From assembly GCA_964252035.1 (NCBI GenBank), contig OZ176201.1: a DNA stretch of 64,000 nt. One strand, 5' to 3'. This DNA is from Podarcis erhardii. Taxonomy: Eukaryota. The position numbers and the translations under genes are program-made. A model generated the notes under the pieces. The model saw nothing but the letters and a program-made list of their open reading frames with translations, searched no databases and was not told the DNA's origin. Below are positions 1 through 64,000 of the stretch, piece by piece; position 1 is the stretch's first letter, and each line of letters begins with the position of its first letter.

Positions 1-47
1 CCAACATATGGATACTGATACACAAAAACCTATGATTGAGCTATATA

Positions 48-281
48 CAGTGGTACCTCGGGTTAATAATTTAATTCGTTCTGGAGGTCCGCTCTTAACC
101 TGAAACTGTTCTTATCCTGAGGTACCACTTTAGCTAATAGGGCCTCCCACTGCTGCTGTGCCGCCACACGATTTCTGTTCTCATCCTGAAGCAAAGTTCT
201 TAACCCGAGGTACTATTTCTGGGTTAGCGGAGTCTGTAACCTGAAGCATCTGTAAGCTGAATGTAACCCGAGGTACCACTG
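48..281. mobile_element. Tc1/mariner (Tigger/pogo-like) MITE, family 1
   Basis: TIRs CAGTGGTACCTCGGGTTA...TAACCCGAGGTACCACTG, TA on both sides (46-47, 282-283), five more copies in the window. Confidence 0.9.
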
Positions 282-350
282 TACATCAGAAAAGGTCTGT
301 CAACAGATTCTGAAGAAAGGATTTGAAACAAAGTACCAATAGTACTCGCT

Positions 351-396
351 TAATAATAATAATAATAATAACAACAACAACAACAACAACAACAAT
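351..396. repeat. Compound (AAT)n(AAC)n microsatellite
   Basis: Directly visible. Confidence 0.95.
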
Positions 397-469
397 AGGC
401 AAAGTATTGCACAACACACGAAATGCCCTCTGTCTTGCAGAAGCAAGGTGAATTCTTAATAGTGCTTCT

Positions 470-1420
470 CTGGTTTAATGCAATGATTGAACAGAATATA
501 TGGGACAAAGTAGTCCCTCAAGTAAGCTGGTCCCAGGCTGTTGTATACTAACAGCAAGGCTAGCTAGCCAATGCAGATCCTCAAGCAGAGATTTTATGCT
601 CTGTTGATAGGAAGCCTCTATCAACAGCTGGTACAAGGGAAGCCACATATGGAGCACATTGCAGTAGTCAAATGTTGAGATCACCAACTCCTGAAGCACA
701 CTGGCAAAGCTATCCTAATCCAAGAACACCTCCAGCTTTCTTAACATACAGGGTTTATATAAAGGACTCCTAGCCACAAAGGCCATTTGACCCTTTCGTG
801 AAAAAGTTGGATCTAGGGGCATCCCCAGGCTTTGAATTTGCTCCCTGTGTGCAATCCCATGCAGATCAGGCAATCTGCCTAGCTCCTGGACACTAAACCA
901 GCACATCACATGCAGCATATCCGTCTTACCAGGATTCAACTTGTTTATTGGCCCTCATCCAGCCCAGCACTGCATTCAACCTTCGATAAAGGTCACCAAG
1001 ACTGATTGAATCCTGCTCCACCACAACTTTCTCCAGTACACTGCTTTTAAACAGGGTATGTGTGACTCGTCAGTAGTTGCTTTGTACAGTGGATATATCA
1101 TAGACTTCCTGAAGACTGACAACATCACTGCCTCTTTGAGGACAGTGGAGAGCACCGTCTCACCCAATGATGTGTTAACCACATGCTGAACACAACCAGT
1201 CACACCATCTCTGCTAGTTTTATTAGCCAAGAAGACAAGGCTCAAATATGGTCAGACACATTGTTGCAAGCACGCTGTCCATGTCATCAGGCCTTATCTG
1301 CTGAAATTGATCCCACCACATCACATTAGATGTGGCACTGGACGCCTCAACAGAGACTGCAGAAACTCAGGTCCTTTGAGTACAGCAAGTTTCTCTTCAA
1401 AGTTCAAAGCAAAATGGTCA
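470..1420 (-). mobile_element. Decayed L2-clade LINE ORF2 (RT region) relic
   Basis: Fragmented translations resemble L2 ORF2 motifs: HFALNFEEKLA, VVNTSLGETVLSTVLKEAV, MNPGKTDML, LVISTFDYCNVLHMWLPL. Confidence 0.75.
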
Positions 1421-1446
1421 TAGAGGGTCTCCAAGGGCATTTTGTA

Positions 1447-1645
1447 CATCATCCGAGATGGAGGCACGTTCACAACCGGCAGTGTTCATAACCGGCAGCG
1501 CTGCGTCTGCGCACATGCGTGATGCAATTTGGCACTTCTGCACATGCGCAAGCGGCGAAACCCGGAAGTAACCCCTTCCGGGTTTCCCTTGGTACACAAC
1601 CTGAAAACGTGTAACCCGAAGAGTCTGTAACCCGAGGTACCACTG
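1447..1645. mobile_element. Tigger-like MITE, family 3 (left end eroded)
   Basis: Right TIR GTAACCCGAGGTACCACTG followed by TA; internal GCGCACATGCG motifs shared with 45568-45788. Confidence 0.7.
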
Positions 1646-4168
1646 TACATCCAACAAAGCAGGGGTAATCAACCTTCAGACCACAAAACGCTGCTGAACA
1701 GTTACTATAGACATAATACAGCTAGCAAAGTAAGTCTTAGGCATGATTGTGTCCTCTAGCTAGTGTGCAATCTGCTTCAGAATGAGGCTCATAGCATTTA
1801 TAATGTGGTCCTTGCCTGGCCTGCTTCATCATCTACAGCTCTCTATGGTATGAAGGGGCTGATTGGGTTCTATAGTCATCTCATGTGGGAGCAGCTGCCA
1901 GAAGTCCATACTTTACTTTCTCATCCATAATTAAATCACAAACAAGTGCTGTCATTATCCATTATGTTTCACAATGCCCCTTATATCCTTAAGAATATAA
2001 TTTATATGATTTTTTTTATTTGCTAATTGACATAGATAAACATGTGACCTAGAATGCAGCCCTCTGTCATTGCTGCCATGAAAGTTATGAAAAAGTCTTT
2101 AGCAGGAATCACGGCTAACTGTGCGGACATAAAACATATGTCTTTTAAGTTTGTTTGTTTTTTAATCACAGATGTATTAGCTTGGCCCAGAAGATAAGTT
2201 AATTTGAGAAAGTTCAAGGAAAAAGCTCTCTGTCCCCTCTTCTCACCAGCAGTCCCTGTGCCCCACCCCACATACGGTAATTCAGACACTTTTCAGGAGT
2301 TTTCAGGGAGTGAAACATCTTTCCAATAACTTCCATAGGGCCCAATACAGCACTTGTATCTTACTTTTTGTAAAGGTCTTTGGCTACATATGATCATGCA
2401 TAGAAATTAATGGGAATTTTTTTTTCATCTTAACCTTCCCCCTTGGTTTCCCAAATTAAGTATATTTCTATTTATTCTCTTTCAAACGTATGCTACTAGA
2501 GAACGTAAGTGATAGTTATTTCAGCACAAGTTTGTGGTAACCAACACTTTGCTATGTGGAATTGCTATGTGATTCTAATCATGGATCCTCATCTCTAGCA
2601 GCCCATTTTAACAATTTGTTGGCAGAGGTACTGGAGGTCCTAGGTGACTGCAAATTACACTTCATTTCTGCCACACAGGATGATGTCAACAAATTATAGG
2701 CTCCAAGAATGTGCACCCCATAAACTTATAAACATACACATAGGAGTCACTAAGTTTCTGTTAGAAACAACCATATGACTGTATTTTCTTTTACTTATAA
2801 AGAGCAGCATGTTGACATCCAACAATTCAAATATTCAATTCCTTAAACTACTTCAAATGCAAGCAATACTCAAGGCAGCTGACACATCCCACATCAACAT
2901 TCTCAGCCATTCCCAGGTATGTACTCTTACACACAAGCACACTTCAGTTTTGATTAGCAGCAATTCCCACAATCACAGTGGCTGGAGAAAGTACTACAAC
3001 AATCACAAGAATTTGCTTCAGAGTATATCCAAGATTTCAAATCTGAAATGTAGAAAAAGGTGGACGTTCAAAAAAAGTTGGCTTGAAAAATATATTTTGA
3101 TATACTTAAACATGTTTCATAATAAGCTCTTTCTATGTTTGTTTTTCCTACTTTGTGGCTCAAATGGAAAGCCTTTGTGCACATCAATGTGAAGAACTAC
3201 ACAAGGACAAGAGTATGCATTTTTCTGTAGGACAAAGAAAATTCATACAACCCCCTCAGATAACTAGTAGAGTACAACTGGTTGCCCCAGATGGAGATGA
3301 ACATCAAAAGATTTCTTCAGCCAGTTCAATGGAACCCAGATAAGCCATCACAATCCAGATGGGGATATATATCCAAATGTGCATCTAATTAGCTCTATCA
3401 GGCTTTACCAACTTCGTGCCCAGCTGTGCTCCCTGCTGATATTATTAGTAGCTATTATCCAAAAGGTCTGGAGATGCCAAGCTGGTGAAGGTTGTGAGCT
3501 AGGTGAAGAATGTCTATGGATTTCCCTTGCATGGTTTGGGTCACGTATGCTTAATTAAACATTCCATTGAAATGTTGTATTTTGGATGCATAGGAAAGCT
3601 ATTTTAGTTTCCACAGATGAGTACATTCAGAAAATTATATGTACTGAATATGATATTTCTCCATTTTGTCTTCAACACTGATCCAAACATCAATTAAGAA
3701 CAATCCTGAAATTTTAAGAAATCAAAAAATAAAAATCTGTGAACGCACAAAACTGTTCATCTAAGTATGCAACACATTAGATATGGAGTTCAAATTACTA
3801 CTGATTTCCCAGAGTCATAGCATCACTGAATCCTTGTCTTCTTTTTCTCTGTTATCCAGGAAAGCAACCTGTTTGAAACACAAGACACAGGAAAGCGAAA
3901 ATGATCAAAGGCCTGTCTGTCATTGGGTGAAAATGATCAAAGCTTAATGACTGCCCTTCCACTTCAAAAGTAAATTTGTGCAAGATTATGGTTACAACAT
4001 TAAAATGAGTTAGAACTTGTGCTTATAGCAACATCTTAATGTGGAATCCTGGCATGTTTTTTAGTGCCAAACATGAATTCCAGTTTTACAACAAGATGAA
4101 AAAGAGGTTGAAATATTGCTTAAATTAAACCTTGGTTTTACTTATGGACAGTGATGCATGCATTTAAG

Positions 4169-4709
4169 TGTCAGGAGCCAGAGTCAGGAGTAGGTCAGCA
4201 ATAAAACACCCAGTGTCAGTGAAGTTAATTCTTTATTCAAAGGAACCAGAACAGTGCAGGCCTAGTGATCACAGCAACTCTTCCCAGTAGTCTTGCCCCA
4301 ATGAGGCAGCTACAAGGGCTGGAGGTCCCTGCCTTCCCACCACTCTCTAAGGCTCCCCCCCCCCGGGTTCCTTCCCCAACAGCCTATGGCTCCTTCATCT
4401 TGCTTCCATTTGCTCCACCCTCTTCATTTCTCCACATATTCTGGGAGACCAGCGGGGAGGAGAGCTGGTCACAGCAGGAGAGGAAACTTCCCTGGTTTCT
4501 TCAGCAGCCTGCCTCATAGCTGCCTCTTGGGTCCCCTCCTCTTCTCCTTCTGAGCCCGGACTGCTCTCTGCCCCAGCCTCTTCCTGCTCACTAAACCCTG
4601 ATGCCTCTTCAGCTTCTGGAACCTCCTCCTGAGTCTGCTCCCTTCTCTCTATGGGGGTTCCCCAGCTGGTGCCTCCCACCACTCCTCGGCATCTAGCAAG
4701 TCCATGACA
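4169..4709 (-). mobile_element. Solo LTR A
   Basis: TGTCA...TGACA termini, 5-bp near-TSD TTAAG/TTAGG, AATAAA on the minus strand at 4232-4237. Confidence 0.8.
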
Positions 4710-4838
4710 TTAGGCATGCTGCAGTAAAATGTTAAGTCACCACAACTGGCTGCCCCACTCCCTCTATTCTGAAGTTGTGCAAACCTTTATGTCTGCCCAG
4801 CAGATGCAAAGCCATCTCCCTTTACTACTCTTACCAAC

Positions 4839-5250
4839 TGTAATGGTTGTGAGGGGGTTACTTGTGCGTAAATTGCCTTCAGTTTAGTCAGTTTGTTTGC
4901 TCAACCATGTTTAGGGTTAGAGCTCGCCCTCCGTGACCTGTTAGTCACTTGCAGAATCCGTCAGTGGGCGTTTCTTGAACCTCTTCCAGCATAAAAGCTG
5001 TTTGACCCCAAGTCTCCTCCTATGTTCCCTGCGCGGAACGCGTCTGCGCAAGTGAGGGGAAGGCAGGGGCGTGCCAGCGCTCTCTCCACTAGATTCGGGT
5101 GAAGGGTCTTGGAGCCCTGTCACCAATTCCTCCATCTCCCTCTCTTCTCTATTGGTGTTACGCTGAATTCCTTCCCCTCTGCTGGTCCCCTCTCCGGCAT
5201 CGCTCTGGAGCCCTGCCTCCGCCTCTCGCTCTGATGTCAGTTCCCTGACA
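4839..5250 (-). mobile_element. Solo LTR B
   Basis: TG...CA termini with perfect 5-bp TSD CCAAC (4834-4838, 5251-5255); homologous to 39046-39528. Confidence 0.88.
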
Positions 5251-6835
5251 CCAACCAATTTAGTGATGCCCTCCTGTGATCTGAACTCTAGTCATTAAGG
5301 GGCCACAAGGTTATCAGAGCAATCCTAACCCTGGCGGGGAGCACTGGGGTGCAGCAGCAGATGGACCACTACATCCAAACTCTGGTTGATTATACTGGAC
5401 ATGATGGGGTATTCCCCCCCCCTGCTGTGCTAGCTTCCCACTGCCACAGCAGAGGGGCCCAAAACAGGAGTGGGAGAGCAGCTTTGTATCCAACAGGTCT
5501 ATGGCTCAGCTCTGCCCCTGCCACAGCCCATTTCCAGATCCTAAGCTTGCTACTACTGCACTACACTGAGCAGGTGCAGGGGGAAACAGGTTCTACAGCA
5601 GCCCCGTTACCCCACTGACACAAGCCCAGCAGACGGACACGTTGCCCTATCTTCGCCCCCTCCAGCAGCACAGAGAAGGAAGTTACATTTGTTATTCATG
5701 CTTTCCTACAAGTCACCCTACACTAGAACTTTTAGCCTCATTATCAGAATTACGACTCTGGCAAGAGTCTTGACATTCCTGTCTTCAAAATTTGGAATCA
5801 AGACAGCCTGCATATTTAAGCCAAACTTGTCAAAAAAAAATTAAGGGCTTCATCAGGCTACCTGCCGACTGGAGTGACTAAAATCTCCTTTAACATTTGG
5901 TATCCCTCGCAAAGCAAATAATCACATCAGCTTTTCACTATCTATTAAAAACTTCGGGTTATTCTTTGAAAGGTAACCTGGTACTGTATTGTACAGCAGG
6001 CTACTTTCCCCATGTATCTGTCTCCTCCATTTAATAGTTAACAATAGGGAAATCAAAAGATGAGAAGTTTCATCATCCTCTGGAGAGATTTCTTCTAAGT
6101 CTTAGAGCCAAACTCAACCAGTTCAGTCCCACTGCAGATTTTATAACAAACAAATACCACCACCACTGTTCAGACTAACACTTTGGATTAAGACAGAGAG
6201 TATCTGAGAAAAGCCCAAACTATGACTAGACCCTTGAAACCAGGAATGGATTGTGGTCTAAACAGAACAGACTGTTGCATTATGGGAAGGGGCCAGGATG
6301 AATTTACTTTCTTCTGTGTTATTATGATAATGTCTCTCAGGGGAAGAAAGTACAAACCCACTCCTTTCCAGGAATAGTCCAGTCATAAGAAATTGCCATG
6401 AGAGTGGAAATGAAATGCTAAAACCTGGGTTTCATAATTAACCATTTCATTTATTGCTGACTGTTTTAAAAAAAGAAGAAGCCAATTGGGAGGAATGGAA
6501 AATAAATTCTAAAGCAAATTATCACCCAGGCCATCCAAAGGAAGAGGCAAACTGTGGTGTTGCATCTCAACATGCTTCTGAACTGCTGTGTGTGAGACCT
6601 TTTCTAAAAAGCACATTTCGATTCCATGTTGCATCTGTTCCCACAGGATATGACGTCTCAGTTACAGAACTCCATTATGAGGGAAAGAAGTACTTGAAAT
6701 GAGGGAAACCTCGAAAACCCCTTGCAGAGGAAGTGAAATATACACTACCATTTTAGGGGAGAAGTGTGTGCTTGTGAAAGTTTCCATTTACACTTGGAAT
6801 CAAAAGCATGACAGTTGAAATGCAGCTGCATAGAG

Positions 6836-6971
6836 AAGGCATCCCCAAACTCTGCCCTCCAGCTGTTTTGGGACTACAACTCTCATCATCCCTAGCTAAC
6901 AGGACCAGTGGTCAGGGATGATGGGAACTGTAGTCCCAAAACAGCTGGAGGGCCACGTTTGGCAGTGCCTG
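6836..6971. mobile_element. hAT-type palindromic MITE
   Basis: Hairpin-like body (GGACTACAACTC..ATCATCCC...GGGATGATGGGAACTGTAGTCC) and perfect 8-bp TSD GCATAGAG. Confidence 0.88.
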
Positions 6972-9900
6972 GCATAGAGAAACATTTGTTGATATCAATG
7001 GCTCATCACATAGTTGCAGTAAACTGCAAAGAAAAGCAAAAGTTTTAGATAGTAGGGTGGGTTGCTAAAATGGAATAGGGAGTTATTCCATATAGTTGCA
7101 GTTTCAAGTAGCTCTTATAGCTGTGGCTGGATGTGTGAAACTGGGTGAAAGGCTCCTCTGAGTTTATAGAGTTGGCTACATCCAACATTATTGACCATAA
7201 AGTTAGTTTTTGTGACAACAATGCAAATCTAGAGCCAAATAAATAAATAAAATGTTAGCTTTCATCTGCAAGGGAGTCCTTTTGAAAGTTGAGGGAAAAT
7301 AACACTGCTAGAAGCAGCCGCTGGTTATAGCATAAACAACCAAGGTACTGTATTGAGGACCTCAATTAAAACCAAGTTACTGTTTCTCCTTTCTGTGCTG
7401 ACTTTCCTTTAACAAAAATTATTGTTAAAAATTGTTTCACGCTGTTTTATGGGAAGCTATACAAAAATGAAATAAATAAACTAATACGAAAAATGAAGAG
7501 AGGTGGATCATAGCAAATGTTCACTTCATTGTTAATGTGGAGGGCAGGATCACACAATTATACTGACAAATGCATGTGCAAGAAAATAAATTGATAAATT
7601 TGTAAGGATAAGTGGAAAATCAGTTTCGGAACTGAAGACACGAGAAGACATGCGATTGGATTCTCCTACAGGGTAGACCTACTGAGAATTTCTGTCACAT
7701 GATGAAAAGCAAAATACTATGGATAGTATGAAAGGTAAAAATATACGACAATGGTGGGGATTTTTTTAAAGCATTACATAAAACTCAAAAAGGCACAGCT
7801 CCCTATGTGACTCAGAGCAGAGGAAAAACTACAAAACCCACTCTGAAAGTCCCTAAAAGTTTCATGCATGATACTAGAAAAATTCAGAGGCTGACTGATG
7901 GCCAATTACTTGGTCCTATCTGCAGTGCTACACAAAGGCAGCGCTTGAAAATGCTCCTTACACAGCATGCACCCTTCTGTCATGTGCCTGAATTTATCTG
8001 GCACCAGGTTACTTACTAAATGGAATGATCAGTATCCTATCACATGCTTCGGTCATCAAATGCAACAACTTTCACCCTTGTTCTTCACCAGATAATCCCC
8101 CAAAATATGATCCATATGAACAAGGAACAGGAAGCAGTTTCTTGGAACAGAGAACCACTGCAAAGTATGGAGCAGACAGAGGGCGAGTATAGCTGAAGCA
8201 GTTTGCAGAAAGGAAAGGGTAAGCTTCCTTAAGCAAACAAACCCTTCCCTGCCCCCAGCCTCACAGTACAAACTAGGCAAAGTCTCCTCTAATGTTCCAG
8301 ATGATGCTGTTTTCCTGCGGCTATTGAAAACTGATTTAGCATAACTACCCCAGTGAAGCAGATGGGATTGAATGATAAAGCTCAAGGTGCAGTGGGGGGA
8401 TGCAGCTGCGAGCTGAAACAATCCCTGATGAAATTGTGTTGCTGTAGTTGCAGAGGAGTGTGGGGAGAAGAGAAACAGAAAAGATGTAAGATACAGCCTC
8501 TCCCTTCTTACTTTATAAAGATGCATGTAAATAAAATCAGGGATTAAAAAATAAACTTTTAAATAGTTTATGCTTTGCCTAAGGTTCATTAAACCAGCTA
8601 ATGATTTTGTGTCAACTATTTTGGCTAACTTTTCTCCTTCTTTAAACCCATTACCTACTCCAGGGTGGCCAGCATGCCCTACAGAATTCGCTGCATTCAC
8701 ACTCCAATCACCTCTGGCCCCTGGTCAATTGGCTGAGTCCGATTAGAGTAGAAATTCAACAACATCCAGTTGACATCACTTGACTACCCCTGAACAATGC
8801 AGCAAATGAGTATGAACAAGCTACAGGAAAGTGACCCAACCAAATGTTGAACTCTTTGGAGAAATAAATGGTCCTCATATGCAATTAGAATGGTTACTGG
8901 GGAAAAGTAAAGCCCAACAGGAAATCTGAAGGAATCTTGTTCTCTTACCAGGATTTTACATCAACCAATACTGGGCAAATCTGTCAAGAGGCATCAGAAA
9001 ATATGGCCAGGATTCAAACATTCACTTCCCATGATCACGTAAGAGAGAGGACATCCCTTCCCACCCTGGTGGAATGTGAATCTGGGAGTGACAAGATTAG
9101 GACAAGGATGAGGGCTCCTGTCTCACTGGAGTAGTGATGGAGGGAAATATTTCTCTTCACTCCTGCAATTGTGCTGAGATAAGAGTGGCCACAAATCTCA
9201 GCATGCTTTCAAGGATTAAAATATTCCCTCTCTAAAGTACAGGAGTGGCAGAAGCAGTCACACAAGCAAAGGAAGAAGAGGGTTGGGAAGAGAAGTATCT
9301 TTTAGCTATTGGTTGGCATTGGTGCCCCAACCAGCTAGCTGGTGAAAGGTCCTATTTTTAGATAGATGTGCAAATGTTTGGTATAATTTCAATGTAAATT
9401 TGCATCTAGGATCAGGATTCTTGATGTACTAATGTTTTACTTGTGGGAACTAGTGACTGGCTGGCCACGAGTAACCTTGCACAGTGTCTTCTAAACCAGT
9501 TCTATCTTTCTACATATCATCACTGACACCACACTGGCACAGCAGCCTTTTCACTGTGGTGCTATACATACTGACTACCATTTGTGCAAGAAGAATCAAT
9601 GATCAAATTACCAGGGCCATATCCAGTGCTACAGCTCCGCAATGCCGCAAAAGGCTTGTACAAGAGCATCAGAGCTTCGACTTCCTCTCCTGTCCCCCAT
9701 GTGGCCTCAAAATCAGCTCTAGGGCTGGGAGACCCTCCCAAGTGGATTTTGGTGCTACAGAGGGGAGGAGCGGGAAATGGAAGTCCTGTTGCACCAGCAA
9801 AACTATGCACCTGGAGAATGAAAAACAAACTCCTATTCTCAGACGAAGCACTAAAAAACCCAGATCATTCTGAAAAGTAAAATGTCAGGACATTTCTAAT

Positions 9901-10048
9901 AAAAATGAAAAATGAAAGTGGACTAGAGTACCAGTGGTCAAGATGCAAAGGTGCAAATTGCTGTTGTCCACATTTAACTTTTCATATTTTGAGACTGACC
10001 CACTTGCATTCAAATAATTTTTTAGAGAACTATGAATGTCCCACCACC

Positions 10049-10186
10049 CAGCAGTTCTCAACCTGTGGGTCCCCAGATGTTGTTGGACTACAACTCCCAT
10101 CATCCCTGGGCTCTGGAATTGCTAGCTAGGGGTGATGGGAGTTGTAGTTCAACAACATCTGGGGACCCACAGGTTGAGAAAGGCTG
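10049..10186. mobile_element. hAT-type palindromic MITE
   Basis: Same family body, inverted arms, flanking CACCACC(C) repeat. Confidence 0.82.
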
Positions 10187-11054
10187 CACCACCCATTATA
10201 AGCATTTGGCAACAGGCAGGAAACAGGTGTGGGGTGAAAACCTACCTAAAATGCATTTGGTTATAGCTACTTTCAGGAGTCCTAAGTGTTTGTAGGTTTC
10301 AACAAAAAGTTTCAGATTTTTCTTTCTTTTCTTTTCTTTTCTTTTTTAGTTTTCAGATTTTTCAAAAACAGGGTTGCCGTGGTTAGAACTTTGCCTGATG
10401 GCACTTTTGTTCTCTCTTTTTTATGTTGCAGCCTAGTGTCTAGACTCAAAACAGTGAGAAGTTCTCTCTAACTCCAGCCTGTGGTTTCAGTGTGTTCAGC
10501 ATGAAAACTGTGCATGTCAGCATTCTTCTAGCTGGCTCCATGTGATTTAATTTAAGCCAACCACAGAATGACTGTGCTAGCTTTCTAAGATGCCACAGCA
10601 TGCAAGCTGGGGGTGGGGTGGGGGACTGAACAGAAGCAATGCACACCAGATGTTAGAACAGAACATCTAAAATTATTTATCCAGATTTAGCATACAAGAA
10701 AGAATCTTCCTTCCATGCTAAAAATATTTGCATTTAATCCAAGAAACAAGCATGCCGAAACTCAGTTTGTAGAAACCATACTGCACCTCTTTCTCCTCAT
10801 CCCTTTGTTACAATATACTGTATTCTAGATGGGAATTCCTGCTTTTCAATGTGACTTTTTTTCCTGCACAACTAGAAATTATTTGCTTCTTCCTACGTTA
10901 TATTATTATACCCACTTGACTGAACTCAATTTCCAGGCCAGGGACAAGCAAAGAAATTTCAAAGGTCCAAAGAAATCACAATATTTATTTCCTGTGAATG
11001 CATGTGCTCCCTTTGGTATAGTGCAGCAGTAGGAAAATTCTGGGCCATGGGCCT

Positions 11055-11110
11055 AATCGTAGAATTGTAGAGCTGGAAGGAACCTACAAGGGTCATCTAG
11101 CCCAACCCCT
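11055..11110 (-). mobile_element. CR1-type 3' tail fragment (CR1 or CR1-tailed SINE)
   Basis: Reverse complement matches the CTAGATGACCC...TTCCA.CTCTACAATTCTA tail also at 48840-48876 and 57040-57086. Confidence 0.7.
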
Positions 11111-11913
11111 AGCCAGGTCATTTGGGGCAAACCACAGTTACCTCTCCTGTTCATGACATCATCTATGGTGTCAGGCATGGTCAAGTTCAAGCCACAGCTG
11201 CAAAGGAAAAATCTCCTTTGCAACCAAGCCATATCTACAAAGGAAGAAAGGCACTGGCAATCTAATTTAAATGCCCAAAGTTTATTTTTTTGAAAACCTA
11301 CCATTTACCTAGGAAAATATAATAGGGGCTTATTAATCACGCTTAGCCAGCCACCGTAGTCCTCATGTAGAGGTATTTGTTCACCATTTCAGAAGCCTAC
11401 TGTACTTCCTCCTATCCTAACTCTAGCATTGCTTCCAACCGGGGGTGAGGGGGTGGGGGGGTGGAAGAGTCTCCTTCCTGCTTCCATCCTACCAACAACC
11501 CACTTCCCTGATAGCTGCTACCCAGTGAAGAAATCAACTGACTGAAGCACTTGATAAAAGCATGAACTTGATCAGAGTCACACAGTGCTGAGCCAACCAC
11601 TCCCAAATCATTCCAATGATACCTATAATGGTGAAGTATCTGCTCAGCTACAACAAAGGTCTCACTCAAAGTATGATTTAAATCCACACCCCAAATGTGG
11701 CCAATAAGCAGATAGGTGGCACCTACCAAATCCCCTTTGGCCCAGCCGCATCTTTATCTGTCCCGCACCCTATGTTGTAGATGGACCAATTGGGGAGGTC
11801 CGGTAGGCCTAATTATGCCCACAGGCTGGAGGTTCTTCAATAAGGTGCCGGTATCACAGAGCTGTTTATCAGATTAGCAGACTGCATTGCTCTCTTCCCA
11901 AGTGAATTGGTTA

Positions 11914-11924
11914 ACTACTACTAC

Positions 11925-11958
<34 letters not shown>

Positions 11959-12075
11959 TATACCCCGCCCATCTGGCTGGGTTTCCCCAGCCACTCTCTG
12001 AGTGGCTTCCAAAAGAAAATTAAAATACAATAGTCTATTAAACATTAAAAGCTTCCCTAAACTATGGCTGCTTCT
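11914..12075 (-). mobile_element. L2-clade LINE 3' end with (TAA)n tail
   Basis: TACCCCGCCCATCTGGCTGGGTTTCCCCAG block shared with 40400-40440; microsatellite tail. Confidence 0.75.
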
Positions 12076-12385
12076 GCTATTTGCATACAATCAAGTTCAC
12101 GTTTCTTAATTAAAATGGATGTGGCACTTTGTGCAACAAAATAAGACTTTTTGAAATAAGGAAAAGGTGTGAGATAACAGCTGTTTGCCGCAGTATCATA
12201 TAACTTCCCTGCAAACAAACTGGAATGAGTAAGCAGTGGGTGTCATATAATGTCCCCTCAAACTGTGCAAACCAATCAAGATGAATACTCAATAAAACAA
12301 GTTGTCAGAAGGCAGACTTCATTTCAAGGCAACACAGTTAACTAGTTACACTCTTTCACTTGCATTAACAAATCTGAGTTCTGTA

Positions 12386-12616
12386 CAGTGGTACCTCGGG
12401 TTACATACGCTTCAGGTTACATACGCTTCAGGTTACAGACTCCGCTAACCCAGAAATAGTACCTCGGGTTAAGAACTTTGCTTCAGGATGAGAACAGAAA
12501 TTGTGTGGCGGCGGCAGGAGGCCCCATTAGCTAAAGTGGTGCTTCAGGTTAAGAACAGTTTCAGCTTAAGAACAGACCTCCAGAACGAATTAAGTTCTTA
12601 ACCCAAGGTATCACTG
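12386..12616. mobile_element. Tigger-like MITE, family 1
   Basis: TIRs and TA/TA flanks; opposite orientation to the copy at 48. Confidence 0.9.
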
Positions 12617-15600
12617 TACTGGACTTATAGTATGCACAATGGCTTTCGCCTGCATAAATCAAATCTGCAATATAAGCATCAATGAAGGAGTAAAATGAAA
12701 TTGCATTCTGTCTTACACTTTGTGCACATTTGACTGCAACCATGGTCTTGATGCTCTAAATACAGCACCCAAACATGTCCATGTACCACTAACAATTATC
12801 TTCTGGGCTTTTACTGAAAGAGGAAAGAAAACAAAGGGTCTCTTATCAAGCAATAACAACATTCAGGATGACAATACACAAAGGGGCAAAGGCTAGCAGG
12901 TGTTAAAAATTAAATAGACAGAACTTCCCTTAATTCTCAATGTATGTGATGCAATTACTGTAAACTTATTTTCACAAAATAAGCTCCTTACCATTATCTG
13001 TAAATATTTATGCATGGACTGTAGGTGACAGTTTGGGCTAAGAGTTTGCTCATCTGCCTGTGACATTCTCTACATGACGCATATTCCCTTCTGACACCCA
13101 CTCAGTCAGAAGCAAGAAGCTCTATCTATTTTGATCTTTCAAAACAGAATCAGCATAAGACCATTGTCATGCAAAGGAGGCTTAAAAATAAATAAAGCAA
13201 TACTGCTTTTGTATTCGTAGTGTATTTGCCACACTAGATATGATGTAGTAAGCTTACAGGTGCTATGCAAAGTAGGTTCTGCAGGATACAGCACATCCTT
13301 TGAACTTGTGAGGAATTTAAGCGCTGTCAAAGGTCTCCAAGGTTCCTGGATTTGCATACGAAGAAGCTAAGCACTGTTAAAAAAATTCGACTTGCAACTT
13401 AGCAGGACACAAGCAAACTCTGTCTGGAAGCAAATTGTACATTAATGCAAAACTAAAGTTTGCAGTATTAACTCTTAGGTTCAGCTTTTGATATTGCATA
13501 TCTATACACTAGGCAGTTTGAGAAGAGAGAGACAACATGGGTTAGCCTTCTGCCACACTGCTAAACATTACTTGCAGTCAATTCATGCTCTGTTGTTACA
13601 GGAAGTAAGCGAAGTAATTATGTAATATGTGACTAAGTAATGTATGCTGTCATGTAGAAATGGAAGGGGGGAAGTGGTCCTAGTCCTCACATATGGGTCT
13701 AATTTCCTTTGTTTTAACATTCAGTCTTCCCTACCGTCCATGTAAGATGTAGAAGAAAGACTATTCTCTGCAACTGATGGCATTTTGTTATTTCTTACCC
13801 AAGAATACCACAATACCAACAAAAAGCAATAGTATTACAGAATAAGAGGAAGAGGATCCACCGTCACCACCGAGGCATCTGTACGCTTCATAAGGGCAGC
13901 CCAATAGCACATTCTCACATTTTGAGAATTTTGTCTCACCTCCAGGCTACAGAAGAGGCTTCAACCACATTCATTCTTCTTCCACAGGTTCACATAAAAT
14001 AAGTTTTAGGCTATGGCACAAAATCCAGGAAACATGTAAAGATCACCTCCAGGCTAAAGCTGAGGTATTGTCTGAAGTGGGAGGAAGAACCTGATTGTTC
14101 TTGAAGCCATATTTTTCAGGTCACAACAACCACACAAATTGCAGCAATGGTGTGGCCAGCGTTCACACAGAAAATCTAGTTCTCACAATAATCATTCACT
14201 ATGCACTCCACACGTTCCCAAACGCCCACATGGGGCCTATATTTGTTTGAACGGGGCCCTAGTATTGATGCAAAATGTCAAGGCTCCCAAAACTTGCTAT
14301 CTCATCTCATAGTAGGCCTTCTTACTCAGGATGTAAAATTTGTAAGCATCCCTATTGTATGCAACAGGCTCATCGGAATTTACACACCGACACTAGACAT
14401 TCTTGGCAGACACCAGCAAAAAGCATGGCCATGCAGAAGTAGTTCTAGTAGCTTCCCTATTGGGACTGTAACATAGAAGTGGCAGCCTTAAGAAATTAAA
14501 AGGAAGTTTCCAGTGCAGCATAAATCCAGAGTCAAACTACAAACACATCACTTAGTGCCTGTTATTCCATGTGCAATCCAAGAAATGCCAATATTTGCAT
14601 CTTTACCCTAGTGAGTAGTCAAATTCTGTACAAGTTTGCTGGTTCTTAAATATATGTGACTATCAGACATAAAATTTATAGATGCCCAGATGAATAGAAA
14701 AAAATACTATTTTCTGTTCATAAACAGATTGCACCACTTTTGTCTCCACAGCTTGCCTTACATTTCTATATCCACACCTACCATTATCATCATCAGTTCA
14801 ATTACCTACCAATTCCAACACTATCCTAGTATACTCTAACACTGACCTACAAAAAGCAGAAGATGAACTAGGCAAAACTAGTTGAAGATGGAGTTTACTC
14901 AGTGATGCTGTTTGTTCCCCCAGTGATCTGTTGGTGAGTGGCTGATTCCCCTTTCTTCCTTGAGAAAAAGCTCAACAACTTTGACCTGAACCCACCGCCC
15001 AAAAGGAGGTAGATCACTGTCTCTTGGGAGTCTCTTGGGAGCTGGCCACCCCTGCTGTAGGGCAATCCTATGGCTCATTGGTTACCCCAGTGAAGTTACC
15101 GTAGTTCATTTTTATTATCTTAATCTGAACTATGTCAAATAAATTAAGATGTGCTGTACTTTACCCCTCTGCAGCTTCAATATTTTTTTTAATGGCACAC
15201 TTTAACCAAAAATAGTGATTTATTCTCCTCTTGCCTCTGCCCCAATATCTTGTGCACTGTTGGCAAATTATTCTACCTTCTACCTCCTCTGTCCATCTTG
15301 TCTATTCAGACTGCACATTTTTGAGGTAGTGACTACGTTGTATTCCTTTTTCCACATATTATCTGGGTCAGATCTCAGTTGAAACTTGTGGACTCCATTA
15401 TAACAATAATGCAATGAAACAAAACGGTGCCTTGTATATTTTCCTTAACTTGAAAATGCATCTGAATGCTTCCTTCACTCCAACCTTCTTCAGAAAGGAA
15501 GGCCTAATTAGATGGGAAAGCAGTTTCTAAATTGCCAGTTGTTTTTGTTTGTGTAACTTCATACTTCCTCGCTACACTGGGCCACAAGAGTGTGACACAA

Positions 15601-16925
15601 TGGGCAAAGAGACTAAGAGTGACCCTGTCTGTCTGTCAACAGCACTGCACACTTCTGAATGAACTTTCTAATCCAGTTCCAACTTCTGCTTCACACAAAC
15701 CTGCCAACATTCACCAGACTCAAATCACAGCTATGCAGAAGCGGTGTCTTCCTGTTAAGTAAAAAACATCCCCCCACAGGAAGCACACATTCCCATCAAC
15801 AAGACCACCAGGTTATCAGCATTATTTTGTCACCAGTGTTGTTGAAGCCAGATTCCCACACAAGCCGCAGACAGAGGAATCCAGGTTATGATTAAGCAGA
15901 AAATCTGTGCAGTAAAATGTCTCTGTAGATAAGCCAAAAGGGACATCAAAGTCATATATATATGGAAGAAAATGCACTGCTTTTTACAGTACATTTTATA
16001 GAATAGAATTTGCATTTGGGGCCAATTCATAAACAGCATAAATGAATTATACTTGTTTGAGTCATCTGAATATTTTAGATGCAAATGATGCAAATTCAGT
16101 GTGGAGAAAGTAAAAGCAAAATGCCAGTGCCCACTACTGAAGATGGCCTCTTTAAAAATGTTTCTAATGACCCATAATTTCAAGAGATGCACTGAGCGAC
16201 GTGGCTGCAAATGCCACATCAATTTTTACACAATGCCTCTTGACCCCAATGTAGGATCCAGAGGCATTTTGGGAGCTATAGCAACCTCACCAGGTGCTTC
16301 CTACCAGAGTGCTGGTTTGTGTGCCATTGCTCATCTCCACTGCTGCTGGATGTGTACTGCCACCCATCCTCCTACCATGTGTTAAGCTCATGGGGCCCAC
16401 CAGGGTGGCAGCCACAAGTGCAGCACTGTTGTGGCGCCACTCAAACAAGGCGCTGATCCTGCAACTATGCGCATTATAAACACATGCTCTGAAGTACTCC
16501 AAGAAGATTAATCCACTGATTGCATTTTATTATGTACGGTAATACCCATGGCATCAAATGTGGTCCATTCATTCATCCTGCAACAGCCTTGCAGCAAGGA
16601 GGCAACCAGGCTGCTGTTTGCTCTCCATTTTCAAAGTCTAACAATATGTCTGTGTACTGAGAAAGGGAAGGGATTTTCACACAGTTAACTGACAGAAGTT
16701 GAAGGGAAGACCCAATACAAGCAGTTCAGAGTAAAGGCAAAGGCATGGGTGTGCAAACCAGCACCTGAGATGGAAAACACAGGGGCAGTCATCCAGCAAA
16801 CAATTCCAAAAAGAGAAGAATGAAAGGACAAGGACGACAGAGATTCATATGACTGATCATCACCATTCACCTCTTAACCACTATCCAGTGGTGAACAACT
16901 ACCTTCCCTTTGGCAATCATTATTA

Positions 16926-16995
16926 GACAGAAGTGCCTGGCATGCTCTGGTCCATGGGTCATGAAGAGTCGTACACAACTAAACAACAACAACAA
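16926..16995 (+). mobile_element. RTE/Bov-B LINE 3' tip
   Basis: GTGCCTGGCATGCTCTGGTCCATGGGTCATGAAGAGTCGTACACAACTAAACAACAAC matches the recalled Bov-B tail with (CAA)n end. Confidence 0.75.
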
Positions 16996-19192
16996 TAACA
17001 TTAGCAATTTAATGGTAGATGAAGAGGATGGGTGGGAACAGAATCACATTTCCCTGACAATCTATTCTTCCTTAAGTGCTGGGAAACTGCAATATCCCTT
17101 ACAAGGAAGTACTACCTCAGGAGAGAACACTTCAAATGAACAAATGCACGTTTGTGGCATACAAAAACAGAGATTTGGAAAGCCCCTTCTAATTTTATAG
17201 ATCATGGTCATATAACTGGGTTATGCAGGTGGATATGATTCATTTCCATAACACTTTCATGCACTTTATGTATATAAGTTTATTTCCTGAAAGGAAGACT
17301 ATGTTCCGTGAAGCCATGTGGTGATGTTCTCAGATCTCCATCGCTCCCCTTTCTAGATACAGCAATCCTCTCTTGGGGAAGGAACCATCCTAGAAAGATG
17401 CAGAGAAGGCCCTATTCTGAAAATGTTTCATAGTAACAATAATTCAAGAGAGGGGGTTTATATTCCTCCTCAGAGAAAATTCTACTCTTTGTTTACACTT
17501 CACTAAACTCTCTCAAAATGGACAGCAAAAACATTACATAGCATGGGGGGGGTTGTTGTTTGCATGCAAATATCCATGAGAACATCACCAAAGTTAACAC
17601 AGTTGCTTCAGGAATTTCCCCAATTCTATTGTCATGTAAAACTTGCAGCTGCAAAGTGCTTTCCTCAAGGAATGTTTAAATTCTGTTAGAATTCTAAAAA
17701 AATCCAAAATGGAGATAACAACACAATATGTATCTCCAACAAAATTTATCTCCAATGCATGCTCTGTAAGCAGAAATGAGCTTGTTATAATTGAATACAC
17801 TCAGTCCAAACCAATAATCCCTTCCACCCCAAAGGGACATAGTTACTCACACATTTACTAAAATCAGTGGGATTTAAAAGTGCCTAGATTGTGCCCAAGA
17901 CAATCATCACTGCTTATACCAATCTACAATAGCAAGATTATGGTAGTTACATGGAAGATTTTTAAATATTCACCATACATTTGACATGAAATCATGTTCA
18001 TAAATTTTAAAACACAAGAATATGAATGCCCAGTTATAAAATCTTTCCAAGTTTTGTTCTCCACTTTATTTTGTCCATACACATCTTAAGTTTAGTGTTA
18101 AAGATAATGAAAAAGAGGAAAGCAGCAAATATTAAACATAACAGCATATTAGACTCATGTCAACAAAGGGCCTCTTTAAAACAGTTCAACTACTACCAGC
18201 AAAAAAAGTCTGGAGGAAGTTCAGAAACACGTGAGAAAGTAAGGGACCTCTGAAAACACTGAAGATAAGGGACTGAGCCATCACACTGATCTCTTCTTCC
18301 AAATGTATAATAAACATTGAAATTTAATATTTTCACATTTAAAATCATGAGGTAGCAGACACACCCCTTGTAGTAATCATTACCCTCCTCAGTAACTCAG
18401 TTTCAGCTGACCTGCTTCCAACATGAACAGACTGACAAGGCCTTGTTTGTTTACCCCCCCCCCCTCCGCCCCACCTCCCAATCCCCAAACTTAACAGGTT
18501 TGCATTTAGGTATCATTTACTGGCCAGCATAATAAAAGCCACTCTCTTTAACAAGCATGGAAATTTTTCCAACTGAAAATCTGGAAGGAGTGGGGGGGGA
18601 TTTGTGCAATGTTTGTGTGTGTGGCAACAGAAAAACAGCCCTCCTGCCAAGTACAATTAGCTCAGTGGTGCCTTTCTTTCCTCGCTTAAAAACTAAGCCA
18701 TTACAGCCTGTTCAAACTGCACGTAGGTTAAAAACTCAGCTAGTTAAAAAAAAAAAAGCAGCGAAATTCTACCACTCCTGTGGTCAGGATCCATATGGTG
18801 GGGCGACGGGACATTACTGCAAAACTTGGTAACAAACAATTCTCTCAGGAAACGAGCAAACATGAGGGTGGGGAGCGGGGAGGGGGGGAGAGAGAGAGAA
18901 AATCCACCCCGAAGATGACGGCCATGAAGTTGTGTTTCCTAGCGGCTGTGTGCATTTCTTTCTGCTACAGGCGGGCTTGCTTGAGGTGGTTCTTGAGGGA
19001 GGAGATGTGGGATTGTGGAGGGGAAGGGAAGGGGAGGGGAGGCAGCCCTCTGTGTCAGAGCTTTCTCAGAGCTGTACAGGAAATGAGAAGTCAAACAAAG
19101 GGGCACTCTGTATTCTGTACTACAGGCACCCTTCCATCCCCGGAGCAGAGTAGTAAAAACTCTCCCATTGTGCCCTAAAGGCAGGAGGCGAC

Positions 19193-19194
<2 letters not shown>

Positions 19195-19226
<32 letters not shown>
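19195..19226. repeat. (GA)n microsatellite
   Basis: Directly visible; a second G-run plus (GA)n tract lies at about 19714-19750. Confidence 0.95.
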
Positions 19227-19228
<2 letters not shown>

Positions 19229-19423
19229 AAACACGCATACAACATGCCAACTTGCCATCCAGTCATTGTCACGCTACTACCCCCTTATACTCCCGTGTGG
19301 AAGGAAAAGAGCGCACGAACAACGTTTATTTTCGGGCGGGGGGTGGACATTTGCACACAGGAAAGCTTTCAAAACGGCGAGACAGGCGTTAAACAATAGT
19401 TCCCTCTAGCAAACTACTTCCAA

Positions 19424-19648
19424 TTACAGATAGGTAGCCGTGTTGGTCTGCCATAGTCAAAACAAAAAAATTCCTTCCAGTAGCACCTTAAAGACCAACT
19501 AAGTCAGTTCTTGGTATGAGCTTTCGTGTGCATGCACACTTCTTCAGATACACTTCTTCTCTGAAGAAGTGTGCATGCACACGAAAGCTCATACCAAGAA
19601 CTGACTTAGTTGGTCTTTAAGGTGCTACTGGAAGGAATTTTTTTGTTT
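19424..19648. mobile_element. Young Penelope-like element fragment with inverted terminal-repeat structure
   Basis: 13-bp TSD AAACTACTTCCAA (19411-19423, 19649-19661); perfect 89-bp inverted arms 19460-19548 and 19560-19648; GTAGCCGTGTTGGTCTG...GCACCTTAAAGACCAAC typical of reptile PLE ends; hammerhead core present. Confidence 0.8.
19514..19551 (-). ncRNA. Minimal type I hammerhead ribozyme motif
   Basis: Minus strand reads GUAU-CUGAAGA-A-GUGUG(CAUG)CACAC-GAAA-GCU-C-AUAC: stem I GUAU/AUAC, CUGANGA box, 5-bp stem II, GAAA box, palindromic loopless stem III AGCU, predicted CUC cleavage after 19518. Activity untested. Confidence 0.75.
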
Positions 19649-19864
19649 AAACTACTTCCAAGTGATCAATATCTCCCGGACAAAACACAAAACGCCTGGC
19701 TTTAAAATGGTGCGGGGGGGGGGGGGGGGAGAGAGAGAGAGAGAGAGAGAAATCAGCATTTCCACGCAGAAAAGGCAGGCCACTGCCCAAATCAAGCAAG
19801 CAAAAGATATCAGCACAAACTTACAAAGACATAACGCCGGAGCGCGGCGTGAATCTTAAGTTAC

Positions 19865-19949
19865 CTTCATATTGGCGGAGAATGCCAATATTGTTGTTCA
19901 TCTTGTCCAAGTACTGGTAGTTCAACAGGTCCATCTTCATAAATAGCAT
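19865..19949 (-). CDS. VGLL4: VGLL4 alternative first coding exon (MLFMKMDLLNYQYLDKMNNNIGILRQYE-G), 85 nt, phase 1
   Basis: Near-identical to the recalled vertebrate VGLL4 isoform N-terminus; ATG at 19949; donor GAAG|GTAA at 19864. Confidence 0.95.
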
Positions 19950-20800
19950 TGAGTGGGCTAGCAAAGAAGACCAGCTTGCTTGCTTCCGCCCTGAACACCC
20001 CCCCAAAAAGAAATCAGCGACAAAAACACGGGGGAAATGCTGTTGCGAGTAGCTCCTGGCTCTTTCCCGAGTTCCACAAGCTCAAGGCCCAGCCTCCGAC
20101 TAATCAAAACAAAGTATATTTTAAAAAAAACACAACCGAGTTTTCAAAAAAAAGGGAAGGCAAAGGGGGGGGAATCCCCCTCCAAGGCTTCAGAAACGAA
20201 GACTGAGTTTGAAATGTATTGTGTCCAATTGCAATTAAAAATTGCTTACAGATCTGACGCCAAATTTCGGGCGGGGGAGGGGGAAACTGGAATGGCAAAG
20301 ACTTCCTAGGACAAAGACATGCTAATTCTCCTCACAGCCCGCTGCAAGTTAACTGCACTGACATGCAGGCTATGCTTGGTATGACTCCTATGTAAACTAG
20401 CTTCCTCTTTCTAGCAGACGGAGATGACTGAGCATGCTCAGTGAATCCCTGGAGCTCTTCAAATGTCAGGGATATTTTCTGCACAAGATCAGTCTCTAAA
20501 TGTATTGAGTGTTTGAAGGCAAGACAGGGAAGGAGGAGGAGCTGAAGACTGCACAGAAGTGGCCATGTCAGATTCTGCCCTTACTGGAAGCAGAGTTGCC
20601 GCTGCACAACTGAAAAAGAAATAAGCAGCAGCTCTTGCTTAGAGCGCTAGCTAGATACACACGCAACTTTTTTTTCCGCCTGAAAGGAGTTTTGAAATGG
20701 CTGGAGCAGAAGCCAAACGCCTCTTTTAATTTTCTCACTGTTTCAGTTTAATTGTGCTTATAAGCTTTTTGCAACTCCAAATTAATCTCCCTTCAACTAT
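19950..20800 (-). promoter_or_regulatory. VGLL4: 5' UTR and internal promoter of the MLFMK isoform (TSS not determined)
   Basis: TE-free, moderately CpG-retaining DNA immediately upstream of the alternative ATG; 16-bp palindrome ACTGAGCATGCTCAGT at 20427-20442. Boundaries are inferred. Confidence 0.6.
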
Positions 20801-23800
20801 GACAACACACTGTTTGTTTGTTTTTCAAAAAAAATTATGTCTTTGTTACCTTTAGATAAGCTGCCACCTGCACTTGAGCAGAAACACATCAAGAGTCATA
20901 GAAACTTGTAAAAAAATTTGTTTTTAGTTATAAAGGGGATATTTTAGTATCTAAGGGTTTTACTATTTGATCGTTCTCTGCCTTGAAAGAAACAAAAGGG
21001 ATTTCTCTCTCCACTGCTCTTATTTCAGGATGTGGTTTGTTTTGCTACACTCCAAACCTTGAACCTAAACTTTCCTACTTGTTTATACAGATGCAAGTGC
21101 ATCATCCCACGAGGTAGAGCATCCATAACCAGTCATTATATAAATCCTGAGCCAATAAAATTCTATCCGTTGCTTCCTCCATAGCAGATCAATGCCTTAA
21201 AACTAAAATTGGGGTCGGAGGGCTGGGTGGAGCCAGGCAGTGAGATAGCCAGTACTCTGACAATAATATCCTATCTTCATCAAGTACAATTTAAAATTAT
21301 TTTAAGGAGCTGAAGGTTGCAATCCTAAGCATATTTGCCAGGATTTAATGGGACATTTTGAAGCAAGTATCGCTTAGGAAAAGAGAATTAAATACCAAGC
21401 TTCTACTGAGGCTGCCACTTACATTTTACAAGTCAAATTTCTTCATTTGATACACGTTCCAAGAGAATGTCACTGTAACCCAAAAGCAGTTTAAAAGCCT
21501 CTCCCAAGTGTAAACTTCTTAAAACACAATGTTTCGACCAAACAATAGGAAGAGCTTCTTGGGGTGGGGGTGAGGGGGAACCCAAGTGTTCACCAGTGGA
21601 ACAGAATGCCACAGAAGGTGCTGGATTCTTCTTCATCAGAGCTTGATGCCACATTGTGATGTTTATTTTATAAAGAAGATTGTCTAAATATGGTCTATTT
21701 TTCATGTTGCAGAAAGCATGGAAAACTTCAGTCACGGAACTCCAGCCAGAAAGGATGCAGGAAGTCTATTCTGGGAGAGTGCTTCCCTGGCCCACATTTT
21801 GTGTGCCCCCTTTGATTGGCTTAGGAAAAGGGGCATTGCTGTTTACTTCCTTGCTCAGTTCCCAGTTTCTAAATGTGGTCTCTGACCACGTCTGCTTGTA
21901 CTGGAGACGGAAATTCACTGCAAGAACCTGGCAGCATTGCTCCAGCTACATCGAGGGCACTGTATAGTTCTGGATGTGCTATGTAGCAGATTTTAGGGTA
22001 GTGGTGCAAACCATGCCTTTATTTGAGAACCAGAGACTTAGAAAAGAGATTAAGGCGCTTTTCAAAAGGCTGCTAAAAAGCAGTGGAAGGGGTAGAAACA
22101 GCCAGTTATCAGAGTCCTTGAAGGAAAAACAAGTAGTAGTGTTAAAGTTGAAACAAGACAAATTTAGTCTGGATATCAAGGAATGCTTTCTAACTGCATG
22201 AAACAATTCAGCAATAAAACAAGTTTCTAGATAAATGGGATCTTCTTGCCTTGAAACTTTCTTAAAGGACATGGCATGAGAAGCTATTGGAGGCAGTACT
22301 GTGTCTAGGAGTGCAAACTAAAATTCATTGTAATGCTTTGATCCTAGATTTAAAAGACTTAAACCAGAATCAACCAATATTTATAGTCTTCCAAAGGAGG
22401 TGTGCAGAAATTTAGAGGAATATGACCAGCACATGGAATTTTTTTTGCTTCCTACCAGAAGGTATTCCAAGAATCCCCTTCCCCCAGTAGCTTTTAAAAT
22501 TCTCAAAGCTTATTTTTTTAAAAGATGGCAATATAAGGATTTAAGATAAAAATCTTTCAAAGGGAAAATGCTTCTGGTGAACAAACTCAGTTTTGCACTT
22601 CTTAAAATACAAGACTGCAATTAAGGTATCAAAAAAGAAATAATCTAAAAAAAATGAAACTTGCAGACTACTGTTTATTTCCTAGTTTTCAAATAACATG
22701 TCTATCCAACCTTTCAATGCTATCTTCTGTTCCCAGTGCACTCATTTTACTTATGATTGTGTCTGTAGAAAAGTATCAAAAAGCCTTGTTCAATCCATTT
22801 TCCATCCAAACTCCCTTACCAACCAATCTAAAGAAATTAGATTTGTCTAGTCTGACTTTTTATTATTATTATTATTTTATTAGTATACTGTAAGTAGCTC
22901 TGGCAGCATATGAGGGTATAGTAAATATAAACATGGGTTCACACTAGAAGGTTGACTTCTTCATAAAGGCAACTAACTTTTTCATAAAGGTCATTTATTT
23001 TGAGGGTCTCTTGATCGTTTGGTTATTCAGTCATAGTTCTCTTATTGGGTTGTCTGAATTTGCATTTTCAGTTTAAAATTTACCTTCACAAAATCAACAA
23101 TCCTAAGTTTCTTTCATACTGCTTTTCTTTCTAAAATTGTAGAGCATCTTGGAGACTAGTATCTCTATAAATTTTAGCTAACCTTTTTTTTATGCACTCA
23201 TGCTATTTCTTTGTGGACTTTGATAATAGTCTGTTTTCATTCGGTTTCCTAATAAGTTTTCATTTACTTTGGGACTACACCAGTGCCCCACCAGCATAAT
23301 CCTCTGCACTCTCAGCAATGAAGTAGAAAGCAAAACTCTATCAGTAGAAACAAACAATTGCAGCAACCCTGATGGCTACTTCTACAACATGCCTGGCAAC
23401 TGGGACCCAAGAATCATCACACCAAGCGCGGAACACATCTCTACAGTACCCAGGTTGGGAAGGCACCAAAGACCAGCAATGTTAGACACACCATGATAAT
23501 AACATGAATGAAATCAACAACCCCACCTCACCCCTCAGTATCTCTCCTTATGATGACTCCATGCTCCAATGACTCGAGGAACAGCAAACTGACACCTGTC
23601 GCCACAAGCTTCATTCGGGTCCTCAGTTAATCCCCTGACGACAAAAACAAAGAAAGCCACAGCACTCAGACAAGCATTTTGCCAGGAACAATCCTATGGG
23701 TGAGAAAAGAAAGGTGTGTTCTGTTCCAGACACAGCAACCAGCCCTGTCCGTAGGCCAGTATATAGGACATTTGTCCAAAAAGCAAAAGCTACGCCCACC

Positions 23801-24354
23801 CCAGAGAAAGGCTCAAGGCTTGCTGTGGTATCAGGCATTCCACACAGACAATGTTGTAATTGGTGTCTGTACAAGAGGAAAAAGCAATTTGCAAGCGAGA
23901 GGGAAGAGAGCCAATTGGACAAGGAAGAATGCACACTGTGAAAGCAGGTCTAGTGAAAGCATGGCAAGCTGGATGCTGGCACACAACCACTTAAATCCTT
24001 GACAGATTTAAATATGACCCCCACAAGGGCAAAGCCTACCATACATTCCAATAGGGAGGGGGAAGAGACAGCAAGATTAGAACTGTGGCTCCCCACTCCA
24101 CAAAGCAAGCAAGGCATTGCAATGTGCACATACCTTACACTTCTGCACTTCAAAGGACCCACAAGCAAACAACAAGATCAGCAGAAGCAGATTAAAACTA
24201 AAGCTACTGACAACAACAATACAAATGCTGTTTGGGGAGATAGGCACCATTTTCAAAGTGTATCCAAAGTGAAGCAAGGTGCAAGAGTAAGAGCCTTTTC
24301 ACAGGAGGGAGCATTACTACCAAAAAAGTATAATCATCATAAGTATAATCGTCG

Positions 24355-24600
24355 TTGTCCTCCAGGCTACTTCTGAGCCCAATTCAAAGTGCTGTGTTGA
24401 CACTGTCAACTCCTAAATGGTCTGAAGCACTGCACCTTTTAAGGATTCCACTCACCCACCTGAATGTATTGCTCACTCTAGTTATTCTCTTTGTGTCAGC
24501 CTGCCACCTAAGGAGGGGAATTACAGACTGGATCCAGTGGTGGCTTTGCACAGACATGGTACCTGATTTTCACTAATCCGCACTACCCACTGCAAACTGA
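24355..24600 (+). mobile_element. Decayed L2 ORF2 C-terminal fragment
   Basis: GGC TAC TTC TGA GCC CAA TTC AAA GTG CTG resembles the L2 F-R-A-Q-F-K-V-L motif. Confidence 0.6.
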
Positions 24601-25753
24601 GGGCTGGAGTACAGGAGGGTTACAAGCAGAAGCATTTTCCACTAGTGCAGAGCTACTACTGGATAACTCCTTGATGTCTTCCAAGGATCAGTGACTAGTA
24701 TAGCAGCTGCATTTCTGAACTCTCTTGAACAGCAGCGCCATACAGCATGTACCAGGATGGCTATTACTAAGGCAAATGGGATAGAAACAGGACACAATGA
24801 TTCTGTGAAAGGGTGTAGGTGGCATAATAATCTTAGGGGGGCTGGGGGGCACATTCCTGGCCACTGCCACCACCCAGACATCCAGAAGCAGCGCTAGATA
24901 CAGGGGCACTGCAAGCAGACAATGTCTAGTCTCACAGGCAAGAGGCAAGAGATACATTCACAAAAACGATGCACTGGCAGTTTCTCACCTTGAAGGCATA
25001 GCTCAGTGCAACAGGTTATGAGCTTCCAGAATAGGCTGTGGGGTGGGGAGAGCTGTACATCTATTTATCTGAGACAGGGCAGTGAGATATTGAATCACAG
25101 TGATTGACACATAGACCAACAGCCTTATCCAGGTAATTGATGTCACACACCAAGATGCTGCTAATTCTCTCAGTATGATTCACCTCATCCAATCAGGCAT
25201 CTGTCAATGTTCTGGTGCAAATTTGGCATAAGGTTGCTAGGGACCATAAATGGAAATATCTCCCCCTACTTTGGGCAGCAATTGTCAGTGATATATTGCA
25301 GGGGGCAGGGGCAAGGCTGCAAGCGGCAGGAAAATTGCTTCCCTCACTACCTAGCCTTAAGCCCCACTATATGAAATCTAGTGTACCCAAAGTACTCATC
25401 CCCATACACACGCTAATAAACGTTATTGCAAAGAAGTTGTAAATTCCCTCTAAAATGCACCTTTAACATTTAAAAAATGTGCTTTGTCTGTTATTCCAAG
25501 GAAATGATTCCCACAGGCCTTATAAAATAATTCAGTAAGAATGTAACCAGTATGCATGAAGCACAGACTGAAATACAATCAGCACTAACCATGTGTCATT
25601 GTGCAATGCGTTCTGGACATGAGAAATACAAATACCAGCGTCTTTCATAATCTACATTTATTGATAATGCTTATTCACATTAGCCAGAAACCACAAAGTC
25701 TTTCATTTCAGGATGTTGGTTGTTGCTTTGCACTACTCTAGCATTTAGAAATA

Positions 25754-25971
25754 CAGTAGTACCTCAGGTTACATACGCTTCAGGTTACAGACTCCGCTAA
25801 CCCAGAAATAGTACCTCGGGTTAAGAACTTTGCTTCAGAATGAGAACAGAAATTGCGTGGCGGCAGCAGCAGGAGGCCCCATTAGCTAAAGTGGTGCTTC
25901 AGGTTAAGAACAGTTTCAGGTTAAGCACGGACCTCCGGAACGAATTAAGTACGTAACCAGAGGTACCACTG
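25754..25971. mobile_element. Tigger-like MITE, family 1
   Basis: TIRs, TA/CA flanks. Confidence 0.88.
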
Positions 25972-26117
25972 CACTATAAATATTTTCAACAGCAAACACG
26001 AAAAAGCCTCGTGGCACCTTAAAAGCTATGATATGTTAGATTCAGTGGACTTGCATTCTTTTGTGTAGGAAAAAAAAATACCGTTGGCCAACTGTGTGTG
26101 ACACATGGGGGGGGGGG

Positions 26118-26253
26118 NNNNNNNNNNNNNNNNNNNNNNNNNNNNNNNNNNNNNNNNNNNNNNNNNNNNNNNNNNNNNNNNNNNNNNNNNNNNNNNNNNN
26201 NNNNNNNNNNNNNNNNNNNNNNNNNNNNNNNNNNNNNNNNNNNNNNNNNNNNN
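26118..26253. other. Assembly gap (136 N)
   Basis: N run directly after a G homopolymer. Confidence 1.
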
Positions 26254-26442
26254 AAAAGAATGTGAGTTTCTTTTCCACTACAGGCATTACACAAGGCCAG
26301 CATAGCAAAATAGATAATTAGCAGTAACTGCTGCTGTGAATGGGCTCTTCTGTTCTTATCTTGGATACATTTCAGCTCAGATTAGTAATACTACAGACCT
26401 ACTACTATCTCTTGCATTTTATGGCCTTTTGGGTCCTTTGTT

Positions 26443-26447
<5 letters not shown>

Positions 26448-26476
<29 letters not shown>
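26448..26476. repeat. (CT)n microsatellite
   Basis: Directly visible. Confidence 0.95.
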
Positions 26477-26480
<4 letters not shown>

Positions 26481-26649
26481 CCACTATGTAACTGCCATCT
26501 GAACATTACACATTATCAGATACATAAAGTGGCGCCTAGTTCAGAAGAAAATTACGTCACAAGTCTTTGAGGTTCCAGAAAACTCTTCAGCCGCCCCTCT
26601 CGCCACTGTAACAAAGGAATTGTTATGGGAATTCTAGGACACATACAGA

Positions 26650-27284
26650 CATCAATTTCCAGATATATATTTAATACAACACTGTCCCCTACAGGCAACT
26701 GGAAAAAACTGCAATTGCTTCCTTGGTTTTTGAGAACTAGTCTTTGTCCAGGAGCACTCTGTTAGATGTGTGGGTTTTGTGGGGAATGTGTGGAACAGGA
26801 TTAAGTCATGGCTTTTCCCTCTGTGGAGGGAATGCACAACCCCACAACATCTGTGAGGATCCATGGAAACAGGCTTCAGTAGCATCAAGCCTCTGACAAG
26901 TCCCAGCTGCAGTCAGCCTCCGACAGGCGATTTTCCATGGGGCAGGAAACAGGCTTCAGTAGCATTAAGCCTCTGACAAGTCCCAGCTGCAGTCAGCCTC
27001 CAACAGGCGATTTTCCATGGGGAAAGTTGTGATACAGTATTGGGTAGGACATCCACATGTTGCCATGCCCACATGTACTGCAGTGGAAGCATTCAAACTG
27101 GCCACCACGCTGTCCAGAAAACTGGCATCCAATAGTGCTGCACCCAATCTAAGCTGGGAAGGCAACAAGAGAGATTCCCTTGACAAGCAAAACCAGTAAT
27201 ATCACAACCTATGAAGACATGAAAGCCAGGTAGTATGTCTATCCTGCCTGATCCAAAAGCAGGGGTCACAAACCCAACACCCAC
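26650..27284 (-). mobile_element. Ancient L2 reverse-transcriptase relic
   Basis: Translations LDSVVASL, DLSEA and ILFHTFPTKP resemble L2 RT motifs LERVVA, LDLSAAFD and MLFNIYMKP in the correct order. Confidence 0.55.
26865..27022. repeat. 80-bp tandem duplication
   Basis: Units start at 26865 and 26945; 2 mismatches over 78 aligned bases. Confidence 0.95.
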
Positions 27285-28656
27285 TAGTCCTGGGCAAGAT
27301 ATTGATACATCACCCAGGACCAGTTTGAGGACCAGAGTGTGATGGCGCCTTCACCCAGCAGTATATCGCAGGGGGCATTTACCTGTGTGTTATCTTCTCC
27401 GGCTTCCTCCCTCTCTGCACTGGGTGGTGGCGGTGGTGGAAGCGGCAGTGGTTTCAGTGCGAGATTGGCTCCATTATTATCAAATACTGGAGGTTTATAA
27501 GATGGATAAGAAAATTGGCTTCCAGGTGGAGAAATCCAAATTGGAAACAGAACTGTTAGAATCCAATACTAAGAATTTGTCAAAAATGTATAACTTGCTG
27601 CTGAAATGGAACACGCAGGATGAAACAGTTAAATCAGCTATGATTAAGTGGGCGCAAGATATTGGTCATAACATTATGTTTGCTGACTGGGAAAGGTTGT
27701 GGACCACCAGTATGAAATTTACGGCGTGTAACGCCTTGAGAGAAAATATTATGAAAATGATTTATAGGTGGTACATGACCCCAGTCAAGCTTGCAAAAAT
27801 TTACCACTTATCAGACAATAAATGTTGGAAGTGTAAAGAAAATGAAGGCTCATTTTTTCACCTCTGGTGGACGTGCCCAAGGATTAAGGCATTCTGGGAA
27901 ATGATATATAATGAAATGAAAAAAGTACACCTTCTTGAAGAAACCAGAGGCCTTTCTCCTGGGTATGGTCAGCCATGTGGTGTTAAAGAAGGATAGAACT
28001 TTGTTTTTGTATGCCACAACAGCAGCAAGGATCCTTATTGCAAAGTATTGGAAGATGCCAGATCTACCCACCTTGGAAGAATGGCAGATGAAAATGATAG
28101 ACTACATGGGACTCGCAGAGATGACGGGCAGAATCCGAGACCAGGAGAAAGAGACAGTGGAAGAAGATTGGAAGAAATTCAAGGACTATCTTAACAAATA
28201 CTACAAGATTAATGAATGTTAGATTGACATGGGTTTAAAAATAATGTGGCTTTCAGAGATGCTGAGTAAGAAAAGGAATGGAATTAATAAAAAACTTTTG
28301 GGAAATAAGGAAATGGATTTGCTGATGGAATAACGAAATTAGAATACAAAACGGGGAGGTATGAGGAAGTTGGGGAAATTAGGTTGAGGAAATAAGGTTC
28401 GAAATTATACTTGTTTTTTGTTTATGTTTGTTTTTATTATTGTTGTTTGTATTTGTAAGTTCTTATTGGAAATTTTAATAAATATCATTTTTTTAAAAAA
28501 AGGAAGCGGCAGTGGTTTTAGCCTGCCACCTCACAGGGCCGGGGCAGATGCTGCTTGTTCCTCCCTCCGCTTTTTAACATCATGATGTATCACTATATTG
28601 AGATGTTTGGCTGGAGATATATCACCATGCTGAGAAGCTGATATCGCCCAGCCCTA
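27285..28656. mobile_element. hAT-type non-autonomous element split by an L1 insertion
   Basis: Termini TAGTCCTGGGCAAGATAT...ATATCGCCCAGCCCTA; 8-bp near-TSD ACACCCAC/GCACCCAC. Confidence 0.7.
27455..28501 (+). mobile_element. 5'-truncated L1 LINE (ORF2 C-terminus with Cys/His knuckle, 3' UTR, A-tail)
   Basis: CWKCKENEGSFFHLWWTC motif; ORF continues after one frameshift near 27930 to a stop at 28222; AATAAA at 28477; 17-bp TSD GGAAGCGGCAGTGGTTT (27438-27454, 28502-28518). Confidence 0.92.
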
Positions 28657-29719
28657 GCACCCACAGGTATCATGACACCTGCAAAAGCTTCACTGGCACC
28701 TTCAGGCACAGGCCTCAGACTCTGTACCTTCCTATTTTTATTTAAAAAGTTCATCTAGATGAGTCTTCTCTGTGTCCTAAATATATTTGAATATTCAGAT
28801 TTGTATTGTTCTCTTTTTAAAATAGAAAAACTATCTTGTTTTTAAACACACACATACAAAAGCTCACTGAGATTAAAAAAGAAAACTAGAGTCACATTTT
28901 GGGAACTTAAGCATGCTGACTAAGAGTCAGGAATCCTTGATATGTGTGTCCACATGCAAATACGTATTTTGTTATACAGATACAGAGAAAAACACACTGA
29001 TAAGGTCTTGGCTGTTAACAGATTTATGGCTAAGGTGACATCTGAAACAGGGACATCCTGACTCTTAGCCAAAGCACTTCATGTCAACAGAACATGTAAC
29101 TGAACTATTACCTATAAAAGTGTATATTTAAGAAATTGTAGTTATCTGAAGCAGAAAGGCAATGCCTATTACAGTAATTAGGTGTATTTTCATTAACTTT
29201 TTCCCTACTCTTATTAAGAAGTTTTGTTAAACACATTATGGGAGCAAGGAATTAGATCTTGCTCACAAACATTTAGATTAAGAAGATTAAGATAATACTT
29301 TTAAAAATAAGCTAACCCTCACAGAAGAGTAATTCTGCCTGCAGTGGCAAGTGCAAGCAAAACTAAAAACCCTTTATCCTATAATATTCAAAAATTCAGC
29401 ATAATAAGAGTGATGCTGACATCTACTAAATATAGCAAGCTTTGTTACATGCCTCTTAGTTGTTGTTTTTTGCAAGTACACTTTTCCCAAACCCAGTGGT
29501 ATATTTCAAGATTGCCTCCTCTAGCCATGTATTTTTCTCCATTCAACTTCATTAGGAGACACTGCTTTTGCAAAATGAAGCCAGGGGATTGGTGCTGGTC
29601 CAAGGCATTTTGATGCCTGAAGCAGAGCCCAAACCTTTCCCCATGCTAGGGTCAGCAATTCAAAACAAAATATTGCAGCATTGCTTGGACACTGATTTCT
29701 ATCTTCACCTGTAATAGCA

Positions 29720-29875
29720 CCCCCCCACACACACACATATATTTTAAAACGGCATAGCATGTCAATCAAATTAACCAAAGGCCTGGTTAAAAAGGAATGT
29801 TTTTGCCTAAAGGTGTCTAATGAAGGCGTCAGGCAAACTTCCCTGAGGAGAGCATTCCACAAGTTATATCCAATG
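29720..29875 (-). mobile_element. L2 ORF2 C-terminal/3' fragment
   Basis: LWNALLREVCLTPSLDTFRQKHSFLTRPL resembles the L2 LWNALP...SL..FR...K..LF end. Confidence 0.7.
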
Positions 29876-31494
29876 TGAGCCCTACTCACACTAGACCAAA
29901 TGAAATTAATGGGCCCAAGTTATTCCTGTCCATTAATTTCAATTGCTCTGTTCTGAGCAGGACTTGTATTACATACAACTCAAACACTCTGGCTAATGCT
30001 TCTACTCAGTTTGCCAGGATCAGCTTAGGCCAGGAAGGGGAGTTCCTAGCCAAGTGGCAACCAAAAGCATTAGAAAGGAGCACTGTGTGTTGGATTTACA
30101 GTCCATGCACTAGAAAGGAATTCAGGAATACCATGGATTCTTACCCCTCAGGAGTCTCACCAAAGAAAACCTGTATATAGAAGACTTATCTTGTACAGTA
30201 GTGATAGATTACTCCTCTCAAGGAACCAACATTGTTGTGCAAGAATAGAATCCTACTTAGAAAATGGGTTAAAATTCATCCAGCATACCAGTATCACCTG
30301 CAACACCACCTATTTTGCAAAGGGCAAAGTAAGGAAATATAATTAATGAAATACATAAATGATGAGAATTGCCTGAGGAATCAATTTCCTGGCTCACTAC
30401 TATCTTTTGCTCAATACCACACCCTCTCCATTTAAAACAGTTTAGTAATTCATGAGTCTTTTCATGCAGAACTTGTCTGACCTGCTGGAACTACAGTGCA
30501 CTGGAAAGCCAAGAGACACTGAACAGTGTACCTCCTCTTTACAGTGATGTTCGTACATGCCTGTCTGTGCAGTCATAGGGAAAGCTATAGGGGTGAGCAG
30601 TCCCTCTCCTTTCCCTAGTATCATACAGATTCTATTTCACGAAATGAAAGACAGCTCGCACCTTTTCAAAACCTACATTGCCCTTCTTTGTTCTTCTCGT
30701 TCCAATGTTGTTGCACAGTGCCTCCACTATCTCCAGCTTTTGGTGCCACCCCTATCTAAAGCGTCCACCTGGAAAGCAAAGCAAAGCTGGACTAACTCCA
30801 TAAACTTTCAGAGAAAGTGTAGCATCTGAAATATGTCAGAATTTGAAAACAGGAAGCATGGGGTAGATTTCAGGTAACAAACACGACTTTCCTGCTCCTC
30901 CCTATGCCCCCTGAAATATTTGGGGTATCAAGAGTACTCCCAGAACAGGGGTGGGGGGGATTATATCATCTGGCAAGCTGATATGCTTGCGCAGATGGAA
31001 CGCTGGTAATAACAGCACACCTTTTAATTCCACCCATGGCTTTTAAAAATGCAGCTTGCCAAAGTCAAGGGGGGGGGGCGGGCAAATACAAAGAAAAGCA
31101 GTAATGAAAGATTGGAGGTGAATTACTGATTTTGCGGCCTAAGGCACTTTGGCGGATATAGGTAGAGGCTGTACTGCAGCAACAGCACCCATAAGGAAGC
31201 TGAGTCAGAATTCCTCCTGGGGCTAACTAGAAGACAGAGACAGAAAGAAAACTGCTCTGACAAGTTTGTAGCAAATGTTAAACGAATGCACTGTCTTCAC
31301 AAGTCAGCAGAGCAGAGACATTCTTGACTTCAATCTATGACCAGTCTATGTACTGTATTCTCTAACAAGGAGCTCAGAACACAATGGTTCCCCAATACCA
31401 CACACCCTACTCAGTGTCGCGTAAGGAACTACAACTCTCTCCTTTAGAAGACTTTATGGGGATTGATTCTGTTGAAATCATGTTTTTGTAACTA

Positions 31495-31731
31495 CAGTGG
31501 TACCTCGGGTTAAGAACTTAATTCGTTCTGAAGGTCCGTTCTTCACCTGAAACTGTTCTTAACCTGAAGCACCACTTTAGCTAATGGGGCCTCCCGCTGC
31601 TGCCGTGCAGCTGCTGTGCGATTTCTGCTCTCATCCTGAAGCAAAGTTCTTAACCCAAGGTTTCTGGGTTAGCGGAGTCTGTAACCTGAAGCGTATGTAA
31701 CCTGAAGCGTATTTAACCCAAGGTACCACTG
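31495..31731. mobile_element. Tigger-like MITE, family 1
   Basis: TIRs and TA/TA flanks. Confidence 0.9.
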
Positions 31732-31759
31732 TAAATCAGAGCACAAATGAAAGTCCTAC

Positions 31760-31925
31760 TTAACTGAAGAGTCCTGCTGGATCAGATCAAAGGCTCATCT
31801 GGTCCAGCATCCTTTTCTCACAATGGCCAACCAGGTGCCCATGGGAAGCCCACAAGCAGGGCATGAGCACAACAGTACTCTTCCCATGTGTGATTCCCAG
31901 GAGCTGGTGTTTAGAGGCATATCAG
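31760..31925 (-). mobile_element. CR1 LINE 3' UTR fragment
   Basis: GCTGGATCAGA..AAAGG..CATCT.GTCCAGCATCC squamate CR1 3' pattern; related copy at 45017-45155. Confidence 0.65.
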
Positions 31926-34900
31926 GAGAGATTTAGGCAGCCATCAAATACGAATAAACCCATTGGGATTTATTCCTGAGCAGACATGTAGAGGATTAAA
32001 CTATTAAGCCTCAACTGAAGCATCTATTTTGTATGTTGTATTTATCTGCATCATATAAAACCAGGCCCAGACTTCTGGAGGCCCTTGGTATGGTGCTGCC
32101 AACCCCCCTCCCCCCTCCCAAAATACACTCTCTCCCCCCTCCCCCGCAATGTAGTTGTGGAGTATTTTGTCCTCTCTTCTGCCACAGCAGCAGCACTGAC
32201 CATCTTCCCTTCCCCATAGGTGGACAGTTGTGCCAGTTTTGAATGGAGCCAAGCTTGGTTCATGTCCATGGTTGTCACCTGCCGCCTTAACTCATCCAAA
32301 ATGCAATGCCCCAAGCCTACAGATCTATGGCCCTGCTAGTTCTTTCCCTAGGAACAGAGCCAAAGTCTCAACTGGTCACCCAGGGCAGATTTCTGGGTCA
32401 TGCGTTATGCTAGGCAACACAGTCAGATCAGAATGGTGGAAGGCCCTACTGAGCCCCTCTGCCTCTGCTAGCATTAGGACTGTATAAAACTATGAACAGC
32501 AAGGCATTGACACTACTTTGGTTACAGTCCTTCTCCTGATGTAGCAAAAGGACTATGATGCCTTTACACAAGTTGTAAATGTGGCTATCTTCCATGCTGA
32601 TCGTTACCATAAGGCAAGAACACTCGGCTGATAAAGGCCAGCCCCTTAACCTTTGCTTCATAATTGCCTCTCTGTTGTCCATATGTCAACTGAAGTAATT
32701 CAAAAAGGGAAGAGTAATTGCTACACAAATCTTTGTAAGCCTCTGTACTTTTGTCATGTTCATATGTGTGTTCATGAGTAGTAGTAGCAGCTCCTACTGC
32801 TCACTTTTTGCATAGTTTCCTCATGAGTAATCAAGGTGACTTCAGCATGAATTACACTTCATATTACAGGGGTAATTGTTAGAAAAGCCATCTGCGGCAC
32901 ACATGACTCCCACCATTAAAAGTTCAGAGTAGAAACTTTTGAGTCATGGAGAACAGAACAGAACAGAATCTCTGTCTTTCAGCAAAGAGACCTTCGACAA
33001 CAGACTATGTTTTTATATTTTACTTCTCACCCTATTATTAAAATTCAAGTATGCTTTGAAAAAGAAAGCATTCAGACATCTCCCACATTTTAAGTTATCA
33101 TATTATGTTTTTTTTACTATTTCAAAACAAATGAGCCCAAACGTGTGTGCACCTGCGGTGTTCAAGGGCAATTCTCCTGTCTTGCTTATTGATCTCAGTT
33201 CTCAACAAGTGTGGCCCTCTTGGATGGATGGAATTAGACTTTTGTGTTGAACTAAAAATGGTAGTTTACAAAGCTACATGTATTTATTGATAAGAATGTC
33301 ACTTACAAACTGCAACATGAACAGTGAAACAGCAAGAAAAGTCACCTAGCTATTTGTTCAAACCCCACAGTTATGCAATACTTTAATTAGGATGTACCAA
33401 AATGTCGAACTAGAGGCAAACTTTTGAATACCTATTTGTTGCTTATTGCCATACCACTTTCACTAGTGATGTGTATGAACAGGAAGCATAGATGGTGTTT
33501 CAAGCAGAGGTGCCTAAACATGGTCACAATGCCTCTCCTTGGTGGAAGGGTCACAGTGTTGCATGTGAACATGGCCACTAAGTCAAACTATGACTTACCA
33601 TGAACAAGTATGCATGACGGCACCCAGGAAGAAAACCACAGCTGCTTGAGACAAATCATGATTCTGCGATTGGACATCATGCTGAGTCAAGCTAAGGCTT
33701 ATCTCTAGGTAGTGTAGCAGGAGAAGAGTGAAGTGGCAACAGTTTTCATCCTGGACAACAGTATGCTTGCATGTTGTCAGCGAGCTATAATATAGCTTAG
33801 TATTACATGTGAATCAGACCAATGCTTTATGCAGCCCAACAGTGTAAACAATAGGTTATGTGCCTGCCCATTAGGACATATCATTGTACATTTTTCACTG
33901 TGAAAACTAACTTTAGGAGACTGCAATTTTGAGCACAAAGTGGCAGGGGAGGGGGATCCAAACCCTCTCACTGCCCTCGGTTTCTCCATTTCAAATACCT
34001 CCTTCCAAATCCCATATCTCTATACCCAAAAACTTACTCAGACATCCATCTAATTAGCAGGCCATACCCTAAAAGAATCCAGTTCCTTATCTATGTTCTA
34101 TGCCTTCTGTTGGATAGTGCATGTTCAAAAACAAAAATATATGCCGCTGTAGCATACAGGGCTTATAGGGCATATGGAACCTTAAAAGGCATTGGTGATA
34201 TGTATCATTAAGAATAGCCCAGAACATATTTGAGGGTGCAGAGATATTCAAATCTCAGTTCCTTATTTAAACTATATCTGTACCTTCAGATCAAAGAAGG
34301 AACTACAATCTTAAAATAAAGAACTGGGATGCAACTTCAGCTTAATGCTCTAGCACGGGCAGAGTGGCACGGGTGAGTGCCAAAGATTGCATCATTTTGT
34401 GAAGAATTTTTAAAGCATTTTGTAGAAATAACAGGCAGTTATAACACACAGTTAATAATAGGCATTATGTGGAAATAATAAGCAGTTAACAGATACACGT
34501 CTTCCGGGTGGCTTGAATTGCACCGATGCATCTTAAAAACCAGTTGGGTTGAAAATTAGTATTCCTCTTTTTACCCTAGAGTCACAGTGATGGGTTAAAG
34601 TCCACCCCTCAGTACCAAATTCTGACATGACATCACAATGCAAAGCAGAAGGCACAGCTACTTTAACATTAAAATGAAAATATATACTATCTTCTTTTAG
34701 TCAGCGGTTCTTGGCACTTGTCTTCTTTCATTGCTCTAATACCCAGAAGTGAGCAGGAAAGTGCCTGAACCAAATGAATGAGGATAGGTAAGGCTGCAGG
34801 AGGAAGATAGGGAAGATTCAGCACTCATCACTTCCCATACTCCATTTGATGATAACGAGAATGGGTCAAGACACGCATGAGGGGGAAATATGTTGCTATC

Positions 34901-37900
34901 ATCAACGCATCTATTTGCTATCTATTTGGCCTCAAGTTATGGGAGGTTCAAAACCAGTATGTTGCAATAGGAAGGGAACTGCAGAGGAACCACCAAAAAA
35001 GAGACTGATGCAGATTCATTTTGAGGTCACGGATTGAGGTGCATTCTGTGCACTTTTGGCTGGACAAGAGGGAGATGGAGAGGTCTGCATTAAGAAATCA
35101 TAACTGCAACTCATGAATATAGTTTTTTTTTAAAAAAAAGACTTTTCACTTCTGCACAAGGGAAGAAAATCACCACCTCTCTTCCATTTGAAGATGGGCA
35201 GAGAAAGGTATTGAAGTGTGAATATATTTGTGAACATTTGCTCGAATGTTATGCAAACATTAATGGTCTTGGTTGCTATTAGGTTCCTGGATAACAAATC
35301 CCCATTTGCTATATTGGCATTTATTCTTAAATAAACATAGGTGTGTGTGACTATTTTCACTTATACTTGTTGATTTTTAAACAGTGATTCATGATGGAAA
35401 GGAACAAAGCAAAGGGACTAATATGAGAGCATCATATTTATATAAAATGAAAGGTGGTTTCAGACTTACTGGTTAAAGCTTATTTAAAATGACAAAAAAC
35501 ACACTACTTACTCCAAAGGAGTGGGGATCTGGATCAGGCTGATGAGGTAGATCCAGATCTGGGCCTATCCTCTGCTGTGCAGCCACAGCTCAAATTTAAA
35601 TGCAGTGCTGACTACAACCCCCACTTTAAGCTGCAGCTGGCTCCACTCTAGAGCTCTCAGGTAAGGCTGCTCCCAGTAGGGCTCCCAAATGCAAGTGTTT
35701 CCCCCTGTATTCCTTTGGTGTTTGCTGCCCTGGGCTCCTTTGGGAGGAAGGGTAGGATAGAAATATAGTGTGCTATATTCCACTAGTGGAAGCCAGCACA
35801 ATGATTCCCAGTAGGTCAGTGGGACGTCCCCATCATTTGCTCCCCAAATCTGCAGGAGGGTCGGGAGAATTCCCCAGAACAATACACAAGGGAAGGAGAG
35901 GTAAGACTGTTCTACTGGGCAAGCAGAAAAAGACAGAACAATCTCCTTAGCAAGATTGCTTATAAGCACAGAGCTGAAAAAGACTATCACATAATGAGAC
36001 AGAATGTATGGCTAATTTCCCTAACCGAAAAACTAACAAAAAGGGTACATGCCTTAAACAACACATCTGATTTTTTTTTTAAAAAAAAAAAGTTTGGTAC
36101 CCCATCACAAAATGCTGAAACAAACATCCTGATGAGTAGAACCACCAAACATGCCTATGGAATTATGACAAAATCTTATACATTATTCTTTGTTTCCTGA
36201 GGGAAGAGGATGGGAATGGGGAAAACTTCTTGTTTTGTTTATACACTGTTGAAAGCTAATAAAAATTGTTGTTGTTATTAAAAATAATCTCCTTAGCATT
36301 TTGCTGAATACAATTCTTTAAGAAACAAACAAATAACTTTTGTCCATTTATTTCAGTGAATCTACTGAAAGTAAAACTTAGTAGGTTTTAACCAAAGGAA
36401 AATAAAGCCAGTACTTTTTGCAATCATTTCCACTATGATGTACATGAAGTGCATCAAACATTCAGAAGCTGTATATAACTTTTCTATCTTTATTGCTCCT
36501 GAAATTCTCACCAAAAACTTGCATTGAATCTAAAATAACTAAGGAATCAAAGCAGAATGGATGTGAATTTTTAGCGGTGCAAACAGGCATATGTACACAT
36601 TTAGAAGCTAGGAAAGGCTTCTTTAGGATGCCGAGATGCCTTTTTGTTTGGAGTAGTGCAAGCAACTATGCAATTTAATAAATAACATCAATTTCTGATC
36701 CAAACATCTTTTAATTGTAGTACATGACAAGAGGCAAGCAGGTCACTACAAATAAGCAACTGAGAAGAGATAGTGCTTAGTCTCAGTTCTCTGTTGCAAC
36801 AACCCATTAAAATCTAAATAGAGATCTGTAGGATGCACACTTATGGCATTCATTCTTGTTCAGGCCTACAGAAATGGCTGGTTTAAAGACTGATTCTTCT
36901 GAAGCTGTTTACTGATTTAATTATTTTAATGTCACCTGTTGTATACTACATTTTAATGCTTTGCATTACATTTGATGAAATGTTACATATTACCCTGGGA
37001 ACCTTCAGGTTCAGAGGTGGATTATACATATAGTTACTATTATTAAAATAATGATACTGGTATTCATTTCTATTACCTAGTTTATTATTTAGAAAGTTTA
37101 TATGCTTGTAATTTAGAAACAAATTCACTTAAGTGTTACACAAACCCATTAAAAAAATTATCATCTGCATTTGATTTGCATCTTGAAGCAACATGCTGGC
37201 CATGCTTGGACCATCATATCTCAGTTTAATAAGCAGAGAAATAAACAACCCCCCCTGCACACAGCTGCTTTTGCTCCCGCATTTGTACACACAGGGAAGG
37301 AAGCCACATTTTCCACAGCTCCCCATTTTATCCGCACTAGGAAATTATGGTTAATAGCTTTCAATCAAACCGGGATATCAAGCTATGGTTTAAAGTTGGC
37401 TGCCTGTCAGATCCTGGCTTGCTTGGAAGCCATTAACCATAGGTTCCTTCTACATCCACACTGTGAATTAAGGTCAGCTCCAGGTTTCTGGGTCATTTCC
37501 CCACCTACATGAAAGAAGGAGCAAAGTTGCCTCTTCTGAGTGCAGAGGGTTCATTTTCAGTTCAGGTCATGAAGCTGAAATATGATCAATCTGAATGCCG
37601 TCATTACGTCAGACTGAATCAACCAATAGGTTTATAGTGAAACAAGCCTAGGTCCATTTAAACATGACAAACCCAAGGTCAGAGGGCAAGTTTCCATGGA
37701 GAACACTTTCCTTAAAAATAATTTAACAATGGGAATTGTAGTCTGTAAAACAATGAACACACACTCTTCTCATTTAAAACCCCAACAGATGCTACCCAAA
37801 AGTATCTAGAAGCTTAACATTACACCACTTTGCCTGAACCATTTATACACTATACTTGTATAATATCCTTTTAATTACTTGGCCAGGATCCAAAGGATTT

Positions 37901-38602
37901 TGTTAGACATGGCCAAGGAGTTAGGCTTCCCCAAGGGCATCTTGATTTCCTTTGAACGTGCCATTACAAAGTGTGTTTGAACTCCCCTTGTTTTCAAAAA
38001 GGCAATATGCCATGTAGCATGAGGGGAGGGGGAATGTTTGACGAACACAAACCCAAGTATCTTTTGGGCAGATGAAAATAGTACAGTTCATTGGAACCTT
38101 CTCTTTCACTCTGTAAGGTAAACAGAAAGCACCTTTCAGTTTGGATAGTTCAACATATCTGGATAAAACTTGCCCCCACCAAAAAAAATATCTACATGGC
38201 CACCCTCATTTTTTGAAGTTCCAAGTAAACACAGGAGTTTTAACAGCTCTTGATGGGTCGTTTGGACTACACTTGGTGAGTAACAAATTGCAAGGAATAG
38301 TCAGGCTCTTCCCATAAGTTAACAGCAATAAGTAGTACGCAATACCTTGAAGTCCTTTCCCCTTACTGGGATGTGAAGAGCTGCCACATTTACAGACACA
38401 CTGATCCAAGCAAGATCATTGGATTTAAATTTTCTTTAAAATGCTTGGGATGACCTAATGTTGAAAATTATATCAATTCAAACAGTACCTAGATACGACA
38501 CAGCTTTCCCTGAAATGGGGCCAAAATGTTTTGAAATACATTTTGAAATACACACATCGGGTTTGAATGCATTTTATGTTGTTCTATAAGGGGACTGATA
38601 TA

Positions 38603-38912
38603 CAGTGGTGCCCCGCAAGACGAATGCCTTGCATGACGGAAAACTCGCTAGACGAAAGAGTTTTCCGTTTTGGAGGTGCTTCGCAAAACGAATTTCCTAT
38701 GGGCTTGCTTCGCAAGACGAAAATGTCTTGCGAGTTCCTGCGGGTTCCCCCCCCCTTTCCCCCCTTTTTCTAAGCCGCTTATCCGCTAAGCCGCTAAACC
38801 GCTAATAGCGCTAATCCGCTGAGCCGTCAATGGGTTTGCTTCACAAGACGAAAAAACCGCTAGACGAAGAGACTCGCGGAACGGATTCTTTTCGTCTTGC
38901 GAGGCACCACTG
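38603..38912. mobile_element. Tigger-like MITE, family 2
   Basis: TIR CAGTGGTGCCCCGCAAGACGAA...TTCGTCTTGCGAGGCACCACTG, TA/TA flanks, internal (CCGCTAA)n-like array. Confidence 0.9.
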
Positions 38913-39045
38913 TAGGCAGACTTCTGCCTTTGGCTAAAAGGTTCAATTTGACAATCTTGTGGTTTCTTCTAAAGCATTCTTGGTTCTAAGTAGTACAACT
39001 AGTATTAACAACACATATCACTTTGATGGTTTCATTGCTGCTATA

Positions 39046-39528
39046 TGTCAGGGGACTGCCATCAGAACCAGGGAGGGACGCAGGCAGGGGGGCCGTTGGG
39101 ATACAGAGAGCCTCCGAAACTCCTGAGGAGCAGTTCCTCTTCCAGCGGTGAGAAAAGCCACACCTCCAGTGGGGAAGTGAGGGAAGGGGCCAGCCAAGCG
39201 GAGAGAGGGCTTGAGGATGCTGCTAAGAGCCCCAGCACTTCACCTCGCCAGGCTGGCCAGGAGGAACACACAGCACTTTCGTCACCCAGCTTGCACAGAG
39301 GGGTGAAACGCAAGGGGGGTGGAGGAGACTTGGGGTGCCGAAGTTCTTATGTTGGGGGAGAAGCCGAAAGGGACCACTCCCGGATTCTGCAAGTGACTGA
39401 GACGGACATGAACTTGGTAGATCTGTACTGTAAATAGTTTGCACAATTAAACATGTAAAAGACAGTCAGAGTCCTGTAAAAGACAGGTCAGGTGGTTACT
39501 CACGAGTAACCACCACCAGCATCTGACA
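39046..39528 (+). mobile_element. Solo LTR C (same family as B)
   Basis: TGTCA...TGACA termini, perfect 5-bp TSD CTATA, ATTAAA at 39446-39451, 3' end CACGAGTAACC matching B. Confidence 0.9.
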
Positions 39529-40351
39529 CTATAGAATAGGGATCTCCAGCAGGGTACACAATATTGTCTCCAGGCTGCTGGAATTAGGCTGAAAGAAACA
39601 TTCTAACATAGTTCAAAAAGGTGCCATATCTTTAAAAGTGGTCACAAGACCAAAAATGTTGCCTATGGAACATGGTAGCTGCCCAGCTCAACAACAACAA
39701 CCAAATTAAATAGAGAAGTGGACCACAAAGGCTAAAATCTGGCCTGTGAGAAAGCAACAGATGTGATCAAATGTCAACCTGTTTGCATTTAGGTCAGTAG
39801 AGCAGCTCATGATAATATGATATGTCGGTTATGGGGGGGAGGGAGTCTGTTGTCAAGTAATCCTACCAGATTAACATATTTTAGTCTGATCTTCTGTTTG
39901 TGTGTAAATATCGCTTGATCAGTATTATTCTACAAAACTATAGCTTCGGCAGTGTTTATTTACTCATAAGCAGTACAAATCTGGCCTGCATCCAATGCTA
40001 GTTTTACTCAAGAATCGACCCAATGAAGCTGAAGAACAGGACTAATTAAAATTCTTTCATTTCAATGGGTCTACTTTGAGTACTGAATATAACCCACAGT
40101 TTACTAACAAAGTATATTTTTTTAAAAAAAATCAGAACATAGACCTACAGAGTGATATTCTTAAAGTACTTTGGTGGTGACTTGTTTGAAAGACTGCCTT
40201 CACCAGTGCTTTTTTCAGAGGTACTCAAGGGTACGTAGTACCAGCTCCTCTTTTCGTTGTTGTTAAAAAGTATGGCACTTACTGTAACAACTTCATGGGT
40301 ACGCAGTGCCAGCACCTTTTTTTCTAGGGGGGAAAGCACTGGCCTTCACCC

Positions 40352-40391
<40 letters not shown>

Positions 40392-41045
40392 TTATTATTT
40401 ATTATTTATACCCTGCCCATCTGGCTGGGTTTCCCCAGCAACTCTGTGCGACTTCCACCGAAAATTAAAAACAATACAGCATCAGACATTAAAAACTTCC
40501 TTAAACAGGGCTGCCTTCAGATGTCTTCTAAATGTCATATACAGTGGTACCTCACAAGACAAATGCCTCGTAAGACGAAAAACTCGCAAGACGAAAGTTT
40601 TTCGTTTTTTGAGTTGCTTCGCAAGACAAATTTCCCTATGGGCTTGCTTCGCAAGATGAAAACGTCTTGCAAGTTTGTTTCCTTTGTCTTGCAAGTTTGT
40701 TTCCTTTTTCTTAAAAGCGTGCATTCAGGGGGTGCAGTTGCAACTTGACTTCGAGGAGCAACTCATAGCACGCGGTGTGGTAGCCTTTTTTGAGGTTTTT
40801 GAAGACTTTGGTGATTTTTGAAGCTTTTCCAAAATCCGTGCTTCGCAAGACGAAAAAACTCACAGAACGAATCAATTTCATCTTGCAAGGTACCACTGTA
40901 GTTGTTTATTGCCTTGACACCGCCTGGGAGGGTGTTCCACATGGCGGGCACCACTACCGAGAAGGCCCTCTGCCTGGTTCCCCATAACCTCACTTCTCGC
41001 AGCGAGGGAACCACCAGAAGGCCCTCGGCGCTGGACCCTCGGGCA
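40352..41045 (-). mobile_element. L2 LINE 3' end interrupted by a MITE
   Basis: GLLVVPSLREVRLWGTRQRAFSVVVPAMWNTLP (L2 RAFS..AP.LWN.LP motif), 3' UTR and (TAA)n tail. Confidence 0.85.
40542..40898. mobile_element. Tigger-like MITE, family 2 variant, nested in L2
   Basis: TIRs, TA/TA flanks; L2 sequence resumes at 40901. Confidence 0.88.
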
Positions 41046-41347
41046 CATAAGAAAGGACTATTTCTGATGTTTCTATTTTGTTGGAGGGGGGTACTGTAAG
41101 TCACTTTGAGAAGATATATGGTCCTAAAGTGGCACAGAAGTCATTTACACAAGCAAACAGCTCAATTGCCCCTCTGCAAATGCAGTAACCACTACATTAT
41201 TTCTGATTGGGGGCCTTTTCTCTTTCAAACTTTTTAAAGACCCAAGTTAAAAAAATTAGGAACAGAAATGTTACTTATGTGCATACCGAATGAAAAAATA
41301 TGTAAGTTCTGCCAATAAAAATGGACTGTCTAAGCTCAGTTGTTATT

Positions 41348-41482
41348 CAGACTTTCCAAACTTGGTGCCTTCCAAGTGTTTTGGACTAAAACTCCCATCA
41401 GCACCAGCTGATGACGTAGCCAACGGTAGGTGATGGAAGTTGTTGTCCAAAACCTCTGGAGGGCCCATGCTGGGGAACCCTG
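41348..41482. mobile_element. hAT-type palindromic MITE (older copy)
   Basis: CAG...CTG ends and degenerate GGACTA.AACTCCCATCA hairpin body. Confidence 0.65.
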
Positions 41483-41531
41483 CATCCCAGGGACAATCAA
41501 GTCACTGCCACATCCTCCCATCCACCATCAT

Positions 41532-41787
41532 CAGTGTGGTGTAGTGGTTAAGAGTGGTAGTCTCATAATCTGGGGAACCGGGTTCGCGTCTCCGCTCCTC
41601 CACATGCAGCTGCTGGGTGACCTTGGGCTAGTCACACTTCTCTGAAGTCTCTCAGCCTCACTCACTTCACAGAGTGTTTGTTGTGGGGGAGGAGGGGAAA
41701 GGAGAATGTTAGCCGCTTTGAGACTCCTTAGGGTAGTGATAAAGTGGGATATCAAATCCAAACTCTCACTCTCTCTCTGTCTCTCTC
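41532..41787 (+). mobile_element. tRNA-derived CORE SINE (Squam3/Ther1-like)
   Basis: Box A GTGTAGTGGTTAAGAG, box B-like GGTTCGCGTC, CORE GGGTGACCTTGGGCTAGTCAC, L2-like tail and (CT)n end. Confidence 0.8.
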
Positions 41788-42593
41788 CGTGTGTGCCTGA
41801 AGAGCACTGTTGCCAGAAGGTACATGCTAGAACAAGCCTCATGTTTGCAAGATGGTTTGCTTAATGTCAGAATATGAACACTATTGGGAAATATTGGGGG
41901 CATTTCCTAGTTGCCACACATCAACTTGAAGATGGTTGTTTTTTAAAGGTTGTTGTACACATGTGAAAATTCTTGTATCAGATTTCTGGATCCCATCCAT
42001 TTAAGTGCAACAGCAGCTATACCTTATTTTTCTCATGGTCACATGCCTTCCTTGTTTTTGCACTGATGCTGCATTTCCAGCTGACAAGAGAAGGGTTAGT
42101 GGAGGAAAATGGTAAACACAGTGCAAAGAAATTCCATTCCACTTGCAACTTGAGCAGGATGCAGACTAATGCACAAACAAATAAAGGGAATTATGGAGGC
42201 TTATCTGATGTTAAAATCTCATTGTTGCTGTCAGACAACTCAGCTCATGCAAGCTCAAAATAGTACTGTACTACTTCCTAGAACAAGGCAGCTCACAATT
42301 CCAAGAGCACAAAACTTCATAAACAGCCTTGGAAAAGTCAAGTAGGTTCACACTTCTACCTAGTGATGCATCTAGAGTCCGAGCACTGCTCCAGCACCAA
42401 AACAACAGCAGACACCACTGCCACAAGCATATCTCCATGTAATGCAGCATGTAAGTGGATGGCTATACAGCCTACAATGGATTCTCCTTAATGGGATGTG
42501 GCTTTCTCATTTATAGAGATCTGATTAAGAATCTACCTGCTGCTGACAAATTAAGTGTTGCTCCGTGCTAGAAACCCATGAAAGTTGTTTGTA

Positions 42594-42824
42594 CAGTGGT
42601 ACCTCGGGTTACATACGCTTCAGGTTACATATGCTTCAGGTTACAGACTCCTCTAACCTAGAAATAGTACCTTGGGTTAAGAACTTTGCTTCAGGATGAG
42701 AACAGAAATTGTGCAGCGGCAGCAGGAGGCCCCATTAGCTAAAGTGGTGCTTCAGGTTAAGAACAGTTTCAGGTTCAGAACAGACCTCCGGAACGAATTA
42801 AGTTCTTTACCAGAGGTACCACTG
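42594..42824. mobile_element. Tigger-like MITE, family 1
   Basis: TIRs and TA/TA flanks. Confidence 0.9.
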
Positions 42825-43237
42825 TAACTGACTTTTATGCTGAATGGATTTTTAAGATTAGTGTGGATTTTTTATCGTAGCATTGTATTATTTTTTGGTG
42901 CAATGCTTAGATAATTTATTTTATGAAGCTTCTTAATGAGCATGATAATAATGTAGCAGTCATGGGATCTTGAAATTATGTTCAAATGAATTTAGCAATT
43001 GCTGGTGGCCACAGTTTCCTCCTAGACAGAGGAACACAGAAGTACTATACCCAAACCAAATATACATAAAAATATCTATTTGCAATTTCTAAAAACCCTT
43101 TTTCATTAATTCATACTTATCTCATGACTATACAAATTCATTTGGTATAGTTTCTTTGAGATGGGAATAAGGTTAAGGCTAGGGTATAAACAATGTATAT
43201 AACCCTTGCAAAACAGACTACAAGCCAAGGTCTATTT

Positions 43238-43373
43238 CAGGGTTTCCCAAACTTCCGTCTCCAGCTGCTGTTAGACTACAACTCCTATCATCCCTAGCTA
43301 GCAGGAGCAGTGGTCAGGGATGATAGGAATTGTAGTCCAAAAACAGCTAGAGACCTAAGTTTGGGAAACCCTG
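43238..43373. mobile_element. hAT-type palindromic MITE
   Basis: CAGGGTTTCCCAAAC...GTTTGGGAAACCCTG; 8-bp near-TSD GTCTATTT/GTCTATAT. Confidence 0.88.
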
Positions 43374-43520
43374 GTCTATATATATAAACCAGGGGTAGCT
43401 GGCTAACCTTCAACCTTCCAGGTCAGGAACAGGACTGATCTCGCTGCCCATCAGCTACCAGGTCAAGTCCAAGGTGCTGGTACAGACATACACAGTCCTA
43501 GGCACCTTGGGACCAAGATA

Positions 43521-43818
43521 CAGTGGTGCCCCGCAAGACGAATGCCTCGCAAGACGAAAAACCCGCTAGACGAAAGGGTTTTCTGTTTTTCGAGGCGCTT
43601 CGCAAGACGAATTTCCCTATGGGCTTGCTTCGCAAGACAAAAATGTCTTGCGAGTCTTTCCCCCCCCCTTTTTCTAAGCCGCTAAGCCGCTAATAGCCGC
43701 TAAGCCGCTAATAGCGCTAATCTGCTAAGCCGCTAATAGGGATGCTTCACAAGACGAAAAAACCGCTAGACGAAGAGACTCGCGGAACGGATTATTTTCG
43801 TTTTGCGAGGCACCACTG
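43521..43818. mobile_element. Tigger-like MITE, family 2
   Basis: TIRs, TA/TA flanks, close match to 38603-38912. Confidence 0.9.
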
Positions 43819-44189
43819 TACCTAAAATCCCTCATCTACCTAAACAAAGTTGTTTTCCATTTGCCTGCACAAACACTACATCTAAGATGAAGCTTCGTTA
43901 ATCAACTTGAACTTTGCAGTGACATGTTTGCATTATGCTTTGTTTGTATTCCTGTTACAAAGGAACACCCTTTCATGATTACATCAGATACTGTATGGTG
44001 GCAGTTGGTTTAACAGCTCCTAGTTTAAACTATGATAAGGAAAACACTACATGAATCTTGGGCTGGGGTGTTTTTTAAGGGGGGGTTGTTGCTGTTAATT
44101 TTTTCTATCAAATTACTGGATCTTATGATTAATGTGGAAACTATTCAATTTGCTTGTGTGCTTTTTGATATTTTGTTTCTGACTACTTT

Positions 44190-44285
44190 TGTTATGTTTG
44201 TGGTTATATAATTTTTTAGATATTGTAAGCTGCCTTGAGCATGGTTTTTAACTTTGGAAAGGCAGCATAAAAATAAAACGAACGA
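44190..44285 (+). mobile_element. L2 3' tail fragment
   Basis: TTGTAAGCTGCCTTGAGCATGG...GAAAGGCAGCATAAAAATAAA. Confidence 0.55.
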
Positions 44286-45016
44286 GCCTACCATGCAAAT
44301 TTACTTAACAGACAGGTCAAGACAATAATAAAGTAAGAAAATGAACTGAACAGGACCTCTGCATTTGATCATGCTGAAGCTGTGCTAAGCAAGTGTTAAC
44401 AATTTGGATCTATTTTAAGATAGGTACTGCTTCTGAGGAATAAAATAAGATACTGGTTGCTAAATCAAATGACGGTTCTATTCTAAGCAGAGCTCTCTTC
44501 TAAATGTAGCAGCAACTATGTGGAAAGGGGGTCAACATCTATTAATAAGGTTTTTTATTGTGCACTGGTATTATTGCCTTTGTTCTCAATCACAGATTTC
44601 AGATTTTTCGCTGCTGGAATAGGAAACACAAAATTAGAGATCGAATTTAATCACTACATTGCAGCAAAATCATTTCTACTACATTTTAGATGTTTAACTT
44701 TTTTTATTAAAAAAACCTCACTGGAGGTCAACATACAAATTCAACATTTACTAGAAGTCAAATATAACGGCTTTGTTAAGTAATTCCACCATAACAGGTT
44801 TTACAGTTTGCATCTTGTGCAATGCAACGCCAACTGCTATGTGCTATGCAGATGAAGCTACTTCAGCAACTATCAGGTGTTACAACAGAACTCATGCTTT
44901 GTTTTTAATTTCAGTATGTGGAAGAGGTTCAGTATTTGTATTTTAAATCCACTATATCCTGGAAGTTTGGAGTGAACAACTATACCCCAAAAGCATTTTA
45001 GGGGACAGGGGAAACC

Positions 45017-45155
45017 CTACTGGACCAGGTCAATGGTCCAGCTAGTCCAGCATTCTGCTCTCATAGTGTTTAACCAAATGCCTGTGGAAAACCCACAAGG
45101 AGGATCTGAGCACAAGGAGGAACCCTCTCTCTTCCTGTGGTTTACTGCAACTGGA
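45017..45155 (-). mobile_element. CR1 LINE 3' UTR fragment
   Basis: Similar to 31760-31925. Confidence 0.6.
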
Positions 45156-45567
45156 ACAGCTGGAACAGAAACAACAGAGTTGGGGGGGGGGGAATGAGAA
45201 TTCAACCGTAAGAGAATCTACCCAATATTCCTAATACTAAAACTCTTCCCAGCTACTTCTTGCAGCACTCTACTTTCCACTCATAAAGAAAATATATAGT
45301 TTTGGTTAGATTTTCAATAGTCAAGAAACATTTTGATTCCTAGTGACTTGCAAAAGTACAAAAAATAATAATTAAGAACATGCTTCCACATACACCTACC
45401 CCAAAAAAGAAGCCTAATGATGACTGAGCATGCTCAGCGGAGACTGAATGCTGACTGACTATTCAGAGGAGAATAGAAAACAACTAGGAAAGGAAAAATA
45501 GAACATGTATCCTCAGAGAGCACTCAATACTGCAACATTTTGTTGCAGGTTTTACGAGTATTTAGTA

Positions 45568-45788
45568 CAGTGGTACCTCCGGTTGCAGATGGGATCCATT
45601 CTGGAGCTCCAGTCAGATCCCAAGGTTTCCGCAACCGGAGGGACTGCTTCTGCGCACACACGTGCGGCGGTAAGAGTGCTTCTGCACATATGGACGTGGC
45701 AGAAACCCAGAAATATACTTCCAGGTTTGCCGCTTATGTATCCCAAAGTTTATGTAAGCAGAGGGATACATAAGCGGACGTACGACTG
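45568..45788. mobile_element. Tigger-like MITE, family 3
   Basis: CAGTGGTACCTCCGGTTG left end, degenerate right end ...ACGACTG, TA/TA flanks. Confidence 0.75.
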
Positions 45789-47050
45789 TATTATTATTGT
45801 TAACACTTCTTTATATATATATATATATACTCCCAATAACTATTTTTTGTTGATTAGACAAAAGAATTTTTTCCACTATCCTAATTTACATCAAAAACAG
45901 TAAGCCAAAAAATTAACACTGTTGCCCAGAAGTTTCATTAAATTTGGTGAGTTACCTAAACTCTTATTCAGCTGTTAGTCTTTTACCAGAAACTGAGGGA
46001 AGTTGGCATGCTGAGAGTATGGCTTAATTTGGCTGAGACACACATTACAGAAACAGTTACATTTTCAAGTTGTTAAATAGACTGGAAAATGGGGCAATTG
46101 TCTGTTTTGCTGCCTTGCGCTTCTTTTTTTTAAGACATATAATGTAGCTTGGTGCTCATTAGCATAATCACCGAGTATAATTCCCCACTAAGGGAGAGAA
46201 ATGGCTAAATATTTTTCACGTTTGTTTTGAAATACAGTTGTAAAAGGTTCAATGGATGCTATAGATATTGCACTTTTCAAATAGTGAATGCTTATGTTAT
46301 ATCCTATCCACAGAAATTCAGCAACTTTTCCCAGTGTAATTCATGGGAAACAATGGCTTTATTTCCTTTTCTTTGCATTACACTGTTGGAATTCTGGTTA
46401 ACAACACAATGTACTACTACTGGTGTGAAAATGCAACAATAAATAATAATCCATGTACAAATTTGGGTATAACAAACCTCAGCTCTATTCATCAAGGCAA
46501 TCCTAGTATCAGCTACCTGGAAATAAAACCCATTGAATTCAACAGGACATACTTCTGAGCAAATATGTTTAGGAACATGTTGTAAAACTGGAGCTTGAAG
46601 AACAGTCCTAGAAATTAATCTGCTTTGATGTGGCACAACTGCACTCTAAACTGTGAACTGTTTTAACATTCCTTGTGATAAAACATACACAACTGGATAC
46701 AAAACAAGACTACACATGAGCATTTTTGCAGTTTGTAAAGAAGAGTTTTTTTAAAAAAAACAAAACCCACTGGTCTCAACTTTCAGTCAGTCCAGCAATC
46801 TGGATTTCTTGTTATTAGCTCATACCTTCCCTGCTACACTCCCTTTATTATCTTAACAATAGCAAGATACTATTGTTGCTTTTTAATACATTATATGAAT
46901 TCATGGGAAATAGAAGTTATTACATTAGGATGGCTTATGTGCTCTCTCCCATCAAGCTGCAGCAGTAATTGTTCAGCATCTACAAGCCAGATGTTCTGGT
47001 TCTATACACTAATATCTGTTTTCCTTTTCCTGAGGGTGTTCCTTTTACAC

Positions 47051-47186
47051 CAGGCTTCCTCAACCTCGGCCCTCCAGATGTTTTGAGACTACAATTCCCA
47101 TCATCCCTGACCGCTGGTCCTGCTAGCTAGGGATCATGGGTGTTGTAAGCCAAAAACATCTGGAGGGGCGAGGTTGAGAAAGCCTG
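47051..47186. mobile_element. hAT-type palindromic MITE
   Basis: CAGGCTTCCTCAACC...GGTTGAGAAAGCCTG; 8-bp near-TSD TTTTACAC/TTTTATAC. Confidence 0.88.
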
Positions 47187-47792
47187 TTTTATACAGTAAT
47201 TCTACATTTGTTTCATATGGGGTACAAAGTATGGATATATGTTTTTTCCCCCACTAAGGTCTCTACTCTTACGTTCTTGCCCTGAAGAAAAATGGCTGCA
47301 GCCACAATGTCACATATAATGAGGAATCGGACAGATGCTAGCAATTTGGGCAGGGATTTAAATGAGGCATCATACACCATTAAACCCTTCCCAAACATTC
47401 GCAGATCAGTATTAATTATTTTGAAAGGAAAAAAGACATACACACTTTTGGGAGGGATTAAGAAATGTCCACATCTTTAAAGGAATGGGGAACAACAGAC
47501 AAGAGAACAGTAGACATGCAAGCTAACAAATTAAGATTCTGTCATTAACCAAAAGAAACGTTGGCATGAACCCGCACACCATGCATGCTGGCATTAAATA
47601 AATCAGGGCCTCACAGTTTTAAAATCTGTGCTTTGACTTTGGTGATTTAATTGGGGGGGTTGTGGGGGGTAGAATTTATGTTGTCCTTCTTATTCATTGT
47701 TTTATGTCTTATCTGTATCCAAATTGTTTTCTTTCTTCTTCACTGCAAGTTGCACAGAGAGCCTTATGTTATGAGGCAGGAGTATAAATGTT

Positions 47793-47852
47793 GATAATGA
47801 TAATAATAATGATAATAATGATGATGATGATGATGATAAAAATAATAATAAT
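47793..47852. repeat. Compound (ATA)n/(ATG)n microsatellite
   Basis: Directly visible. Confidence 0.9.
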
Positions 47853-48409
47853 ATAGAAATAATAAATATATAAATAGCCCAAACAGGCAAGGAGGGGCAT
47901 GAAATGAAAGAGAGAAAACACAGTACTGGCAAACTACACATATGGTTTCTGAAATTAATAATAGAGACTATCCATGTTAAAAAAAAGGTTGAATACAAGG
48001 CAAAGCCAAGCATGGAACAATTTCCAAAAAGGTTTGGAGAAATCAATAAACTGCTGTGTATATTCACAGATTTATTCAGTACTAATCCAAGCAGATGTAA
48101 CAGGCAAACTGCCACCCTTCATTGTTTGATAACTATTTGTACAATACTCAGAACACAGTAGAAGCAAACAGACACAGGCCAACGTCAACAGCAATGTTTG
48201 CAATAATTTAAATGTGGAATTTTACACCTTCAGTACTTTCTTTCTCACCAACCCTTAAGGAAGCCTGTAATAATACAGTTTTTCAGGGTGAATGCCTCCT
48301 AGAACAAATGAAGATCTCCACACTAAGCAACTCGCTGCCCACCAATGGGAAATGAGCCATTTTCCTGCTTGCTTTCAGTGACTCAACACTTCACTCAAAT
48401 TATGTAATA

Positions 48410-48655
48410 CAGTGGTACCTCAGGTTAAGAACTTAATTCGTTCAAGAGGTCCGTTCTTAACCTGAAACTGTTCTTAACCTGAGGTACCACTTTAGCTAAT
48501 GGGGCCTCCCGCTGCCACCGCGCTGCTGCTGCTGCTCGATTTCCGTTCTCATCCTGAAGCAAAAGTTCTTAACCCGAGGTAATATTTCTGGGTTAGCGGA
48601 GTCTATAACCTGAAGCATCTGTAACCTGAAGCATCTGTAACCCGAGGTACCACTG
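48410..48655. mobile_element. Tigger-like MITE, family 1
   Basis: TIRs and TA/TA flanks. Confidence 0.9.
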
Positions 48656-48737
48656 TAGTAAGCATTTGCTTCAATGTAAGATCACATATTTCGGGGATTT
48701 CCTTAGTAAACAAATTGGTTTAACACAAACTTACTCT

Positions 48738-48879
48738 GACCGATAGCTCATTAGGCAGAGCACAAGACTCTTAATCTCAGGGTTGTGGATTTAAGCCCCA
48801 TGTTAGGGAAACTATACCTGCATGGCAGAGGGTTGTACTAGATGACCCTCAAGGTCCCTTCCAACTCTATGATTCTCTG
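48738..48879 (+). mobile_element. tRNA(Lys)-derived SINE with CR1 tail
   Basis: Head GATAGCTCA..AGGCAGAGCA..AGACTCTTAATCTCAGGGTTGTGG, CR1 tail, 11-bp near-TSD AAACTTA(C/A)TCT. Confidence 0.8.
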
Positions 48880-49235
48880 AAACTTAATCTTAACCAATTA
48901 TGGGCAGGCCAAGAAAGTCTTAATGTGGGATTGCAAGAGGAGGCCAACGCCTGCTGCTTCATCCAGACAATATAACCCATATACTCTATTTCATTTGCAC
49001 TGTATCTCCCCAATCTACATTTAGGAAAAGGAAATTTTCCCCTCTAGCTTTCAAGTCTTTTTTTAATCATTGAAATGTCCACAAAGGTTTCTGTCCTACA
49101 CACAAGAAAGGCAACACAATGAGCAAAGTGAGAATCTATTTAGAAACCAACTAGGATATTTGTTTCATTCACACCAAAATAATTTATTTAACATCTTTCA
49201 ATCTGTGCATTTTATACATGAACTACAGTCATATA

Positions 49236-49596
49236 GAGGGATGTGGGTGGCGCTGTGGGTTAAACCACAGAGCCTACAGCTTGCCGATCAAAAGGTCAGA
49301 GGTTCAAATCCCCGCGACCAGGTGAGCTCCTGTGGCTTGGTCCCTGCTCCTGCCAACCTAGCAGTTCGAAAGCACAAAGTGCAAGTAGATAAATAGGTAC
49401 CGCCCCGGCGGGAAGGTAAATGGCGTTTCCGTGTGCTGCTCTGGTTCGCCAGAAGCGGCTTAGTCATGCTGGCCACATGACCCGGAAGCTGTACACCGGC
49501 TCCCTTGGCCAGTAAAGCGAGGTGAGCACCGCAACCCCAGAGTCATCCACGACTGGACCTAACGTTCAGGGGTCCCTTTATCTTTACCTTTACTTT
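49236..49596 (+). mobile_element. Sauria SINE, full length
   Basis: Head GGGTGGCGCTGTGGGTTAAACCAC, box B GGTTCAAATCC, tail GGGGTCCCTTTA(CCTTTA)n. Confidence 0.9.
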
Positions 49597-49608
49597 TACC
49601 GTCATGTA

Positions 49609-49778
49609 TTCCGTGTGCTGCTCTGGTTTTGCCAGAAGCGGCTTAGTCATGCTGGCCACATGACCCGGAAAAACTGTCTGCGAACAAACGTCGGCTCCCT
49701 CAGCCAGTAAAGCGAGATGAGCGCCGCAACCCCAGAGTCGTTCGTGACTGGACTTAACTGTCAGGGGTCCTTTACCTT
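49609..49778 (+). mobile_element. Sauria SINE, 5'-truncated second copy
   Basis: 3' half only, different diagnostic sequence, same tail. Confidence 0.88.
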
Positions 49779-49865
49779 TACAGTCATGTAAGTCAACAGC
49801 ATGGATGCACAATGTCTACCGTACCAAACCTTAAGACGAAGACAAAAGTTCAACTTTAGGCTTAC

Positions 49866-49929
49866 GTTTTTCATCATCAGCATGCACAAGGGATGCTGCT
49901 CTTGACAAAACATCCAGTGGAGTCTCCAT
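49866..49929 (-). CDS. VGLL4: VGLL4 coding exon (METPLDVLSRAASLVHADDEK-R), 64 coding nt, phase 1; the exon starts at 49942 with 13 nt of 5' UTR
   Basis: Matches the recalled VGLL4 N-terminus; acceptor TTTTTATTCAG|G at 49943; donor AAC|GTAAG at 49865. Confidence 0.96.
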
Positions 49930-51631
49930 TCCTGGCAGGATCCTGAATAAAAAGAGAAATATTTTGTAACTTTCTGAAACGTGAAAAATAAAGTGAGAAA
50001 AACATCTCATTGCTACAGAAAATAGTAAAGCAGGGACTTCTTTGACAAGCGGAGAGCAAGAATTCATTAAGACGAAATATCTGCATGTATTTCAAATCTC
50101 TGTTTTTAATTAGTTCCTCTGCAACCAAATCATAGTGCAATGTGTAACAGTTTCTTCTGGGTGATCACAACGCCATTTATCATGGGTTGGGATTGAATGA
50201 CTAACCGTCCTCACCGAGTAACTGAAGAGATACCTGTGCAATCTAGAGTCATTCTCATCTACAAGCTAGGAGCAATGCAATTCTTCAACTTCCACTAGAA
50301 AGTTCTGATCTAGAACAGAGCCAGCAACCATAGGCCCCTAAGACTTAAACATGCCCAAACAAGACTGTAAAAAAAGAGATGTAACTGTGGAAATATTACT
50401 TCCTGGCAACTACCTTCAAGGGTGGAAGTTGAACCACTGACCCACCACATGCCTTGTTGGTTGCCGAAAATGGCTCTGTTGGAAAATTCATTTTGTAGTC
50501 ACAGCTTCCGAACTGCATTGCAGGTGTCTTTACACTCCTCCCTAAAACAGGCAAGGAGAGGGGACGCTTCAGTGTTCAGGTTGTAGGAACTACTGTGAAT
50601 ACCTAATGATTGTTTTCATTAAATGGAATGGATAAGATGATCATGGGAACCCTTTGTTTGATCTTTTAATAAGCCAACTCAGTTCCAAGAGCACTGCAGC
50701 AAACAAATCACTGTTGGTATGCAGCACACGAATAAAGCACATTTAACAATCCAAACAATAGCTCTGGATGTCCCAGGTAACCCAATTTTCTAGGCTGGTG
50801 CTAGGAATTTGAAGTCAATTCCCAGCACTTCTGGGAGCACACAAAAATCCCTGTCTCAAAAATTTCAAAAATTATAAAGACAACTATTGCAACAAAGATG
50901 GCAGAAACAACAAATATGATACACAGCAGTATAGTTCCATGGAGCAAACAGATTTGGCCCTATTATAGCAACTTAACCTCACCTAGGCAAATGTAACCAA
51001 ATGCAACACGTTGGCTCTCATTCATAGTCTTGTTAGCCCTGCTACAGACCTTCAGACCTATAAATCTGGCAACCTGCAGAGATGGACGATGAGTTGACTC
51101 ATTTGTGGTCAGTGACAGCTTTCTAATATAGACCATGAGTACCTAGACTACTGCTGCTTCTACCGGTCTGTACATGGCTTTAGGGTCAATCTCCACATGT
51201 GGATCAGCTCAGCAGGCTCGAAGCACAGATGTGCCATGCACACAACATGCAGATGCATTGATCGGCTCTGCACAACACAGTCAGTCACTGGGTTGAGGTC
51301 AAGGGTGAGGATTCCTTTTGTGAAACCAATCCCTCCTCCAAATATTGATTCTACACAGTTTAAAATGCCTGAAAGAGCATTTTAGGAGGCTCTCTTTTTG
51401 CCACATCAACTTGACATGTATTTCTTGGAATTTCCAATAAGGCATTAAGGGAATACCCCTTCTGTTTTTAAAAGAATAACCCCACATCATTCTACTCTTT
51501 TATCCCAAAAGAAATGTCACAAGTCTACACGTGCTCAAAAGCTATAAAAATTAGCATTGCTCATGTATCATGTGTCATGACTGCATACAGATAATTTTAC
51601 ATGAGGCCAGTGTGCTGCAGTGATTAAGAAG

Positions 51632-51754
51632 CAGACTTCCAGACCTAGCATCCTTCAGATGTTCTGGACTACAATTCTCAACCTTGTCAAATGGTCAGAG
51701 ATGGTGGGAATTGTAATTCAAAACATCTGGAGGGGACATGATTAGGGAAGCCTG
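51632..51754. mobile_element. hAT-type palindromic MITE (older copy)
   Basis: CAGACTTCC...GGAAGCCTG termini and hairpin body. Confidence 0.65.
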
Positions 51755-51775
51755 AGTTAAAGTATCCACCTAGAA

Positions 51776-52119
51776 GTAAAAGGTAAAGGTAAAGGGACCC
51801 ATGACCATTAGGTCCAGGCGTGACCGACTCTGGGGTTGCGCGCTCATCTCGCTCTATAGGCTGAGGGAGCCGGCATTTGTCCTCAGACAGCTTCCGAGTC
51901 ATGTGGCCAGCATGACTAAGCCACTTCTGGCGAACCAGAGCAGCACACAGAAACACCGTTTACCTTCCCGCCGGAGCAGTACCTATTTATCTACTTGCAC
52001 TTTTATGTGCTTTCGAACTGCAGGAACAGGGACCGAGCAACGGGAGCTCACCCCGTCACAGGGATTTGAACCGCCGATCTTCTGATTGGCAAGCCCTAGG
52101 CTCTGTGGTTTAACCCATA
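51776..52119 (-). mobile_element. Sauria SINE
   Basis: Reverse-complement match to 49236-49596 including the (TAAAGG)n tail. Confidence 0.9.
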
Positions 52120-52245
52120 GTAAGGAGACTCAAATTCAAATCAGCTATGAGGAGAGGTGGCCTTGGGCTGGTTACTAACTCTCAGGGTTGTTGTGAGACT
52201 GGAAGCAGGAGAACCATATCTGCTGCCTTGAGCTCCTTGGAAATG
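52120..52245 (+). mobile_element. Old CORE-SINE (MIR/Ther1-like) fragment
   Basis: GGTGGCCTTGGGCTGGTTACT..CTCTCAG, GGGTTGTTGTGAG and GCTGCCTTGAGCTCCTTGG motifs. Confidence 0.45.
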
Positions 52246-53749
52246 CAATTATTTAGAAACTAGAAACAGGATAGGTTTCAGCCACTTCAACAAATACTTT
52301 ACACATAATAATGCCATAGTCTAAGAATAAAAGAAATTCAGGTAAGAGCATGAATTTAATATTGTGGAAGATGTTCCACAAAATGCATACAGAAACCTCC
52401 ACAAAAGTAAGACTCATCTCGCAAGAGCTTCCAGAATGGTGCGTCTTGGTCTCACCTACTCTCCAACTGTCTCCAAATTATAGTCTAATTTGGATATAAA
52501 TGAATGATGTTTGACCATGAAAGATTCTACCCTCAGGGCAGCAAAGTGGATTTTAAGGCTTTATGGTTCTTTCAACGTGAAAAGCGTGCTTTTGGACCAG
52601 AATTGTCATTCTTCATTACTACCACAGGAAAAAGGAATTGTATTTGTGGTGGGAGCCATTGCTCTGCTTCCATTCTTCTGTTAAAATGGGCTCACCTACC
52701 AGAAATATTGGTTACAGCATAATGTGTGTCAGTACAAAGAGCTGGAAGGCAGAATCTTGCGGCCCTTCCACTCCTACCTCATAATTGTAAACTAAACTGC
52801 AATTGTAAACTGCCCTGGAAAAAAATAAATCCTACACTGATTCAGTTTTGAAACCAGGCCAGTTAGTTCAGTTTTCTTTCCTTAGGACATAACATACCAT
52901 CATAGTGCCAGTTCACCCTGTTGGAGGAGTACTGCTTTGTGTGAGAAAACACAGAGAGAAAGTTTTGATATGACACTAGAATCACCTCATGCTCCTCCCA
53001 TCAAACTAAGATTTCTAGAAGGTAAGACAAATTAGATAACATTTCCTTGCTTGTCTTTTTAAACTTCTCCATGAGTTGTTTTTTTTACCATCCTTACATT
53101 CCTTCACATGCATCTTTGGACGCTGTCTCTCACAGACTCTGAACTCAGGTGATCTTTTGCTTTAAGAAGCTCCCAATGCCACAAGCTGGAGGCGTCCAGA
53201 ATTTCAAATCCAAGTTGCATCACAACTGTCAGAGAAGAAGGCGTGTTCAGCAACAATGCAGATGGCACTCACTGGGGTGGAGGTAGAACCAACAGTCCTA
53301 TTCTCATGGAACGAGAACCTGACACCTTTTCCTTCATGCATTGCAAAGAGGACATAAAACTTCTAGGATACTACTGCAATGCAATTTGGCTGATTCTCCT
53401 CAGCGTAAGGCCATATACATGGAACAAATAAGAAAAGGAAGCAGCCAAACTGCACCTCAAAGAGCCCATGAAGCAACAGAAGCCAGAATGGAGCTGGATA
53501 GTCCAAACAGGCCCACAAAGTAAGAGCAACCCGGTGGATGTGCCATCAGGTAACAGCCTACAAAACAACTCAAGGACAAAATCACAGCCACTGCAATATT
53601 TAGAAGATCAGGCTTTTCTTGCCCCTCGTTGCTTCTGTCTCCTTCCTGGGACTCTTTGACCAACCCCTCAGTCAGTTGACTGGGGATCACCTACTTCTGT
53701 GATCCACCCAGCAAGTCGCCGGTCCTAAAACGTCTGTTGGGTTAAACGT

Positions 53750-55260
53750 GCTCACGCGAAACAAATACTGGGAGACAGCAAGAAGCTGGGTGAGGCATCT
53801 TGCAAGAGCCTTGGCGAGGGAGAGCTCACCGCACGCGGCAGGATCTCCTCTCCACAAACACAGCAAGGAGCGCTGCCTCGATCAGGCAAAAGGAAGAGTC
53901 GCCTGCAGGGTTTGTTCTGTGGAGCAAAGAATTCGGCTGCATTTGGACTAGTGTTAAGTTAGGGGCAAGTTAGCGCCGGCTTAAAAAAAGAAAGAAAAAA
54001 GAAACCGGGGTCTGTTTGCTTTTTAATGCAGCGTGCAAATCTGGATAGCGCCACTCGACCTCCCCCACCCCACCCCCCGCGCTCTTTTGCACATGCATTT
54101 TTAACATTGCAAACATTCTGGGCGCATTCTGGGAGGAAAACACGAGAGCTAAAGAAAGCCTCTTCGCACCTCCTCCTCGGGGTTTGAGTTCAGCTCTAGC
54201 GCGTTATCCCACCAAACAGACAAACAAACAAAAAAGCAGCCAGTCACGCGCGAAGACAGAGTGTGCAGGGCATGTGGCAAGTCTAGACACAACTTTCTGC
54301 AAAAGCACCCGGCCTGCTTTGAGGGAGGCATGGAGCGGCTCCGGCCACCAGCTCCATGCCGGCGCCGCCGGCGCCTCCTCCTCCAGGGGGCCGTGCGCCT
54401 CGCCTCGCCTGCTTGCCTGCCTGCCCGCACATCTCCCTCCAGCAAAGCTCCCCCCCCCCTCGCCCAGCCCCGCGCCGCCCCACCAAGCGCGCCGGGTGAA
54501 GCGGGCTCGGCGAGCTGCAGCAAGCGCAGAGCTCCGTCGCCTCACTCACCAGTTTGCACGAGCTCCGCGCTGCTGGGTCGCTTCCCCCCTGCAGTGCAGA
54601 GCCGAGCTGAGCCGGGCCAGGAGGGGGGCGGAGACCAGCGTGCTCCCGGCGGCGGCGGCGGCTCCAAGCGCCGCTTGCGACTCCCGGCAGCCAAGCTGGG
54701 CTGCGCGGGCTCCGGCCGGAGAGAGCTCCCTGCTTGCTGATTGGGCGAGCGGGCAGGCGAGCGAGCGAGCGAGCGGCTGCTCCCCAAACAATGCGCGCCT
54801 TTGCCGAGTCAGCAGCCGCGCGAGGAAGCCCGCGCCGCCGTGCGCTGCTGGCCCAGGGAAGAATTCCAAGAATGATGGAATTCTCTTCCTAGCAGGTGGG
54901 GAGAGCCGCGCGGCCCCATTGGCTGCGGCGCCCATGAGATCAGCATACATTAGGATAATGAGGCCCTGACATCACATCCTCAGCAGGTAGAAAAGGGGAG
55001 GGCGAAGGGGGAGAGGCAGGAGGTACCTCAGCTGAAGGGAAGAGCCGGGTTGGGGAAGGGAGCCTTGAGCTGCCGTGACCCCTCCGGGGAGGAGGGTCGG
55101 CGCCGGCATTTATAACGCCCCCCCCCCACACACTTCTTCCTCTTTCCTCTGACTCCACCTCCTTTGCTGCAGAGTTTTCAGCGTAACGGGCTCCGGGCGG
55201 GAGGAGAGGAATAAGCGTTCCCCCCCCCCCATCAATTAGATGGGACGTTCCTCTATCCTG
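53750..55260. promoter_or_regulatory. VGLL4: CpG island, main VGLL4 promoter
   Basis: Very GC- and CpG-rich against a CpG-depleted background; CCAAT boxes on the minus strand at 54740-54744 and 54918-54922; (GGC)n and (GCGA)n tracts. Confidence 0.9.
54550..54800 (-). other. VGLL4: VGLL4 non-coding first exon (5' end approximate)
   Basis: Strong donor CTG|GTGAGT at 54549 within the CpG island, upstream of an exon that begins with an acceptor 13 nt before the ATG. Confidence 0.7.
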
Positions 55261-55564
55261 TCTCCTTTTCTGCATTTCGGATGTGCTCTGTGTCTCCCTT
55301 GAAGTCAACATACAGACATTTCAAAAATAATCCGAGAAATAAAGCATCAGAAATAGGTGCATATGAAAACACACGTTTTTGGATTGCATGTGTCAGAGCA
55401 CTGAATATACTAAGTTGAACAAGCTTCATTCAGCCTTTCATTTGGTAGTATTATTGCTTGCTTACTACGGATGACATTACTGTTTCCATGGCAACATTTC
55501 TGCGCCCAGAGTACACCCTGGCAAAAAACCAGAATCTGACCCTAGAAGTAGCAAAATGAATTTC

Positions 55565-57086
55565 AGTAGTACAAATGTAAGGATGTACAGCAGGAAGAAC
55601 CAGCTGCACCAATATAAGATGGGGGAGCACCTGGCTTGCCAGTAATACACGTGAAAAGAAACTAAGGGTCTTAGTAGACCACAAGCTTAGCATGAGTCAA
55701 CAGTGTGATGCAGCAGCAAAAAACCGCTAGTGCTATCCTAGGCTGAATCAACAGAAGTATTGGGGGAAGTAATAGTCCTGCTCTATTCTGCCTTGGTGAA
55801 ACCACACCTGGAATACTGTGTTCAGTTCTGGGCGCCACAATTTAAGCAGGATATTGACAAGCTGGGACGTGTGCAGAGGAGAGTGACCAAGATGATCAAG
55901 GGTCTGGAAACCATGCCTGATGAGGAACAGTTGAGGGACTTGGGTATGTTTAGCCTCAAGGGCTGTCACATGGGGACTGTAGCAAGCTTGTTTTCTCCTG
56001 CTCTGGAGGATAGCCCCAAACCAATGGATTCAAGTTACATGAAAGGAGACTCCAACTAAACATCAGGAATAATTTCTTAATAGTATGCAATCTGTGAATT
56101 TTATATCAACTTTCCATAATTTTTCCCAACTTTGGAGTTGGATGTTATGTCCCACATCCTGAGCCCATGAGAGAACTACATGAAAATAGATGGTATATCA
56201 CACCAGTGAAAATGGCAAAGATGTTTAGGAAATAAAATAACAGATGCTGGAGATGTAAGGAAAAGGAAGGAACATTTTATCACATGTGGTGGAAATGCAA
56301 ATGCATTAAAAAATATTGGGAAACGATATACAATTAATTGAAAAAAAATGTTTAAAATGAATTTTGTCAAACACCCTGAAGCCTTTTGGTTAGGTATCTC
56401 AAATCAAGAGCTACCAAAAGAAAAATGGACATTATTTATGTATGCTACAACAGTGGCAAGAATCTTGATTGCACAACTTTGGAAGACGGAAGAAATACCA
56501 TCAAAGGAACAGTGGCAAGAAAAGCTGATGAACTAAGCCGAATTGGCTAAGCTAACAGACAAACTACAAGAGAAGGGCAAAAAGGACTTCAAAAGAGTCT
56601 GGGAACCATTTACAGTTTATTTGCAGAAACAACAGAATGGACTGGATTCACTGGCAGGATTTGAATAAACTTTCACAACTTCCTTTGAGTAACAGATATT
56701 CTAGAGAAATAATAAGGGATTTTATTTTTGTGTAGAAAAAGCAGGATACGATAAATAAAACTAAATAACTCAGCAGAGGGGGAGTTGAGGGAAGTCTAGA
56801 GGAAGGGAGGGAGAATAACTGAATAACACGATGAATGAGATTTGTATCATTAATTGTTATAAAATTTAATTTAACTTTTTTAAAATAAATAACTTTCTGA
56901 TGGTAAGAGCTGTTTGACAGTGGGACAGACTACCTTGGGAGGTTGTGGGCTCTCCTTCCTTGGAGGTTCATAAGCAGAGGTTGGATGGCCATCTGCCATG
57001 GATGCCTTAGTTGAGATTCCTGAATTGCAGGGGGTTCAAATAGATTGCCCTGGGGGTCCCTTCCAACTCCACAATTCTGTGATTCT
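55565..57086 (+). mobile_element. CR1 LINE 3' part, split by an L1 insertion
   Basis: [48 protein letters not shown] (CR1 ORF2 C-terminus); resumes at about 56891 and ends in the TTCCAACTCCACAATTCTGTGATTCT tail. Confidence 0.92.
56090..56890 (+). mobile_element. Older L1 3' fragment
   Basis: TGCTGGAGATGTAAGGAAAAGGAAGGAACATTTTATCACATGTGGTGG (CWRCKEKEGTFYHMWW) and KHPEAFWLG...LFMYATTVARILIAQLWK, homologous to 27455-28501; 5' boundary uncertain. Confidence 0.85.
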
Positions 57087-60000
57087 TTGATCCTATGCTA
57101 AAGTGGGAATTTCCTTGGGGCCATGGCGATGTATCACTGCGGCTTCTGTGTGTCATTTCTCATCAAGGATTGCCGTGGTGACCTGGTAACTTCCCAATAG
57201 ACAGGATTATTTCTAACCAATTACAAATGTAGGGGTCTTTTAAAGAACCTGGACAACAGCCTTCATCCTGACTTGCTTGCATAAAGCTTAGGCTGTGGTT
57301 AGACTATGCCCAGTCTTTATTGAACATGCAGTCTGATTTGTTTACAAGGTGGTTATATCATAATGAGCATTCATCCTGGTTTGCTTGTGGAGTGTGTACA
57401 TGTCTACCTGTTATACCACTCATTAAATCTTTCAAAGGTATCACAAAATCTTAGTACACCTGGAATTTTAGCTCTCTCTTTTTTTTTTTGTGCCGGTCTG
57501 GTTGATTCTCTGTGACTTAACTCTATCCACATCTTGCCTTAATAAAATTATTGGTCATAGTTTACAACTGACATCAGCTTTATAAAATGTACTTCAAGGA
57601 AACTTTAATCTGAAACAAGTCACTAAGCTCCATATGCAAATAATTTGAGAAAGTATTTCAGCATTGCTCAACTGCAAAGCTGCCGCTTCATACAGCCTGA
57701 CATCTAGCCATACTCAGATGACAACAAAATGTCAAACTCTATCAGAAACACGCCACAGTCATGGCAACATTGTGCATGTGAGAATACTTAAGGATACTCT
57801 TCAAAAGTTACTTGGAAGAGAAAAATAAGAGACAAGCTGTGTCATCAAACTGAACTAATTCCAGATATGCTGTGAACATTGTTATACTTGGGAAATATAG
57901 TAATTATTGCATGCAACAAGAAATAATGCAGTATGCTGGCATTAAATAGTTTCTTCTTTCTGGTGACATTATAAGACAATTGCCTTCTCATACTTGCAAG
58001 TGGGGACATAACAAAGCACTCATTTTTCAAGAGTGGACAAGTATTTTAGTCTACTGGTTAATTTCTCTTGCTTTTTAGTATCAATGCCTTGACTGCATGA
58101 TTTGTTCTTAGTTGCAGAGAGACTTCATCTTCTAGTGCTGCAAGACTGTAGACATGTAAGACATGAATCTGTGAGACTAGTTTCACGCACGGCAAATGGG
58201 AGTTGTGTTTCTTGAGTAGCACCTCTGGCAGGCTACATTTAAAAGACTGAAAATGAAGGGAGTGGTACATGCAGTTTGCCACATGACAGGGATCAATTGT
58301 TCAAAGGAACCAAAATAAAAAACCCTGTTGGATCAGCACATGCTCTTGGTCTAGCCTCACTCGTTGGGTCCAGGCCATTATAAACAGGGAGATGGGGAAG
58401 TCCCAAAGCATGTGTTTTTTAATAATAAAAAAGTCAACATGTTTCCTTTGAAAAAACGTTTAGTCCCCCCTACACACACAAACACACCCACCCTTCAAAT
58501 GTTGTCTAAAAATGCTGTACATGGCATTCAAACTGTAAGAGAAACATTGTAAATGGGATGGGATGGTCCAGACATGCCATAATTATTATAACTCAAGATC
58601 CCATAACAAAGTAGCCTTTGATGTAGCAGAGAATTGAGATCTGCCAGACTACAAAGGCTGCATTTAGTATGTTTGTTCCCAAAATATAGCACACTGAATA
58701 CTAATTTTTACATGCAAAACCCATTTTTGCTCCCTATTAATTAGTTTTCTAGTTGAAATATTAATATAACTGGTGCATTTATCTTTTATTGGAAATGTTT
58801 GCACAATGCTTCAGCAGCAGATCTATAAAATAAGGTGCATTAGGACTGGGTATGGAATTTATCACTTGTATATCTCAAAGGGAAGGAAGGTACCTGGAAA
58901 TGGAGATTTGCATCCAAGGAATGGTTAGATTTAGTGTTTATTATTGTTTTTCTCTCACACCCATACTTCGTTCTACTACCCCTTAGTACAAAATAATACC
59001 GCAAGTCTTTATCCATTGTACTACACTGCCTCTCATATCAATTTCATTACTGAAGTGCTGTTTTTGAAAGACGTGACCTGCTGTGACCTGGTGCTCTCAT
59101 AGCATTATAATGAGTATATCATAAATGTCTAGACAGGCATATTTAAGAGTCTGGATCAGACATTGCTCTTCCCCCACTCCCCCTTAGTGTATGAGGTGTT
59201 CCAAAAGATAGATGAATCAAGGAACTAATGGCTCATGCCTCTGCATTCTGTACAAAGGGAGAATCAGACAGCCAGACAATCAACAGATGGGAATGGGTAC
59301 CTAAGGGACATTGGGACCAACAATCTTGCTACACTTATACACTGATAGATTCTAAATTTCCTGTTTACTTAAAGTGTCGGATCAGTGTGCTGAGGCAGCA
59401 AAAAGAGCAGACAGTGGCAAGACTTAGAAAGAAAGCAATCTAAATTGCAAGTATAATGGCAAACTAACATGAATTGACCTGAAGCATCATACCAATGGTT
59501 CATGTAATCCGATGATGGGCAGATTTCAGGCTTCTTGGGTCAACTTTGTTTTTTTACTAAATTCCCGAGATTAACCAGCCAGAGCCAAATGCAAACAACA
59601 TACAGCTAGAGTAAAAGAGCAGGATACCTCAGAACACGTTCTAAACCTAAGAACTTGTTTTCAGTACCAGCACTGAACAGAGTTTTACACACAAAAACAC
59701 CACTCTGGGTTAGCGCTCTTCATTTCAGAAGCCTAATTTTGTAATTCCTATCAAGTATCTGGAAATCGGAAACCCTGGCCAATTCACTAGACATCACCCA
59801 GAAATGTGCCAATAGATCTCCACCTATTTTCTACTCACCCAGCATTCTACTTTCAACTGTGGAAACACTGAAGTCCTCTGAGAGGGTCAAGGCATCTTGC
59901 AGCAGCCATCCCCTGTTGTTGCTCCTACTCCTTCTCTGTTATTTGGAGGGTATATACTGCCTTCAAATAAACAGTTCTGCATAGACTTCACAGGTTATAG

Positions 60001-60378
60001 CTCCAAATAAAGCCATTTATCCAGGACTCTGACAAATCCTTTCTCAGGTCCCGCCAAAGCTCACGACAGTCACTACATATTGTAACGGTAAACGGCATAC
60101 ATATAAACTGTTCACTGTGTGCAGATGTAATTCCATTTGTCTGCCAAGGAATTTCACTAAACGATCAGACATGGTTTTGAGAAAATTCCATCCACTCTCT
60201 TTATAGTTTTAACTTGATAAACGTTCATTTCCCCACCACCCACACAGAATCAGAATTGTATGTAACACTATTTGGCCAGAATCCAACACAGAATGAAGTA
60301 TGTTTGAGTCTGTTTTGGAATATGGCCTAAATGGGCCATTCATAATTACTGTTTTAGTTTTATCCCTTTCCTAAAATA

Positions 60379-60852
60379 TAATAATAATAATAATAAAATT
60401 TATTTGTAACCCACCCTCCCTGGCCAGAGCCGGGCTCAGAGAGGCTAACATCATTTAAATAATACAATATGCATAAAAACAAGCAATTGATCGATTAAAA
60501 TGTATCCCAAAATTAATTCAAATAAATTAAAACTAAAACTGGACAAATGACAATCCTCAGGTTAAAATTGAAAGCAGTTAATACTCGCCAGGGCCAATTG
60601 TTTCCACTGATATTATAAGGACCTGTGAGTGGGCTGGGAAACCTCCTTCATGCTTGTTCTTATACAAAGAGAAAATGAGTCAGATTGAACCCTGACCAAA
60701 AGCCTGGCAGAACTGCCCTGTCTTGCAGGCCCTGAGGAAGGATGTCAAATCTTGCAGGGCCCTGGTCTCTTGTGAGAGAGCATTCCACCAGGCTGGGGCT
60801 ATGGCCAAAAAGGCCCTGGCTCTGGTCAAGGCCAGTCTAATCTCCCTGGGGC
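60379..60852 (-). mobile_element. L2 LINE 3' end with (TAT)n tail
   Basis: GAGAGCATTCCACCAGG..GGGGC..TGGCC.AAAAGGCCCTG is the reverse of the RAFS.AP.WN.L motif; 3' UTR and tail present. Confidence 0.75.
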
Positions 60853-61089
60853 TGTTTATTGGTCACTTTCCGCAGAACAAAGCAGTTAATATCTGTATGG
60901 ATTTTGTTGCTAAGTTTTAAAATCAATAACCGCACATTAAAAGTAACTGTGTATTAAAAATTAAGAAACAAAAATACTTCATCCCTGCACAACATAAACA
61001 TGATATCCTAGCATTTAACTTGTACTTCAAACTGTAGTTTGTTTTCTGTACAGCTGTTTTACCACTGAAGCAGTTCAGAGGGGGGAAAT

Positions 61090-61328
61090 GTTGGCATTGT
61101 CTGTCTCGAGAGACAATGGAGTGTGCCTTGGGGGGGGGTGAAATTAAAGTGCTGCGCTCGCAACACTGAAGTGACATCCCTGAGGTGCAAGCCTGGGCAG
61201 TGTGTAGGGTGGACCCGGGCTGCCCAGACAACAAGACCCCCTCTTGGCCTCACTTACGTGGACCAAAGGAAAGGAGAGCAGCATGTTTGGTGCCAGCTTG
61301 GCTGCAGGAGTTGCCAGAAGGAGGCATA
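61090..61328 (-). mobile_element. RTE-related short non-autonomous retroposon
   Basis: Minus-strand 3' end CACTCCATTGTCTCTCGAGACAGACAATGCCAAC resembles the recalled squamate RTE tail. Confidence 0.55.
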
Positions 61329-63576
61329 GGATAATCACAATATTATAACAAAATCTTTATTTAACAAAATGTGCATATCACTTGATTGCAGTAAAAGCTC
61401 CAAGCAGTTTACCACAAATATGAAAATTATCAACAAAAAATAGTTTAAAACAATTAAAATTAAATGGATAAATGGATAAAAATGTGCCAACATGTCTATC
61501 TATTTATCAACATTATTTTAACACATTAACAACAACAAAAATCAACAAGATTTTAAAAATGATGTTAAATCCTTAAGCAATGTTAGCATAAACAATAATC
61601 TTCAATCAATAGTAAATCAGGCAGGTTTTGCCCAGCGCCCACAGTATGGAAGAAGGGGTTCCTATGGGAATCCATTCCAAATAGTGGGCCCTATCACAGG
61701 GAAGGCCTTCCAGCTCTGTGGTTCCATAGATGTCATTGTTGCAAAACCTGAATAAAACAGATCTCAGTCTAAAGAAAGATGGAGGGACATATGGGCTGCC
61801 CCATGTAGTACAGGTGGGGGCCAGTGTTTCTTCTGTGAAACTGGTATTTTTTGGTGGCCCGCAGAATTCCTTAGCTTTCAAAATGTGCCCCCTGGCCCCA
61901 AAAGACTGAGCACCTCAACTATATTTTGTCAACCTTCAAGCATTAAATATTATAGGATTAGATTATGCAAGTATACTGAGAGAGCAGCTGATTCAACGCC
62001 TGATAATATTGACTACCGTGTGTGCAAACTGACCCAACTGAAAAACACTGAGCGAGTTATACCCATACATGAAGGGTCCCAACAGGGCTTACTAAATCCC
62101 TGTTTTCTCCCTTCTTGCTTATCTGCAGGCATGGATATTTGCACAGGCAGTGTAGTAGGACATTAGGGTGAATGGGAGATCTGAGTGCCCCTCCCGTTCA
62201 GACCTCCCTCTCTGTCCAATTACCAGTTACTAAGACTCCAAATAACATTGTATTCTAACTGATGGCACATTCACACATCAAATGATGAAAATGCACTACA
62301 GGCATGAGTATCCCTCCTGCCCAGGTCAAATGATACAGCACAGCAGCTAGCTGATTATCACTTGCAGTTATTCTGTTATACTGCAGGACCAGCTGGCATT
62401 CCGTATACTGGACTAATTCATATAGCAGAGGAGCACTAAACAGACATATGCAACAAGGTTCAAAAAAGGAGCCCGCAGCTGGGTTTCAGCTTCAGGATAG
62501 TCTAAATATAACACTGGATACTTGAGGAGTCAGATATCTAACATCCTGGAACAACATGCCATGCAATTATGCTCCATATATTGCCTTGGGGGCAAATTAG
62601 ATGGGGGGGGGGGACTGAGCAAGTGGAGAACAATAAATCTTTCCAAAGTTTGTTGTTCTATTTCTCAAGCTTGCATTGTCTCCAAAGTAGCTCACCAATT
62701 CTGTACAAAGCACAGCAGAACAGAATTCATCCAAATGCAGTATGTGTTATAATTCTAGCACAATGCTGAACTGCTAGGGTTGGTCAGCTAGAAAACTGGG
62801 TGAAGGGTAGTTTCAAAAGGCTGTGGAGAAAAATGCAAGCAGCAGAGTTCATCCTTAATACAGAATCAGTGGGTGAATTCAAAGAACCAGGTTATTCATA
62901 GACACTTTCAGCCATCGCCCAATATCCTGACTGGTCACTTGACACTTTCAACATTTGGTGACTCATTCACAATGGTCTTTTAATAGTAGCTGCCAAAGTG
63001 AAGTCCCATCTGATGAGATTCTTGGGTGTCTGCTTGCCAACAAATGGCCTGGATCCAGAATATTTTCTCTATTCCTATGGCATCTTAGAGTTAACTCACA
63101 GCAATCTCTCCATCTTGCTCACTGCTGAAGAATCCCAATGTTCTCCTGCCTTCTTATAAAGTGGCTGGATTTGCCCTTCTTATATAATATCCCTTATTAA
63201 GTGTGGAGAGGTGAGCCAGAATTTGAGTGCTGTTGCTCATTTGACTCTGATTCATCTTTAGGTAAGATGGATGAAATTACACCATATACTAAGCCATGGG
63301 GATATGAGGATCTTCACATGAAGCTGGGGAAGCAAGGACCAAAGGCCTTCACTTCAGGCTGCAAGTTCCCAAGGGCAGAAGCCTGTGCTTGCTTGCTTAT
63401 GTTGCTTGAATTGAATGGGTACAAACACTTTGATAGTGCTAAGGAGGAAGGAAAGAGCAGCTACCAAGCACCAGGATCAGTTAAAGCTATTGACTGAAGC
63501 AGGGCTAGCTCATGTGGTACCTTCCAAGAGTACAACTCCCATCATCTTAGCCCATTGGCTGGAGCTGATGGAAGTT

Positions 63577-63701
63577 GGCTCAGCTGGTAGAGCATGAGAC
63601 TCTTAATCCCAGGGGCGTTGATTTGAGATTCAAGATTCCTTCACTGCAGGGTGTCAGACTAGATGATCCTTGTTGTCGCTTCCAACTCTATGATTCTATG
63701 A
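63577..63701 (+). mobile_element. tRNA(Lys)-derived SINE with CR1 tail, inside a decayed hAT-like MITE
   Basis: GGCTCAGCTGGTAGAGCATGAGACTCTTAATC head, TTCCAACTCTATGATTCTATGA tail. Confidence 0.75.
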
Positions 63702-63730
63702 ACAATATCTGGAGGGCAGCATGTTGGCTC

Positions 63731-63866
63731 CAGTGTTTCCCAAGCTTGGGTCTCGAGCTGTTTTTGGACTACAACTCCCATCATCCCTAGCTAGCAAAAC
63801 CAGTGGTCAGGGATCATGGGAACTGTAGTCCAAAAACAGCTGGAGACCCAAGGTTGGGAAACACTG
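63731..63866. mobile_element. hAT-type palindromic MITE
   Basis: CAGTGTTTCCCAAGCTTGGGTCTC...GAGACCCAAGGTTGGGAAACACTG. Confidence 0.85.
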
Positions 63867-64000
63867 GGCTAGACTATGAGCTATAGAGGACAAAGAGCAA
63901 GACACACAAGATTGCTAGGGAGCAGCAATTTGGGTACTAAATCTAAAAAAGTGAACACAGAATGAAAGAACAGAGAGAATACAAATGTGGTCAGCATGAT

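Follow-up and report, generated by a model that had tools for sequence, protein, structure and literature searches.

The open reading frame that fills most of a solo long terminal repeat (LTR) in the genome of the lizard Podarcis erhardii almost certainly encodes the C-terminal 102 residues of a retrotransposon's Pol/integrase protein and is kept by purifying selection. The LTR lies in a 64,000-nt stretch of contig OZ176201.1 (GCA_964252035.1), which was analysed as a whole and is called the window below. We concluded that the LTR frame is a real, selected coding sequence within an LTR and not a new accessory gene. In the best explanation of the whole, to which we give about three chances in four, the reading frame for the Pol tail crosses the polypurine tract and continues within the 3' LTR, and the tail is under selection and ends in a basic, Cys-Trp-containing tip that would serve as a nuclear-import signal or chromatin tether. 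A vertebrate LTR would then have a U3 that combines a promoter region, a self-primer and 100 codons of selected integrase sequence. The Pol-tail reading also explains the stop-free frame in solo LTRs across the genome, and such frames can mislead gene annotation.

The solo LTR, of a subfamily designated B, occupies positions 4839-5250 on the minus strand and is 412 bp long with TG..CA ends, which were set by comparison of the 5' and 3' LTRs of four two-LTR elements. The first-pass annotation had ended the LTR at 4941; that position is the end of the stop codon, and the true LTR is 102 bp longer. The 5-bp sequence GTTGG (read on the minus strand) is present as a target-site duplication upstream at 5251-5255 and downstream at 4834-4838, and because it is duplicated on both sides of 4839-5250 the window copy is a true solo LTR. 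In a genome search with the window LTR the matches were all 97-100% alike (40 scored of 2167 candidates), and LTR B represents a young subfamily of a Tf1/sushi-type Ty3/Gypsy chromovirus. As described earlier, the frame on the minus strand is open from the second base of the LTR (5249) for 102 codons up to a TAA at 4943-4941 (ORF, 4941-5249), with the peptide as first reported. Codons 1-60 (5070-5249, minus strand) form an acidic, Ser/Thr-rich linker (15 D/E and 12 S/T) that is predicted to be disordered and differs in length between subfamilies by whole codons. The basic block that follows (4968-5069, minus strand) is the conserved part of the tail and contains, in order, a Ser/Thr-Pro site, an Arg-rich run, a hydrophobic patch, Cys-Trp (4991-4986) and KRFKKR (4985-4968), the last of which we take to be an NLS-like stretch. 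An 11-nt self-primer at 4955-4965 (minus strand; LTR positions 286-296) overlaps the last codons of the ORF. The statement that the LTR holds no ATG had to be corrected: four are found on the sense strand of LTR B, and the one at codon 39 (5135-5133, minus strand) is in frame, varies between subfamilies and lies upstream of the presumed transcription start.

The original argument for coding came from LTR C, an older solo LTR of a related subfamily at 39046-39528 on the plus strand, flanked by duplicated CTATA. LTR C carries the same frame and end motif as LTR B, but the window copy is broken by stops and shifts. The codon-for-codon alignment of the two holds over a 40-codon block and needs a one-base gap near 39320, the window LTR C being frameshifted with stops. 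Within this block our counts came close to the earlier ones without reproducing them exactly: 24 of the 40 residues are identical (17/26 plus 7/14), 9 of them through synonymous codons, where 23 and 8 had been given. The stop is at the same place and differs as reported, since LTR C likewise ends in DSASD and has TGA in place of the TAA of LTR B. Taken alone, the 102-codon open frame is weak evidence, and the comparative signal is far beyond chance; the Pol frame was open in 1.5% of 20,000 base shuffles, and some frame of the six in 23%.

Other features of the window were recorded along the way. LTR A (4169-4709, minus strand, 541 bp) belongs to a different, older family, lies 130 bp from LTR B and has flanks that agree at 4 of 5 bases; its copies show a decayed reading that starts at base 2 and is Trp-rich, acidic and then basic. 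A genome pattern search for LTR A joined to internal sequence gave 0 matches and a full-length element was not found, so that the LTR A frame could not be tied to pol. The stretch at 27343-28222 (plus strand), judged by eye, is LINE-like and presumably a C-terminal fragment of a LINE reverse transcriptase (RT), and positions 54000-55300 form a GC-rich, CpG-island-like stretch with long chance ORFs.

Four LTR pairs 4.5-5.1 kb apart were retrieved as two-LTR elements. They encode gag, protease, RT, RNase H, integrase, an SH3 domain and a chromodomain but no env, and neither an env nor a third ORF lies between integrase and LTR in any of the four. Their 5-bp flanks match, as do those of the window's LTR, and each element has breaks or a deletion elsewhere. 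A Pfam search of the integrase-frame ORF found Integrase_H2C2, rve, SH3_Tf2-1 and Chromo, the LTR part being without a match; the chromodomain (PF00385) scored above the cut-off and is folded in the AlphaFold2 model. The best PDB match of the RT is Ty3 (E=6e-67), with retroviral and foamy virus RTs at about 1e-21, and the element's gag matches PEG10. The sequence that follows the 5' LTR lacks a tRNA-type site; instead, the complement of LTR positions 286-296 lies 2 nt behind the LTR. Of 30 elements, 23 have a perfect complement, 5 have one with a single mismatch and 2 have none that could be located; three variants of the self-primer sequence co-vary on both sides. Self-priming from the RNA's own 5' end is given as a mark of the Tf1/sushi group in the available text of PMC6317226 and PMC4600332, and LTR position about 286 would correspond to the 5' end of the element's RNA. 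By every feature tested, rather than by tree placement, the element classifies as a Tf1/sushi-type Ty3/Gypsy chromovirus without env, and not as a retrovirus. As to the genomic distribution of these elements, 57 of 86 integrase matches fall on a single small contig of 30.4 Mb (C19), possibly a W-like repeat refuge, and six near-identical copies of one frameshifted element (L145-L150) lie within 230 kb on contig C13 (42.56-42.79 Mb), which suggests segmental or tandem amplification.

All four two-LTR elements have an integrase frame that continues past the polypurine tract, enters the 3' LTR and terminates at the stop codon of the LTR frame; an internal ORF crossing the tract into the LTR frame, as had been envisaged, is thus present. 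A sequence pattern for the polypurine-tract/LTR junction gave 1249 genomic matches vs. 4 for the reversed control, and 70 of the 71 junction copies on contig C1 were examined. Over the first 285 nt the Pol frame was stop-free in 65 of these 70 copies, compared to 0 and 1 copies for the other forward frames and 1, 43 and 0 for the reverse frames. The motif [LF][CY]W is reached in frame by 62 of the 70 copies, and 44 have an unbroken reading from the chromodomain to the end motif. Intact tails are 95, 96, 100, 102, 105 or 109 codons long, that is, they differ by whole codons. The 70 copies are not independent, since one young subfamily, with its 96-codon tail, accounts for 29 of them, and the junction pattern is biased toward young copies. 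Among the best-matching copies of each family, the frame is open from base 2 to the motif in 30/30 for family B, 18/20 for family D and 8/30 for the older family C. In another family (L096:145 onward, minus strand), a frame is open for at least 200 codons past a tract/LTR-like junction. Contigs from four runs guessed to be RNA were mapped on one element; they were short and came from related copies, and no GT..AG joint was seen among the 8 joints listed.

Selection was estimated from 21 natural representatives below 93% identity (pairwise 52-93%), taken out of 79 copies open to the end motif; openness was itself a criterion of choice, and the absence of stops from these copies therefore carries no weight. 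Codon models gave a dN/dS of 0.36 for the LTR part (2dlnL 133 vs. 1); taken separately, the linker had 0.47 and the basic block 0.21, vs. 1.4-2.6 in the other forward frames. The proposal that the frame is protein-coding and under selection is borne out by these values. One antisense frame, open in 43 of the 70 junction copies, also had a low dN/dS (0.48 in the 21 copies, 15 stops masked), which we attribute to a shadow effect, its third positions being shared with the Pol frame. In 7 representatives spanning integrase to stop, out of 42 copies with 330 open codons upstream, dN/dS was 0.05 both for the integrase core plus SH3 domain and for the chromodomain; within the LTR, the linker had 0.33 and the basic block 0.11. 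Constraint on the linker is weak (0.33-0.47). The synonymous sites of the final seven codons are nearly fixed because the self-primer sits there, and since these codons are fixed at the DNA level, DSASD is no evidence of protein function. Cys and Trp are invariant in 22 aligned copies including distant subfamilies. The basic run, the hydrophobic pattern and Cys-Trp persist on unrelated DNA in eight distant copies, whose tails have 65-86 codons, three further distant copies have the basic-Cys-Trp pattern in a shifted frame, and protein P0129 has the whole tail layout. The exception is the distant protein P0176, of the L096 family, which ends in a basic run with Asn-Trp where others have Cys-Trp.

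The following mechanism is proposed. Pol would be made by a -1 shift at a GGGAAAC site, which is found at the end of gag in all four two-LTR elements; -1 frameshifting is the mechanism of PEG10 and the sushi elements. The tail would stay on mature integrase as a long disordered arm made up of the chromodomain, two acidic FxGF motifs, the acidic linker and the basic tip. In the AlphaFold2 model the chromodomain and one following helix fold, and the blocks of the LTR part have pLDDT values of 41-53, mostly below 50. The basic tip, KRFKKR with the preceding Ser/Thr-Pro site, may act in nuclear import or chromatin binding of the integration complex. Going by its composition and by analogy, we lean slightly toward a tether or NLS function for the basic-Cys-Trp tip. 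The solo LTR of the window would be a passive copy made by reverse transcription, and with 95 of the 102 codons upstream of the presumed RNA start, its own promoter could hardly drive expression of the ORF. The family or structure match that had been sought for the peptide did not appear: Pfam on the 102-aa ORF returned 0 families, and a PDB profile search with the tail alignment returned 2 chance-level matches (E about 1). The idea that the Arg..Leu-x-Cys-Trp tip resembles the CENP-C motif was rejected. CENP-C is not among the PDB profile matches; the Pro and the aromatic pair, which we take to belong to the CENP-C motif, are absent from the tip; and the 71 junction matches of contig C1 range over 4.7-140 Mb without clustering, on an assembly in which centromeres are unannotated and maybe under-assembled.

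A different fate of the tail, cleavage from Pol by the element's protease, would yield a small basic protein that binds RNA or DNA or contacts membranes via its Cys. The long disordered linker between the tip and the folded part in the AlphaFold2 model would allow this, and the invariant Cys stands beside hydrophobic and basic residues, a setting that resembles acylation sites. We regard cleavage as unlikely, since the variable linker shows nothing like a conserved cleavage site and since, in the available text of PMC3059260 and PMC4600332, the integrase C-terminus acts in cis for targeting in the described plant and fungal chromoviruses.

Much less probable, and already largely refuted, is that the pattern results from DNA or RNA signals in U3/R together with purine-rich composition, the peptide being a neutral run-on. 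The self-primer does fix the last codons, a TTTTAT box overlaps Leu-Leu-Cys in subfamily B, and the shuffles show how often some frame is open by chance. The earlier caveat that cis signals could mimic the pattern is correct for the last seven codons, and for that stretch alone. Against a neutral run-on, the last 47 alignment columns are gap-free, so that the alignment did not create the selection signal, and differences in this block at codon positions 1/2/3 amount to 0.26/0.14/0.41, an excess at the third position. Arg is kept through four different codons at two invariant columns, the low dN/dS is frame-specific, distant subfamilies without the T-rich box retain Cys-Trp, and indels come in whole codons.

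The separate nef- or sag-like accessory protein first suggested, with its own start codon or a spliced RNA overlapping U3, has the smallest odds of all. In its favour, the frame is under selection and Arg/Lys-rich, and subfamily B offers the in-frame ATG at codon 39. Against it, no stop divides the LTR frame from the ORF upstream, which is pol itself, with integrase, SH3, chromodomain and acidic tail. No Met after the chromodomain is conserved: its position varies with the subfamily, and it is missing altogether from 3 of 12 copies taken from different subfamilies. The codon-39 ATG is upstream of the presumed RNA start, and between integrase and LTR the element carries neither env nor any third ORF.

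The Pol tail that ends in the LTR also has distinctive features upstream of it, outside the window. Between the chromodomain and the polypurine tract (L141:1212-1445, plus strand, and equivalents) there are two tandem acidic FxGF motifs, both present in 37 of 40 distinct readings and a single one in 3 of 40. The strict form S/E-x-F-x-G-F occurs at least once in 37 of 40 readings and twice in 10 of 40, and the acidic linker before FxGF is 8 or 9 residues long in 75 of 77 motif instances. In shuffles, two or more FxGF motifs arise by chance with P = 0.0014, and dN/dS for the two motifs is 0.07 and 0.09 (7 copies). AlphaFold2 places a helix (59-67, pLDDT about 60) before motif 1 and three helical residues before motif 2. 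The available text of PMC9987994 describes the TND-interacting motif, needed by LEDGF and HRP2 partners, as a helix, an acidic linker of 8-16 residues and FxGF, and that of PMC7337902 gives S/E-x-F-x-G-F as the IBD-binding consensus. By sequence the FxGF motifs fit this LEDGF/HRP2-binding definition and are a candidate for integration targeting. The genome encodes LEDGF-family exons. A profile of the two-motif region matched no PDB chain at E up to 10, in a library containing IBD-motif fusion chains. Complex prediction of the lizard LEDGF IBD (P0008 400-489) with the first FxGF motif (33 residues) scored 0.17 vs. a mark of 0.34, with controls not folded and a tool unproven on peptides. If the motifs do bind LEDGF or HRP2, a retrotransposon would be mimicking a motif of host transcription elongation for integration targeting.

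In 11 readable copies of the chromodomain itself (L141:1053-1200, plus strand, and equivalents), neither the first nor the third cage position is occupied by Tyr, Phe or Trp. Since the dN/dS of the chromodomain is nevertheless 0.05, it is probably kept for something other than canonical methyl-lysine reading. A profile search with P0136 found chromodomains and chance matches only, among the 60 of 65 PDB matches listed. A chromodomain lacking these two cage aromatics resembles the group II type, which the available text of PMC3605345 reports from plants only. As a tentative and rather doubtful synthesis, lizard sushi-type elements may have rebuilt the targeting arm of integrase by losing the cage, gaining two mimics of the LEDGF/HRP2 motif and adding the LTR-encoded basic-Cys-Trp tether, which together would steer integration to transcribed chromatin. 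If so, they would use the same host reader as HIV integrase, reached by copying a short motif of the host. Lentiviral integrases use LEDGF through folded domains.

A profile search of 1.84 billion representative sequences listed 150 matches, nearly all restricted to the chromodomain, and among those 150 the matches looked up that reach past the chromodomain into the tail are from Podarcis muralis or unlabelled. Neither the acidic FxGF nor the basic-CW motif was found in 34 matches with the canonical chromodomain pattern, many of which are partial gene models. Of the proteins that carry a species name, the closest are from Podarcis muralis. A separate observation concerns a Podarcis muralis gene model for a phospholipid-transporting ATPase (P0005, UniRef), which ends in about 45 residues of LTR tail; this end is either an annotation artefact or an LTR exonisation. 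In the literature searched there was no report of a vertebrate LTR-encoded integrase tail or of a retrotransposon FxGF motif, and none linking the TND-interacting motif with retrotransposons; Repbase, subscription papers and supplements fell outside that scope and may note the overlap. The available text of PMC3601003 and PMC8149907 has nothing on vertebrate LTR-encoded integrase tails. We concluded that Pol running into the 3' LTR is already established in plant chromoviruses and that the vertebrate case is undescribed within the literature searched.

HIV nef, MMTV sag and foamy virus bel are separate ORFs expressed from spliced RNAs of env-bearing retroviruses. The lizard frame shares with them a coding sequence that overlaps U3, and differs in being the end of pol in an env-less retrotransposon. 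Given that the ORF is a pol end with no conserved Met, in an element with no env, nef, sag and bel are the wrong comparison, and the layout of the plant CRM elements is closer. According to the available text of PMC3059260 and PMC3605345, the gag-pol ORF of CRM group A (Beetle1/Beetle7) and of Bingo1-4/7 in the Reina clade crosses the tract and reaches into the 3' LTR; what the LTR encodes in CRM is a conserved motif at the integrase C-terminus with a putative role in targeting (CR motif). The lizard Pol ORF likewise extends into the 3' LTR, a likeness of layout. In CRM the CR motif, downstream of the tract, replaces the chromodomain, whereas the lizard element has a chromodomain upstream plus an LTR tail of 65-116 codons; CRM has a tRNA-Met primer site and a plant host, the lizard element a self-annealing primer and a vertebrate host. 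The lizard element is not a member of CRM because it keeps the upstream chromodomain and self-primes.

For the FxGF motifs, the nearest counterparts are the TND-interacting or IBD-binding motifs of IWS1, JPO2, PogZ, KMT2A and DPF3a, which, going by the available text of PMC9987994 and PMC7337902, have the same arrangement of acidic Ser/Thr-rich linker (8-9 residues in the lizard) and FxGF, preceded in the known motifs by a helix; as in JPO2, the motif is present twice. The known examples are host proteins, whereas the lizard case is the Pol tail of a retrotransposon. Overall, the element is most like the Tf1/sushi group (GyDB V-clade: Sushi-ichi, Amn), as described in the available text of PMC6317226 and PMC4600332, in its domain order, chromodomain, self-priming, PEG10-related gag and Ty3-closest RT, and it differs from that group in that its chromodomain is followed by a tail of about 200 residues, half of them encoded in the LTR.

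What the first reader, a model, noticed from the sequence alone, without database searches (positions are those of the whole stretch)
19514..19551. Hammerhead ribozyme in the VGLL4 sense strand, apparently locked by its own antisense copy
Seen: the minus strand (VGLL4 pre-mRNA sense) carries every element of a minimal type I hammerhead, GUAU-CUGAAGA-A-GUGUG/CACAC-GAAA-GCU-C-AUAC, about 310 nt after the donor of the MLFMK exon. The polymerase first transcribes an exact antisense copy (19648-19560) that covers the core. Established: Penelope-like elements carry minimal hammerheads with a short palindromic stem III that cleave efficiently mainly as dimers. Inference: the 89-bp duplex masks the ribozyme, making a potentially cleaving intronic insertion tolerable. 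Anything that unwinds or edits the duplex could allow co-transcriptional cleavage after 19518 and act as an RNA switch on VGLL4.
Basis: partly seen in the sequence, partly recalled or inferred. Interest (0 to 1): 0.8.

Follow-up and report, generated by a model that had tools for sequence, protein, structure and literature searches.

The report
Penelope retroelement fold-back with silent hammerhead
The hammerhead ribozyme motif is really there, but it belongs to a short, young Penelope-like retroelement fragment in a VGLL4 intron. The inverted copy is the usual by-product of how these elements integrate, so this is an ordinary repeat copy and not a demonstrated RNA switch.

Summary
On the minus strand, 19551-19514 carries every conserved hammerhead core position in the "minimal" type I layout of metazoan Penelope-like elements (PLEs). 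An exact 89-nt antisense copy (19648-19560) lies just upstream, 313 nt after the donor of the VGLL4 MLFMK exon.

My descriptor finds one hit in the window and none in 300 shuffles. Rfam's hammerhead models do not detect it.

The motif sits in a 225-bp insertion (19424-19648) flanked by a perfect 13-bp target-site duplication. The insertion consists of two inverted 5'-truncated copies and a 36-nt "tail" at one end only. This is the published signature of PLE integration. The 3' end lies 116 nt after the start of stem II, matching the internal reverse-transcription start (111-118 nt) measured for the Anolis element PAc.

The hairpin (-167 kcal/mol) buries the ribozyme; freeing it costs about 51 kcal/mol. 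But a single minimal hammerhead is inactive anyway, and no partner copy exists in 64 kb. The PAc ribozyme needed its own protein to cleave, and no cleaved ends were seen in Anolis RNA-seq.

The "switch on VGLL4" has no support.

The scan holds 132 notes on hammerhead/Penelope motifs in this genome, including similar fold-backs in PRKCD, MAPK14 and HTT introns.

The parts
19649..19661 (.). Target-site duplication, copy upstream in VGLL4 orientation (plus strand AAACTACTTCCAA)
   Evidence: Perfect 13-bp direct repeat that abuts the ends of the insertion (family D3).
19560..19648 (-). Inverted (antisense) 5'-truncated copy of the element terminus, 89 nt, without tail. Its plus strand carries a second hammerhead core at 19561-19594 that has only 1 bp of helix I.
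   Evidence: Exact reverse complement of 19460-19548. Core string found on the plus strand. Not picked up by descriptors that require helix I of 2 bp or more.
19549..19559 (-). 11-nt spacer (minus strand GAAGAAGUGUA). It is the 5' extension of the sense copy, forms the loop of the hairpin, and supplies G-U-A of helix I.
   Evidence: During transcription it first pairs with the end of the antisense arm and is then displaced.
19514..19551 (-). Minimal type I hammerhead motif. Helix I is GUAU/AUAC (4 bp). Core is CUGAAGA, followed by a bulged A at 19540. Helix II is GUGUG/CACAC with loop CAUG (G10.1 at 19539). Then GAAA, palindromic G15.2-C16.2, U16.1 and C17 at 19518. Predicted scissile bond is 19518|19517.
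   Evidence: Features compared with the list in PMC4209133.
19460..19548 (-). Sense 5'-truncated copy of the element terminus (89-nt arm), in the same orientation as VGLL4
   Evidence: Stops in all three frames, so this region is non-coding.
19424..19459 (-). 36-nt 'tail', present at the 3' end of the sense copy only. It contains an A/C-rich stretch, CAGACCAACACGGCUACC. The element's 3' end is 116 nt after the start of stem II.
   Evidence: Matches the 30-40 bp one-sided tail of PLEs (PMC8557442) and the PAc reverse-transcription start 111-118 nt after the ORF start, which is also the start of stem II (PMC11167929).
19411..19423 (.). Target-site duplication, downstream copy
19865..19949 (-). 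Context: VGLL4 alternative first coding exon (MLFMK...RQYEG), with the GT donor at 19864-19863
   Evidence: Translation of the minus strand; sequence.

Best explanation
The feature is one copy of a dispersed lizard repeat: a 225-bp, heavily 5'-truncated insertion of a Penelope-like element (PLE), or of a short non-coding derivative mobilised by PLE proteins. It lies in sense orientation in the intron after the VGLL4 MLFMK exon.

Shown:
- The insertion has a perfect 13-bp target-site duplication, two inverted 5'-truncated copies of the same terminus (89 bp exact), and a 36-nt tail at one end only.
- The sense copy carries a complete minimal type I hammerhead of the PLE kind.

Inferred mechanism of origin:
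- The PLE endonuclease nicked both target strands 13 bp apart.
- Both 3' ends primed reverse transcription at the element's two internal start sites, 116 and 80 nt after the start of stem II.
- Joining of the two cDNAs produced the fold-back.

Inferred behaviour in VGLL4 pre-mRNA:
- The antisense arm is made first. The 89-bp hairpin zips up from the loop before the 3' half of the ribozyme is transcribed.
- The ribozyme therefore never folds. Even if it did, it has a 1-bp stem III, would need a partner copy that is absent, and probably also needs PLE protein.
- The hammerhead is thus a passenger relic that is not expected to cleave VGLL4 RNA.
- The only likely molecular consequence is a long intronic double-stranded RNA, a generic substrate for editing or dicing.

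Age: identical arms and duplications imply a young insertion, roughly under 7-15 million years at 1-2e-9 substitutions per site per year.
For: Anatomy:
- Exact 89-bp arms, 11-nt spacer, 13-bp TSD and 36-nt one-sided tail.

Published PLE hallmarks:
- High 5' truncation, an adjacent inverted 5'-truncated copy, a 30-40 bp tail often at one end only, and variable TSD length (PMC8557442).
- PAc nicks and extends both strands and starts reverse transcription internally, 111-118 nt into the ORF, which begins at stem II. The tail is the stretch between the two start sites (PMC11167929). Here the corresponding distances are 116 and 80 nt.

Hammerhead:
- All core positions are present. It also has the four non-descriptor features that Cervera & de la Pena list: a base between 9 and 10.1, G10.1-C11.1, palindromic 15.2-16.2, and a short helix I with a long helix II.
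- The motif has the same layout as the experimentally tested PAc motif, read from its sequence: CCU-CUGAGGA-U-stem II-GAAA-CG-U-C-AGG.
- 0 hits in 300 shuffles.
- Pairs of minimal hammerheads on opposite strands 100-700 bp apart are reported.

Inactivity:
- Hairpin MFE is -167.4 kcal/mol, z = -26.9. Forcing the ribozyme fold gives -116.3 kcal/mol.
- The duplex is at 98% by the time 19535 is transcribed.
- The isolated monomer folds at only -7.8 kcal/mol, z = -0.35.
- A single minimal motif shows no detectable cleavage, and dimers cleave poorly.
- PAc cleavage is protein-assisted, and no RNA-seq ends fall at the site.
- No partner copy in the window.

Abundance:
- 132 scan notes of hammerhead plus Penelope in this genome, including similar fold-backs. 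These are unchecked leads.
Against: - No reverse transcriptase or GIY-YIG ORF and no second copy in the window. Assignment to PLEs therefore rests on structure and on the motif, not on homology to a full element.
- No other copies could be fetched, so helices I and II have no covariation support here.
- Rfam hammerhead models give no hit at all.
- Unlike PAc, the region after stem II is closed in all three frames, so the source family differs from the only biochemically studied lizard PLE.
- The 'GUA' of helix I lies in the spacer. I cannot prove it is native element sequence rather than a junction product.
- Inactivity in vivo is inferred from thermodynamics and from other elements, not measured.
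Confidence: 0.85

Rival explanations
1. The hammerhead is catalytically competent and held off by its antisense copy. Helicases, editing or other unwinding release it, so it cleaves VGLL4 pre-mRNA after 19518 and works as a conditional RNA switch.
For: The core is intact and in VGLL4 sense. Masking by the hairpin is real in silico. Retrozyme copies are reported to be depleted from introns in Xenopus, which fits a cost of genic ribozymes (preprint 10.64898/2026.07.22.740005).
Against: - Stem III is 1 bp, single minimal motifs are inactive, and dimers are weak. There is no partner copy in 64 kb.
- Freeing 35 nt costs about 51 kcal/mol.
- The PAc ribozyme needs its own protein, and no cleaved ends were seen in vivo.
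- The architecture is the default PLE insertion product and recurs at many loci, so it needs no locus-specific explanation.
- Editing would also alter essential adenosines A6, A9, A13, A14 and A15.1 (inference).
- The insertion is young, with no sign of conservation.
Confidence: 0.03
2. The relevant activity is the hairpin, not the ribozyme. The 89-bp perfect intronic duplex is edited by ADAR or processed into small RNAs. These could target Penelope transcripts or mildly affect splicing near the alternative first exon.
For: A perfect 89-bp duplex, z = -26.9. It scores against many miRNA-precursor models, though all are far below their gathering scores. Long nuclear dsRNA is a generic ADAR/Dicer substrate (established knowledge).
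Against: No Rfam miRNA family is matched at threshold. No expression or small-RNA data are available. Any perfect fold-back would behave the same way, so this would be a by-product, not a function.
Confidence: 0.1
3. It is not Penelope-derived. It is either a MITE-like DNA transposon with terminal inverted repeats or a chance hammerhead-like string inside an unrelated palindrome.
For: Long inverted repeats with a TSD superficially resemble a MITE. No PLE ORF nearby. No Rfam hammerhead hit.
Against: - A 13-bp TSD and a 36-nt extension on one side only do not fit cut-and-paste elements (established knowledge) and do fit PLEs.
- The motif meets every minimal-hammerhead criterion, with 0 hits in 300 shuffles.
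- The geometry matches the PAc reverse-transcription start sites.
Confidence: 0.02

Closest known systems
Minimal hammerheads (min-HHR) of metazoan Penelope-like elements (Cervera & de la Pena 2014, PMC4209133)
   Same: Type I layout, CUGANGA and GAAA boxes, an unpaired base between A9 and 10.1, G10.1-C11.1, palindromic 15.2-16.2 replacing stem III, a 4-bp helix I and a long helix II. They occur mostly as single motifs in truncated copies, sometimes as pairs on opposite strands.
   Different: The two cores here are only 47 nt apart, inside one perfect fold-back. The paper reports reptile examples from turtle and snakes, without sequences available to me. Family-wide covariation could not be checked.
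Poseidon_Ac (PAc) hammerhead and integration mechanism, Anolis carolinensis (PMC11167929)
   Same: A lizard PLE with the same ribozyme layout (bulged base, GAAA plus a 2-nt palindrome plus UC). Reverse transcription starts 111-118 nt after the start of stem II (116 nt here). The tail lies between two start sites. Both target strands are nicked and extended.
   Different: - In PAc the ORF starts at stem II. Here all three frames are closed after the ribozyme.
- The helix sequences differ, and the palindrome is CG instead of GC.
- PAc copies are typically tandem and full length.
- Only patchy similarity by eye in the downstream region. No alignment was run.
PLE insertion architecture: pseudo-LTRs, inverted 5'-truncated copy, one-sided 30-40 bp tail (Craig et al. 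2021, PMC8557442)
   Same: An inverted 5'-truncated copy adjacent to the sense copy, a 36-nt tail at one end only, a TSD of variable length, and a (CT)n(C)n microsatellite about 50-60 nt away.
   Different: Extreme truncation: only 136 + 89 nt remain, with no ORF and no direct pseudo-LTR.
Animal non-LTR retrozymes (PMC7229834; preprint 10.64898/2026.07.22.740005)
   Same: Short non-coding units with a type I hammerhead, related to PLE termini. The mean consensus length in reptiles is 176 bp.
   Different: Retrozymes are head-to-tail tandem repeats that allow dimeric cleavage and circularisation. This locus has one sense unit plus an inverted one, so no tandem dimer can form.
Conserved intronic hammerheads of amniotes (Rfam Hammerhead_HH9 / HH10; own knowledge)
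   Same: A type I hammerhead in the sense strand of an intron of a protein-coding gene.
   Different: Those are ancient, conserved, monomer-competent ribozymes with a stable stem III and loop-loop contacts (own knowledge). Rfam holds models for them, and no Rfam hammerhead family matches here. This motif is a young repeat copy.

Membership tests
Hammerhead ribozyme, minimal PLE type (min-HHR) | Conserved core: C3 U4 G5 A6 N7 G8 A9, G12 A13 A14, A15.1-U16.1, H17 | tested here: met
   CUGAAGA ... GAAA-GC-U-C on the minus strand, 19547-19518.
Hammerhead ribozyme, minimal PLE type (min-HHR) | Unpaired nucleotide between A9 and 10.1, and a G10.1-C11.1 closing pair | tested here: met
   Bulged A at 19540. 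G at 19539 pairs with C at 19526. Criteria taken from PMC4209133.
Hammerhead ribozyme, minimal PLE type (min-HHR) | Stem III reduced to A15.1-U16.1, with palindromic 15.2-16.2 that allows a dimeric helix III | tested here: met
   AGCU. The intermolecular 4-bp duplex is worth only -3.9 kcal/mol.
Hammerhead ribozyme, minimal PLE type (min-HHR) | Short helix I (4-5 bp) and long helix II (6-8 bp) | tested here: met
   Helix I is 4 bp (GUAU/AUAC). Helix II is 5 bp with a CAUG loop, or 6 bp with a 2-nt loop, at the low end of the range.
Hammerhead ribozyme, minimal PLE type (min-HHR) | Helices supported by compensatory changes among family copies | not testable with these tools
   No other copy in the window. 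Scans of viral, metagenome and prokaryote collections gave only chance hits or nothing.
Hammerhead ribozyme, minimal PLE type (min-HHR) | Self-cleavage at H17 | not testable with these tools
   Needs in vitro transcription or mapping of RNA ends.
Rfam hammerhead families (Hammerhead_1, _3, _II, HH9, HH10) | Covariance-model score at or above the gathering threshold | tested here: not met
   No hammerhead hit at gathering score on the whole window, nor at E<=10 on 401 nt or 61 nt.
Penelope-like element insertion | TSD of variable length, 5' truncation, adjacent inverted 5'-truncated copy | tested here: met
   13-bp perfect TSD and exact 89-bp inverted arms. Criteria from PMC8557442.
Penelope-like element insertion | 30-40 bp tail, often at one end only; 3' end at the internal reverse-transcription start site | tested here: met
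   36-nt tail at 19424-19459 on the sense copy only. The ends lie 116 and 80 nt after the start of stem II, against 111-118 nt in PAc.
Penelope-like element insertion | ORF with telomerase-like reverse transcriptase and GIY-YIG endonuclease | tested here: not met
   Not present at this locus or anywhere in the window. This is expected for a 225-bp truncated copy, but it means membership rests on the termini only.
Non-LTR retrozyme | Head-to-tail tandem units, each with a hammerhead | tested here: not met
   One sense unit and one inverted unit, with no direct repeat of the unit.
microRNA precursor families (MIR7533, MIR1222, mir-559 and others) | Score at or above the Rfam gathering threshold | tested here: not met
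   Best scores are 75.5 against 230, 63.4 against 90 and 61.6 against 95 bits. These are generic matches to a perfect hairpin.

The most novel reading that the evidence does not exclude
Fold-back integration could be a general self-silencing route that lets sense-oriented Penelope hammerheads persist inside introns. At loci like this one, local unwinding together with PLE protein or a trans partner RNA might then permit occasional ribozyme cleavage of the host pre-mRNA, giving a TE-borne conditional cis-cleavage element in VGLL4.
Probability: 0.03. Interest if true: 0.6.

Novelty: new member of a known kind. Interest (0 to 1): 0.15.

Why it matters
For VGLL4 it probably does not matter. The insertion is a young, inert repeat copy in an intron.

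Its value is as a clean textbook example. One 225-bp insertion shows every hallmark of Penelope-like integration: TSD, twin inverted copies, a one-sided tail, and a 3' end at the internal reverse-transcription start. It also carries an intact minimal hammerhead.

The only idea worth carrying forward is genome-wide, not local. One could ask whether sense-strand intronic hammerhead copies are depleted unless they are fold-backs. That test could show whether these minimal ribozymes ever cleave host transcripts.

Tried and rejected
- Rfam 15 at gathering score on the whole window, and at E<=10 on 401 nt and 61 nt. No hammerhead family matched, only sub-threshold miRNA-hairpin hits.
- BLAST of the element against the window, and a 3-mismatch search for the core. 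No further copies.
- A relaxed hammerhead descriptor (U3-A8 variant, helix I of 2 bp or more, helix II of 3 bp or more). It returned three weak AT-rich hits that look like chance, and no partner for a dimer.
- Searches for relatives outside the window, to test covariation:
  - The tail string in viral contigs gave two phage coding sequences, a chance match.
  - A hammerhead-to-tail pattern in metagenome contigs gave one GC-rich bacterial coding sequence, a chance match.
  - A hammerhead pattern in prokaryote genomes and viral contigs gave nothing.
  - These collections do not hold vertebrate DNA, so the blanks say nothing about copy number.
- Full-text search for the element's strings in papers returned only unrelated primers.
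- The supplements of PMC4209133 are not held. The paper by Lunse, Weinberg & Breaker on dimeric PLE hammerheads is not held and is cited only through the review PMC6765202.
- A look-up of the scan's notes by sequence was blank.
- Pfam on the three ORFs of 180 aa or more in the window gave no families, so there is no PLE protein nearby.
- I considered aligning the PAc consensus with the element. I did not do it, because it would have meant typing a long sequence. The comparison with PAc is therefore by eye, apart from the distances.

Full report
**What is in the sequence**

Read on the minus strand, which is the VGLL4 sense strand, 19551-19514 is GUAU-CUGAAGA-A-GUGUGCAUGCACAC-GAAA-GC-U-C-AUAC. 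Every invariant hammerhead position is present: C3 U4 G5 A6 (A7) G8 A9, G12 A13 A14, A15.1, U16.1 and C17.

- Helix I is 4 bp.
- Helix II is 5 bp closed by G10.1-C11.1, with a CAUG loop.
- Stem III is reduced to A15.1-U16.1 around a palindromic GC.
- The exon MLFMKMDLLNYQYLDKMNNNIGILRQYEG ends at 19865, with its GT donor at 19864-19863, 313 nt upstream.
- The antisense copy at 19648-19560 is exact over 89 nt.

**Is it more than chance?**

I wrote a descriptor with these requirements: CUGANGA; an optional bulge; helix II of at least 4 bp closed by G-C; GAAA; a palindromic insert of 0-4 nt; U followed by a non-G base; and helix I of at least 4 bp. It finds exactly this one site on the two strands of the window and none in 300 dinucleotide-preserving shuffles. 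The 34-nt core string occurs twice, once on each strand, with 0 expected.

Rfam 15 is blind to it. There is no hammerhead hit at gathering score, and none at E<=10 when only 401 nt or 61 nt are searched. The only matches are sub-threshold hits to miRNA-precursor models, which any perfect hairpin produces. The motif is therefore not a member of any Rfam hammerhead family by score. The case rests on the published description of minimal hammerheads.

**What the motif belongs to**

Cervera & de la Pena (PMC4209133) defined minimal hammerheads in the terminal repeats of metazoan Penelope-like elements (PLEs). They listed features that their search descriptor did not impose but that recur:

- a conserved G10.1-C11.1 pair;
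- palindromic 15.2-16.2;
- a short helix I (4-5 bp) and a long helix II.

All are met here. The same paper reports that most copies are single motifs in truncated elements, and that some occur as pairs on opposite strands 100-700 bp apart.

The only biochemically studied lizard PLE is Poseidon_Ac (PAc) of Anolis. Read across its tandem junction, its layout is the same: CCU-CUGAGGA-U-stem II-GAAA-CG-U-C-AGG (sequence, description).

**The surrounding element**

The motif lies in a 225-bp insertion, 19424-19648, bounded by a perfect 13-bp direct repeat: AAACTACTTCCAA at 19411-19423 and at 19649-19661. In VGLL4 orientation the insertion reads as follows:

1. The inverted copy (19648-19560, 89 nt).
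2. An 11-nt spacer (19559-19549).
3. The sense copy (19548-19460, 89 nt).
4. A 36-nt extension found on the sense copy only (19459-19424).

The published structural signature of PLE insertions is strong 5' truncation, an inverted 5'-truncated copy adjacent to the sense copy, a 30-40 bp "tail" often at one end only, and a TSD of variable length (Craig et al., PMC8557442). This insertion fits all of these.

The PAc study explains the geometry (PMC11167929). The protein nicks and extends both target strands. [quoted passage not shown] The tail is the stretch between two alternative start sites. [quoted passage not shown]

I therefore read the fold-back as the product of priming on both strands at the two start sites, followed by joining of the cDNAs. 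That step is inferred, not shown.

Further points on the element:

- The sense copy runs 11 nt further 5' than the inverted one. That stretch supplies G-U-A of helix I. This is why only the minus-strand copy has a complete ribozyme, while the plus-strand twin (19561-19594) has 1 bp of helix I.
- All three frames of the sense copy contain stops. Unlike PAc, the source is non-coding here. It may be a different PLE family or a non-autonomous, retrozyme-like derivative. I cannot tell which.
- No other copy and no PLE ORF lie in the window.
- Zero differences in the 89 bp of arms and the 13 bp of duplication put the insertion at roughly under 7-15 million years, for 1-2e-9 substitutions per site per year. 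This is a rough bound.

**Does the antisense arm mask the ribozyme?**

Thermodynamically, yes.

- The 225-nt RNA folds into the 89-bp hairpin at -167.4 kcal/mol, z = -26.9.
- Forcing helices I and II of the ribozyme gives -116.3 kcal/mol, a penalty of about 51 kcal/mol. The equilibrium probabilities are about 1e-19 for helix II and about 1e-35 for helix I.
- I folded growing transcripts to mimic transcription. A small hairpin first forms between the end of the antisense arm and the spacer. The long duplex is at 98% by the time 19535 is made, before the 3' half of helix II exists.

But masking is not what keeps the insertion harmless.

- The isolated motif folds at only -7.8 kcal/mol, no better than shuffles (z = -0.35).
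- Its stem III is 1 bp, and the AGCU/AGCU dimer helix is worth only -3.9 kcal/mol.
- Single minimal motifs showed no detectable cleavage. Dimers and trimers cleaved weakly, mostly at non-physiological Mg2+.
- The PAc ribozyme cleaved only when PAc protein was added, and no RNA-seq reads began or ended at its site.
- Even a relaxed descriptor finds no partner motif in the 64 kb.
This is an inference from established hammerhead chemistry.

**Verdict on the interpretation**

The identification as a Penelope-type minimal hammerhead and the physical masking both hold. The claims that the duplex is a purposeful lock and that the locus is a switch on VGLL4 have no support. The architecture is the default outcome of PLE integration and is not specific to this gene.

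The scan's own notes point the same way. They are unchecked first-reader notes, used only as leads.

- 132 notes mention hammerhead and Penelope in this genome.
- Similar TSD-flanked fold-backs are noted in PRKCD, MAPK14 and HTT introns.
- Young PLE copies with GIY-YIG frames, and a 2.3-kb PLE palindrome, are also noted.
- A note on this window reports the 89-bp repeat and the 13-bp TSD independently, and I verified both.

**Rivals**

- The hairpin as a generic double-stranded RNA substrate for editing or small-RNA production is plausible as a by-product, but it is untested (about 0.1).
- A MITE or a chance motif is unlikely (about 0.02), given the 13-bp TSD, the one-sided tail, the shuffle control and the match to PAc geometry.

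**Limits**

- I could not obtain other copies. The searchable collections are viral or prokaryotic and gave only chance hits. There is therefore no covariation evidence and no link to a full-length element.
- The primary paper on dimeric cleavage by Lunse et al. is not held. It is cited only through a review.
- The comparison with PAc beyond the ribozyme and the distances was made by eye.

**Novelty and interest**

This is a further copy of a known kind of element in a genome that holds many. The local finding is ordinary.

The one question worth asking is genome-wide: are sense-strand intronic hammerhead copies tolerated better as fold-backs? A recent preprint reports depletion of retrozyme copies from introns in Xenopus, which makes that test reasonable.

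Noticed in passing
window 19714-19751 (minus strand: (CT)n followed by a run of C): A (CT)n(C)n microsatellite lies about 50-60 nt upstream of the insertion in VGLL4 orientation, and a (GA)n tract lies at 19207-19227. PLEs are reported to favour microsatellite-rich targets (PMC8557442). With a single locus this is only an anecdote.
   Followed up: no
window 19549-19572 (minus strand): The spacer GAAGAAGUG repeats the GAAGAAGUG that runs from the hammerhead core into stem II. It is also complementary to the end of the antisense arm, giving a transient 10-bp hairpin during transcription. It may mark a template switch at the cDNA junction, or it may be native element sequence. This is unresolved.
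   Followed up: partly
window 19526-19539 and 19569-19582: Stem II plus its loop (GUGUGCAUGCACAC) is a perfect 14-nt palindrome. Two RNA copies therefore prefer to pair through helix II (MFE dimer -32.6 kcal/mol) instead of through the 4-bp helix III of the classical double hammerhead. Whether a domain-swapped dimer of this kind could be active is unknown.
   Followed up: partly
window 26118-26253: A run of 136 N (assembly gap or masked stretch).
   Followed up: no
window 8056-8700 (-), 27385-27996 (+), 54184-54969 (+): These are the only ORFs of 180 aa or more in the window. None has a Pfam match at E<=0.01, so they are probably chance ORFs in intronic or repeat DNA.
   Followed up: partly
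window 4941-5250: Another scan note flags a solo LTR with a stop-free ORF of about 100 codons here. I did not examine it.
   Followed up: no
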